Source: Octopus sinensis
Lineage: Eukaryota
Length of the DNA stretch: 64,000 nt
Direction: 5' to 3'
Assembly (NCBI RefSeq): GCF_006345805.1
Contig: NC_043004.1
Span: 47,988,001-48,052,000, forward strand
A model generated the notes under the pieces. The model was given only the letters and a program-made list of their open reading frames with translations, was not told the DNA's origin and made no database searches. Below are positions 1 through 64,000 of this stretch, piece after piece; within the stretch, counting starts at the first letter, position 1, and every line of letters begins with the position of its first letter. A program made the position numbers and the translations under genes.

Positions 1-111
1 GGATGAAAGGCAAAGTCGACCTCGGCGGAATTTGAACTCAGATCCTAACGGCAGACGAAATACGGCTACGCATTTCGCCCGGAGTGCTAACGTTTCTGCC
101 AGCTCGCCGCC
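1..111 (-). mobile_element. SINE family B, 5' part (cut by window edge)
   Basis: Reverse complement of GGCGGCGAGCTGGCAGAAACGTTAGCAC...GAGTTCAAATTCCGCCGAGGTCGACTTTGCCTTTCATCC; tRNA-like A/B boxes; matches copies at 19909, 28225 and 63024. Confidence 0.9.
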
Positions 112-395
112 TTAAATGTATATACATATTGACAATGGGCGGAGAATTAACTTAGACGTGATCTCAGAATACCTCTCTCTAAACGCCTTCCCGGTATATA
201 TACGTTTCCTATGTCACATAATATACTGTATGTTCTACTCACAATTGCCCATTGTAACCGTCTAGTCATTGCACTATACTGAAGTAATTCGGTCACACCA
301 CACCAGTCAGGTCGAATGAGAAACAGAAGTGATAAAATACTGAAAACATAACGATATACACGCAAATGCATGCCGCACAGGAACGTGAGTACAGC

Positions 396-835
396 GAATC
401 TTTTCGGTTTGAACGGCAGTTTTTTTTTCTAGCGGTGTCATATGAAATTGTCACCCATAATTATGACCCTAGTATTGATCTATTGCATTTCAATCTGTTT
501 TAGGGTTAGGGTTAGTTAGGGTTAGGGTTAGGGTTAGAGGTGGGGGAAGGGTATATTTCTTTCTTCACAAATGTAAATAAACCCAATCTGTTTCTTAAAC
601 GAGGGGCATATTCATACGGCACAGAATGTTTTTACCTCAATAGACGTCAGTGATTGGTTGAAATTGCAGAAATTGAAGAAAGAAAACAACAAATATCTTA
701 CAAACTATAGAATTTTCTCAATAAAGCCAAAAGAAAAAGATGTTTTATAAACACATTCTATCAGTATACGAAGTTTAAAATTTTTTTGTTACCTAGAAAT
801 TATGTTAAAAACTGCCGTTCAAACCGAAAAGATCC
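396..835. mobile_element. MITE with ~28-bp TIRs, 8-bp TSD and internal (TTAGGG)n
   Basis: TIRs G(A/G)ATCTTTTCGGTTTGAACGGCAGTTTT at 396-423 and inverted at ~808-835; flanks AGTACAGC (388-395) and AATACAGC (836-843), 7/8 match; TTAGGG run at ~500-540. Superfamily not assigned. Confidence 0.8.
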
Positions 836-946
836 AATACAGCTAATGCGAAGGCATTTCTCAATTCTTAGCTTATAGACGAGCCACAAAGGAAATAATC
901 AGTACAATAGTCCCTCAATGATTGCTTACTTATTATCCTTTACCCT

Positions 947-1310
947 GGCGCAGGCGTAGCTGTGTGGTAAAAAGTTTGATTCCCAACTATATAGTTCCGA
1001 GTTCAGCCCCCACTGGGTGTCTTCTACTATAGCCTTTGGCTGACCAAAGACAGAAACTGAAACTCGCCATATTTGTGTGTGTGTGTGTGTGTGTAAGTGT
1101 GTGTGGCGGGGAGAGATAGTATTAGTGATTTCCCACCACCATCACCCCTTGGCAACCGGCATTAGTATGTTTGCGTTTCCGTGACTTAGCTGTTCTGTAA
1201 CAATAGAATAGTAGAATGAACACCAGTCTTTGCAAAAAGTAAGTACTGGAGTCGAATCCTTCAACTAAAACATCATGGCTGCAGTCTAATGATTGAAGCA
1301 AATAAAAAAT
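947..1310 (+). mobile_element. SINE family A, degenerate
   Basis: GGCGCAGGCGTAGCTGTGTGGTAA head, TG microsatellite in the middle, CATGGCTGCAGTCTAATGATTGAAGCAAATAAAA tail. Confidence 0.8.
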
Positions 1311-1566
1311 GAAATATTAAAGTTATATTTCTTTTCTATGTCACTAATACAGCTCCTGTTGTCGAAAATCTCACAAAATCTTATGCAGCACTCTTGGATT
1401 CTACCTTATCAATACGCCTACTGAATGTACTGACATGAAACCAGTGGTATTAGACTATGAATTTTATTATAGAAATTATGTATCCACCGATATGGGGTTG
1501 AGAACTCAGTCCCTCACTTTGTCACTAATAAGTATCTGTGTTTATATGCGTGTATATATATATATA

Positions 1567-1735
1567 TTCCTCCGTCTTGCTTTACTATTGGACTTTCCTC
1601 TGTTTATGAAGAAGAGGTTTGCTCGAACGTTAAACCATCTTTCTTTCCGTCTCTGATCGTCTGTACTCGCGTTGTTGTTTTTTGTGTTTGATCATCGTTT
1701 TTTTGGGGGGGTGGAGAGGGGTCACATAAATTTGT
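1567..1735 (+). mobile_element. Penelope-like terminal-repeat fragment between TA repeats
   Basis: Non-microsatellite insert flanked by (TA)n; contains a decayed hammerhead motif at 1602-1635. Confidence 0.5.
1602..1635 (+). ncRNA. Decayed minimal type-I hammerhead ribozyme
   Basis: GTTT-ATGAAGA-A-GAG gtttg CTC-GAA-CGTT-AAAC: helix I GTTT/AAAC, helix II GAG/CTC, palindromic AACGTT; C3 changed to A and one A of GAAA missing. Confidence 0.5.
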
Positions 1736-2017
1736 ATATATATATAAGTAACTCATTTTTTACTGCATATTACCTCAATACATCTTACTAATATAGGCAG
1801 AATGAGATACCTTTATCTACAGGCTGAAACAGCTGTAAGATCCATTTTATGTGTATTATTCTTATGGTATTATTATCTTACATATTGATGTATATTGTTT
1901 TGTTGGATTTGGATGTTCCTATTTATGTAGTTAATAAATAATATGAATTGGTAATATCTTTAATCGATAATTGAAATGAATCTGTTCATCCATTTTTTTA
2001 TTTGTATTATATATATA

Positions 2018-2061
<44 letters not shown>

Positions 2062-2070
2062 TATATATAC

Positions 2071-2298
2071 AGGCGAACGCGTAATAAGTTGCTTGCCTCC
2101 CAATTGTGTAGTCTTTGCTTTGTTTTAGTCCTACGACCACCACCACTGCTTGATAACTTTGCCTTTACACAAAAATTAGCCGATAGATTAAGCACGATAT
2201 TTTAAAAAATAGTACTGGTTTTCATTTGTTCGACTAAACCATTCACGGTTATGTCCTAGCATATCCGCAGTCGAATGACTGAAACAACTAAAAGATAG
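2071..2298 (+). mobile_element. SINE family A, highly degenerate
   Basis: Remnant head plus TTGTTCGACTAAA...CCGCAGTCGAATGACTGAAACAACTAAAAG tail. Confidence 0.6.
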
Positions 2299-2486
2299 AC
2301 GATAAATGATATATACATACATTCACCTATGCAAATGAAAGAGCATCAAAATAAAACAGCCATCTGTCTATCATATTAAGTGTGTATATACCGTTAAAAG
2401 GAAGTTTGGTGTAGCTTTTGTCCCAGAGAAAATATTTTCATAAACACGTGTTATATATATGTTGTGTGTGTGTGTATTTATATATA

Positions 2487-2554
<68 letters not shown>

Positions 2555-3182
2555 TATTATATATTATATATATATATATATTATTATTATATATAGAAGG
2601 AGCTTCTACAGGACTAGAGCTGTTTCATTCAAGAGAAATCTTCAGGAAGCTAGTTAACAAGAATTGTATTGGCATTTATACATTTAGGCAGGTTTAAAGG
2701 GGTGGTGGTGGGGGACTTTTTGGGGGTAGGCATAGCGCAAAATATCATACTTGGGGGAGTGGTCAAGGAGTCAGTGGTAAATTAGATAAAAGAACAAATA
2801 AAAAAATTAAAAAATATATATAAAAAAGAATAGAGTTTTAGGTAAATAAGGAGATTCTCACTTATACCTATACACATATGTATACATATATACACACACA
2901 TACATACATATATACATACACACATACATACACACACACACATATACATATATATACACATACACATACATATACATATCTACACATACACATATACATA
3001 TATACATACACTCACTCACATGCATACACGTATACACACATGTATATATACACACACGACCACACATACATACACACAGAAAAATATATATACATACACA
3101 CATACACACATGCACACACAGCACACTAGTCCCTATATACACATATATACACATACACACATATATATACATACACATACAT

Positions 3183-3215
<33 letters not shown>

Positions 3216-3671
3216 CATATGTGTACCTATACATACCTACACATACACATATATATATACATACAAATACAGACCCATTCCCTAATTTTAATTTTATTAT
3301 CTTCATTTATTACTTTTGTTATCTTTGACCGCTGGTCCCAAGGATCTTGGCTATGACAGCAAGTCCATTTATCTGTCTACTTGAAAACAAGCACTCATTC
3401 ACGCACGCACACTCATTAGCACGTACACTCACTCATTCGTACACTCATACACATACACGCACGCACGCGTTATATTCATACATACATACATCTACATACA
3501 TTCACGTATATACACATACGTACGCGTACCTACAGATTCATGTCTACACTCTTAGAAGGCTAGTCTATACATATACACCAATAAATATATATATACACAC
3601 ATACATATACACCTACATACAAATACATACATATATATATATATATATATAATATATATTATATATTATAT

Positions 3672-3719
<48 letters not shown>

Positions 3720-4009
3720 TTACTGAAAGTAGAATAATATTCTAATGATAAATGGCAGATAGAAAATGTTGGCTTAAAACTTGGTTATGGAAACAAAGTT
3801 AAAAAGGTCGGCAAAATTGAATTAAATTGAATGGAAATGGAAATTTAGTTAAGAGAGTAATTACTGCATGGATGGAAATTTTTTTCTATTAATTCTATTT
3901 ATCGTTATTTGATTTTAGCTGCGATAATTTGGATGGCCGCTTAAATGACTGAATGGTTTCGATGTAGATAGACAGACAGACGTGCTGACCGACCGGCAGA
4001 CAGACAAAC

Positions 4010-4420
<411 letters not shown>

Positions 4421-6244
4421 AAGAGATGCATATATACAGTGGTTTATTGACGCGGAAATTCGATGAGAATTCATCAAAAGAAATGGTATCTTAGTCAATA
4501 TATCGATCTATTTCCTAGGATGCCAACATCAATCGAAGACAAACGACTCGCTAAATTGCTTCTGCACAAGATTCTTTCTTCTACGTAGTATTGTCAAACT
4601 AAGAATTTATCTCGCACATTTTACTCGTTTTATTTGCAGTTTTAGTTTTTGCTGCTATTTTTTATCATTATCATTGTTTTCAAGAAATGTGTTGTATGTG
4701 CATGTGCCTCATCCATTCATCTGTACATGTAGGTGTGGTGGGGCTAGCTACATAAATCTCTTGTAGGTCGAAGACAGATGACCCATAATACAGTACACAT
4801 AATATTATTTCTAACTTTGTCGCAAAGACTTATATTTTGCGGTAGGGGTGTTTTTGATTAGATTTCTTCTCATACATAACAGTTACTTATTTTATTGAAA
4901 CAGGGGAAATGAAATATGTACCCGGTCCAAGCTTGATTTGAACATGCATTTTTTTTATTATGCATTTTTTTTTTCTATTTATTTTCCCCAGTTTTCTTGT
5001 TATTGCGTGATTTCATTGCGCTACGCAGTACAGTTTTATGAGTCTTGACTACTTACAATATATTGTTTTAGTTTTGTACATTTTTATTGTGCCCGCGATA
5101 CATAACAGAAACGCGGCTCTTGATAGGGATGTTTTCTCTATATTGTATATGTGTTAGTCCTGGAACGTGGGTTATGTATTTGTCTTGTCTGTAATGGTTT
5201 TTAATCATTCCCAATTCAATTTTATAGGATTCTTTATGTTTTCAATCCATATTATGGTTGTCTTTATTTCTTGGTCTTTATATTTGAATAATTTCTCCTA
5301 ATCTTTTAGAGTTATTTTCTGTTTCCTTCAAAGAATTTTTTTACCATTTCTTTTACAGTTATTGTTTACCGTTGTCGCAGCATTTCACAGAGCTGCTCTT
5401 AGAAGGTAATTTGTTCAGGGATTATTTGAAGGAATGCTTTCAACAAAAGAGCTTAAGAATATTTCAATGTCTACCCCAATTACCTGAGATAGAAAAGGAG
5501 ATTAGTCTTTAGACATTTATTGTGTACATATATTTCCGCAAACATCCATTTTACTTTGTTTATTAATAGTTCAATACAGCCACTTCGATAGTAAGGTGGC
5601 GTTAGTAATATTGGTGGTAACAGTCACTATGCCATTGCAAAAACAAAAATAAGAATCTTGAAACCACGGAGACATTTCGAGACGAAAAGAAACAATTACA
5701 GTTTGACAAGCACATTAAAAAAAATGATGAAAACAAATTTAAATAACAATAACAAAAACACCGTCAGCAAGAACAATAAATCTTTTCCTATTCTCACAAG
5801 CCAAAACGAGGTACTAAATGTCAGTCGACTCTAAGTTTTTAAAACGTGAGTAAAATTTACGTGACAAAAGGTTAGTACTTCCTGATCAAGAGAATTCTTT
5901 CCAAAAAATAACAAGAACAAGTGATAATTCAGTTGCACAAAATAATCGACACTGCTTCCGTATATTCTCATTTAGCCTTACATACTCTGGCCGATGTATC
6001 AAATGATGTATGCTCTCTTGTCAGAGAAAGACTATATGCAAGTGTGTGTTTAGTCTTCATGACCGAGGATGATATGAGAGCAAGCAGAACGGGTGCATCG
6101 TACGTGTCATCACAAACTGCTTCTAAATTACGACCAGTTGGTGAATGACATCGTCGTTGTGATGGTCCCTTGAGGTCGAGGTTTTGATGGTCATTGTATG
6201 TTTTATGTTTTTTTGGTGGGGGGCTGCTTTTTGTTTGATTTTTA

Positions 6245-6877
6245 GGCGTAGGAGTGGCTGTATGGTAAGTAGCTTGCTTACGAACCACATTGTTCCGGGT
6301 TCAGTCCCACTGCGTGGCACCTTGGGCAAGTGTTTTCTACTATAGCCTCGGGCCGACCAAAGCCTTGTGAGTGGATTTGGTAGACGGAAACTGAAAGAAG
6401 CCCGTCGTATATATGTTACGTCCTGTTTTTGTCACATTTTTTTTCCTTGTTGTTACCCCTCTGCAAAGGAATTTTATTTAATTCTTTCGCAGGAAGGACT
6501 AGTTCGACGAGTCGTATTCTGTACTCACCTTCGAAACACGCAGGAGTTGAACGAGGGGCAGCTGATGAAGGGGATTTTTCCTTGTGTAGTTGTCTTGTAC
6601 TCTGTTTTTTCGTTGTTAAAAAAATTGTCCGTTCCATGCTTGTTTTTACTTTTTCGTTTCTCGTTGAGTTCTACGTCTATTTATGGTGTCCTGTACTCAC
6701 GTATATATATTTATATATGCATGTATATATATACATGTAGATGTAGGTACGTACATATATGTTTGTACGTATACATATATTTTATTTATTACACTATTGT
6801 ATGACTGAGCGCCCTCGCGTCGATTCGATTCGATTCGTTTCGTTTCGTTTCGTTTCTTCTTCTTCTCTAAGCTGGTT

Positions 6878-6941
<64 letters not shown>

Positions 6942-7185
6942 TGTGTGTGTGTGTGTGTGCGTGTTTGTGTGTCTGTGTTTGTTCCCCTAACATCACTTGA
7001 CAACCGATGCTGGTGTGTTTACGTCCCCGTCACTTAGTGGTTCGGCAAAAAAGAGACCGATAAAATAAGTATTAGGCTTACAAAGAATAAGTCCTGGGGT
7101 CGATTTGATCGACTAAAGGCGGTGCTCCAGCATGGCCACAGTCACATGACTGAAACAAGTAAAAGAGTAAAAGAGTAAAGAGAGT
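6245..7185 (+). mobile_element. SINE family A split by insertions in its internal microsatellite
   Basis: Head 6245-6415 (GGCGTAGGAGTGGCTGTATGGTAAGTAGC...GAAGCCCGTCG), tail ~6925-7185 ending AAGTAAAAGAGTAAAAGAGTAAAG; unrelated sequence at 6417-6900. Confidence 0.9.
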
Positions 7186-9060
7186 TATTGATGGATTATG
7201 AGGTGACTGATGTGTTCAATTCTTGCTCGGAAATTCCTCCCAGAAGCTGGTTGTTTTTCTCTATCTTTCCAACGCTTCCTATTTTCTCCATGTTCGACAG
7301 TCCTGCAGGTCTCAAAAGTTGCTAGTCCCTCTGATGAGGGATCACCAGTGTTCTCCATCCTGAGAATTGCCCTCCTATTTCTAACTATAAATATTGCAAT
7401 TCTTGAAGGCGGCGAACCGGCAGGATCGTTAGCTCGCCGGGCAAAATGCTTAGCGGCATTTCGTCTGCATTTACGTCCTGAGTTCAAAACCTGCGGAGAT
7501 CGACTTTGATTTTCATCTTTACGTGGTCGATGAAATAAGTATCAGTTGAACCTTTGGGTCAGCCAAAAAATTGCTGACCTTGAGTGAAAATTTGAAATGA
7601 ACATTACTAGTCTTGAAATTAGCTTTTAGGACATCTTTGAATCTTTTCTTTTGCCCTCTTCTTATTCATTTTCCTTCTTTTAGTTAGGAGTACAGAAGCT
7701 GCTTTGCTAGACGATTGCTTTTCATTCTCATAACATGACTAATCCATCTCTGCTGTTTCTGGATGATAATAGCTTCAATGGAGAGCATGTTGTCTTCTTC
7801 CAACACACTCATGTTTGACCCTTTTTTTTTTCTCTTCCCAGCCGATGTCGAGAATACTTCGAAGGCAGCATTGATGGTACCTTTATGTGTCTTCTGTACA
7901 TAGTCCAGGCCTTAGGTGCGTATAGGAGCGTGGAGATGACCGCTGTCTTGTATACCATCATTTCTGTGTCAGTTCGAAAGTCTCGATCTTGGAATATTTA
8001 CGTTCAGAGACGACCAAAGGCAGCACCGGCGTTTTAGACACGACATTAGATTTTGTCAATGATATCAGTATTAGAAGAGAGACGACTTCCCAGATACAGA
8101 AAATGAGTTACGTTTTCTAATGCTGTGTCCTCGATTCCAGTACCTGGTTACACACTGCTTGCCTCAACTGGTAATGGCTGGAGGATGACTTGTGTCTTCT
8201 AGCAATTGATGGTGAGTCCCAATTTTATGTAACCTTTATGGAAGGCATTGAGAAGACATATTGAAATCCGATGATGAAGCATATTGAGATTTTGCTTTTT
8301 GGACCTCAACTGGGCAAGATTGAAAAGCTTATTTTTGGTTTTATAAATAGTTTCAACTCCTAGTGGGAGATCAGCTTTGATGATTTCTATGGTGGTGGCA
8401 ATGAAGACGGTGAAAAGTGTGGGAGCTATGATGCAGCCTTGTTTCACTACTGATCTTACTAAAAATGATTCAGCATCACTGTTGCTGACTAGGACACTCA
8501 CAATCACGATGTCAGGGAGAAGCCGAAGCAACCGAATGTATTTATCAGGTCATCGGTAAATGGATAGAATGTTCTACAGGATTTCTCTCGAAACTGAGTC
8601 GAAGACCTTAGTAAGATCAATAAATGCCATGTACAAAGGTTGAAGTCCTTCGTGGCACTTCTCTTTCAGATGTTGCATGGCGAAAATCATATTAGTCGTT
8701 CTGTGATGCTCTGAATCCAGCTTGAGTCTCCGAAAGGATCATCTCAGTGACTGCTTCATTCTGTTGTTCAATATACAGGCTAGGATCTTTCCTGAAATTG
8801 CTAACAGATATTCTTTGAGAGTCCCCACAGTTTGAAGTATTTCCTTTCTACTTCTAGATGGTAACAATATTTGAATCTTTCATATCAGGTGGCATTTTCT
8901 CATTTATCCAAATTTTGTTCAGATGCTAGTGGAGTTGGAATCAAATCGCCTCCTGATTTGAATGCCTCAATTTGTTTTCCATCTGGTCCTGCAGCTTTGT
9001 TATTTCAACAACTCTTCAACAACAAAAGCAATGCCTTCATTCCCCTACAAATTGTTTAAC
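7170..9060 (-). mobile_element. RTE/BovB-like LINE remnant (RT and C-terminus), pseudogenised
   Basis: ORF 8199-8531 VKQGCIIAPTLFTVFI...KLFNLAQLRSK (RT); NNKAAGPDG near 9000; C-terminal GRNFRARIEHISHL near 7200; interrupted by SINE B at 7408. Confidence 0.85.
7408..7548 (+). mobile_element. SINE family B, degenerate
   Basis: GGCGGCGAACCGGCAGGATCGTTAGC...GATCGACTTTGATTTTCATCTTT...GTCGATGAAATAAGTATCAGTT. Confidence 0.8.
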
Positions 9061-10802
9061 GGTATGGCTACAAAAAGTAAAGTATTAAGAATTCAAAATC
9101 ACCGTTCAAAGGGACACTCCATACCTAAAACATTATTGGTGAAGGGAAAAGACTTATGAAATTCAAAAGCTAGCTGAAGCCAAAATTACATTTTTGGTCC
9201 GTCGACGCATGATCAAGCCCCTCTCAAAAGCATAGATGGTAACACCATTCTTAAATCTAACGTTGTTGTCAGTGCCACTTTGAATATTTACTGAATAAAC
9301 CAGTCGTCTTTGACCAACATGTAGTAACCAACATCCAAAAACAACCAATGGAACATTCCCTTAGAAAATCTCTTGCCGTAGATGAGGTTAGAGAAGCCAC
9401 CAGCGGCTTAAAATATAACAAAGCTTCAGGACCAGATGGAATACCAAGATGGTGACTGTTTGCGTGACTTGAAAACAGCAAGCGGTCAGATCTTCAAGGA
9501 TCACCAGGAATTATAATGCACAAGCACCACAAGGAAATCCCGGATTTATATTTCCTTGAAGGATCGGATAGAATACGATTATACCAATGATGCGGAGAAG
9601 AAACTTCCTTGCTACATGTGTCATAATAAAGGCTCTTGCCCAGGAGGAGCAAAGCTAAAATAATAGGGGTGACCAAAAAGATCCGAGGCGGCAACAACAG
9701 CCTTCGCAAGACCATGACAGTTACTTCTGCTTTGATTGGTCACTAAAACACGAGAAGAGTCAGAGATGATATAATGAGAAACGAAACAACCTCATCTCAC
9801 TAATACTGGTACTTGGGTTCTATTTAGCACGACATCGATGAACCGAGGTGTCGAGTCCTCCCGCACATAGCCGGATAGAATTTACGAGCAGCAATTTCAT
9901 CCCCTTCGCCGTTAAGTTATTGGCTTGGAGAAAGATGGACAAACATCAATGTTTCCATTTCTGTGAGACATGCATTGTCATCGTTTGAGATCAATACTTC
10001 GATTAAAAAGCTCTTTCTTTCTTATTCATCCTTGACAGGAATATCCGGTTAATTATTGTTGGCGTCTTTTATTGAGTATATTCGCCTATCTTGATTACTT
10101 TGTCATCCCAATACCACGTATGCCAATACCACGACATTTTTGTTTCTATTTCATAATGCTGGCACAACTTCCAGTATATGTTAACCCCACTATGTAGATG
10201 TGTTTTTTCTTGGCTAAAACCTGGTAGTCAGAGACAGTTTCTCTACAGTCTCATTTTTGACTTCCGCTTCCCTCATTCACATCAACTTCTCTGTTCAACT
10301 TTTGCATTTATTGATCACGTGGTGGGAGGATTTGCTTGTTATCTGCTAGCCATAGCATTTGCTTAGGTTTTAACTAACACTTCCTTTGATTCTTCATTTT
10401 ATTCCTAACAATATCATTTCATAATTTCAACTTTATAGATTGTTAGAATACGGTCCTGCGTCTATTGTCTTTATAATTTTTTCGTTTCTTTAAGCTTGGG
10501 AACTGAAATAGTTTTCCTTTGAATGAATCAGTCAGGTGTTGGCTCCGGATTCGTCAATATCTCATTAAATTTCTCTGTTAACTCTGTATGTGTCGCTGTT
10601 AAATATTTTAACCTGAAATTTGGTTTATAATAAAATCGTAAGCCTCCCATTTGTTTGTTTTTAAAGTCTGCCTTTTGTCTTCGAATATTATGGGCAACCA
10701 CAACTTATCTGCCGTTGACTTCAAAAATCTCGCAGTGATTATTTAGCTGTCCATATACCTGTCCAATTTTTTCGTCTCTGATACTGTTTGCTCGATGTTG
10801 AT

Positions 10803-11215
10803 ACTCTTACTCTTTTACTCTTTTACTTGTTTCAGGCATTTGACTGCGGCCATGCTGGAGCACCACCTTTAATCGAGCAACTGGACCCCGGGACTTATTC
10901 TTTTGTAAGCCCAGTACTTATTCTATCGGTCTCTTTAGCCGAACCGCTAAGTTACGGGGACATAAACACACCAGCATTGGTTGTCAAGCAATGCTAGGGG
11001 GACAAACACAGACACAAACACACACACGCATATATATATATACATATATACGACGGGCTTCTTTCAGTTTCCGTCTACCAAATCCACTCACAAGGCTTTG
11101 GTCGGCTCGAGGCTATAGTAGAAGACACTTGCCCAAGGTGCCACACAGTGGGACTGAACCCGGAACCATGTGGTTGGTAAACAAGCTATTTACCACTCAG
11201 CCACTCCTGCGCCTA
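10803..11215 (-). mobile_element. SINE family A, full length
   Basis: Reverse complement of the complete head-body-microsatellite-tail arrangement ending in (GAGTAAAA)n. Confidence 0.95.
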
Positions 11216-11862
11216 TTTTATGATATCTATTTTATTTTAACAAGGTTCTTGATAAGACCGCACTGGAGTTGAGCTACTTGTTTTGTTGAAATAATCATTG
11301 TCGTTTTGTCTTATATTGAGGAATACTTTGAAATTTAGCAATGAACTATTCTTTCAAACGTTCTTCACCTCTGGTAATATTATTTTTTTTTTTTGTATTA
11401 TTACAGTATTTTTTCACATTTACTGGCTTTTCTGCATAGTTGTGTTCCATGTATGTTTTCTTTCTTTGCGAGGGCGTTGGTATTCCTTTCGGAACAACGG
11501 TGGTATTCCTTTGTAACAACGGTGGCTGTTATATATTATTTCAGCTAACTCGGCAATTTGACGTTTGTGTTTGATGTAATTAATCCTGTAATGTCCAGTT
11601 TAACCTTTTCTTTATAGTTCTTTCTATCGCTGAGTTTTATGTTCGATATGCACCTTCGCTCATCTCAAGTAAGATTCTTATATACTTTGTAATTCTTGAT
11701 ATATTTTTACGTTTGGAAAGTCATGGTCGGGAATTCTACCTTCAGAGTTTTCTACTCTCAAATCTTGTTTATATTTTTGTTTGTGTTGTTCTGATCAATT
11801 TGTGCTCCTCGGGATTTTGTACATGTACTAGGGTTGTTTCAACACCTGCCTTTACGTTCGCA

Positions 11863-12005
<143 letters not shown>

Positions 12006-12672
12006 TTTCTTACTCTTTTATTCTTCTTTTTGTGATATATTCTTCCTATTAAAAATGTTGTTTTAATTTCTGATCGTTTGTTTAGTTTTGACAATCTATC
12101 TCCTAAATTTAGCTCATCTGTCCGAGTTCAGCGGTACATTTTGCCCTGAGTATTTTTCTTTTCCGCTTTTACACAAATATATATGATCATAGATTCAGAG
12201 GGTTTTTGTTTTTTAGAAGAGGACAGTTTCACAAAAAAATATGCATTTAGAAAAGAAGCATATTACTGTCGAGTCGAGTCTCTTTGTGATTTTTTTTTAT
12301 TATATCTGGAATACAGAATTTTTTCACGGCCATTTTTCTTACACTTTAAGCATCAGATTCAAAACACTACATTCTTAGATTAAAAACCTTGCGATGTATG
12401 TCCTTATTTCTGCTTTCACAGTTTTGCAAATCTCATAGTATGAGATCGGTAACTACTGTGAACGTTGGTAACAGATCAATAAACGATCAATAAATTTTAC
12501 AAGTATTATGCAGTTTTCTGCAAAGTCATATTTTGGTTATTTCTTTTTCCGGTGTGTTTCGTTATATTTTCATTCGTTTCCCTCGATATATTTCGGAGCA
12601 ATCAAACAGTGATCACTGATGTTAAACGTCCCAAATATTCTACTACTACTACTACTACTACTACTACTATTA

Positions 12673-13020
12673 TTTTTTTTTCTTCTTCTTTCAAATTTGC
12701 TTCCATTTCTTGCCGAGCGTCTTCCCGACTCCTAGGGCAAAGAAACTCATAGTATACATTGGTAGGCCATTAAACCAAACTCAATAGTTCGTTCATTTTT
12801 TTTTCTTTTTTAAGGTTAAATTAAAATACATGGGCAGTAACAGCTCTCACAGCGACAATGCTCTTCTCAATACGTGTGATGTACCAGTTAAGACAATCTT
12901 TTGCACTTCTTGCAGGGATGGTAAGCCAGGGATCATTCTCATATAATTTTCGGTTCCCTTCTTGATCATTCCTAGTGCTCCTACGATCACTGGTATTGTA
13001 ACCGCCTTGAGATGCCACAT
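12673..13020 (-). mobile_element. R4/Dong-like LINE 3' end in a TAA/TAG repeat
   Basis: Open frame 13020-12847: MWHLKAVTIPVIVGALGMIKKGTENYMRMIPGLPSLQEVQKIVLTGTSHVLRRALSL* (REL C-terminus), then 3' UTR, A-tract and (TAA/TAG)n; (TAA)n also at the 5' junction. Confidence 0.85.
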
Positions 13021-13099
13021 TTATTATTATTATTAGACGTGTTTTTTTTTTTGCTGAGCGTGTTTTATTTTTTTTTTTTTATTTTTTTTTTTTTTTGCT

Positions 13100-14570
13100 C
13101 TCTGGCGTTTTTCCTCTTGTGTGATGGAGGGGCGTCGAGTGAGGAGCTGTGGTAGTTTGAGTTATTCCGTGTCAAACGTTGAGAGCTACCAAGCCCCGGA
13201 CTATGTGTCGTCGGAGGAAGAAATGATAGAGTGCCTGAAGAAAATAGACAAAGTTATGGAAAATAGAAGTTATACTACAAAGACGGAAGAAAAATACGAA
13301 GCTATAAGGCTGGATGATGTAAGCAAGTGTAAGGGATTGCTTGAAAGGGAGAGGAACGAAGTAAAGGTGTTCCCCCCGCCCCCAAGTAGTTCTGAAAGAA
13401 GTTGCGGAAAGAACAGTAATTTATAGAACTTACTCAGTGGAAGCCAGGAAAACAGAAAATATGTCGACTGGACAAATAGAAAAGGGGTTGAGACCAGTCT
13501 GGCAAGGGATTTCGTACCTTGCCAGAGGAAAGAAATTTGAAACGTTAGAGGTGCGATTTGGAAAGGTAGCTACCGCCAATCTGCACTCAGGAACACCGCC
13601 GAAAACGAATTAGGTTGTTCTTCTGTCCGTTTACCTTGGGAGGCATACTTCCAGGGTTAGGGTAGAGGATGTACCCCCGGAGGTCAGTGTAGCCTGGCTG
13701 TTGGCTGCTATACTCCTAGGAATGGAGGAGAAGGTGGTGGTCCTACAGGCTACCAAAAACACCTCATAGGAACTGGCAGGGACAAAGCCTTGATATGGTG
13801 GTGCAAGTCACGGAGGAGGATATCGAAAAAAAGGTCCAGAGTATCACAGTAGGAGAAACGATATTAAAGGTCAGAGTGGAAGGGAGGATTCCGCGATGTT
13901 ATAAATGTGGCCTGAAAGGCTACATTAGAGTGGAATGCTCTGCACCACTAAAAAAGGACAAGGAGAGACAGAGGAAACAGTGGCTGGTGTTACACTACTT
14001 GTGGATGAAGAAGCAAGTGAGGTGCAGCCACAGAAGAAGACAGAAGAAGACGTCGAGAAGGAGGAAGAATCGAACACGTTGGAAAATGGTAGAGAAAAAG
14101 AGGAAGAAGAGGAGGAAAAGGACACACATGGTAAAAGATGACCCCAACCCACACCCACCCAGCCTTCACCCACACCCACCCAGCCTTCACCCACACCCAC
14201 TCTACCCCAATCACTCCCTACAGACACCAACCCTCTCCATACCCTACCTGACAATCACAAACACCCAGGAGCCTCAAATTTCCCCATCTTCACCCTTGGA
14301 AAAATATGTCATAGTGTATAGTGGAGAAAATAATGAAGTGTCTACAGAAATAGACTCGTGGGACAATATCGTAAAAGTGTATGTATCAAAGGTAAAAGGG
14401 ATGCCCGAGTAGCTTGGTTGTGCAGTGGCAGACCCAGCATACATATCTAGACTAAAGAACTTCGAACAAAAGTGTGACTATGAGCACTGGATCAAGAAAC
14501 TGGACACCAGCTCAATGCCAAACAATTTTTTTTTCTTAATAGATAAGTGCCCACGAGATTTTAAAGAAGC
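13100..14570 (+). mobile_element. LINE ORF1 (gag-like, CCHC knuckle) remnant without ORF2
   Basis: ORF 13795-14412 contains VRVEGRIPRCYKCGLKGYIRVEC (CX2CX4[H>Y]X4C) then an E/K-rich stretch; upstream ORF 13121-13426; frameshifted; 21-bp tandem repeat at ~14148-14200. Confidence 0.65.
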
Positions 14571-14635
14571 ATAACGTAAACATCCTCTGAAGGAAAGACA
14601 ATTAGATGTCGCTAATAATTGTTATTAGCGTTACC

Positions 14636-14931
14636 GTCACCGACCAGTCTTTCAGATGTTGCTACACATCGCTGGTCACAATGCGCTTCGCATTGTTTTA
14701 GCCTTCAAATGACGCCAACCCGCTGGCTAAGCGAGCAGGCCAACAGAGGAAAGAGTGAGAGAAAGTTGTGGCGAAAGAGTACAGCAGGGATCGCCACCAC
14801 CCGCTGCCGGAGCCTCGTGGAGCTATTGATGTTTTCGCTCAATAAACACTCACAACGCCCGGTTTGGGAATCGAAACCGCGATCCTACGACCGTGAGTCC
14901 GCTGCCCTAACCACTGGGCCATTACGCCTCC
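14636..14931 (-). mobile_element. SINE family C, short-tail variant
   Basis: Head GGAGGCGTAATGGCCCAGTGGTTAGGGCAGCGGACTC; tail ...GCGAAGCGCATTGTGACCAGCGATGTGTAGCAACATCTGA...GGTCGGTGAC. Confidence 0.9.
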
Positions 14932-15204
14932 ACAGTAATTGTTATAATTGTTATAAACTAGTTTTGTGTAAAAGGGATAATTAACCATTGTAAATGGTAA
15001 CTAAAATGGTGTTGCAAACTATTAAATTAGCTGTTGCAAACGGTAATGTAAATGTTGTTGCTACAGGTTCAATGAAGCCACTCGGAGGTGGGGGCCGAAC
15101 GGGTTCATTTCAGCTTTCATTATATAAATTCATTCGTTTTGTTTTTGTTTTTTTTTTGTCCCCACCTTGTGCTGTCCCCTCTATGTAAGGCCTTCATGGC
15201 CAAT

Positions 15205-15435
15205 TTCACAAAGTAAAGAAGCTTCCTTCCCAATCACATGGTTCCGGGTTCAGTACCACTGAGTAGCAACTTGAGCAAGTGCTTTCTCCTATAGCTTTGT
15301 GTCGACCAAAGCCTTTTGGGTGGATCTGGTAGAGGGAAACTGAAAGAAGCCCTTGGTATATGTATATGTGCGTGCGTCTTTATGTCTGTACCGCAATCAC
15401 CGTTTGACAGCCGGTGTAGGTGTGTCTACGTCCCA
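15205..15435 (+). mobile_element. SINE family A, partial degenerate
   Basis: CACATGGTTCCGGGTTCAGTACCACTG...GGAAACTGAAAGAAGCCC. Confidence 0.7.
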
Positions 15436-15928
15436 CATTTCTTTTCCACAAATAGTGACGGGAAACTTAGAGAATACTATTCCTGATGGTGTTTTCTAAA
15501 TGTCCTCTATAATCCTCGTTGGAAATGTTTATAATACCTTTGATCTTAGGTCTGCACCATTAGTACTGATCTAAACAAAGCAGTAAGAGCAAAAAAAAAA
15601 ACAACCAGATATAACCAAAAACTATATTTATGCGTTAGTATGTAGGCGTGGACTCTAGGCGTTTGTGTGTATTAATATTGACACTTTTATATTAATTTCT
15701 AGTGAAGTGGAAGAATTAGACACTTGTTTCTGTTATTTTTTTTTTATACAGCTATCATTTCAATATCATTACTCTAAATTCGTGTATATAAGTTCCAAAC
15801 TATGGCGGCGGTAGCTTCAGTTGAAATATAAGAACAAAACACAGGCTATGAGTAATACACACATATACGCATACATACATGTATACAGACGTACATACAT
15901 ATATACACACACACATTCACACACACGC

Positions 15929-16007
<79 letters not shown>

Positions 16008-16054
16008 AGATAAATAAAATAATATCGATATTGACAAAAACGTATATGAATTTA

Positions 16055-16088
<34 letters not shown>

Positions 16089-16157
16089 CGATATTTATAT
16101 ATTTATTTATATATTTATACACAAATAGATATGTATATACGTATATACGTGTATATA

Positions 16158-16206
<49 letters not shown>

Positions 16207-16929
16207 GAATGTATATGCATACATATATATGTGTATATATATATGTGTGTGTGTGTGTAGGCATATATGTATATAAATACATTCATATATATATATATAT
16301 ATATATATATAAAGAGAGAGAGAGAGAGAGAGAGTGGAAGAGAGAACTAGATAGGGATGAGGCGGTAAAAATATAGTGAGAGAATATTTGACGAGGAGAT
16401 ACTGGTTGTTGATTATCATCTGTCATTGAGAATTAATGGATTCCATTTTATTGATGACATATTCCTACTTAATTTCAAGTCAGCGTTGGTTGTTCATAAA
16501 TATCATTGTCTTGCAATTGTTGCTTTTGTTGTTGTTATTCAACTACAACTTCTACTACTACTACTACAACTAATGTTGCATCGCTTTTTTGTTATTTTTT
16601 TTAACATTTTCTTGTGTGCTTGATACTCGTGTCTTATCGCTTTCATTTGCTGTTCTTGAAAAAAAAATTATCTCTTTCTCTCCCTCTTTCCACTCTTTCT
16701 CTGCGCTCTCTCTTTTCTCTCTGATCTTTCTTTCTCTCCAACTCTCCCGCCTCTGTTTATTTTGCAAGAATTTTTTTTTTTATTTAATGCGTTTGTTATG
16801 TGACATATTTTTAAACGTATTCGGTACATCGTTTTGGCAGGGTTATAGAAATATTTAGTTTGAGACAAAGTTAAGTGAAACATTTGAAGCCATATCAGGA
16901 ATACGAATATAATATCACATAAAATTATA

Positions 16930-17400
<471 letters not shown>

Positions 17401-17499
17401 ATATATATGTGTGTGTACGTCGCGTATATGTATGTATATGTGTGTGTTTTATGTACGCATGTATGAATGCATGCATGTAGATACGTATGCATATATGTA

Positions 17500-18070
17500 T
17501 GTATGTTACTATTCAGTTTTATTTCTAGATTTCTTGCCAATAGACAAAGAATCAGCTTCTAATCTAGATCCAAGACCCCTTCACTGGAACTTCAACAACA
17601 TCAACAGGTTATCATTGCATATATGTGTGTATTTGTACAGTATTTGGAGCCAGTGCATGTGCAGATTTTATATTTTGTTTTATTTATGCATCCGCATGCA
17701 TATAGTTGCATGTCTATACATGCACACATATACTTAAAATGATAAACTTCTGGAAAGTTTTTTAAATTTTTACAGTTCCAGTGAAAGCTTGGATCTGTAG
17801 TCTTCGAATCAGTTTTCCCCTTTCTGATTTTGAAAAGCCTAATTTCTCATCGTTTGATATTTAGACAGCGTGTTACATATCCCAGTACCCCAATAATCAC
17901 AGGTATAAAACTGAGCTTGTAATCTGTAAATGAGATTGTAAATGTAGACTTCTCAATAGTTCAACGTAGATATTTTCTTTTTCGCTGATCTTTAGCTTTA
18001 TTTTAACATTCGCTGGGCTGCTGATTTCCACTGATTTCTCTTCTCTGTCCCAAATCTCTGTGTCAGATGC
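17500..18070 (-). mobile_element. REL-type (R4/Dong/CRE-like) LINE 3' fragment in (CATA)n
   Basis: Minus-strand remnants KISEKENIYVELL, YKLSFIPVIIGVLGYV and KLIRRLQIQAFTGTVKI, then 3' UTR ending GAAATAAAACTGAATA; homologous to 57262-57770 and 39310-39540. Confidence 0.8.
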
Positions 18071-18197
18071 TTGTATGTATGTATGTATGTATGTATGTAT
18101 GTATGTATGTATGTATGTATGTATGTATGTATGTATGTTTGTATGTATGTGTGTGTATGTATGTATGTATGTATGTATGTATGTATGTTTGTATGTT

Positions 18198-18751
18198 ATG
18201 TCAGGTCACTTTCGAGTGCTACTGGTCACATGTAACCCAGTACAACATGTTGCATGGTCGGGTCGTCGGCGACTAAACCGGCAACCCCACCAAGCTTGCT
18301 TGGTGAGGAGGGTGTTTACTGGACACTCTGCTGGATGAAAAACAAAACCCGTCAAAGGGTGAGGAACTCTTGAGGGTCAACGGCCATCCAATAAATGTCT
18401 TAAGGCTGTATCATGCGCGGGGACATAGAAATAATCGGACTGAATACCCGATCGCGCGGTTAAACCATTGGGAGTGAAGGACTCCTAGCCTTTGTTAGGG
18501 CAACCTTCTAAGAGAAGGTAACTCAGGTAACTGGGATAACTCCGACATAAAACCTGTGGCTCAGTGGTTACCGATGATGTTGACATGTTCTTCTTTTCGG
18601 ATTATGGCTGCCGTTGCTTAGTGAGTGGAATTCACTCAGTGCACAGCCTTTCCTCACTTTAAAAAAAATCTTCTTGCACAGGCATTGCACGATAACAATA
18701 TTGATTAAGCTTCGTGCAATGGCCATACTCGATAACGAGGGGGCAGCCACC
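18198..18751 (+). mobile_element. Bipartite non-autonomous RTE derivative (5' UTR fused to 3' tail)
   Basis: 18198-18704 is colinear with 57254-56570 (minus), which lies upstream of an RTE endonuclease ORF; 18705-18748 is 43/44 identical to the RTE 3' terminus at 57813-57856; flanked by (TATG)n. Confidence 0.8.
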
Positions 18752-18905
18752 ATGTATGTATGTATGTACGCATTGTGTATTTATGTAAGCATTTATTCAT
18801 ACGTATGTGCTTCATGTTTATTGACTTCTTACAATATGGCCAGGTGTTATGAGTCCTCTCAGGAAACAAGAATAGTAACATCGGGCACTTGTGACCCATA
18901 AAAAA

Positions 18906-18950
<45 letters not shown>

Positions 18951-19908
18951 CAATGATCGACATTGGATTCTGTGTTTCGGTAAGTTTCACGAAATACTGT
19001 GAAACTTATGGAGATACTAAATCAGGTGAGGGTGCTCTTATAAGATTGCAATCATTTTTTTTTTTTTTGCTTCTTTTCTTTTCATTTTCTTAAACGTACC
19101 CATAAGATATCCGCTAATATCTGCAGCTTTAAAACAAAATGACATATTCGAGTTAAAAAAGACGAACAAAAAAATATATTTTAAAAAATATTATCATAAT
19201 ATTTGTAATGGAAGCTGCTAAAGAGATGATGATGATGATGATGGTGATGAGGAGGAGGAGGAAGAAAAAAAACTATCGTAATTTTTCAAACTGAAGACAT
19301 GGTGTAGTCGCCATGACAACTAAGGTATCTGACATTATTGCCTCACCACATTCTACAGCAGCAAATTTCATTAATGTATGGTAAAGAGAACAAATATAGC
19401 AACCACAAAAAAAAAAACAATAGCAACACTGCCACCAGCTAAAGTCATTCGAACGCAGCAGGAAAATCCACCAACACCGTTTTGCCAGTCGCTTTCACTA
19501 CGATTGGCACCAACTTCACCGCCGCCGCCGCCTCCAACAACAACAACAACAACAACACCAGTTTGGTATGCATAATCAACACCTTCACTCTCCCCACCAC
19601 CACCACCGTTTGTAACGGGAATTTTTTTTCAACGGTTAATTGCAACAGTGACATTGTATCCACAGTCACTCGTGCCATCAAGAGCAAATACCCACACAAA
19701 CTCGAAAGGGTCGAGTTCACACAAACAAACAAACAAGCACTGCCTAGGGAAACATTACTCTCACTGCCAAAGCGGGAAGAGAAGCAATAAAGTCCCGCGA
19801 CCAATAATCGTATCGATAAAAAGAACAAAAGTTGACGACTCTACTCCAACAGAAATGCATGAAAGACGAATGGAAGGCACGGTGAGGTGGTGGTGGTGTG
19901 GTGGTGGT

Positions 19909-20140
19909 GGCGGCGAGCTGGCAGAAACGTTAGCACGCCGAGCGAAATGCTTAGCGGTATTTCGTCTGCGTTACGTTGTGAGTTCAAATTCTGCCGAGGT
20001 CGACTTTGCCTTTCATCCTTTCGGGGTCGATAAATTAAGTACCAGTTACGCACTGGGGTCGATACAATCGACTTAATACCTATGTATGTCCTTGTTTGTC
20101 CCCTCTGTGTTTAGCCCCTTGTGGGTAATAAAGAAATAGG
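19909..20140 (+). mobile_element. SINE family B, full length, in a (GGT)n tract
   Basis: Complete family B sequence ending AATAAAGAAATAGGT; GGT repeats on both sides. Confidence 0.95.
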
Positions 20141-20143
20141 TGG

Positions 20144-20174
<31 letters not shown>

Positions 20175-20725
20175 GGTGCTGGTGGTGGTGCTGGTGCTGC
20201 TGCTGCTGCTGGTGCTGGTGCTGGTGCTGGTGGTGGTGGTGGTGCTGGTGCTGGTGCTGGTGGTTGGTGGTGGTGGTGCTGGTGGTGGTGGTGGTGGTGG
20301 TGGTGGTGGTGGTGGTGGTGGTGGTGGTGTGGTGGTGCTGGTGGTTGGTGGTGGTGGTGCTGGTGGTGGTGGTGTTGGTGGTGGTGGTGGTTGTGGTGGT
20401 GGTGGTGGTTGGTGGTGGTGGTGCTGGGGTTGTGGTGGTGGTGCTGTGGTTGGTGGTGGTGGTGCTGGTGGTGGTGGTGGTGCTGGTGGTGGTGGTTGTG
20501 GTGGTGGGGTGGTGGTTGGTGGTGGTGGTGGTGGTGGTGGTGGTGGTGTGGTGGTGGTGGTGGTGGTGGTGTTGTGGTGGGTGTGGTGTGGTGATGGTGG
20601 TGCTGTGCTGGTGGTGGTGGTGGTGGTGGTGGTGGTGGTGGTGGTTGTGGTGGTGCTGGTGGTGCTGGTGCTGGTGGTGCTGGTGCTGGTGCTGGTGCTG
20701 GTGGTGCTGGTGGTGCTGGTGGTTC
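20141..20725. repeat. (GGT)n/(GCT,GGT) GC-rich trinucleotide array, ~585 bp
   Basis: Direct reading; source of spurious poly-G/V/W/P/T ORFs. Confidence 0.95.
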
Positions 20726-23700
20726 GATGCCTCATTGAAGAAGAGATTTTAGAGAAATAGTGATAAATACATGCTAGAGAGAAGGGTGTTTGTAGCGATT
20801 TGCCCTACGTGAGGAGTTGTGTAAGCACTGAAATGTATATACAATACTTCCATATAATATAGGATGAACCTGAGATCGATCCCCCTTCGGGGACTTGCAA
20901 AAGCTCGAAATAAAGATGCAAATGGTGTTCAGCCCTGACAAAACAAACGATCCGTGACCTCGTGGTTATTTGGAGAGGTGGGGGCCAATTGGCTGTGATA
21001 GAATGCGTAAGAGTTAGGTTTTACACTTCTGGAAGATCCAACCAAAAGAGGGCTTTTTATCTTCTAGGTAAAAAGAATGAAAACTTCCTTGCTGCCAACA
21101 CTGCAAGCACAATATAAATACCAATAATAGAAGTATGAACAACAATAACAAGAATATTAACCTCGAAAGCTAAAATCACTTCCAAGGCAAAGACGATTAC
21201 TATTGCCACTTTCAAAACAGGACATCTGACAAAAGAGACCGCTGCCCCGAAAGATATCAACCTCAATACAAATGTCAAAAATACCCATCCGTGCATTAAC
21301 AATCTTCTTTATCTGATGCCTCCTCAACTGGCGCGAAGGAGGTGTGAATCAGACTACGCAAATGTCGACAAAGGAAGCAAATGAAAACACACAAATGCAA
21401 AAACAAAACAAAAAACTTCTGCAAAAATGCAAAAGAGACAAAAATAACCACAACAACGGCCAAACACAAAATCAACCATTATCAACTTCACCGTTGTCAA
21501 TAGAAACAACAATGGCTTAATGCAGAGTTTGCTAAAACAACTCAAAGATCAAATAAACCACAAAAGAAGAGAATTTTTAGGAATTCCTTGCCCAAACATT
21601 CAAAGAAAAGAATATCGTTGAAGACATCAACAGGACACTAAAGAATAAGTTTCCGTGTGGTGGTATTTTTCTTAAAGGAGAGGACAAAACAATATTATTA
21701 TTATTACAATCATTTTCAACAGTATATGAGACGTCCTACTGCATCATCATGTGCACTCTGTATTCCATTAGCATCATTTACGTTATTGTCGTTGATAGCA
21801 TTATCGTCAACACTTACCCTCTGTACAAGATTAGTAAACGAAGATGATCTCGGGCTTGCTCTGAGCTTCGATGAAGAACCGACGCAGCAACCTACTTCCG
21901 CATTGCCAAAGGCAAAGAAGTCTCCCTCTGACCTTGAAAAGTTCACTGTAGCTCTAACGGGTGAGAGGGAGAGGGTTAACTTCAGAACGAGAGTTACACC
22001 TGTGGCTGAAAAGATCCTATCAAATTTCCTGCATATAAGTGTTGATGACTCTAATGTGGAAAAAAGTAACCGTAGTAGCAGTTTATGGAAGCTGCTATCC
22101 TTAGGGCATCTGTAAGAGGAACTCCGGAAGCGTCGAAAGAAATCAGGTATTCTCGTTTCTAAAAGGTATCCCAGAGGTCGAAAAACTACTTTCCCCGTAA
22201 AAATAAGGAAGAAACAGAAACAACCAGAGACGGTAAACTGCTGATGATAGCAGAAAAAGACAAGACTATGAAAACGTAACAAGAAAATTTTAAAAAGACA
22301 CACCCCAAGAAAAGGGATTAATAGGAACCTATCTTCACACGTAACTGTAATAAATTCACAGATCTTTGCACACAGAACATGAAAAGAAAGAGAAATGGTA
22401 AGGTGGATCAATCAGAAGAAATTTACATTTTAGCATTTAATTAGGCTCTTTAGATTCGGTGTTAAAATCCTGCTGACGTCAACTTTGCCTTTCGACAGTC
22501 TGGGGGTCGATGAAATAAAGTATACTGTGGTAGACTTAATAGACTAAACTCTTCATCACAATTGTTTTGCTTTGTGCCAATTATTATTGCTGGTGAGAAT
22601 ATTGTTGTTATTAAGACCATATTTTATATATTCTCCAAGCCAAATATTATTCTTTTCTCTTGATTTGTTTTGATGCCATGGGAAATAAACAAATACATAA
22701 AAACCCACAACCACTGAGTTTAAACATCATCAAATCCAATATTAAATGAATCCAGCAAACTGCTACTGTTTACTTTACCGAAATACCAATTCCTCAACAG
22801 AATTATAAGACCAACCTGTCAATACACACACCAGAGCTAACATAATTAGTTAGCTAATATAAAATATTAAATCTTGCTTTAAGTTCAATATTAAAAGAGA
22901 AACAGCAAACAATCTTGTACAAAAATAACATTGTCATTTTGTCTTTGTTTATATGTGTCTTTATTCATTGTTTATTTTAGTATTTTGTTTCTATTTTTGG
23001 TTTTCCTTATAAACTTTTCTTGTGTGCATTCTGTTACCAGTATTATATTTTTTTCTGCTCATCGGTATTAAAGATGTAAGGGATTTGATTACGTTTTCTA
23101 TCAGACTACAACCAGTGGTCTAGGATATGAAACATGCCTGTCGCTTCCTCTATTAAGATCCTTCTATGCGATTTATATTTGTCTTTAATTTATATCGAAG
23201 AGTTTCCCATTATTCCTGTTGATATAGTAAACAAGATTTCCTTGTTGTACCCGTTTCTACATTAAAGATATAGCTTTCCAGCTTTTACTTTCAAAATTTT
23301 TGACACTGTTCCCAAAGCTTCAATTATAATTCAATTATAAAATCTTTTTCCCACCATTTGAGAATTTCATAAATTCAGTACTTTTCCCATTTTTTCTTGA
23401 TTCTGATGTCAATGTACATCCCACGTCGTATACATCCTAGTTGGTTCACATCAATGACCACAATATCCGAATTATGGAGTTTTACTTTGCTTTTGATTTG
23501 TACAGAAAAGTCATACAAATTCTTCTACCAGTTTTAATGACTTTCATTTCTGTCCCCACAAACTAGCCTTGCCTCTTTTCTGTGCATGCAAAGACAAACC
23601 TCATGTAAAACAGCATTTTGTACTCATTTTCGGCTGACCACGAACATTTTTGATAAAACGTGGTCACTTCTATTTCTTCAGATGCTTATCTTTTATACTC

Positions 23701-24098
23701 CTCATTCAATTTACCTTTAGACTCTGTTACTAATCAAATCGAGCTGATGATCTCTTTCTTTAAAATTTTTATTTAAAGAAGACATGTTTTTCTTCATCTC
23801 ATCTCATTTGTCTCTTTGTAAAACATTTTATGGAGCTTCTTCCCTTCAAAATTTTACATTTTCCCCCCACAACTGTTAAAAGTGATGATAGAAAAAAGTT
23901 GTGAGAGCAGACGATATATAAAACAACAGAACATATTTCAGAAAAACTGAAAAGTATTCACTTGCTGTCTCTCATGTTTATTCTGTCAGCCATAGCAGTC
24001 AAGTCATCTAGCGATCGTTCGATTGGCCAGAGATAAGAGCACGTCATGGTCGGACAAAAAAGAAACACTAAGATAACATTTGCCCAAATCAGAAACAA

Positions 24099-24141
<43 letters not shown>

Positions 24142-24564
24142 ACACACATTCTACCAGAGTATTTCTGCTGTTCTAAAATTAAATAGATTTGATATTTTAT
24201 AGCTGTCGTTAACTTAAAATATTAATGAATACTATTTTGGCTTTTGCAGTTTCGGCAATATTAATGAATATTATTTTTATTTTTGATGTTTAGATTGCAG
24301 AAGGTTTCCAGCAATAATGCCTGTTACTTGTTCTGTCACTACCATAAAAACACACGCTAGAATATGAAGATATTATATCTGAGAGATGTACATCGTGTCA
24401 AACAACAAAGGTTAAACAGATAAAGCATGCTGCAGTCAGAGATGATATTTTCCATGTGCTAATGAATGCAGTCAATATTCGAAAATTATTAGAAAAATAA
24501 ACACTCACACACACGCGTACATTTATATACCAGAATATACACCTTCATGCTTCCTTAAATATTC

Positions 24565-24850
24565 TTTTATTCTTTTACTTGTTTCAGTCATTTGACTGCG
24601 GCCATGTTGGAGTACCACCTTGAAAGGGTTTTAGTGGAACAAATCGAGCTCAGGACTTACTATTTATAAACGTAGTACTTTTTCTATCGGTCCCTTTTAC
24701 CGAACCGCTAAGTTACGGGGACGTAAACAAAGCAAAATCGGTTGTCAAGCGATGGCGGGGAATACACAGACACAAAGACACACACATAAATACATACATA
24801 TATATATAATATATATATATATATATAATATATTCTGTATATATATATTA

Positions 24851-24890
<40 letters not shown>

Positions 24891-24928
24891 GATATATATT
24901 AGTATATATATATTATGTATATATATAT

Positions 24929-24993
<65 letters not shown>

Positions 24994-25093
24994 ATATATT
25001 ATGTATATATAATTCTGTATATATATATATATATATATATCTATATATATATTATATATATATATTATGTATATATATATTATGTATATATAT

Positions 25094-25136
<43 letters not shown>

Positions 25137-25162
25137 ATATATAATATATATATATATATATA

Positions 25163-25196
<34 letters not shown>

Positions 25197-25305
25197 GTAT
25201 ATATATATTATGTATATATATATTCTGTATATACATATATATATATATATATAATGTATATATATATTATGTATATATATATTCTGTATATATATAATAT
25301 ATATA

Positions 25306-25349
<44 letters not shown>

Positions 25350-25618
25350 GTTTATCAAATCGTTTTGCAAGATTATTGATGTGAAATCACGTGTTGAAAC
25401 AGATATTGTTGTATTTCCGCAGACGAAAAGTGCCGCTAAAGAGGTCACAGATGTGTGACAAAAAAATTTCCGGACAATGGACACGCGTCAAAATCAGAAA
25501 AATAATTAAAATAACAGTAATAAACGAGTGAAGAAAAAGTATAGATAGTGCGTGTGTCTATTTAGCAAAAAAAATTATAGTAATAAATTAAATTACCATC
25601 CCCAAGTACAACAATATA

Positions 25619-25651
<33 letters not shown>

Positions 25652-25767
25652 GCATCTTTTGAATTCGTTTATGGTAACGTTAAGTGTATGCAAATAAAGC
25701 TTTTGTGACTTATGGAAACGCGCGTAACGATATATTAAGTATATATCAATTCCATCCTAGAATTATT

Positions 25768-25798
<31 letters not shown>

Positions 25799-25940
25799 TC
25801 GACGGGTTTCTTTCAGTTTCCGTCTACCAAGTTCACTCGCAAGTATTTCATCAGCCCGAGGCTATAGTAGAAGAGACTTGCCGAAGGCGTCACGCAGTGG
25901 GACTGAATCCAGAGCCATATGTGGTTAGGAAGCCTGCGTC
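24565..25940 (-). mobile_element. SINE family A split by ~1 kb of (TA)n and inserted DNA
   Basis: Tail at 24565-24790 and head at ~25797-25940, both on minus. Confidence 0.7.
24790..25350. repeat. (TA)n array with recurrent TTATG/TTCTG interruptions
   Basis: Direct reading. Confidence 0.95.
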
Positions 25941-26156
25941 TATGTGTATGAAATCTTAAAACTGCTTCAAAAGAAAATGACAAAAAAAAATGAAACTAGA
26001 GAAATTATAAATTGCCATTCATACATCGTCTAATAACATTGATTGTCGAAGGAAACGGAAAAGGTGTTTCTGTCAGAAATCGCGTTCGAGTAACCATTAT
26101 TCTGTATTTTGTTCCATGTCTCTTGCCGTACATTACGACATACATATGTAAGTATA

Positions 26157-26572
26157 GGCGCAGGAGTGGCTGTGTGGTAAGTAGCTTGTTTACCAACCAC
26201 ATGGTTCCGGGTTCAGTCCCACTGCGTGGCATCTTGGGCAAGTGTCTTCTACTATAGCCTCGGCCCGATCAAAGCCTTGTGAGTTGATTTGGTAGACGGA
26301 AACTGAAAAGAAGCCCGTCGTATATATGCATAGATATATATATATCTATGCATGTTGTGTTTGTGTGTCTGTGTTTGTCCCCCTCGCATTGTTTGACAAC
26401 CGATGCTGGTGTGTTTATGTCCCCGTTACTTAGCGGTTCGGCAAAAGAGACCGATAGAATAAGTACTGGGATTACAAAAGAATAAGTCCCGGGGTCGATT
26501 TGCTCGACTAAAGGCGGTGCTCCAGCATGTCCGCAGTCAAATGACTGAAACAAGTAAAAGAGTAAAAGAGTA
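26157..26572 (+). mobile_element. SINE family A, full length
   Basis: GGCGCAGGAGTGGCTGTGTGGTAAGTAGC...CAAGTAAAAGAGTAAAAGAGTA. Confidence 0.95.
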
Positions 26573-27429
26573 TGCATACATAGAAACACGCATGCGTACA
26601 TCCATCCATCCATACATGCATACATACATACATACATACATGGAAGCATGCATGCATGCATACATACATACACACGAACATGCATATATATGTGCACACA
26701 CTGTACAAACTACAAATAAAACACTCATAAAAATACACCCAAAACATATGCACAAATCACAGAAAAATAACACACACACACACTCACGAACAAATACATA
26801 CACACACATATACACACACACACAAGCGTACACACATATACACATACCATTCTGCTAAATATAAAACACACATATACGCAGACCCATACACACAACACCG
26901 ATTCTATTTCTTAACTCAACACTCATACCCAAGCACATATACACACACACAGAACCGTGCACACACACACACATACATTCACACCATCTTGAACACTAAG
27001 ACAGTCCAAAAACCACTGAACCATGACAGACCAGCCCAGAAACAAAAGATCCTTTCGATTCCACAAACTATGTGAAGGTTTTCCCCCACCAACCAACCTC
27101 CCACACTATTTCTAAAAATACCAACTGTCCTTACCAAACACACATGCAAGACTGGAGATGAAGGAAAAATGTCGGCCATTTCTCTAAAATTCTGTATAAA
27201 TACTTAAATATGCAATAATAAATCTCTGGGCGAGATATAAACAGTAACTGCTCTATAACATGAGAGGGATCAGCCATCTGAATGTGGCTAGGGTCAGGGC
27301 GGGTGGTGGGGGTGTTACTGATGCATTTAGCCCCAGGCGAACATCGACGTCACCAGAAGAGCTGACACCATCTCGGTGTCCTTGCCAGCCAGCAAAGGGA
27401 GATCAGCCTCCCCGAAGATACGGATACTA

Positions 27430-27472
27430 CACACGGACCGGTTTCGAGGTTATTGCCTCTTGTCAATGTATG
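27430..27472 (-). ncRNA. Minimal type-I hammerhead ribozyme, U3-A8 core variant (left-arm copy)
   Basis: CATACA-TTGACAA-GAGG caataa CCTC-GAAACCGGTC-CGTGTG on minus; A.C mismatch at the first pair of helix I. Confidence 0.7.
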
Positions 27473-27954
27473 GTAAGCACCGCTCTTCGTTGAGGGACTC
27501 CCTCTACAGGCTGGATATATATAGATTTTCACAGTAACCACAGTCACTGGCGTAGAAAATCTGTTCGAAAACAATAATAAATCTCTGGGCGAGATATAAA
27601 CAGTAACTGCTCTATAACATAAGAGGGATCAGCCATCTGAATGTGGCTAGGGTCAGGGCGGGTGGTGGGGGTGTTACTGATGCATTTAGCCCCAGGCGAA
27701 CATCGACGTCACCAGAAGAGCTGACACCATCTCGGTGTCCTTGCCAGCCAAACACCCCCACCACCCCGCCCTGACCCTAGCCACATTCAGATGGCTGATC
27801 CCTCTTATGTTATAGAGCAGTTACTGTTTATATATCGCCCAGAGATTTAATATTGTTTTCGAACAGATTTTCTACGCCAGTGACTGTGGTTACTGTGAAA
27901 ATCTATATATATCCAGCCTGTAGAGGGAGTCCCTCAACGTAGAGCGGTGCTTAC

Positions 27955-27997
27955 CATACGTTGACAAGAGGCAATAACCTCGAAACCGGTCCGTGTG
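27955..27997 (+). ncRNA. Minimal type-I hammerhead ribozyme, U3-A8 core variant (right-arm copy)
   Basis: CATACG-TTGACAA-GAGG caataa CCTC-GAA-ACCGGT-C^CGTGTG: 6-bp helix I (one G.U), 4-bp helix II, palindromic helix III, GUC site with predicted cleavage after 27991. Confidence 0.8.
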
Positions 27998-28224
27998 TAG
28001 TATCCGTATCTTCGGGGAGGCTGATCTCCCTTTGCTGGCTGGCAAGGACACCGAGATGGTGTCAGCTCTTCTGGTGACGTCGATGTTCGCTTGGGGCTAA
28101 ATGCATCAGTAACACCCCCACCACCCCGCCCTGACCCTAGCCACATTCAGATAGCTGATCCCTCTTATGTTACTTAAATATGGTTTCTGATGAAGTTTTC
28201 ACTAAGCAGTACACGTTTTCTCTT

Positions 28225-28454
28225 GGCGGCGAGCTGGCAGAGACGTTAGCACGCCGGCGAAATACTTAGCCGTATTTTGTCTGCCGTTACGTTCTGAGTT
28301 CAAATTCCGCCGAGGTCGACTTTGCCTTTTATCCTTTCGGGGTCGATAAATTAAGTACCAGTTACGCACTGGTGTCGATGTAATCGACTTAATCCATTTG
28401 TCTGTCCTTGTTTGTCTCTTCTATGTTTAGCCCCTTGTGGGCAATAAAGAAATA
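28225..28454 (+). mobile_element. SINE family B with 15-bp TSD
   Basis: TSD AGTACACG(T/C)TTTCTC at 28208-28222 and 28455-28469. Confidence 0.95.
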
Positions 28455-28858
28455 AGTACACGCTTTCTCCTATCAAATACTGTCTTCAAATTCTTTCTGC
28501 ATATATGCTTATATACAATCAGGATTTTTGATGGACTTATGAATAATTATGAATTTATTTTACTACCTATTTTGAACACTTTTATGTAAACTGTTTAAAC
28601 ACAAAGCCCCTCTTAACATTTTTTTTATCATTGTCAAAGATTCTATTTCTTAACATTTTCTTATCATTGTCAAAGACTCTATCACTGTATTTTAATACAT
28701 CTATGATAACCATTTTTTAACACCACAAAGGCTACACAAGGCCTTACATTTTACTTTTGAGAAACTTTTTTTTTCAAGTGAAACTGGTCAAGTCACTAAA
28801 CATCTTTAAAAGACCCCTTTATATTTTCACGCATGCCGCACCTTGTAATTTTACTTTG

Positions 28859-28901
<43 letters not shown>

Positions 28902-29034
28902 TAAAAACATTGATCAGAAAACAAACATCAAATTCGAGTCAAACAATAACTTATTGTTTCAACATCTGAGCACTTCTTTTTTGCAGTCTTATAAACTCTT
29001 TTGTCTCCATAAAAAGAGGCAAAAGTTATCTCTC

Positions 29035-29086
<52 letters not shown>

Positions 29087-29121
29087 GTGTGTATGTATGT
29101 ATGTATATATATATACACATC

Positions 29122-29170
<49 letters not shown>

Positions 29171-29173
29171 TAT

Positions 29174-29454
29174 GGAGGCGCAATGGCCCTGGTTAGGGCA
29201 GCGAACGCGCTCGTAGGATCGCGGTTTCGATTCCCAGACCGGGCGTTGTGAGTGTTTATTGAGCGAAAACACCTAAAATAAGCTCCACGAGTCTCCGGCA
29301 GGGGGTGGTGATCCCTGCTGTACTCTCTCACCACTCTTTCTTCTGTTGGCCTGCTCGCTTAGCCAGCGGGGTGGCGTCATTCGAAGGCTAAAAGCATTGT
29401 GACCAGCGATGTGTAACAATATCTGATGGTCTGGTCGGTCACGTGATCACGTGA
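29174..29454 (+). mobile_element. SINE family C, short-tail variant
   Basis: GGAGGCGCAATGGCCCTGGTTAGGGCAG...GGTCTGGTCGGTCACGTGA. Confidence 0.92.
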
Positions 29455-29559
29455 TATATGCATATATACATGTTTACAATGTTAAACTTAGTCACATGGT
29501 TGTAGAGGACTATTCATTCTTTCGGTGTAATAACTACGTTTTCTTAAACGCCAAGTCAC

Positions 29560-31530
29560 TGTTACAGAGTCTAGCAAAAGGAAGTTATTGTTCGTCTTGA
29601 GATATATATGAAAGGCCATTAAAAGAAAATTATTGCAATGTTAAAATGGTAATACTTAACTGGTGAATACCACATGGATTACTACTATTTATGCCAAGGC
29701 GAGTAAAGAATCGGGGTCAGCTACTGCAAATCACGAAACTAACAAAAGAAGTTTCAATGGACTATTGAATCGAATCAATTTTACAAAAAGGCTGGAGAAA
29801 ATTTGTCAATCGTTTACTTGAAAACTGCTGGAATGTTAATTATCTCAACATGTGTTCATAGTAAAGCAATTACCCTCAGCAAGCTAAGTTGATTAACAAG
29901 AAATATACTGTTTTAAATGGCAAAAATCAACTGTAAAATACATAAAAATAGCGATCTCAATAGCCTACAAAATTCTAACTTCGAACAAAGAACTAAAAAC
30001 ATAAAGCACAACCAAAGCATATACTATGGCAATGTAGTCCGAGGACTGCCAACATTACATGGACATGCTTTCGAATAAACAGAAATAAGTGAAGAATACA
30101 AACAATTCGAAAGACAGCTCGCAGAAAGATTAAGGAGAATTTCAGTTCTTTACATTTACAAGTTACTGCAAGAATGATTGTGATATAAATCGATGAGAAA
30201 TCTACTGATTTCATGTTACTAGTAATCGATCAATTTGTCAAAGAACACCTAGCACAAATTGCAGCAGTTTGGGGAGAATGTATGTCTTATTGTATTCTGG
30301 TGCAATTACCATTCCATAACACATGGGAATAATAGTCGATCGAAAGGATAAAACAGAATGAAAATGGATTACCTTCCTCCAAATACAATAAGAGACAATG
30401 AAAAACATCGGACGACTAGATATTATCTATTGATGCAATATGAATAATGAATCCACGACCCTCCAACTATGACTTCCATGACAGACTATCTAAAAGCAAC
30501 AGAAACTGACAGCAAGAGACACAAGACAATAAATTTTCCTTTAAAACAAAATATGAGCACTGAGTCGAAAGCTCTATAATCCTATGGAATCACAATTGCA
30601 TCGGACTATCAATATCAAGTTTGCATTAAACCCTCCGTACGATCCCTTATGTCACTAGTCTTGTGAATTTTCCTGTCTGGATTAATCTGAAGTTATTTTA
30701 GGGAAGGAGTGATCTGGAATGAAATAAAGAGCCGCAGCATGGTTAAATACGTCCGCTGTGAGCTTTGAGCAAATATTTCTCTTGAAACATAACCCCCAAT
30801 GAAATACTCCAGGTAATTGTTGCCAAGCTACCAACTGGAAAAATCACTTAGTAGAAACCCGAGAATAGATGAATGAAGCTTGCATTCTACCGGCAAGCTC
30901 TTGATCTCTTCAACCTGTTAAGAAACATAAATACTGAACTTGATATACCAGATAAGATGACTGTTGCACAGGGAGCGCTCTGCCTAAGAATTAATAGACA
31001 CGGGCAGCAAAAAGAAAACTAGACCTGTACTATACTTAAATATATGAATATACAGTACACATACTGAATCAATGTGTTTCGCCAAAGTCACTGTGAAAAC
31101 GTGGTGTGAAGACACTTCAGCAGACAAAATGAGTTTGTGGTCGCACTGAACATCTCCTCGTGAAAACAGTTGACTTTATAGAACCTGACTATACGAAGGT
31201 TTTTGGTTCTATCCCTCATTCATGGAGACTAGGATACTATTCCTTGCCATGACTATATGTGCTATATTCGGTACTATAACAAGATTGAATACATCATAAT
31301 CCAAGTACTACAAGGAACTGAGGTAGCTTTATACGCACAAACAGAATTTTACTATTGATGGAATATTCCAGAGTAACAGCTTGCCTGTTTTACTATTCTT
31401 CCTGGCAGTAAAACTTTTATCAGCCTCGTTGATAAACACTAAGGTTACAGGTTCAAATCTTCAGAGAGGAGGAAAATCGATATCCATACACCTTTTTCGC
31501 CGATGATATGAATGTATTCAATTAATACTC
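29560..31530 (+). mobile_element. Degenerate R4/Dong-like LINE including the RT core
   Basis: At 31355-31520: IDGIFQSNSLPVLLFFLAVK...IHLF(frameshift)ADDMNVF, corresponding to the QGDSLSP and F[A/M]DD motifs; upstream boundary approximate. Confidence 0.6.
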
Positions 31531-32304
31531 AAGTGGACATTTTTAATATGGTATACTCGCACATACATAAAGAGTAATCTCACACATGCACACACATACA
31601 TACATACATACATACATATATACATACATACATACATACATACATGCACACGCACATACATACATAGATACATACATACATATTATTGGCTTTTTCGGTC
31701 CATTATCAAAGGATATTCTAGCTATAACCATGCCAATTTCTTTCCTTCTGGATTAGTGTATCCAGACAAACAGTATCCAGTGTGTTATTTTATAGGACAG
31801 TAAGAAGTATGTGGGTGTGAGAGATTTGGCTAATGATTCTAAGCAGTGCAACCAGGTATATGCTCTTTCATTCCTCCGTCTATGCGTATATGTGTAATAT
31901 ATGTACCATGAACGTATCAGTGTATGTGTGTGTGTGTGTGCATACAGTTATGGATATTAATAATTTCTACATTACCTCGTCTATTCCATGTCACCAAGCA
32001 TTGATATATTTTCCCATGCCTTGTTTTGTACTTTTGTTCCATTTTTCTTTTACGCATCCATTTTGTTTGGTTACTGATTTTTTTCTCTGTAAAAATGGTG
32101 ATATACGACTGAAAATGCATTAATCGCCTTAATGTAGGGTTTCCTGTATCAGAATTTCTAATTCAATCTGCAACAGCCGCTTAAGTTCTTTTTATCAAAC
32201 CCATTCACAGTTAAGTGTTCGCTGCAAAATTTTTTATGCACTTATATAAATATACAGAGATATGGTCGTCAAAAGAAAGAAGGGTCTCTCTTTTATATAT
32301 ATAT

Positions 32305-32336
<32 letters not shown>

Positions 32337-32734
32337 GGCGCAGGAGTGGCTGTGTGGTAAGTAGCTTGCTTACCAACCACATGATTCCGGGTTCAGTACC
32401 ACTGCGTGGCATCTTGGGCAAGTGTCTTCTGCTATAGCCCCGGGCCGACCAATGCCTTGTGAGTGGATTTGGTAGACGGAAATTGAAAGAAGCCTGTTGT
32501 ATATATATATATATGTATGTGTGTGTATATGTTTGTGTGTCTGTGTTTGTCCCCCTAGCATTGCTTGACAACCGATGCTGGTGTGTTTATGTCCCCGTCA
32601 CTTAGCGGTTCGGCAAAAAGAGACCGATAGAATAAGTACTGGCTTATGAAGAATAACTCCCGGGGTCGAGTTGCTCGACTAAAGGCGGTGCTCCAGCATG
32701 GCCGCAGTCAAATGACTGAAACAAGTAAAAAAAA

Positions 32735-32735
<1 letters not shown>
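32337..32735 (+). mobile_element. SINE family A, full length
   Basis: Complete head, body and tail. Confidence 0.95.
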
Positions 32736-32779
<44 letters not shown>

Positions 32780-32982
32780 ATATATATAAAGGGACAGGCA
32801 TGTCTGTGTAGTTACGATCCAAGTAGTTTTGAGTTCAATCTCACGACACAACATCTATGGCACGAGTGTTCTTACCCCTACTGCTAAACAGCTGGTTTTG
32901 AGAATTGTTTACATTCTCAGAATTTAAGAATTAGACAAAGGAAATCGAATACATTAAGAATTAGGCTATAGTAGAAGACACT

Positions 32983-33443
32983 CTGTTTCAGGGATATAAA
33001 GGATATCCCATCAACAGAGACGATATGAAAGAGTTAGATAGAAGGAAATAGTAGAGTTCAATATAAGAAGTTATTTTGGAAATGGAGAGATATAGGAAAG
33101 ATAAATGAAAATATGAGAATAAAAACATATATATGTATGTTGGATGTTATAGTTGCAGTTCCATTATCCAAGGAATGTGCCGTGTAGAATGGGTACATAC
33201 TACGGACAAGAAAACCCTTTACCCATTCTACACAGCACATTCCTTCGGATAATGGAGCAGCAGCTGTAACATCCGACATGAATTTTTATTTTTATTTTCC
33301 TATTACCCCCCTTTATGATTCCTACATCTCTACTTCTCCAAACTAACTTCTTATATTGATCTCCACTATTTCCTTCTATTTAAGTCTCTCATATCGTCTC
33401 TGATGATGGAATATCCTCTATATCCCTGAAACAGCTGTAGGAC
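32983..33443. mobile_element. ~450-bp palindrome (inverted Penelope-like terminal repeat) with hammerhead
   Basis: Arms 32983-33195 and 33220-33434, 24-nt spacer; the inner ~60 bp and outer ~110 bp pair well, the middle is diverged. Confidence 0.8.
33396..33443 (+). ncRNA. Type-I hammerhead ribozyme, partly decayed
   Basis: GTCT-CTGATGA-TGGAATAT cctct ATATCCCT-GAA-ACAGCTGT-A^GGAC; intact core, GUA site after 33439, helix I GTCT/GGAC, mismatches in helix II. Confidence 0.7.
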
Positions 33444-33640
33444 AACCTTTCTCTTTATAAAATGTCCAAGAAATTTCACTCTTCCTTGGCTTCATTGTCT
33501 CATTTTATTTAAAATATACACACTTACACACGACTCATGTTAGACTTCTCACTCAAACTATTATCGAACGGGGAGTCTAAGAGCGGTCCTTCCATAGCAC
33601 TTACGTGGTCGTATATGCGTTTTGGGTCTTCTGAATACTT

Positions 33641-33711
<71 letters not shown>

Positions 33712-33806
33712 ATCTAATGTAGGATAAAATTTTTTCGAAAAGAATTTTATCAATGGCCAGCATATTAAAAAATACCTTTAAGGGTTAAATTTATAAATAG
33801 CTTATA

Positions 33807-33954
33807 AAATAAGGGCAAAACAAAAATTCTAATGCCAAATATGCCGAAAATAGACAAAATTGTCAATAACCATTATAATTTATGCGTCTCGAGACGCAAA
33901 ATTTTGTCTATTTTCGTCATATTTGGCATTAGAATTTTTCTTTTGCCCTTATTT
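33807..33954. mobile_element. 148-bp foldback/MITE
   Basis: 55-bp arms (33807-33861 and 33900-33954), 53/55 complementary; the spacer contains the perfect palindrome TGCGTCTCGAGACGCA (33883-33898). Confidence 0.8.
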
Positions 33955-34188
33955 AATAAGTTATGTGTGTGCGTATGTATGTGTGTGTGTGTGTATGTAT
34001 GTACGTATGTATATACATATGTATGTATATAAGTTTAGTGGGTTTAGTTATATGTATTGTGATAGTATCAGCTACATATATGAATGTGCAAGTAAGTAGG
34101 CGTGTATGTGTAGGTTTTAGTATAAGAGTGTATGTGCTTGGGAGCGTGTATCGATGTGCGTATCATGGCCGCAGTCAAATGACTGAAA

Positions 34189-34225
<37 letters not shown>

Positions 34226-34529
34226 TATAAAAATATATATATATATTAGTATAAAAATATATATATTAGTATATGTGTGTGTGTTTTTAGTTTTATGTAT
34301 GAATAAGCATGTGTATATATATGTATATGTGTGTGTGCCTGCATGTGTGTGTGCGCGCGCGTAGGGATCTGTTTTCCCCATTACCATTTCTTTCTTTTTT
34401 TTTATTACTCTTGTTTATAAAGACCCTATCAACTATTTAGAAACAACTCAACGCTATATGAAATTATAAAACAAAGCCCCAAAATTCTCTAAATATCACA
34501 AGAAAGTTTTCATTTGCAACGGATATTAT

Positions 34530-35270
34530 TTGGCAGGGCTGCGTGCTAAAAAGCTTCCCAACTTTGTGGTCCTGGACTCAGTCCCACTGTCCGGACACTT
34601 TGGAAATGTGTCTTCTCCTCTAACCATGGGCCGACCAAAGCCGTTTAAGTGAATTTGGTAAGCAACTGAAAGAAGCCCGTTAGACGCTGGCGTGGCTGTG
34701 TGGTAATAAACTTGCTTCCCAACGACATAGTGCCGGGTTCAGTCTTACTGCATGGCACCTTGAACAAGTGTTTTCTGCTATAGCCCCGGGCCGACCAAAG
34801 CCCTTGAGTAGATTTGGTAGACGGAAACTGAAAGGAGCCCGTCGTATATATGTGTATGTGTGTGTGTCTTTGTGTCTGTTTTTCTCTATCTCTATCACCG
34901 CTTGACAACCGGTGCTCGTGTGTTTACGCCCACATAACTTCGCGGTTCAGAAAATGTGACTGATAGAATAAGTACCAGGCTTAAAAATCAAGTCCTAGGG
35001 TCGATTTATTTGACTAAAACCCCTAAAAGCGGTGCTTCATCATGGCCGCAATCAAATGACTGAAACAAATAAAAAAATAAAACTGTGTGTGTGTGCCAAC
35101 GCTTGAAAACCGGTCTTGCTTTGTTTTCATCCCTGTGACTAGCAGTTCGGTAAAAGAGACTCATAGAATAAGTAGCAGGCATTAAATAAATAAAAAATGC
35201 TTGGGTTGATGTGTTCAACTAAAGCCATCAAAGTGGTGCCCCAGCATGGCCGCAGTCAAATGGCAGAAAT
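34530..35270 (+). mobile_element. Cluster of three SINE A copies/fragments
   Basis: Degenerate head 34530-34680, near-complete copy 34686-35075, tail fragment 35090-35270. Confidence 0.8.
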
Positions 35271-35655
35271 GGATGGAAGCACTCCGTCGGTTACGACGAC
35301 GAGGGTTCCGGTTGATCCGATCAACGGAACAGCCTGCTCGTGAAATTAACGTGTAAGTGGCTGAGCACTCCACAGACACGTGTACCCTTAACGTAGTTCT
35401 CGGGGATATTCAGCGTGGCACAGAGAGTGACAAGGCCGGCCCTTTGAAATACAGGTACAACAGAAACAGGAAGTAAGAGTGAGAGAAAGTTGTGGTGAAA
35501 GAGTACAGCAGGGATCACCACCATCCCATGCCGGAGCCTCGTGGAGCTTTAGGTGTTTTCTCTCAATAAACACTCACAACGCCCGGTCTGGGAATCGAAA
35601 CCGCGATCCTACGACCGCAAGTCCACTGCCCTAACCACTGGGCCATTGCGCCTCC
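35270..35655 (-). mobile_element. SINE family C, long-tail variant
   Basis: Ends ...GTCGTCGTAACCGACGGAGTGCTTCCATCC; near-identical to 41153-41536 and 44358-44745. Confidence 0.95.
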
Positions 35656-36389
35656 ACTAAATAGCAGAAATAAGTTAGAGGTAAAAGGTAAAACATTATA
35701 CGAAGTGGCATAACGCACATGACCTACCTTGGTATAAAGACTTATTATTTAGTACAATGACCTATTTTCGTATAATATTTTTATTTCAGAAAGATTTTTT
35801 ACGAATAACTTATAAAAATTAACAATATTTATGAAAAATTTGTTTCTCTTTTTGTTAGAGGACAACTAAAAAATTTGTATTTTGATTAATATTTTCATTT
35901 GAATTAAATAACTATTCAAATTAGGCACATAATTAAAAACATCTGTTTTAATGGGTGTAATCAAATTATAAGGATGTCTAAAAAAGAACTAGGAAATTAT
36001 AATTAATTGCGAATGAATTTGAGTAAAATTGGACTAATTGAGATTGCTAATTAATAAATGATATTTTTACGTGAATTTTTAAAAAGTACCATTAGTTTAA
36101 ACCTGATTTAAGACACCAAAAGAACGATTTCTAGTGAATGCTTTAGAGTATTGTACTATATAATGATGTGTGTGCATAAGCATATACCATGCAAAGACTA
36201 AAATTAGATAACGTAATTTTTAAACAAATTTACTATTGTGTCTAAAAGAACTAATCGGATCATGTTCAAATGTTTGTCCAAAATTATACTCACTGCATTG
36301 ACAATTGCAAAATGAAATGTTTTATTTGATAACATTTTAAATAAGTAAATGAAATCTAGTAAAATTGGTATTTTTACCTGGAAGAAATG

Positions 36390-36446
<57 letters not shown>

Positions 36447-36795
36447 AATACATACGTAGTTTCTCCGCCTTTTCACGCAGGGTTTCTACAAATTACCATC
36501 ACCGACGGAGTGAATGACCATGCAACAGGTTGTACAACCAGTAGAAACCTGTTATCATATATATGCGCCTTATAAGTGCAGCATTCACAATCATGGCCAG
36601 ACAGTTCCTAAAACAGAAGAAATACAGATCACAAATATACGGTTACTTTACGTGAGCACCCACGAATATATGAATGCTATAATCTAAACCGACACCACTT
36701 GTTTACCAGTTCCTACTTTCAGTCTTCTGTACATGTCTATGCATTTATATATACAAACACGTGTGTATTTATGCATAAATATATGTATTTATACA

Positions 36796-36845
<50 letters not shown>

Positions 36846-37065
36846 GTAGAAATATGTTACGAAAAGAAAATATAAAATACACGTGGAAATGTAAGGGTAA
36901 AATATGAAAAATCAACGAAAATGCATATTGCGAATAGAAAAGACTATTTATGACAGGTAGTGACAAATATATACATTTAGATTGACTGAGGTAGTAATAC
37001 GAGTCATAAAGGTCATTATTAAGAAATGATTATAAGATGATAATAAAGTAAGAGGACAAAACGAA

Positions 37066-37106
<41 letters not shown>

Positions 37107-37989
37107 TTACGCGTATAATTACATATATATATCTATATATGAATGTATGTCTACACAGATATATACATACACACACGAACATACATTTAATAATAGAGAT
37201 TTTTTTTAAAATAGAGATTTGAGAGAATTCACCTTTCGCGCGAAAATGGCTTCACCAATTGCTTCCATACTTGTGACGCATGAACAATGAATATTTCCAC
37301 CTCGGACACATTATAGGCTCTTCATTTGATTTCTTTTTTGATTAAAAATACAAAAATATTGCCTTATATTTATGATTCACTTCCTTAAAAAGTTTTTTCG
37401 ATGTCAGCTTCCGGTATTGACGAAAAAACGGCGAAGTCTAATTTTAATATTTTCATTTCAAGTTTTAATTCGCTATTTCTAAACAACTACGATAAATTAC
37501 CGAAGGAAATATTTACTAAGGTCAAAAATTTAAATATTCGGTACGGGATAGGTTTTAACGTGCTTCTATTTATAGGATTTTTTCATTCCATGTCTATCTC
37601 ATTCATTGTTTATAACGTTCTCTTTCTTTCTCTCTCTCTCTGTTTCTCTGTCTCTCTCTCTCTCTCTCATGCACACACACTCACACATACACACTCCAGG
37701 TTTGGTTTCTTTATTACACAAATATCACGTTAACATTTTGCACTTCATCATGGGGCGTCCAAAAAGTAAGGGCATTATTTTGCTTGAACTCGCAAACTTC
37801 GTTAATTTCCGTAAAAATTTTATATTTATTTTCTTTTTCACGTCGTGTTCTGCTCTACGTATTTGTAGTCAGTCACATGCGCATACGTACGTTTGTATAC
37901 ATTTATGTATATATGTGTGTCTGTATGTGTGTGAGTGAGTAAAGAGGTGTGTTGTCATGTGTACATACATACATAAATACATATGCATA

Positions 37990-39260
37990 CATCTTTTTTG
38001 TATGTACGTGTATGCGAGAGAGAGCGAAAATCTTCCCATGCTGCAGTATTTTCAATGCTAAACAAGGGAGTCTGAAGCTCTTTTCTCAACACAGCATCAT
38101 ATATCTTGTGGACATTCAGAATCCGAGGAAAGCTGACTGGCCCTCTTCTCTCTTTCACTCTAATCATCATCCGGAACTTTGCTTCCACCAGACTGTGGCT
38201 TGTCCAGCATTCCCATCCATGATAAGATTTGACATTACAAACGCCATAGATGTCACGCTTGCGGATGATGACATAATCCTGCAAGTGCCAAACTTTAGAC
38301 CTTGGATGCATCCACGTTGTTGTGTGATCACATTTGTGCATAAAATGAGTGCTTGCGATTTAAAGTCCATGTTCATCGCAAGGCTCCAGCAGCATTAGAC
38401 CATTGCTATTCATTTTCCCTACTCCAAAACGTCCTAGAGGGTTCCATGTTTGCTAGTTTTTTCCAACCCTGGCATTGAAATCCCACAGTAGAATGACTTT
38501 ATCAGAATTGGGGATTTTCCTAAGTATGGCTCTCAGCTGGTCATAAAAAATACTTTTCTCTTCATCACAGCAAGTGAAAGTAGGTGCATAGGCGCTTATT
38601 AGAGTAGCAAGCCGCCCACCTTTCAGGTGCAATCGTAGAGTCATTAGATGTTCACATATAGGAACAGGAAGCTCCTCCAGCTTCTTAAGGATATCAGATC
38701 GAACCGCAAATCCAACACCAGCCTCTCTCCGCTCCCCTTCTGCCTCCCCTTCCCCAAAATGGTGTATCCACCACCTATTTCCTCAAGCTGACCATCACCT
38801 TCTACACGAGTTTCCGAAAGTGCAGCTATATCAGTATTATAACAGCTCAACTCGCAAGAAACAAGTGCAGTGCGTCTTTCAGGCCTACACTCACTCTTGT
38901 TATCTAACAGAGTGTGCGAATTCCAACATTAAATGCTCAAGTTCCATCCAGATTTTGTAAATATAGGTCTCTTTGTTTTTCGAGCGCAGGGTAGACATCC
39001 GTCAGTCGCGCTAAACTGACAAGATATAGAAAGACAGGCAATTTCTGGTTCACCTTTTCTAGAACCTCCTCAGACTCCGGGTGAGTAGTGTCCTCTCCAA
39101 ATGGAGCTGCTCAGACACCCATGCAGCAAACGAATCCTACCGCTGTCAATAGCCGACTTTATATCTAGCATGGGCCACCTACGTGCAGGTCGCTGACTAC
39201 ATGCTTCCAACCCGTCAGGTTTTCATGCTTCCCCACTTTCCCGTCGCCGCAGGACTTCCG
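37990..39260 (-). mobile_element. RTE/BovB-like LINE 5' part (APE endonuclease), pseudogenised
   Basis: IAALSETR, TLISAYAPT...FYDQL...VILLWDFNARVG, TTWMHPRSKVWHLQDYVIIR motifs in ORFs 38644-38850, 38453-38644 and 37955-38341. Confidence 0.9.
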
Positions 39261-39309
39261 GATAAAAAGTAAAATAAAAAATATACTATATACATGCATA
39301 CATACATAA

Positions 39310-39540
39310 GTCATTATTCAGTTTTATTTCAATATATTTTGCCAATAGAGAGTCTTCTAATGTAGATCCAAGCCTTCTTCTTTGGGTTTTCAGCAACACC
39401 AACAGGTTGGTTTTTTTCCATGTATTCGTGTATTTGTGTAGTGTTTGGAGTCAGTGCATGTGCAGATTTGTATGTTTTGTTTTATGTATGTATTTTTATG
39501 CATATGATTGCATGTTTAGACATGCGTGTGTGCACAGATA
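39310..39540 (-). mobile_element. 3' UTR fragment of the REL-type LINE seen at 17500
   Basis: TATTCAGTTTTATTTC...TTGCCAATAGA...GATCCAAG...GTGCATGTGCAGATTT shared with 17500-17740. Confidence 0.7.
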
Positions 39541-39699
39541 TGATAGGAGTAAATAGATACCCTTATAATCGTTAAAATTCATTTAAATCTGAAATTATAC
39601 ATTCAAATTATTTACTCATTATTATAATGTGAATATCTAATATTTGGTAGATATGCTCTTTGCATTTTTCAGTGCAAGGACCCTATCAAGCATGTTCAG

Positions 39700-40800
39700 A
39701 TGCCAAATACTTTCTTGAGGAATTTCTTGCCAAGTTTCGTGCAGTAATTTCAAAAGATCTGGCTTTGAGGATGCTTTCTTGTTCTTTTAACGACTTGCCC
39801 CGTCCATTATGCCCCAGAGGTATTCAATAGGATTATTATCTGGTGACTGGCTTGCCCATGGAAGCTTTTTAATGACATTCTCTTCAAACTATTCTTCGGT
39901 CTTTTCAGCCGTGTGACAAGGAGCCATAAATAAAGAGTCTTCTTAAATCATTTCACCACTGAAGATAGGAAGTGGTCCTTTCTGCAATAGGGACACATAT
40001 TTATCTGAGTTTGTGTTACCCTCACACTTCACCAGCCCTAATTGACCATTGCTCCAAATAGCTCCTCGGACTATCACAGAATAGCTGCCGTGTTTCGTTG
40101 TTGGAAGCAATCTTTTCACGTCAAATTCTTGATCACAGAATTTCTTGACCCACACTCAACAAGGGTCAGAAAATATGACAGTGTCCCAAAAAATATTAGT
40201 GGCCTCTCTACCATCTCACTGCCCCCCCCACCACCACCACCACCAATCTTTTATCCGCATTGATATTGGCTCGTCGAAGAAGTAGATTCCTTCTTGCTGC
40301 TCTGCCATAGTAGCCAAGCTTGTAGAGATACCTGACATCTGTTCTGGGACTGACATCAACTTGTTCTGCTATGTCAGAGGCCTTGCAACGAGGTTTATCC
40401 TCCACACTTCTCTTATTATTATTTTGCCACTGCCCACAAGGGGCTACACACAGAGGGAACAAACAAGGACAGACAAACGGATTAAGTCGATTATATCTAA
40501 CCCCAGTGCGTAACTGGTACTTATTTAATCGACCCGAAAGAATGAAAGGCAATGTCGACCTCGGCGGAAATTTGAACACAGAACGTTGCGACAGACGAAA
40601 AGCTGCTAAGCATTTCGCCCGGCGTGCTAACGATTCTGCCAGCTCACCGCCACTTCTCTTAACAAAGCGAAAGTTTCTGTCAGAGTGCCCTGGTCGTCGT
40701 GGGTGAGGTGATGTGGACTCCTTTCCCTTTCTGGTGAATTGTACAATCACTCTATTAACTGTAGAAAGCGGGATCCCAAGGTTTTATGCTTTTTTACGCT
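39700..40800 (-). mobile_element. Tc1-like transposase remnant
   Basis: [18 protein letters not shown]|[15 protein letters not shown]...[19 protein letters not shown] and LPTTKHGSYSVIV.GAIWSNG motifs; the frame is rejoined when SINE B is removed. Confidence 0.85.
40416..40651 (-). mobile_element. SINE family B inserted in Tc1, 10-11-bp TSD
   Basis: TSD (C)ACTTCTCTTA at 40405-40415 and 40651-40661. Confidence 0.95.
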
Positions 40801-41041
40801 CCGTCCACCTTCAGATTGATCCACAATACGGCCTCTTCGAAATTCGGACAGTTCCAAGGATTCTTTTGTACATGGCATGATTAAACAGTTACACATAGAA
40901 CCTGAAACATAAAAATGTTAATTAATAAAAAATATATATGTTTTTTAAGTTAAATAAACATAAAATTATGTTTTATGGTGTGTCTATTTACTTCTGTCAT
41001 ATATGTATGTATGTATGTATGTATGTGTGTGTGTGTATGTA

Positions 41042-41072
<31 letters not shown>

Positions 41073-41101
41073 ATGTATGTATGTATGTATGTATGTATGT
41101 A

Positions 41102-41132
<31 letters not shown>

Positions 41133-41152
41133 ATGTATGTATGTATGTATGT

Positions 41153-41536
41153 GGAGGCACAATGGCCCAGTGGTTAGGGCAGCGGACTCGCGGTCATAGG
41201 ATCGCGGTTTCGATTCCCAGACCGGGCGTTGTGAGTGTTTATTGAGAGAAAACACCTAAAGCTCCACGAGGCTCCGGCATGGGTTGGTGGTGATCCCTGC
41301 TGTACTCTTTCACCACAACTTTCTCTCACTCTTACTTCCTGTTTCTGTTGTACCTGTATTTCAAAGGGCCGGCCTTGTCACTCTCTGTGTCACGCTGAAT
41401 ATCCCCGAGAACTACGTTAAGGGTACACGTGTCTGTGGAGTGCTCAGCCACTTACACGTTAATTTCACGAGCAGGCTGCTCCGTTGATTCGGATCAACCG
41501 GAACCCTCATCGTCGTAACCGACGGAGTGCTTCCAT
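41153..41536 (+). mobile_element. SINE family C, long-tail variant, in (TATG)n
   Basis: Complete copy with (TATG)n on both sides. Confidence 0.95.
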
Positions 41537-42443
41537 GTATGTATGTATGTATGTATGTATGTATGTATGTATGTATGTATGTATGCATGTATGCATGTAT
41601 GCATGTATGTATGTAGTATGTATGTATGTATGTATGTATGTATGTATGTATGTATGTATGTGTGGGTCTTCAAACCCCATACGTCGCTAGCCAGCAACTG
41701 CACACCACACGCAATCACGTGGAGAATCGCAAAGAAATATATTCCATATGTAAATGGATCTAAGTTTATTCAGCTGAAAGATCGCATATTCTTTTTCAAT
41801 CAACAAATTCAACTGCTCTACAGAATTCCAAACACGAAAGTTTCAGAATATGCAAGCATATGACAAATATGTTTTGATGAACTTCAGGAAACCATCTCTC
41901 CATAGAATTATTCTACAATTAGCTTAACTATGGCTTCAAATTTAAAGGGAACGTAACTCTATTGTTTTTTCCTTTCTTTTTCAGTTTTTAATAATGTTCC
42001 TTCCACTTTCTGCATCAACCTTCTTCTCATTTTGCCTCGTGATTTCTCTTGTACGAGCATCCTTATTTGCAAATAGAATAGATCATTTACTCACAGCCAG
42101 AAGATTGCTTTCAGACACAAGGCGTGTTATCAAAATCTTGCCTGTACACTATGCATGTGTCTCCAAAGCAAGGAACTATTATTAGCATGTATCATTTTGT
42201 TGTGTACATTAGATTATATTAATTTCTCACTGAATGGAGTACTTACGATAACAGAGTAGTAAACACTGTGTTTGTGTGTGTCTGTGTGCGTGAAACAGCG
42301 CGCACGCGAACGCATGTTTATATGTGAGTATAAGTATGTGTGCATTTGCGTGAGTTTGCTTGTTTTATGTTTGCGTGCCTGTGTGTATGTGTGTGAGTGT
42401 GTGTGTGGTGTGTGTGTACCTAAGTGTGTATGTGTTTGTGTGC

Positions 42444-42539
<96 letters not shown>

Positions 42540-43059
42540 CGCTTCTATGCCATATAGTTACGTTGTCAGTAATACAGACATCATCGACAATAAATGCAAC
42601 TCACCTGTTCTGAAAAGTATAAACATAAATACAATATTTCACTTATTTATTCGTTGTTTAATTGACATATTCAGTCATTAACTTATTTAGATATTCAATT
42701 ATGAATTTTATACTTTTACACTTTCGACGTTTTATTATCAGTATCTCATAGTTACTTTCGTAGCAATATATTGAGTATTTAAAACATCCAGTTGCCCAAC
42801 TAACAGCTAAAAACAAGATAGAGAGGAATGTTGTAGTTGTGACTATTTGAAATTAAGACTAATATTTTGGGGCTATTATTCGAGCAGGCATTCTTAGAAT
42901 TAATCTAAAATGCTTTGAATGTAACATGGTTAAATCTAAAGCGGTTAAATCTGAGTTATGTCCCATAGAGCTTGCTAATAAGCTTTAGAGTTATGCCCCT
43001 TCTGTAACTGTGATAGGTTATCCTGAAAACATTTCCTACTTTTTAGAGTCTAAAAATGT

Positions 43060-43836
43060 TACAGTCCCAAACTTTTCGGGCCAAATTGCAATATCGCCCA
43101 CCTATCGGCCAACAAATGCCCATCACCCACCTGTTTTAAAACCCTGACACAACCCCCCCTAATATTAAATCTCCTAGGAAAACTCCACCCTCTATCATTC
43201 GACACACATTTTATCTTAGGCTCGTTGCCCGACTAGTGCTGTTTGGTCTAAATATGCGGTTGTTTACAAATCCCTTATTGTGGTGTGAATAAAATTCTAA
43301 CGTTAATTCTATATTATGCAGACAGATTAACTTTGGTAAACTTGCGCTTTCTTTTACACTGATTTATATTTTCCCCAAATGAACCATTGACCAGAACTAC
43401 CGATGCAAAAATAATTTATGATTGTATTATAAAGGAAAAGAACACAAATTTTTTATGAGAACCATGTGTCTGATGTGATGCAGCTAAAGTAGATACATTT
43501 GATTTCAAACTTGTCAACATTAGCCGTAAGTCACCTCGTTACATCCAGTCCAATTCTTTTATGGAAAAGTATAGTTCCAGCATGGCTAAAACCAGATGCA
43601 ACCAGTTACAAGATAGGGAAGGCAAGCAAGAGTAATTCCAGACGTTTCCACAGATTGGGGTAGGAATTCACAGATTTCCAAAGATCGGGGTAGGCTTGCC
43701 ATGATTATAGGTAAATGCAGACTTGATTTCGAAAAATTCTTTGTCACCCATAAAATGTTCACATCACCCACCATTTTCTAGGAATTTGCCCAATCACCCA
43801 CCTGTAAGTTGAAATCACCTACTTTGGGAAGCTATG
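43060..43836. mobile_element. Possible hAT-like non-autonomous element
   Basis: Repeated subterminal ATC(A/G)CCCACC motifs near both ends; imperfect termini CAGTCCCAAAC and TTTGGGAAGCTATG; no clear TSD. Confidence 0.3.
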
Positions 43837-44096
43837 TTTTAGACGATGTGTATTCATAGCACACGTAATTAACTTGTATAAGTATACTTTGAGATTCTGC
43901 TGTGTTCGACCTTGTTCAGTACAACTTTTGGTAATGATAGCACGGACCAATTAATCTAAATGTTAGATTCTAATAAGAGTATAGAGTCTTGTTTATAGAA
44001 AACAGCAAATAAGTTATATATATATATATATATATATATAATGTATAATTTATATATATATATGTAGATAGATAGATAGATAGATAGATAGGTAGG

Positions 44097-44170
<74 letters not shown>

Positions 44171-44357
44171 TTTATATATATATATATATATAGGGAGAGA
44201 GATAGGAAGATACATACATACATACATATTTATATATATAAATATATGTATACATACATATACATATATGCATATATACATATACATATATGCATATATA
44301 CATATACATATATGCATATATATACATATGTATACATATACATATGTATACATATAC

Positions 44358-44745
44358 ATGGATGGAAGCACTCCGTCGGTTACGACGACGAGGGTTCCGG
44401 TTGATCCGAATCAACGGAACAGCCTGCTCGTGAAATTAACGTGTAAGTGGCTGAGCACTCTACAGACACGTGTACCCTTAACGTAGTTCTCGGGGATATT
44501 CAGCGTGACACAAAGAGTGACAAGGCCGGCCCTTTGAAATACAGGTACAACAGAAACAGGAAGTAAGAGTGAGAGAAAGTTGTGGTGAAAGAGTACAGCA
44601 GGGATCACCACCATCCCCTGCCGGAGCCTCGTGGAGCTTTAGGTGTTTTCGCTCAATAAACACTCACAACGCCCGGTCTGGGAATCGAAACCGCGATCCT
44701 ATGACCGCGAGTCCGCTGCCCTAACCACTGGGCCATTGCGCCTCC
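44358..44745 (-). mobile_element. SINE family C, long-tail variant
   Basis: Complete copy, reverse complement of the 41153 copy. Confidence 0.95.
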
Positions 44746-44783
44746 ACTCATATACATATATGCATATATATACATATGTATAC

Positions 44784-44814
<31 letters not shown>

Positions 44815-44875
44815 ATATATGTATATGTATGTGTATATATATATATATAATATATATATATATATAATATATATA

Positions 44876-44923
<48 letters not shown>

Positions 44924-45554
44924 ATATCATGTATGTATGTATATAAGGAAAATAAGGCAAGGTAGAAAATGCTAAATTATTTTATCATGAAGTACATCTT
45001 AGTACTGGTTTCCGTCTTTTAGACTTTTTTAACTAAGAGTACAAGAAGAAAAACAAATTGGAGAAAAAGATTAAGTGAAATGCTTCGTAAATATTTCCAT
45101 AGTTATCAAATAGTGTTCTCTGTCTCTCTTCCTTTGTGAATGCTTCTAGGTAGGTAGTAGCAAATCTGAAGAGATAATTTTACGAGTACAGGGAATTGGT
45201 GATTTAAGCAGAAGGCGAGGGAGGAGGAGGAGGAGGGGGAGGGGAGGAAGAGCAGCAGCAGCAGCAGGGAAAGAAGAAGGAGAAAGAAAAGAAAAAGACG
45301 GGAGTGGTGTGACATAGTAGACTGTTCGTGGAATCTTCTTTAATGGCCACATGACCTTACAGTTACCAGTTGTGGTCGTATCAGTAGTGGTTCGAATTAT
45401 TCTAAATTCTTGTAGTAGTCTCATCTGTGGTGGAAACATTCAAAACAGGTTCATATTTTGCGATAAAATATGCTTCTTTGCTAATGCGCTGAATAAAGGT
45501 TACATTGTCCCTGTATTCATAGAGCGGATTCATCCTCGTTGTATTTGTCATATA

Positions 45555-45784
45555 GCCGTGAGCTGGCAGAAACGTTAGCACGCCGGGCGAAATGCTTAGC
45601 GGTATTTTGTCTGCCGTTACCTTGTAAGTTCAAATTCTGCCGAGGTCGACTTTGCCTTTCATCCTTTCAGGGTCGATAAAATAAGTACCAGTTACGCACT
45701 GGGGTCGATATAATCGACTTAATACTTACGTATGTCCTTGTTTGTCCCCTCTCTGTTTAGCCCCTTGTGGGTATTAAAGAAATA
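45555..45784 (+). mobile_element. SINE family B with 13-bp TSD
   Basis: TSD TGTATTTGTCATA at 45540-45552 and 45785-45797. Confidence 0.93.
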
Positions 45785-45797
45785 TGTATTTGTCATA

Positions 45798-46212
45798 GGT
45801 GCAGGAGTGGCTGTGTGGTAAGTAGCTTGTTTACCAACCGCTTGGTTCCGGGTTCAGTCCCACTGCGTGGCACCTTGGGCAAGTGTCCTCTGCTATAGCC
45901 TCGGGCCGACCAAAGCCTTGTGAGTGGATTTGGTAGACGGAAACTGAAAGAAGCCCGTCGTATATATATGTGTATATATTTATGTATGTGTCTGTATATG
46001 TTTGTGTGTCTGTGTTTGTCCCCCTGGCATTGCTTGACAACCGATGCTGGTGTGTTTATGTCCCCGTTACTTAGCGGTTCGGCAAAAGAGACCGATACAA
46101 TAAGTACTGGGCTTACAAAAGAATAAGTCCCGGGGTCGAGTTGCTCGATTAAAAGGCGGTGCTCCAACATGGCCACAGTCAAATGACAGAAACAAGTAAA
46201 AGAAAAAAAAAA
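45798..46212 (+). mobile_element. SINE family A, full length
   Basis: Complete copy abutting the SINE B TSD. Confidence 0.95.
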
Positions 46213-46843
46213 GATAGTTCGTCGGCGAGTTGTAATTTTCTATAGAATTCCGCAACGTTTTCTTTCATTTCGTTGTAATTGGAGCGTTGGTGGGTTGGGT
46301 GTAAATTTGAACCCGTTGGAGAGTATGTTGATTTGGTCTGGTGCTAGTTCTTTGTGAGTTAGATTGATGACTTTTATCACTTTTAGTTTCTCCTCTCTCT
46401 TTGTTATCTCGTGTCCCTGTGTTTGCGTACTGGGTCTAAAAAATGATTGCCGCGACTGGACGGTATCTTTAATGTAGTTGTCCTATGTTGTGGTGGGGTA
46501 CCCTGTTGTTATTGAGTACCCTCTTGTTATGATTTATGGGGCGGGTTCTTGGATGAGGGCTAACAATATGTCCCGATATGCCACGTTCAATGCTAGATGG
46601 TGATTGAAAAGCGTGTCCCTATATCTTATGATTGGATGTGGTGCTTCAGAGGGCCGTCATTGGTAATTATGTCCGGTGGTATGGGTCTGTTGTGCGTGGT
46701 TGTTAAGTGGATTGTTGGGATAAAAATAGCGTAAGTATCCCCTTATGGGGGTGGAGGTTGTAATGTCTCGCAAGTTATGAAGTTAGGGTTAGATAAATAT
46801 AATCTCGAGGTAATAATATTGCTTCTGTCGTTAATGTATGTAC

Positions 46844-46898
<55 letters not shown>

Positions 46899-47014
46899 GA
46901 GAGAGAGAGATACATAATACATACATACATACATACATACATACATACATACATACATACATACATACATACATACATACATGCATGCATGCATATATGT
47001 ACATATATATATAT

Positions 47015-47428
47015 ACTCTTTTTCTCTTTTTTACTCTTTTTACTTGTTTCAGTCATGTGACTGTGGCCATGCTGGAGCACCACCTTTAGTCGATCAAATC
47101 GACCCCAGGACTTATTCTTTGTAAGCCTAGTACTTATTTTATCGGTCTCTTTTTTGCCGAACCGCTAAGTTACGGGGACGTAAACACACCAGAATCGGTT
47201 GTCCAGCGATGTTGGGTGGACAAACACAGACACACAAACACGCACATACATATATACATATATACATATATACGACGGGCTTCTTTCAGTTTCCGTCTAC
47301 CAAATCCACTCACAAGGCTTTGGTCGGACCGAGGCTATTGTAGAAGACACTTACCCAAGGTGCCACGCAGTGGGACTGAACCCGGAACCATGTGGTTCGT
47401 AAGCAAGCTACTTAACACACAGCCACAT
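47015..47428 (-). mobile_element. SINE family A (a further head-only copy at ~47750-47900)
   Basis: Reverse complement of family A tail, body and most of the head. Confidence 0.92.
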
Positions 47429-47507
47429 ATATATACAAACACACACATATATAAACACACATATATATACACCCATACACACACATACACACACACATAC
47501 ATATATA

Positions 47508-47598
47508 CGAGGGGTGTATGAAACGTTTTGAGCATTCAAGGCCTTTGAGCCTTGAAGTCTTGTTTTTCTGATGCTCAAGACTTTTCATACACCCTTCA
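47508..47598. mobile_element. 91-bp mariner-type MITE in TA
   Basis: 28-bp TIRs CGAGGGGTGTATGAAACGTTTTGAGCAT and its inverted partner (24/28), 35-bp core, TA on both sides. Confidence 0.8.
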
Positions 47599-47620
47599 TA
47601 TATATATATATAGATATATA

Positions 47621-47724
<104 letters not shown>

Positions 47725-48704
47725 ATTATATATATATATATATATACACACACGACGGGCTTCTTTCAGTTTCCGTCTACCATTTCCATTCACAGGGCTT
47801 TGGTCAGCCCGAGGCTAGAATAGAAGACACTTGCCCAAGCTGCCATGCAATGGGACTGAACCCGGAACCGCGTGGTTAGTTAACAAGCTACTTACCATAC
47901 ACCCATTCCTGCTGACTAATGATAATAAAAGTAGTAAAATAGAACCAGCGTGTCTATTCTTTATTAAGAGAATGACTCTGCCCAGCTACAGCAGGAATGT
48001 GTACGATTCCTATCAGTTAATGCTATGGAAATATAAGGTATTGAAATTCTGTTAGCCAAACGTCAGCTAAAATGACAGAAAAGAAATATCAGGGTTTTGC
48101 AGATATATAGTTGAAGAAATGACAATTTGAAGTTGCGATTTCATGATGAAAGCGGCAGCAACAATGGACTTCGCTTTTAATTTATTTAACACTGCTAAGT
48201 TATGTCCCTTACATCGAGCTCAAACTTAATAGTTATCTCCCTTGAATTATACACTTTTTAAGAGATGTCAAAATATATTTATTAATAAACTTGCTGTAAT
48301 TGTAGCATTACTCAAGTCTACATGATTTTCTATGTTTAAATGTCTACGATACATTCTAAATCAATTGTAACGTTGATTTCAAATTTCTTATTAGTTTTTC
48401 TCCATCACGTCTACTTTTTCTATAATAAAGCTTTTTTTTTTCAGTATTATTGAATCAGAACATCAGATGACAGTGATTATCTGATTTATTTTGCTCAAGA
48501 AAATAGTTTGCTTTACTAGTATTAGTAATGGCAAAATAGCAGCCAATATAAAGCTTATTAAATAGTCGTTTACAACTCGGACAGACGATGTGACCTTCAA
48601 AAGCTGTGTACACGGTTGCTAACTGATGCTTTTAGTGCTGTTATAGAAGTTCCAGAGTCCAGTTGTTGGTGATATTTAAAATGAGTCCGTATAGATTAAA
48701 GTGA

Positions 48705-50012
48705 ATGAACAATCCAGACATATTCTGCTACATTTGTGGCACGTATGTTGTCATTAAACAGAGACAAAATATAACTGATCTTGTAAAAACAAAATCTACA
48801 CCAGCCTTATTTTGGTATTTAACTCGGTGATAAAGACAAATCTTGGACTCCCCACAAAGCATGTTGTACTTGTGTGGAGGGGCTGAGACTCTGGAAAGAC
48901 TCTGGAAATAAAAGTAAATGCCTTCTGGAATACCATTGGTGGGGCGAGAGCCGAGTAAGCACGTTGACGATTGTTATTTCTGCATTATTAAAGTTGATGA
49001 GTAAAGTGCAAAAAATAAACTTAAGATAGTATATTATAGTTAATACCTAGGTTATACGTCCTATTGCACATGAGTCTGACATTCCAGTTCCTCTTCCTGC
49101 TTCTCTCCCTCACTTGTTTTCGAGAATGTTACATCACATAGTGACGAAGAAGACAAACGTGAAAAAAGGTGATGACTACGCTCCTGATGAAATCGAAAGT
49201 TCACACTTACACAGGAAGAACTCAATGATTTGGTGAGAGATTTGAACCTATCAAAGGATACACTGGAACTTAGTTCTAGACTAAATATACATAATGCTAC
49301 ATAATGGGAATAGGGTTTCATCCACTCAAGTGGTACTTTCTGTACAACTAAAGGAGACGTATGAAAATGTAAAAAAAAAAACACTTTGTTAAATACAGAG
49401 TTTGAAGAATGCCACTGGCAAGTGTGTGGAGATTTCAAAATTATAGGAATGCTTTTAGGACAGCAGATAGGCTACATGAAAATTCCATGTGTCTCATGTG
49501 GATGGCATAGCAGAGCTAAAGAAAATCACTGGATGATTGGTAAAAACGGGCTACAAAGCAGACGTTTGTTACCTGGATCCAAAAACATTCTGCACGAACC
49601 CTTGATTGAACCAACAAAAGTACTGCTACCACCTTTGCACATCAAACTGGGTTTCGTGAAACAGTTTGTTAAGTATTTTCCCGTAGTTGGATCATGTTTG
49701 CGATATCTCTCAAAAAAATTCCCAAACATAACCAGTGAAAAAATTAAAGCAGGAATATTTGTTGGTCCTGATATTCGTAAACTAATGAAAGACCCAGATT
49801 ATGAGAAATCCATGAATAAATCTCAAAAACAAGAATGGGTGAGCTTCGAGTGTATTGTCGAGAACTTAATCGGAAGCAATAAGTGTTCAAATTACAAATT
49901 CATAGTTGATACCATGTTGCAAAATTTCAAAATCTTGGGTGCAACATTAGTATTAAAATGCACTTTCTTCACTCACACCTCGGCTATTTTCCGGAGAACC
50001 TTGGCAATCTAA
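48705..50012 (+). mobile_element. DNA-transposon transposase pseudogene, Chapaev3 (CMC)-like
   Basis: NNPDIFCYICG...LGDKDKSWTPHKACCTC at 48705-48890; ORF 49386-50012 CGDFKIIGMLLGQQ.GY.KIPC...PPLHIKLGFVKQFVK...GIFVGPDIRKLM. Family assigned from remembered motifs; cut at the 3' end by an RTE. Confidence 0.75.
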
Positions 50013-50634
50013 GTTAAGACAACGTACAAACAGGTCGAATAGTGATCGGCAGTGATGAAATAGAGGAGATAAAGGAATATGTCTACCTGGGACAGGAAGT
50101 GAATATGTGCCGAGATATCGAAAAGGAGATCTCACAGAGAGTAAGGGCCGGATGGAATGCGTTTAATGGCATAAGGGATGTGCTCAAGGGAAGGTTGGAC
50201 AGGACCACCCGCGCCATAGCACAGTTCTACCTGCAATGTTATATGGTAGTGAAACACGAGCTACAACAAAGAGAGAAGAACAGAGATTGGCAACGGCTCA
50301 ATGTGACATGGAAAGGTCAATGCTTGGTATCTCGTTGAGAGAGCACATCAGTAGCGAGGTCATTAGAGAGAAGTCGGCGTGAAGGATGTCATCGTAGAAT
50401 ATACACGCAGCAAGTTTAGATGGGCTGGACACGTCGCGGGGTCACCGATAATCGGTGGACCCGCGCAGTTGTCGTGTGGTACCCGCGCGAACGGAAACGA
50501 CCACTAGGAAGGCCCCCACGACGGTGGAGCTACGATTTCAGGAGGGCGATTGGGATCGCGTGGATGAGAAAGGCGCGATCCAGAGAGGAGTGAACATCGT
50601 GCTGTGGCCAGCGGTGTCGGTCAAGTTGATCAAG

Positions 50635-50640
<6 letters not shown>
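50005..50640 (+). mobile_element. RTE-clade LINE 3' end (non-BovB type) with (TA)n tail
   Basis: IEEIKEYVYLGQEVNM...EISQRVRAGWNAF; KFRWAGHVAG.TDNRWTRAVV.WYPRERKRPLGRPPRRW motifs; few frameshifts. Confidence 0.9.
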
Positions 50641-50710
<70 letters not shown>

Positions 50711-50910
50711 TATATATATACAAATTAGTAAATAAATGGCACACTAAGTACCGATATTTACTGGAATAGCGAACGTAAAAATACGACGCTAATGTGTAGC
50801 TTCACCGCGTATGTATTAGCAAAAATGCGTGTGTGCAACAAATTAGAGAAAAAAAAACCGTCTTACCTCCAGGGAGAACATCTGAAAGATGAAACACCCG
50901 GAAAAGGATA

Positions 50911-50988
50911 ATGTGGTACCTGCAGGTTTCAGGTTTTACAAGATATGTCTCTCACCCATATTTTGTTTTACCTTCATCAGCCAAGCAT
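50911..50988 (-). ncRNA. Type-I hammerhead ribozyme, unit 1
   Basis: ATG-CT-TGG-CTGATGA-AGGT aaa ACAAAATATG ggtgagaga CATATCTTGT aaa ACCT-GAA-ACCTGCAGGT-A^CCA-CAT; full core; predicted cleavage between 50917 and 50916. Confidence 0.9.
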
Positions 50989-51345
50989 ATACCAAGACGA
51001 AATCTACGATGTTACCACATTAATACTAACACACTCGACTGAAATGCGGAACGCCAACAGTACGAGAAACGGTGAAGAAGTTTCAAAATATCAGTAATGC
51101 AATACAAAGTATTGCCTTCCAGTAAAAAGTAGCCCGTGAGGGAAAAATACACAAATTAGTAAATAAATGGCACAACTAAGTACCGATATTTACTGGAAAT
51201 AGCGAACGTAAAAATACGACGCTAATGTGTAGCTTCACCGTGTATGTATTAGCAAAAATGCGTGTGTGCAACAAATTAGAGAAGAAAAAAAAACCGTCTT
51301 ACCTCCAGGGAAAACATCTGAAAGATGAAACACCCGAAAAGGATA

Positions 51346-51421
51346 ATGTGGTACCTGCAGGTTTCAGGTTTTACAAGATATGTCTCTCACCATATTTTGT
51401 TTTACCTCATCAGCCAAACAT
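51346..51421 (-). ncRNA. Type-I hammerhead ribozyme, unit 2
   Basis: Same motif; one A missing at the base of helix II (CTGATGA-GGT), a real variant or an indel error; site between 51352 and 51351. Confidence 0.75.
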
Positions 51422-51776
51422 ATACCAAGACGAAATCTACGATGTTACCACATTAATACTAACACACTCGACTGAAATGCGGAACGCTAACAGTACGAGA
51501 AACGGTGAAGAAGTTTCAAAATATCAGTAATGCAATACAAAGTATTGCCTTCCAGTAAAAAGTAGCCCGTGAGGGAAAAATACACAAATTAGTAAATAAA
51601 TGGAACAACTAAGTACCGATATTTACTGGAAATAGCGAACGTAAAAATACGACGCTAATGTGTAGCTTCACCGCGTATGTATTAGCAAAAATGCGTGTGT
51701 GCAACAAATTAGAGCAAAAAAAACCGTCTTACCTCCAGGGAAAACATCTGATAGATGAAACACCCGGAAAAGGATA

Positions 51777-51854
51777 ATGTGGTACCTGCAGGTTTCAGGT
51801 TTTACAAGATATGTCTCTCACCCATATTTTGTTTTACCTTCATCAGCCAAACAT
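51777..51854 (-). ncRNA. Type-I hammerhead ribozyme, unit 3
   Basis: Intact motif as unit 1 (TT bulge in helix I); site between 51783 and 51782. Confidence 0.9.
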
Positions 51855-52232
51855 ATACCAAGACGAAATCTACGATGTTACCACATTAATACTAACACAC
51901 TCAACTGAAATGCGGAACGCTAACAGTACGAGAAACGGTGAAGAAGTTTCAAAATATCAGTAATGCAATACAAAGTATTGCCTTCCAGTAAAAAGTAGCC
52001 CGTGAGGGAAAAATATATATATATATACCCACACACTCACACGCTCACATGCACAAATACATTCACACACAATAACACACGCTCACACACACAAATACAC
52101 TCTCGCATTTATACATGCAAATGTGTGTGCGCCTGTGCATACGTATATTTCAGTATAACACGATTAGTATTATAATTTCTTGTCTAAAACTAATATAAAC
52201 CAGAATCTTTGCAATTCTATGTAGGACAAGTT

Positions 52233-52627
52233 TGTTGTTGTTGTTGTTGTTGTTGCTGTTACTGTTGAGCGAAGCGGTCTTCGTCCCAGTAGTGGGAGAA
52301 GTCCGAAACGTGGTCCTTTGCTATTCGTAAGACCCGCAGAAGAGAAAGCAGGTCAACACCCGACACCGAGAGCATCGACGGATGGATGAATGCGCATCCA
52401 GGATCAGCGGTTGCGTAGGAAGTCGGGGACAAGAAACAAGAAGAAAGAGAGTGAGAGAAAGTTGGAGCGAAAGAGTACAACAAGGGTTGCTACCACCCCC
52501 TGCTGGAGCATCGTGGAGCTTTAGGTGTTTTCGCTCAATAAACACACACAACGCCCGGTCTGGGAATCGAAACCGCGATCCTCCGACCGCGAGTCCGCTG
52601 CCCTAACCATTGGGCCATTGCGCCTCC
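52233..52627 (-). mobile_element. SINE family C, third tail variant with (CAA)n end
   Basis: Family C head and body, then an unrelated ~180-nt tail ...GGGACGAAGACCGCTTCGCTCAACAGTAA(CAA)n. Confidence 0.88.
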
Positions 52628-52635
52628 AGTGTTGT

Positions 52636-52674
<39 letters not shown>

Positions 52675-53050
52675 CGACGACAACGACGACGACGACGACG
52701 ATGCCTATGTTGATATTTTTTTAGATGTATTTTAACATCGCATTGATGTCAGCTTATTAGTTATACAATATTCCTTTTCATGACAATTCCAGTGTTTTTG
52801 TTTTTATTTTTATTTTTGAATATTAGACGGGCGTGTATTTTCTTTCTTGTTATCAGATCTGATAGAGCAGAGTTAAATTTCAAAGACATTCGTGTCATCA
52901 CCAACTCGTCTTCTTGTGTACGTGTTTTCATTTATTTTCACCTCTACTTTTTGAGAACGTTGTCTGTGATTTGAGGAAAGATTTGCTGCTATTTCATGCA
53001 GCTTGAATTATTTCATAGAAGCACCCACATTGTAAAAAAATCAATATATC

Positions 53051-53327
53051 AGGCGTAAATGGCCCAGTGGTTAGAGCAGTGGACTCGCGGTCGTAGGATC
53101 GCGGTTTCAATTCCTAGACCAGGCGTTGTGAGTGTTTATTGAGCGAAAACACCTAAAAGCTCCACGAGGCTCCGGCAGGGGGTGGCGATCCCTGCTGTAC
53201 TCTTTCGCCACTCTTTCTTCTGTTGGCCTGCTCGCTTAGCCAGCAGAGTGGCGTCATTCGAAGGCTAAAACAATGCGAAGCGCATTGTGACCAGCGATGT
53301 GTAGCAACATCTGATGGTCTGGTCGGT

Positions 53328-53334
<7 letters not shown>
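53051..53334 (+). mobile_element. SINE family C, short-tail variant
   Basis: Ends GGTCTGGTCGGTCACGTGA then (TA)n; a SINE A tail follows at ~53420-53600. Confidence 0.92.
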
Positions 53335-53373
<39 letters not shown>

Positions 53374-53391
53374 TGTGCGTGTGTGTGTGTA

Positions 53392-53426
<35 letters not shown>

Positions 53427-53699
53427 TTCCCCCCACCATCGCTTGACAACCGATGCTGGTGTGTTAGCAGTTCGGCAAAAGAGACCAATAGAATAAGTAC
53501 TCGGCCTACGAAGAATAAGTTCTGGGGTCGATTTGTTCGACTAAAGGTGGTGCTCCAGCATGGCCGCAGTCAAAGGACTGAAACAAGGAGAAGATGAAAA
53601 GAGTATATACTTATTCTATTAAGAGCTCAACTTCACATTTGACTGCCGATTGTAAATATTCTTTTCTGCTCTAGTAGTTGCTATAGTGAAAACCATTGA

Positions 53700-53985
53700 A
53701 AAACTGACTGCAACCACTAAAGCAACATCTGTCTTTACAAACAGAATTACGCTATCAGCTATCATATTGCAGGGTGATAGTTTATCTGTAATGAATTCCT
53801 TGCCAGCTCTGATAACAAAATACAAAGGCTACACACTGGGATAAGCGGAAAACAATTATATCACTCATACATTCTTTTCATCGATGACCTAAAATTACAT
53901 TCAGGTAATATGACCAACATCAAGAGACAATTAGAACGAGTCACAACATTCTCATGGGATATGGGAATAGAGTTTGGGTAACATA
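53700..53985 (+). mobile_element. R4/Dong-like RT fragment
   Basis: ILQGDSLSV...THTFFFIDDLKLHSGN...DMGIEFG. Confidence 0.8.
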
Positions 53986-53989
53986 ACTT

Positions 53990-56400
53990 GAGATTTCTCA
54001 AAAGTAGCTGTCCCCTCATGCACAGTCCTTCTCCACCTGCTACGGTCAATAGCTATGCCCTCCCATGTGTCAGGAGAGATGCTAGCATCTCTCAAGGAAG
54101 CCTTCGGCAAGTCTTTATACCTCTTTTGGGGGTTATGTGGAGGTCGTTCTCCTTTAGCTAACTCTCCATAAAAGACTTGATTTGGCATCCTTGAATCCTT
54201 CATCCTGACCAGATGACCACTCCATCTGAGCCTTTGCCTCAATGCAAGAGCTTCTATACTTTCACAACGAGAGCTTTCCAATATCTCAAGATTACTGATG
54301 CGTCCTCCCACTTAATACCATAGATCCGACTGAGACACATCTGATGGAAACGTTTCAGTAGTTTAAGGTGGTATCGATAAGTGACCCACGTCTCGCAGGC
54401 ATAAAGAAGAGAAGAGAGCACACACGCCTTGTCCACCTTTATCTTTGTCTTCCTGCATATGTCTCGCCGATTCCAGAGGCGCCTTTCTAGCCTTTCGAAA
54501 GCATAACTTGCTTTCCTAATTCTGTATGGAATTTCAGTATCCAAATTGCTATATCTATTAACAGTGCTTCCCAGGTGGACAAACTGATCGACTATACCAA
54601 GTCATTTACCATACACGTAGATATTTAGTTCACTATACTGCTTACCAGGAGCAGGTTGGTACATGACAACAGTTTTCTTGAAACTGAGTGTCAATCCTAA
54701 GGCATGCAAACATCAGAGGATGCATTCAAACTGTGTTGCATATCAATCTCTGTGAGCACTACTAGATCACAATCATCTGCATAGAGGTAAATATCTTTGT
54801 TTTTGCAGCAAAACTATCTCTGCTTCGAAGGGATAGTAATTACAGTCCACGTGTTAAAATCCCTACCCTCTCTAGCATTAAAGGCACCCAGTACGATGAC
54901 TTTGTCTGCCCGAGGGATATTTCTTATAATGCACTTCAAATATTAAATATGCTGCCAGAAGTTCGATAATGGATATAAATACCATATCTGCAGTTTCTGA
55001 ATGCAATACACAAAACCATCGCAAAATATATGGCAAATAGGGTCAGTGCTAGATACTCCCCTGTTTCGCTCCATTTTGTATTGAGATGGGTTCCGCCATT
55101 TTATCTCTAATATTAACCCTACCCTTCACGTCTTCATGAGAAGACCTAACCAAAGCAAGGAACTTTTCGGGACACCCAAGTTTCTGGAGGACTTTTCACA
55201 GGGCATTTCTAGTAACGTTATCAAAGGCTTTTGTCAGATCGACAAAAACCTGATATAAATCCAGACCCTGTTCCACACACTTCTCCTGAAGCTGTCTGGC
55301 TCAGAAGATCACATCAGCAATGCCGCGTCCCACATGAAAGCCAGATTGACTTTCTGGAAGAACACAATCTGCAACGTGTTTCAGCAGACGATCCAGAAGT
55401 ACTCTGCATAAAACCTCTCTTACGACAGAAAGCAGTGATATTTCCCTATAGTTACCACAATCATTCCTGTTGTCCTTTCTCTTATATAAGACCACTATTA
55501 CTGTATATCTCAAGTCCTCAGGTACAGATTCACTAATCCATATCATACCAAACAAGGAGTGAGGTTGCGGCAGAAGTTTCTCACCGCCATGCTGCAACAA
55601 CTTCGCATGTATGCCATCCATACCCGGAGACCTCCCATTATTCATCCTTGAAGCAGCCACTGCAACTTCTTGCAACATTGGTGGTTCTGTGAGAGCTGCC
55701 TTCACAGGTAATTCAGGGATGAGATTGAAAACATCCTCACTAACTACAGACTGCTGATTCAAAAGTTCATCAAAGTGTTCTCGCCATCTTCGCAGAATGC
55801 CTTGTGAATAACGAAGAAGTTATTTACTATCTCTGCTTCGAAGGGATAGTAATTGCAGTCCACGTGTTAAAATCCCTACCCTCTCTAGCATTAAAGGCAC
55901 CCAGTACGATGACTTTGTCTGCCCGAGGGATATTTCTTATAATGCACTTCAAAGCATAGTAGAAAGAAATTTCTCCGTCATCAGTAGAGTACATAGTTGG
56001 AGTATACACACTCATCAACGTCACATAATTTCCTTTAACCAAAGGAATTCTCATAGACATAAGACGGTCGCTAATCTCAACTGGGAATTCATTCAACTTG
56101 TCCACAAGAGTAGTCTTAACAGCAAAAGTAACTCCAACCTCTCCTCAAAACTCTTCATCTCTCCCTTTCCAAAAGAATATGTATTTTCCATAAGGTTCTT
56201 TAAGATAACGATCTCCAGCTAATCTCGTCTCAGATAAAGCAACAACGTAAAGATCATAGCGTTGAAGCTCCTTCGCAACAAGAGCAGTCCTTCGTTCAGG
56301 ACATTCTTAGGACTCGCAGTCAAGCAGTGTTCGTACATTCCAACAGCCAATATTCAATATTTTATTTGGTTCTATCACAGTAGATTGTGATGATTTGGAG
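53990..56400 (-). mobile_element. RTE/BovB-like LINE, internally deleted and rearranged
   Basis: IGCWNVRTLL...ALSETRL (APE, ~56350-56200), SVYTPT, GRSPGMDGI...YREISLLSV (RT), LYADDC (~54780), RLRWSGHLVRMKDSRMP.QVFYGEL. Confidence 0.92.
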
Positions 56401-56569
56401 GCCCTGCCGAGCCAGACTCTCTCATCTGATGTGGTTCCAGAGTCCTTACTGCCATTTATTTTACACTGTTTTCGTACATCATTGATTGTTTGCTTTTTAA
56501 GGCTACAGCACGATCAACAATCATCAATTAGTTAATTAATTATTCAATCAATCAATCAATGTTGTTCTC

Positions 56570-57254
56570 GTGCAGACCCTCTGCAAGAAGATTTTTTTTA
56601 AAAAGTGAAGATTGGATGTGCACTGAGTCAATCCCACTTACTAAGCAACAGCAGCCATAACCCGAAAAGAAGAACAAGTCATCATCATCGGCAACTACTG
56701 AGCCGCAGATTTTATGCCGGAGTTAACCTAGTTACCTGACTTGCCTTCTCCTCAAAGGATACCCTAACAAGGGCTAGGGGTCCTTCACTCCCAATGGTTT
56801 ACCCGCGCGACCAGGTATTCAGTCCGATTATTTCTATGTCCCCGTGCAAAATACAGCCATAAGCTGGATAAAATAGATATTTAAAAAAACGAAAAAAAAC
56901 ACGATATATAACAAATATTAATATACAATATATATATATAAAATATACGATATGGAATGCATAAAAATATGTATAATGAGCAAACTATTAGAAATATACA
57001 ATATATAAAATTAGTGAAAAAAAATTAGGATTTACAGTAAATACATAATTGCACACATATTGAATGGCCGTTGACTCTCAAGAGTTCCTCCACCCTTTGA
57101 TGGGTTTTGTTTTTCATCCCGCAGGGTGTCCAATAAACACCCTCCTCACCAAGCAAGCTTGGTGGGATTGCCGGTTTAGTCGCCGACGGCCCGACCATGC
57201 AACGGGTTGTACTGGGTTACATGTTACCAGTAGCACTCGAAAGTGACCTGACAT
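56570..57254 (-). mobile_element. RTE-type 5' UTR segment with an AT-rich insertion (~56870-57060)
   Basis: Colinear with 18198-18704; lies upstream of the APE ORF in the same orientation. Confidence 0.75.
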
Positions 57255-57261
57255 AAGATAC

Positions 57262-57770
57262 AGACATACAGAGAACAGTTGTGGAAGTCATGCCCAACGG
57301 ATGTTAACATAAAGCTAATGATCAACGAAAAAGAAAATACCTTCGCTAAACTATTGAGGAATCTACAGCTATTCTATCTAAATTACATGTTCAGGTTTAT
57401 ATCTGTAATTATTGGACCACTGAGACAAGTGTGACACACTGCCTAAATACCAATATTGAGAAATTAGGCTCCTCAAAACCAGGAAGGAAAAAACTGATTC
57501 GATGACTACAAATCTAAGCTATCACTGGAACTGTAAAAATCTGTGTAACTTTCCAGAAGTTTTTCATGTCAGTATATATGAGCATGTCTAGGCATGCAGC
57601 TATATGTATGAGAATGCATACATAAAACAAAACATACAAATCTCTTCATATACAAACATTCAAATATACCCTGTCGATGTTGAAATTCCAGTGAAGAGGC
57701 CTTGGAACTAGGTTAGAAACCAGTAGTTTCTCCATTGGCAAGAAATAAAACTGAATAATGAGATACATAC
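57262..57770 (+). mobile_element. REL-type LINE 3' fragment (homologue of 17500-18070)
   Basis: KLIR.LQI.AITGTVKICVTFQKF remnant and 3' UTR ending GAAATAAAACTGAATAAT. Confidence 0.8.
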
Positions 57771-57799
57771 ATACATGCATGCATCCATGCATGCATACA

Positions 57800-58150
57800 T
57801 TATTATTATTATGGCTGCCCCCTTGTTATCGAGTATGGCCATTGCACGAAGCTTAACTGTTACTGGTGCTGTGATCGAATGTGACTTTTTAGCCCAGCTA
57901 AAGATCCACAATGTCTTGCACAGAATTGGCAACTAAAACCTTTACCGGTAATAGCCGGCTGTAGTTGTAACTGGGCTTCATGTACCTCTGCATGTCGTTT
58001 AAGTCCTCCTGACGAATTACACTCTCTTCCACATGCCCGACAGATATGATTAGTATGGTATGTTACACCACCACCAGTGGCCAGGTTGTCACTCATCTGT
58101 CTCGCGTTATGACTACAAAGATGACTCTTGAGTTCAGCTTTACTGAGGCA
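57800..58150 (-). mobile_element. RTE 3' end (C2H2 fingers and tail)
   Basis: CRACGRECNSSGGLKRH and CQFCARHCGSLAGLKSHIRSQH*, then a 44-nt tail and (TAA)n; flanked by (CATA)n. Confidence 0.85.
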
Positions 58151-58274
58151 TGCATACATACATATATACATACATACATACATGCATGCATGCATGCATA
58201 CATACATACATACATACATACATGCATACATACATACATACATACATACATACATACATACATACATACATACA

Positions 58275-58306
<32 letters not shown>

Positions 58307-58880
58307 GATTTACTTACTCGAAGGAGTATTATATGATTAAATAGTAAAGCGTCTGGGTGATGGAGTTTTCCTGGCAAATATTCTAGAGAATATATACAGT
58401 TAAGAAAACAATCGCAATTGACCTGCATAAATGTGTTACTCCCCCCCCCCCCACACACACACACACTTTTACCTTAATTAACATTCACCATAACATCACT
58501 TAATAATATATTGTGAATATATACTGATAAGATAACAACAAAAACGATTGACCTAAAATATTTCAATTTAAAGGTCAGAAGGTCTGTTGGAAAATAATTA
58601 CCTGAAAACATTGAATCTGATCGTCTACAGTATGTATAAGCATACTGTGTGGATTTGAAGAGTTTAACTATTTCAACGCACACACGCTTGCACTATTAGG
58701 TACACATACTTCCATAGTTCTCTGTGTATGGATATATACACATTTACCCGCGTATGTATAAATATATACGTGTGTGTGAGTCAGTGAGTGTGTGTGTGTG
58801 TGTGAGTTTGTGTGTGTGAGAGTTTGTGTGTGTGAGAGAGTTTGTGTGTGTGAGAGAGTTTGTGTGTGTGTGTGTGTGTG

Positions 58881-58980
58881 NNNNNNNNNNNNNNNNNNNN
58901 NNNNNNNNNNNNNNNNNNNNNNNNNNNNNNNNNNNNNNNNNNNNNNNNNNNNNNNNNNNNNNNNNNNNNNNNNNNNNNNN
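58881..58980. other. Assembly gap (100 N)
   Basis: Run of N. Confidence 1.
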
Positions 58981-59561
58981 TGTAAATAATAAAATAATAA
59001 ATAATAATGGTATTTATGTAAGCTTAAAGCGATCACCAAGCAATGGCCAAGGGAAATAGTCTAATAATGAGGCATTTAAGCCCCCGACAGAAAAATGTAG
59101 GCTTTCTCATCCGCGTGGGACACGAACCCACATTCCTTTGTTAACAAGTGTATTACCATTACACCAGCGAGTTAGCCATCCAGTTTCTATCACATTTAAG
59201 AACTATATTAGTTTTGATTGTTTTTTATAAACAAATTTCAATGTACTTTCGGTGCGAATGGTTTTGTTATACGGCGCTGATGCTTACAATAATGTAAATA
59301 ATAATAATGGTATTTATATACGTGTAAAGCTTATAACGATCTCCGTGCATGACTAAGGAATATAGTAAATAATGGGTCATATAAGCCTTCAAAAAAAAAA
59401 TGAGGTTTTACCTGTCGAGGGTTTATATGCCCAATTATCAGGCTGTTTTCTTTGATCATAGCACGGTGATCGCTATAAGCTTTAAGCTTAAATAAATACC
59501 ATTATTATCTACAGGCTTGTGAAACTCGGCACCTATAACAAAACCATTCCCACCGAAAGTA
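58981..59561. repeat. Foldback repeat with an upstream direct copy and a tRNA-like segment
   Basis: Imperfect palindrome 59244-59561; the arm motif AATAATAATGGTATTTAT...AAGCTTA..GCGATC recurs at ~59000; A/B-box-like TGGTGTAATGGT...GGTTCGTGTCCC on minus at 59105-59177. Confidence 0.6.
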
Positions 59562-59766
59562 TATATGTGAGTGTGTATACGTATGTATGCATGTATGTGT
59601 ATATATATGTGTGTACATATGTTGTTGTATATATATAATATATAATATATATATATATATATAATATATATGTAAAATGTATAGATGTATATGTATAATA
59701 TAGATGTATATATATAGAGAGAGAGTTATATGTATATATATAGATGTATATATATAGAGTTATATG

Positions 59767-59800
<34 letters not shown>

Positions 59801-59809
59801 AATGTATAG

Positions 59810-59847
<38 letters not shown>

Positions 59848-60004
59848 GTATGTATATGTATATATGTGTGTATATCATATATATATGTGTGTATATATAT
59901 GTGTATATATATACATATATATATATAAATGTATATGTATATGTATATATATATACATTATATATATATGTGCGTGTGCGCGCGCGCGTGTGTGTATGTC
60001 TATA

Positions 60005-60320
60005 TACACTATAGCTTCAGGCCCACCAAAGCCTTGTGAGTGGATTTTGTACACGGAAACTGAAAGAAGACTGTCGTATATATGTTTATATTTGTGTGTG
60101 CGCGTGTGTGTGTGTGTGTATCTGTGTTTGTACCCCACCATCGCTTGACAACCGATGTTGCTGTGTTTACATCCACCTAACTTAGCCGTTTGACAAAACA
60201 CACGGACAGAAAAGGTACTAGGTTTACAAAGAATAAATCCTGGGGTTGGTTTCTTCGACTAAATGTAGTGCTCTAGCATGGCCGAAGTCACATAACTGAA
60301 ACAATTAAAACAATAAAAAA
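60005..60320 (+). mobile_element. SINE family A lacking its head
   Basis: Body and tail match family A. Confidence 0.8.
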
Positions 60321-60335
60321 CTATGCCATTGTCAT

Positions 60336-60363
60336 CCCGTGCAACACCGGGTATCTCTGCTAC
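60336..60363 (+). other. Possible Helitron/Helentron-type 3' terminus
   Basis: CCCG-tgcaacac-CGGG hairpin followed after 8 nt by CTAC (canonical CTAG); no 5' end found. Confidence 0.35.
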
Positions 60364-60586
60364 TTATATATATACATTGAGACAAACAAATTTTCTAACA
60401 TGAACCCAGTCTTTAGACTTGCACTAACCAGTAATTAGTGCAGTTCATAAATTTGCTTCCAAAAATTATAACCTCGTTTGCATCGTTAATGAAAATGAAA
60501 CCCGCTTAAAAATACACTTCAACCTAAACATCCGTGATGTTATTGGGAGTATTAAGTCAGAACTAGTGATCACAAACAAATATTAT

Positions 60587-60775
60587 TCTCTTTTACTCTT
60601 TTACTTGTTTCAGTCATTTGATTGCGGCCACGCTGGAGCACCGCCTTTAGTCGAGCAAATCGACCCCCAGAACTTATTCTTTGTAAGTCTAGTACCTATC
60701 CTATCGGCCTCAACCAGCAGCGGTTGTCAAGCGATGTTGGAGGACAAACACAAACACAAACATACACACACACAT

Positions 60776-60828
<53 letters not shown>

Positions 60829-60996
60829 CATACGACGGGCTTCTTTCAGTTTCCGTCTACCAAATCCACTCACAAGGCTTTGGTCGGCCCGAGGCTATTG
60901 TAGAAGACACTTGCCCAAGGTGCCACGCAGTGGGACTGAACCCGAACCATGTGGTTAGTTAGAAAGCTACTTACCACACAGCCACTCCTGCGCCTA
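60587..60996 (-). mobile_element. SINE family A, full length
   Basis: Complete reverse-complement copy. Confidence 0.95.
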
Positions 60997-61514
60997 TTCC
61001 CCAAAATTATAATGAAAAGCATATTTATTTTCATTTGAATATGTTGAACTGTTACATATTTTTAATTCGCAGTTAGTTTTTAAACTTTGTACTCCTACTC
61101 TATAACAATTCTAAATCTACTAGTCTTGATATTAAAACCCAAGTATTTTATTTATTTAATTGAACTAGTTAGTGTCACTGCAAGTACACAAGCATTAAGC
61201 ACGCGCGCACGTACGTGAAAGGGTGTCTGTGTTTAATGCAATTTGCAGACCACAGTTTAGGCAGTAAGTACCTGAAATTCTTGCATAGCTGCATAATTTT
61301 TAAGGAGAGGATCATGGTTAACCTTTTACTTATTTCAGTCATTGAACAGTGGCCAAGCTGGGTAAAATCGACTTAGCTTTAAAACGTGGGACATATTCTA
61401 TCGGGTTCTTTTGCTGAACTGCTACATTATGATGTAAACACTCCAACAGTGGCTGGGGGAACTAACACCAAAACTTGCACGTACACACACACATACACGG
61501 TATATGATGGACCG

Positions 61515-61990
61515 ATCTTATTGGTATCAAATTTCTGGCAAGCGGGTGGTCGCTTGACGTTGCAGAATCGCATCTTGATCTTGGCAACCAGAAGTTCATT
61601 GTCAGATCCTCAGTCTATCCCAGGAAACGTCTTCACAGCTCGGACTGAACTCTTCCACCGTTGCTGACATAGGATGTTGTCGATTTGATTGCCGTACTGT
61701 CCACTTGGCGACGTCCAGGTGTATAGCTGTCTTCATGGTTGCCGAAGCCAAGTATTGGTTAGCCGCATGTGCTGATCTTGACAAAATTGGACTAGTCGAT
61801 CTCCTCCTTCATTCCGTTCTCCTTATCCAAATTTGCCAACGATGTCTACTTCTGCCCTTTCTCCAATTCTAGCATCGAAATCTCCCAGAATATACACAAC
61901 ATCTCCTCGTGGTGTTTCCTCGATTGCGCCCTGAATTTCAGTATTGAAAGGTCCAACACGTGATAAAATTTCTCTTTAACAGATTTGAGT
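61515..61990 (-). mobile_element. BovB-like APE endonuclease fragment
   Basis: VYILGDFDARIG...GKFG*GERNEGGDRLVQFC...LYTWTSPSGQYGNQIDNIL..QRWKSSV. Confidence 0.88.
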
Positions 61991-62139
61991 TTATCCGGGG
62001 CTAGGTGTCGTGCGTAGCATACTATAAGAGGTCTCTTGGTAAGAATTCGTTGGGGACTTATGAAAAACAGCCACAGTTAAATCCAGGAACCTCGACAAAA
62101 GTTCATGAAAACGATTAGTAAGTACTGGCACAAAGAATA

Positions 62140-62640
62140 GTGAGCTCACATTAGAATAATGTGAGCGAAGGTCTTGCTTCGATTAAACGCTGATTTCTCA
62201 AATCGACTAAGAGTTTAAGATGGTGTAAGAAATCGGTACGGAAAATAGGGTATGGTAAATTAGCAGTTATAAATACCCACTGGAACTACCACCGAAGATT
62301 GATATCAAGAGTCAAAACTTTCTCGCCAAAAGTGCGAATTGGGGAATAGTTAATTGCATGTAAAGTAACGGGAATCCGTAACTAAGCTGACAGACCAAGC
62401 GCTACAAGCAACGCCAAACGCTAGTGTCGACTAATAATTTACACTTCGAATGGGAGTCATGGATGAAGAATGCGCGGCTCGGTATTGGTCCTTCAAAGAA
62501 TTTCGCCCAATCCCTGGGAAGTGAGTCTTCCGATTGTTGAATGGCTGGGATAAAGCTGCAAGAGGGTGTACATAAATTGACTGGTCTAATCTTTGTGTCT
62601 GGAGTTACCGTAGATAACCGAATGACAAGAAGAAACAAGT
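62140..62640 (-). mobile_element. Gypsy/Ty3 LTR retrotransposon aspartic-protease remnant
   Basis: FFIHDSHSKCKLLVDTS and SPIRTFGEKVLTLDINLR.*FQWVFITANLPYPIF.TDFLHHLKLLVDLRNQRL. Confidence 0.8.
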
Positions 62641-62974
62641 AAATTCAATCTGACTGTTCTGTATTACAACCGTTATAAAAATAAACGGCTAATGTCTTAC
62701 ATATTGGCAAATAACTGGTTTGGTGATTTTAACTAACTATACCTGGAACAGCGGAAGATGTGTCATAGTTCAAATTCTGTAGCATGTTCCTGGCTTGGTT
62801 CTGTGTGCTGAGGTCGTCGGCAGCGGAGGAAAAAAAACAGGAAGACGTCCGGTTCGTTTGTGATCTCGTCTGGTCCCGGTCTCAAGGAACTCAGTAAAGC
62901 TGAGCGCGCTAAGCGCTTTATGAATATGAAACTCCGGGCAACCCCCATAAACCGGGAATATTTATCTTTGTATG

Positions 62975-63420
62975 TGTGTGTGTTTCCCCATCACTTCTTG
63001 ACAACCGATGTTGGTGTGTATACCTATTTCTTTACTACCCACAAGGGGCTAAACACAGAGAGGACAAACAAGGACTGACACACGGATTAAGTCGATTATA
63101 TCGACCCCAGTGCGTAACTGGTACTTATTTAATCGACCCCCGAAAGGATGAAAGGCAAAGTCGACCTCGGCGGAATTTGAACTCAGAACGTAAATACAGA
63201 CGAAATACTGCTAAGCATTTCGCCCGGCGCGCTAACGTTTCTGCCAGCTCGCCGCCGGTGTTGGTGTGTATACGTCTCCGTAACTTAGTAGTTCGGCAAA
63301 AGAGACCGATAGAATAAGTACTAGGCTTAAGAAATAAGTCTTGAAGTCGATTTGATCGACTAAATCCCTTCAAGTCGGTACACCAGCATGGCCACAGTCA
63401 AATGACTGAAAGAAATAAAA
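62975..63420 (+). mobile_element. SINE family A tail interrupted by SINE B
   Basis: The A tail resumes after 63273. Confidence 0.85.
63024..63256 (-). mobile_element. SINE family B with 15-bp TSD
   Basis: TSD TGTTGGTGTGTATAC at 63009-63023 and 63259-63273. Confidence 0.95.
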
Positions 63421-63579
63421 GAATAAATGGAGTTGATTCTTACCATAAAAGGGGTTGATTCTTACCAAATATATAGTCCAGCTATGATGTTATTGTTATA
63501 TCTGCCCAGGTCCTTTTGTTTTTGTTTGTTTGTTCTTTTCTTTTTCTGTTGTTTTTTTTTTTTTTTGTTGTCTCGAGGT

Positions 63580-64000
63580 CAACGGCGATTAGCTGCTGGT
63601 GACGGATACAGGCATAGATGATGCTGGAAATGTAAGCCTGAAGCTTGCACGGTGGTGGCATGAGTAAAATAGTTGCTGACCTCTGACATCTGGGGACATC
63701 AGACATCTTCAGTCCTGCACAGGTATCTAGGTAGCTTTATTTAGGGAAAGATGCTGCCTACTTCAATTCGAGGAATTATCTAGGAAAGGTATGCCAGATC
63801 AGAACAACCAGAATCGTTCTATATCAGATTGCCCCAATGTGTCCTCGATCTCGCATGTCAGGGCTTGCATCTTTTGTCGTCTTCTTGTTGGGTTGGTCAA
63901 GGGGTTCGGATGCCGGGTAACCGCCTCCCAAAGATGGTCCACTTCAGTGAGATCGAGACTAAAGGTAGGTATAATGGACACCCAGCATTTCGTTTTCACG
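63580..64000 (-). mobile_element. Possible degenerate LINE (I/Ingi-like) 3' region
   Basis: GC-richer, codon-like sequence with weak resemblance to post-RT and C-terminal Cys regions; no decisive motif. Confidence 0.3.

What the first reader, a model, noticed from the sequence alone, without database searches (positions are those of the whole stretch)
50721..52015. Tandem trimer of a ~432-nt hammerhead unit: candidate circular-RNA retrozyme
Seen: three near-identical units in (TA)n. Each has, on minus, CUGAUGA, a long helix II (4 bp, A3/A3 internal loop, 9/10-bp stem), GAAA, palindromic ACCUGCAGGU, a GUA site and a bulged helix I (UGG/CCA plus AUG/CAU); unit 2 lacks one A at the base of helix II. 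Predicted cuts at 51783, 51352 and 50917 would release 431- and 435-nt monomers. The array is almost exactly 3.0 units, and its ends lie ~200 nt from the cleavage site, at an ATACA junction resembling the TA target. Established: metazoan non-LTR retrozymes are tandem type-I HHR repeats giving abundant circRNAs, reported at about 170-400 nt. Inference: a young, slightly larger retrozyme family targeting TA microsatellites; novelty in octopus is unverified.
Basis: partly seen in the sequence, partly recalled or inferred. Interest (0 to 1): 0.93.

Follow-up and report, generated by a model that had tools for sequence, protein, structure and literature searches.

The report
Hammerhead-ribozyme tandem repeat in TA microsatellite
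Three head-to-tail copies of a ~432-bp non-coding repeat, each carrying a hammerhead self-cleaving RNA motif, sit inside a (TA)n microsatellite; this is the known layout of an animal "retrozyme", so it is a credible new example of a known kind, not a new kind of element.

Summary
The array (50716/50721-52015) has 3.0 units of ~433 bp at 97% identity. On the minus strand, units 1 and 3 carry a complete type-I hammerhead (HHR). It has CUGAUGA, a long helix II with a 4-bp base, GAAA, the 10-nt palindrome ACCUGCAGGU as helix III, a GUA cleavage site and a bulged 3+3-bp helix I. Unit 2 lacks one A at position 9/10.1. A relaxed HHR descriptor hits only these units in 64 kb, against 0.017 hits expected by chance.

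The unit has no long ORF and 37.7% GC. Its RNA folds much better than shuffles (z about -4 to -5). No Penelope-like element (PLE) reverse transcriptase or GIY-YIG gene lies within 10 kb. Both array ends fall at the same unit phase, an ATACA motif about 200 nt from the cleavage site, inside (TA)n, which is the target reported for some PLE clades.

Best reading: a non-LTR retrozyme-type insertion, probably made by PLE machinery from a circular or multimeric RNA.

Cautions: no Rfam hammerhead model matches, pair 10.1-11.1 is A-U rather than G-C, and no second copy was found in any collection searched. Family status, expression, cleavage and the octopus origin stay untested. The unit size is within the published range.

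The parts
50721..52015 (-). Tandem array of 3.0 units (TRF start 50716 if the ATATA overlap with the target is counted). Units in + coordinates: 50721-51151, 51152-51584, 51585-52015.
   Evidence: TRF; BLASTN; alignment A1; junction print.
50911..50988 (-). Hammerhead motif of unit 1. Helix I 5' strand from 50988; C3 at 50980; helix II 50973-50931; GAAA; helix III palindrome 50927-50918; A17 at 50917, with predicted cleavage between 50917 and 50916; helix I 3' strand to 50911.
51346..51421 (-). Hammerhead motif of unit 2, damaged. One A is missing at position 9/10.1 (CUGAUG-AGG) and one G is missing in loop 2. A17 at 51352.
   Evidence: It is not found by the descriptor.
51777..51854 (-). Hammerhead motif of unit 3, complete. 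C3 at 51846, A17 at 51783.
50638..50720 (.). Left flank, (AT)~42 microsatellite with two interruptions: the target tract. It directly follows the 3' end of a truncated LINE.
52016..52027 (.). Right flank, the remaining (TA)6 of the target tract, followed by CA-rich low-complexity sequence.
51147..51151 (.). Internal ATACA junction motif (also at 51580-51584). Both array ends map to this phase: left end ATATA|CAAATTAG at 50716-50728, right end AAAAATA|TATATA at 52009-52021.
   Evidence: read directly from the sequence.
50003..50637 (+). Context only: a 5'-truncated LINE reverse-transcriptase C-terminus plus 3' UTR that ends in the (TA)n tract.
   Evidence: Frame translation; single copy in the window.

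Best explanation
The locus is a retrozyme-type element: a non-autonomous, non-coding tandem repeat carrying a type-I hammerhead, of the kind now thought to derive from the pseudo-LTRs of Penelope-like elements (PLEs).

Proposed mechanism; every step is inferred unless marked as shown.
1. The minus strand is transcribed across several units. This is probably Pol II or read-through transcription, because the RNA has five U>=5 runs per unit.
2. Hammerheads of neighbouring units pair through the 10-nt palindrome ACCUGCAGGU into a double hammerhead and cut after GUA. The motif and the predicted dimer helix are shown. Cleavage is not.
3. This releases 431/435-nt linear RNAs with 5'-OH and 2',3'-cyclic phosphate ends.
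4. A tRNA ligase (RtcB type) closes them into circles. The circles settle into a stable branched fold in which helices I and III are replaced by an inactive alternative pairing. That fold is predicted here.
5. A PLE reverse transcriptase/GIY-YIG endonuclease nicks (TA)n DNA and starts cDNA synthesis at an internal site of the RNA, here the UGUAU/ATACA motif about 200 nt 3' of the cleavage site.
6. It copies three full turns and rejoins the TA tract at the same motif.

The three units have since decayed independently by about 1% each, and one deletion has damaged the unit-2 ribozyme.
For: - Array anatomy: a 3.0-unit tandem at 97% identity.
- Complete HHR core and three helices in units 1 and 3, the only descriptor hits in 64 kb, against 0.017 expected.
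- Architecture matches the metazoan type-I description in PMC4209133. Helix I has 6 bp (3+3 around a 2-nt bulge). Helix II has a 4-bp base, then an A3/A3 internal loop where loop 2 would sit. Helix III is short with a palindromic tetraloop.
- Cofolding two copies puts the 10-bp palindromic helix III in the MFE.
- No ORF above 50 aa in units 1 and 3, and no protein homologue.
- GC is 37.7%, below the <45-50% stated for retrozymes (PMC7229834).
- Monomer RNA: linear z = -4.8; circular MFE -114 to -118 kcal/mol with 61-62% of bases paired, z -4.1 to -4.7.
- No RT or GIY-YIG domain in 40-64 kb beyond decayed LINE pieces.
- Both flanks are (TA)n, while (TA)>=8 runs cover only 2.1% of the window. 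(TA)n is the reported target of Neptune and Naiad PLEs (PMC8557442).
- A purified PLE nicks AT-rich DNA and starts reverse transcription internally in the RNA, downstream of its HHR (PMC11167929).
- The two ends share one unit phase within about 2-5 nt. By my own estimate that has a chance of about 1-2%.
- All variable sites are private to one unit, and two substitutions are CpG transitions, as expected for units that were identical at insertion.
Against: - No Rfam hammerhead model reaches E<=10, even on a 101-nt slice.
- Pair 10.1-11.1 is A-U, whereas G-C is called highly conserved (PMC4209133).
- The hammerhead fold (-11 kcal/mol) is less stable than a competing local fold (-21 kcal/mol).
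- Unit 2's motif is broken.
- Only one locus is known. There is no copy elsewhere in the window and none in the viral or metagenome collections or the protein-derived look-ups.
- There are no expression data and no covariation support.
- The PLE studied in vitro initiates at a site not homologous to the target (PMC11167929), whereas here the junctions show TA-like microhomology.
Confidence: 0.7

Rival explanations
1. It is a remnant of an autonomous Penelope-like element, not an independent retrozyme family. On this reading it is a tandem of pseudo-LTR sequence, left after truncated or abortive PLE insertion or after loss of the ORF, and the hammerhead is the ordinary pLTR ribozyme.
For: [quoted passage not shown] Retrozyme consensus sequences in Xenopus match PLE termini (bioRxiv 10.64898/2026.07.22.740005). 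Helix II is long, as in PLE min-HHRs (7-8 bp, PMC4209133).
Against: There is no RT or GIY-YIG coding sequence, even decayed, in or next to the array. There are exactly three whole units with no ORF fragment, no inverted truncated copy and no 30-40-bp tail. The helix I/II/III proportions resemble canonical retrozyme HHRs more than min-HHRs, which lack helix III.
Confidence: 0.15
2. It is a local minisatellite that grew by DNA-level duplication (unequal exchange or slippage) from one inserted copy. The hammerhead is then an inactive relic, and no RNA circle or rolling-circle reverse transcription was involved in making the trimer.
For: Only one locus is seen. Unit 2's ribozyme is already damaged. 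The variable sites are not depleted in the HHR: 3 of 14 fall in about 75 of 432 nt. Li et al. 2026 discuss local amplification of retrozyme-derived repeats.
Against: Unit junctions carry no TA repeat, only ATACA. Unequal exchange between the flanking TA tracts therefore cannot have made them. A single founding copy with ends at ATACA would still be permuted about 200 nt relative to the HHR cleavage site, so it still needs a circular or multimeric template. The star-like pattern of private changes fits one simultaneous origin.
Confidence: 0.12
3. It is a chance hammerhead-like motif in an unrelated tandem repeat.
For: No Rfam hammerhead hit. The 10.1-11.1 pair is non-canonical. A relaxed descriptor would give several hundred chance hits in a genome of a few Gb (scaled).
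Against: The expected chance for one 432-nt unit is about 1e-4. That figure does not yet count the fourth helix II pair, the 9/10-bp helix II extension, the second helix I segment or the perfect 10-nt palindrome. The tandem and (TA)n context was not part of the descriptor either.
Confidence: 0.03

Closest known systems
Metazoan non-LTR retrozymes (Cervera & de la Pena 2020, PMC7229834), in particular the Mytilus galloprovincialis repeats of ~350-390 bp
   Same: Head-to-tail repeats of a few hundred bp. Low GC. No ORF, LTR, PBS or PPT. One type-I HHR per unit. RNA predicted to be highly self-paired. Dimers and trimers are common array sizes. The mussel HHRs also lack the archetypal loop1-loop2 nucleotides.
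   Different: No sequence similarity could be tested. Here helix II continues beyond an A3/A3 internal loop into a 10-bp stem, and pair 10.1-11.1 is A-U. Copy number, transcription and circles are unknown here.
Newt/axolotl satellite 2 hammerheads (330-350-bp repeats)
   Same: Type-I HHR in tandem repeats. Weak helix III capped by a palindromic tetraloop. These ribozymes work best as double hammerheads between neighbouring units.
   Different: In the amphibians helix III has 1-2 bp and the loop-loop contacts are conserved. Here helix III has 3 bp including 15.1-16.1, the whole 10-mer is palindromic, and the peripheral loops are internal loops.
Minimal hammerheads in pseudo-LTRs of Penelope-like elements (PMC4209133; PAc element, PMC11167929)
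   Same: Long helix II, short helix I and palindromic 15.2-16.2/loop 3. AT-rich or (TA)n targets. The reverse-transcription start is internal to the RNA and 3' of the HHR.
   Different: [quoted passage not shown] The PAc start site has no homology to the target.
Dolichopoda cave-cricket pDo500 satellite and Schistosoma SM-alpha repeats
   Same: Genomic repeats encoding type-I hammerheads. pDo500 shows natural compensatory variation at 10.1-11.1 (PMC2837043).
   Different: Those are large satellite or SINE-like families with demonstrated transcripts. Here there is one three-unit locus.

Membership tests
Hammerhead ribozyme, type I | Conserved core C3 U4 G5 A6 N7 G8 A9 / G12 A13 A14 / A15.1-U16.1 / H17 | tested here: met
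   Units 1 and 3 have CUGAUGA ... GAAA ... A-U closing pair and GUA. Unit 2 lacks one A at position 9/10.1.
Hammerhead ribozyme, type I | Three helices around the core, with helix I open-ended | tested here: met
   Helix I has 3+3 bp with a 2-nt bulge. Helix II has 4 bp, an A3/A3 loop and a 9/10-bp stem. Helix III has 3 bp and a UGCA loop. The structure evaluates to -11 kcal/mol.
Hammerhead ribozyme, type I | G10.1-C11.1 pair (highly conserved, PMC4209133) | tested here: not met
   The pair is A10.1-U11.1 in units 1 and 3. Natural compensatory variants at this pair exist in pDo500 (PMC2837043). The effect on catalysis here is unknown.
Hammerhead ribozyme, type I | Match to the Rfam hammerhead covariance models | tested here: not met
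   No hammerhead family at gathering score, at E<=10 on 1.5 kb or at E<=10 on 101 nt. My inference is that the 43-nt helix II, the bulged helix I and the A-U pair cause this.
Hammerhead ribozyme, type I | Site-specific self-cleavage | not testable with these tools
   Needs in vitro transcription of a monomer and a dimer.
Metazoan non-LTR retrozyme | Head-to-tail tandem of a ~150-450-bp (up to ~970-bp) unit with a type-I HHR in each unit | tested here: met
   Three units of 431-433 bp. The HHR is complete in two units and damaged in one, so the array fails the strict 'active' definition of bioRxiv 10.64898/2026.07.22.740005 (HHR in all repeats).
Metazoan non-LTR retrozyme | Non-coding, low GC, no LTR/PBS/PPT | tested here: met
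   The longest ORF is 50 aa in units 1 and 3; a 101-aa frame fusion exists only in unit 2. No homologues. GC is 37.7%. LTR, PBS and PPT signals were not specifically searched; no terminal-repeat copy of the unit occurs elsewhere in the window.
Metazoan non-LTR retrozyme | RNA with high self-complementarity | tested here: met
   Linear z = -4.8. Circular MFE is -114 to -118 kcal/mol, with 61-62% of bases paired.
Metazoan non-LTR retrozyme | Dispersed multicopy family in the genome | not testable with these tools
   The source genome is not in the collections. There is no second copy in the window. Pattern and ORF look-ups were empty or gave chance hits only.
Metazoan non-LTR retrozyme | Expressed as linear and circular monomer RNA | not testable with these tools
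   No transcript data are available.
Penelope-like element (autonomous) | RT plus GIY-YIG ORF between the repeats | tested here: not met
   Pfam scans of stop-to-stop frames of >=70 aa in 40-64 kb, and of a subset of the frames of >=85 aa in 1-40 kb, gave only weak LINE-type RVT_1 hits and no GIY-YIG.
Penelope-like element (insertion signature) | Insertion into (TA)n or AT-rich DNA | tested here: met
   The flanks are (AT)42 and (TA)6. (TA)>=8 runs cover 2.1% of the window.

The most novel reading that the evidence does not exclude
This would be the first described retrozyme of a cephalopod, if the window is octopus. Its hammerhead variant has an A10.1-U11.1 pair, and both peripheral loops are internal loops, with helix II extended by a 10-bp stem.

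The locus would also preserve a junction-level footprint of how retrozymes integrate. It holds a whole number of turns around an RNA circle. The copy starts and ends at one TA-like motif about 200 nt from the ribozyme cut, inside a PLE-type (TA)n target. That would be direct genomic evidence for rolling-circle reverse transcription of a circular RNA by PLE machinery, with priming by microhomology.
Probability: 0.25. Interest if true: 0.55.

Novelty: new member of a known kind. Interest (0 to 1): 0.4.

Why it matters
Retrozymes are the one known route by which animal genomes make abundant circular RNAs with a ribozyme instead of by back-splicing. How they are copied back into DNA is still inferred rather than shown.

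A clean, young, whole-number insertion helps with that question. Both of its junctions are readable, it lies in a (TA)n tract, and it is permuted relative to the ribozyme cut. That makes it a useful natural specimen for linking retrozymes to Penelope-like element machinery and for the circular-template model.

It also shows that Rfam covariance models miss this hammerhead architecture, so genome surveys based on them would under-count such elements. Beyond that it is an expected kind of repeat for an invertebrate genome.

Tried and rejected
- **Rfam.** Three searches were run: the whole window at gathering score, 1.5 kb at E<=10 and 101 nt at E<=10. None matched a hammerhead or any other ribozyme family on either strand; only chance low-complexity or miRNA-like hits appeared. 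A second ribozyme on the plus strand is therefore not supported.
- **Other copies through pseudo-ORFs.** Exact look-ups of the 50-aa and 101-aa frames found nothing. A homology search found nothing.
- **DNA pattern scans.** A 25-mer against viral contigs found none. A specific HHR pattern against metagenome contigs found none. A broad pattern (CTGATGA..GAAACCTGCAGGTA) gave 15 hits. That is about the number I expected by chance, and none has helices I and II.
- **Organism identification.** The neighbouring 215-aa frame belongs to a widespread animal transposon-type family, with a best hit at 52% identity. The LINE RT piece has a best named hit in a cestode at 39%, and an unnamed Logan contig matches at 77% aa and 80% DNA identity. 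Exact look-ups of two window ORFs were empty, and the run accession is not in the paper library. 'Octopus' stays unverified.
- **LINE mobilisation through a shared 3' tail.** I considered this and rejected it. The unit shares no sequence with the adjacent LINE 3' end, and the HHR lies on the opposite strand.
- **Pol III transcription.** Rejected as the source of multimers because of the U5-U9 runs.

Full report
**1. Observation.**
- Tandem Repeats Finder gives one array at 50716-52015 with period 433, 3.0 copies and 97% matches. It lies immediately after an (AT)42 tract at 50638-50720.
- BLASTN of one unit against the window finds only the three units, at 97.4-100% identity, and no fragment elsewhere in 64 kb.
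- A MAFFT alignment has 14 variable columns. With three sequences each change is private to one unit, at about 4-6 per unit.
- Two of the roughly seven substitutions are CG>TG/CA changes. That is what DNA-level decay after insertion would give.

**2. The ribozyme motif.** On the minus strand, units 1 and 3 read as follows:

5'-AUG[C/U]UUGG CUGAUGA AGGU AAA ACAAAAUAUG GGUGAGAGA CAUAUCUUGU AAA ACCU GAAA ACC UGCA GGU A|CCA CAU-3'

- This supplies every invariant core position: C3-A9, G12-A14, A15.1-U16.1 and H17=A.
- Helix I has 3+3 bp around a 2-nt bulge.
- Helix II has a 4-bp base, an A3/A3 internal loop, and a 9-of-10-bp stem closed by a 9-nt loop.
- Helix III has 3 bp with a UGCA loop.
- The whole helix III segment, ACCUGCAGGU, is a perfect 10-nt palindrome.
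- A17 lies at 51783, 51352 and 50917, so cleavage at all three sites would release 431- and 435-nt RNAs.
- Unit 2 lacks one A at position 9/10.1 and one G in loop 2, so its motif is probably impaired.

**3. Chance.** I wrote a relaxed descriptor: the core, at least 3 bp in each helix, helix II up to 80 nt, and loop 3 of 3-8 nt.
- It finds only units 1 and 3 in the window on both strands.
- It gives 0.017 hits per 64 kb in 300 second-order Markov simulations. I scale that to about 1e-4 for one 432-nt unit.
- Several features were not in the descriptor and lower the chance further. They are the fourth helix II pair, the long helix II extension, the second helix I segment, the palindrome, the tandem arrangement and the TA flanks.
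- A chance motif is therefore very unlikely.

**4. Points against a textbook hammerhead.**
- No Rfam hammerhead model matches. This holds at gathering score on the whole window, at E<=10 on 1.5 kb, and at E<=10 on a 101-nt slice.
- The 10.1-11.1 pair is A-U, although G-C is described as highly conserved (PMC4209133). Compensatory variants at this pair do occur in the cricket pDo500 hammerheads (PMC2837043).
- The hammerhead fold of a 92-nt segment evaluates to -11 kcal/mol. A competing fold that pairs UGGUAU with GUACCA and buries the cleavage site reaches -21 kcal/mol.
- Cofolding two copies places the 10-bp intermolecular palindrome helix in the minimum-energy structure.
- This matches the double-hammerhead mode described for newt, axolotl and PLE motifs with weak palindromic helix III (PMC4209133, PMC7229834).
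- The proportions also match the stated metazoan type-I pattern: helix I of 6 bp, helix II of 4 bp, and a short helix III with a palindromic loop. Here both peripheral 'loops' are internal loops.

**5. The unit as a whole.**
- It is non-coding. The longest frame is 50 aa in units 1 and 3. A 101-aa frame in unit 2 is a fusion made by indels.
- These frames are not on record as exact products. The 101-aa frame has no homologue among 5.8 billion clustered proteins.
- GC is 37.7%.
- The minus-strand monomer folds to -120.6 kcal/mol against -94.5 +/- 5.4 for shuffles, z = -4.8.
- As a circle it reaches -114 to -118 kcal/mol with 61-62% of bases paired, z -4.1 to -4.7. A long central quasi-rod forms, helix II is kept, and helices I and III sit in the inactive alternative pairing.
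- The plus strand is also structured, z = -4.0, as expected for a self-complementary sequence.
- The minus-strand RNA has five U>=5 runs per unit, including U8-9. That argues against Pol III making multimers.

**6. Context.**
- Upstream lies a 5'-truncated LINE, with an RT C-terminus at 50003-50600 and a 3' UTR to 50637. It ends directly in the (TA)n tract.
- Downstream, 12 nt of TA repeat remain, followed by CA-rich low-complexity sequence.
- Pfam scans covered all stop-to-stop frames of >=70 aa in 40-64 kb, and a subset of the frames of >=85 aa in 1-40 kb. They give only weak LINE-type RVT_1 signals and no GIY-YIG domain.
- The array is therefore not the terminal repeat of a local Penelope-like element.
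- The window is rich in TA microsatellites, with 54 runs of (TA)>=8 covering 2.1% of bases. Landing with both flanks in (TA)n is unlikely by chance, at about 2%, but not extremely so.

**7. Junctions.**
- Inside the array the units join as ...GGGAAAAATA-CA-CAAATTAG....
- The left end reads (TA)n-ATATA|CAAATTAG, and the right end reads ...GGGAAAAATA|TATATA.
- Both ends therefore fall in the same ATACA motif, which differs from the TA repeat by one base. The insert is three whole units minus 2 nt.
- If the end phases were independent, agreement within a few nucleotides would have a chance of about 1-2% by my estimate.
- The ends lie 197 and 232 nt from the nearest hammerhead cut. The inserted DNA is therefore circularly permuted relative to the RNA that self-cleavage would produce.
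- The simplest reading is a circular or multimeric template copied for whole turns. Initiation and rejoining would both be guided by TA-like microhomology. This is an inference.
- It agrees in outline with a purified PLE that nicks AT-rich DNA and starts reverse transcription inside the RNA, 3' of its hammerhead (PMC11167929). That enzyme showed no homology between target and start site.
- It also agrees with the (TA)n preference of Neptune and Naiad PLEs (PMC8557442).

**8. Comparison with known elements.**
- The locus meets the structural definition of a metazoan non-LTR retrozyme (PMC7229834; bioRxiv 10.64898/2026.07.22.740005). Strictly, it fails the latter paper's 'active' criterion, because one of the three units has a damaged hammerhead.
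- The unit size is not unusual. Repeats of 150-450 bp were already noted, mussel units are 350-390 bp, and consensus lengths up to 972 bp are reported.
- I found no paper in the library describing hammerhead repeats in cephalopods. A recent Octopus vulgaris repeat annotation lists Penelope-like families, including putatively active ones, but does not mention ribozymes (PMC13282606).
- If it is octopus, a distance of about 1.2% from the unit consensus corresponds to roughly 3 million years. This uses that paper's calibration of Jukes-Cantor 0.09 for about 25 My, and is an inference.

**9. Verdict.**
It overstates the novelty in size, and its claims about a family and about targeting rest on one locus.
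- The locus is best filed as a new member of a known kind. It has two modest points of interest: a hammerhead architecture that Rfam models miss, and unusually clean junctions that bear on how retrozymes are reverse-transcribed and integrated.
- Cleavage, circles, copy number and the PLE partner all remain to be shown.

Noticed in passing
window 50003-50637 (+): A 5'-truncated LINE (RT C-terminal region with the ...RWAGHV.../...GRP..RW... tail motifs, plus 3' UTR) ends directly in the (TA)42 tract that hosts the array. The TA tract may be this LINE's own 3' tail. It is the only copy in the window.
   Followed up: partly
window 49365-50009 (+): A 215-aa open frame with no Pfam match belongs to a large family of unnamed proteins. 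There are 302 hits at E<=1e-10, in spiders, moths, a sponge and many metagenome or Logan contigs, with a best identity of 52%. It looks like a widespread animal transposon-derived protein.
   Followed up: partly
window 53955-56144 (-): A decayed LINE on the minus strand. It has an endonuclease-like piece at 55830-56144, a weak RVT_1 match at 55304-55819, and an RT C-terminus at 53955-54601. Logan contig L016 (run SRR11869394) is 80% identical in DNA to 55176-55843. In minus-strand sense this LINE lies about 1.9 kb upstream of the array, so read-through transcription of the hammerhead strand is conceivable.
   Followed up: partly
window, e.g. 6242-6460, 16919-17140, 26154-26370, 32334-32550, 45795-46010; also 14746, 35470, 44560, 52442: Two dispersed short repeat families: 6-10 copies at 60-96% identity, and 4 copies at 87-93%. 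The first sits next to (TA)n(TG)n composite microsatellites and looks SINE-like. One copy of the second family (52442-52629) lies 430 bp from the array.
   Followed up: no
window 20139-20723: A (GGT)196 trinucleotide microsatellite, 83% pure. It accounts for the several overlapping 150-220-aa ORFs at this position, among the longest in the window.
   Followed up: yes
window 58881-58980: A run of 100 N (scaffold gap) lies 6.9 kb from the array, so the assembly is scaffolded. The three units differ at 14 sites, which argues against a simple duplication artefact.
   Followed up: partly
window 57863-58309 (-): An open frame with C2H2 zinc-finger-like motifs (Pfam Zn_SUZ12 E=1.2e-5, zf-C2H2_jaz E=5e-4, both below their cut-offs), preceded by a microsatellite-encoded low-complexity stretch.
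   Followed up: no
whole window: The density of TA microsatellites is very high: 54 runs of (TA)>=8, or 2.1% of bases, and 2.75% for runs of >=6. If PLE-type endonucleases prefer (TA)n, this genome offers many targets.
   Followed up: partly
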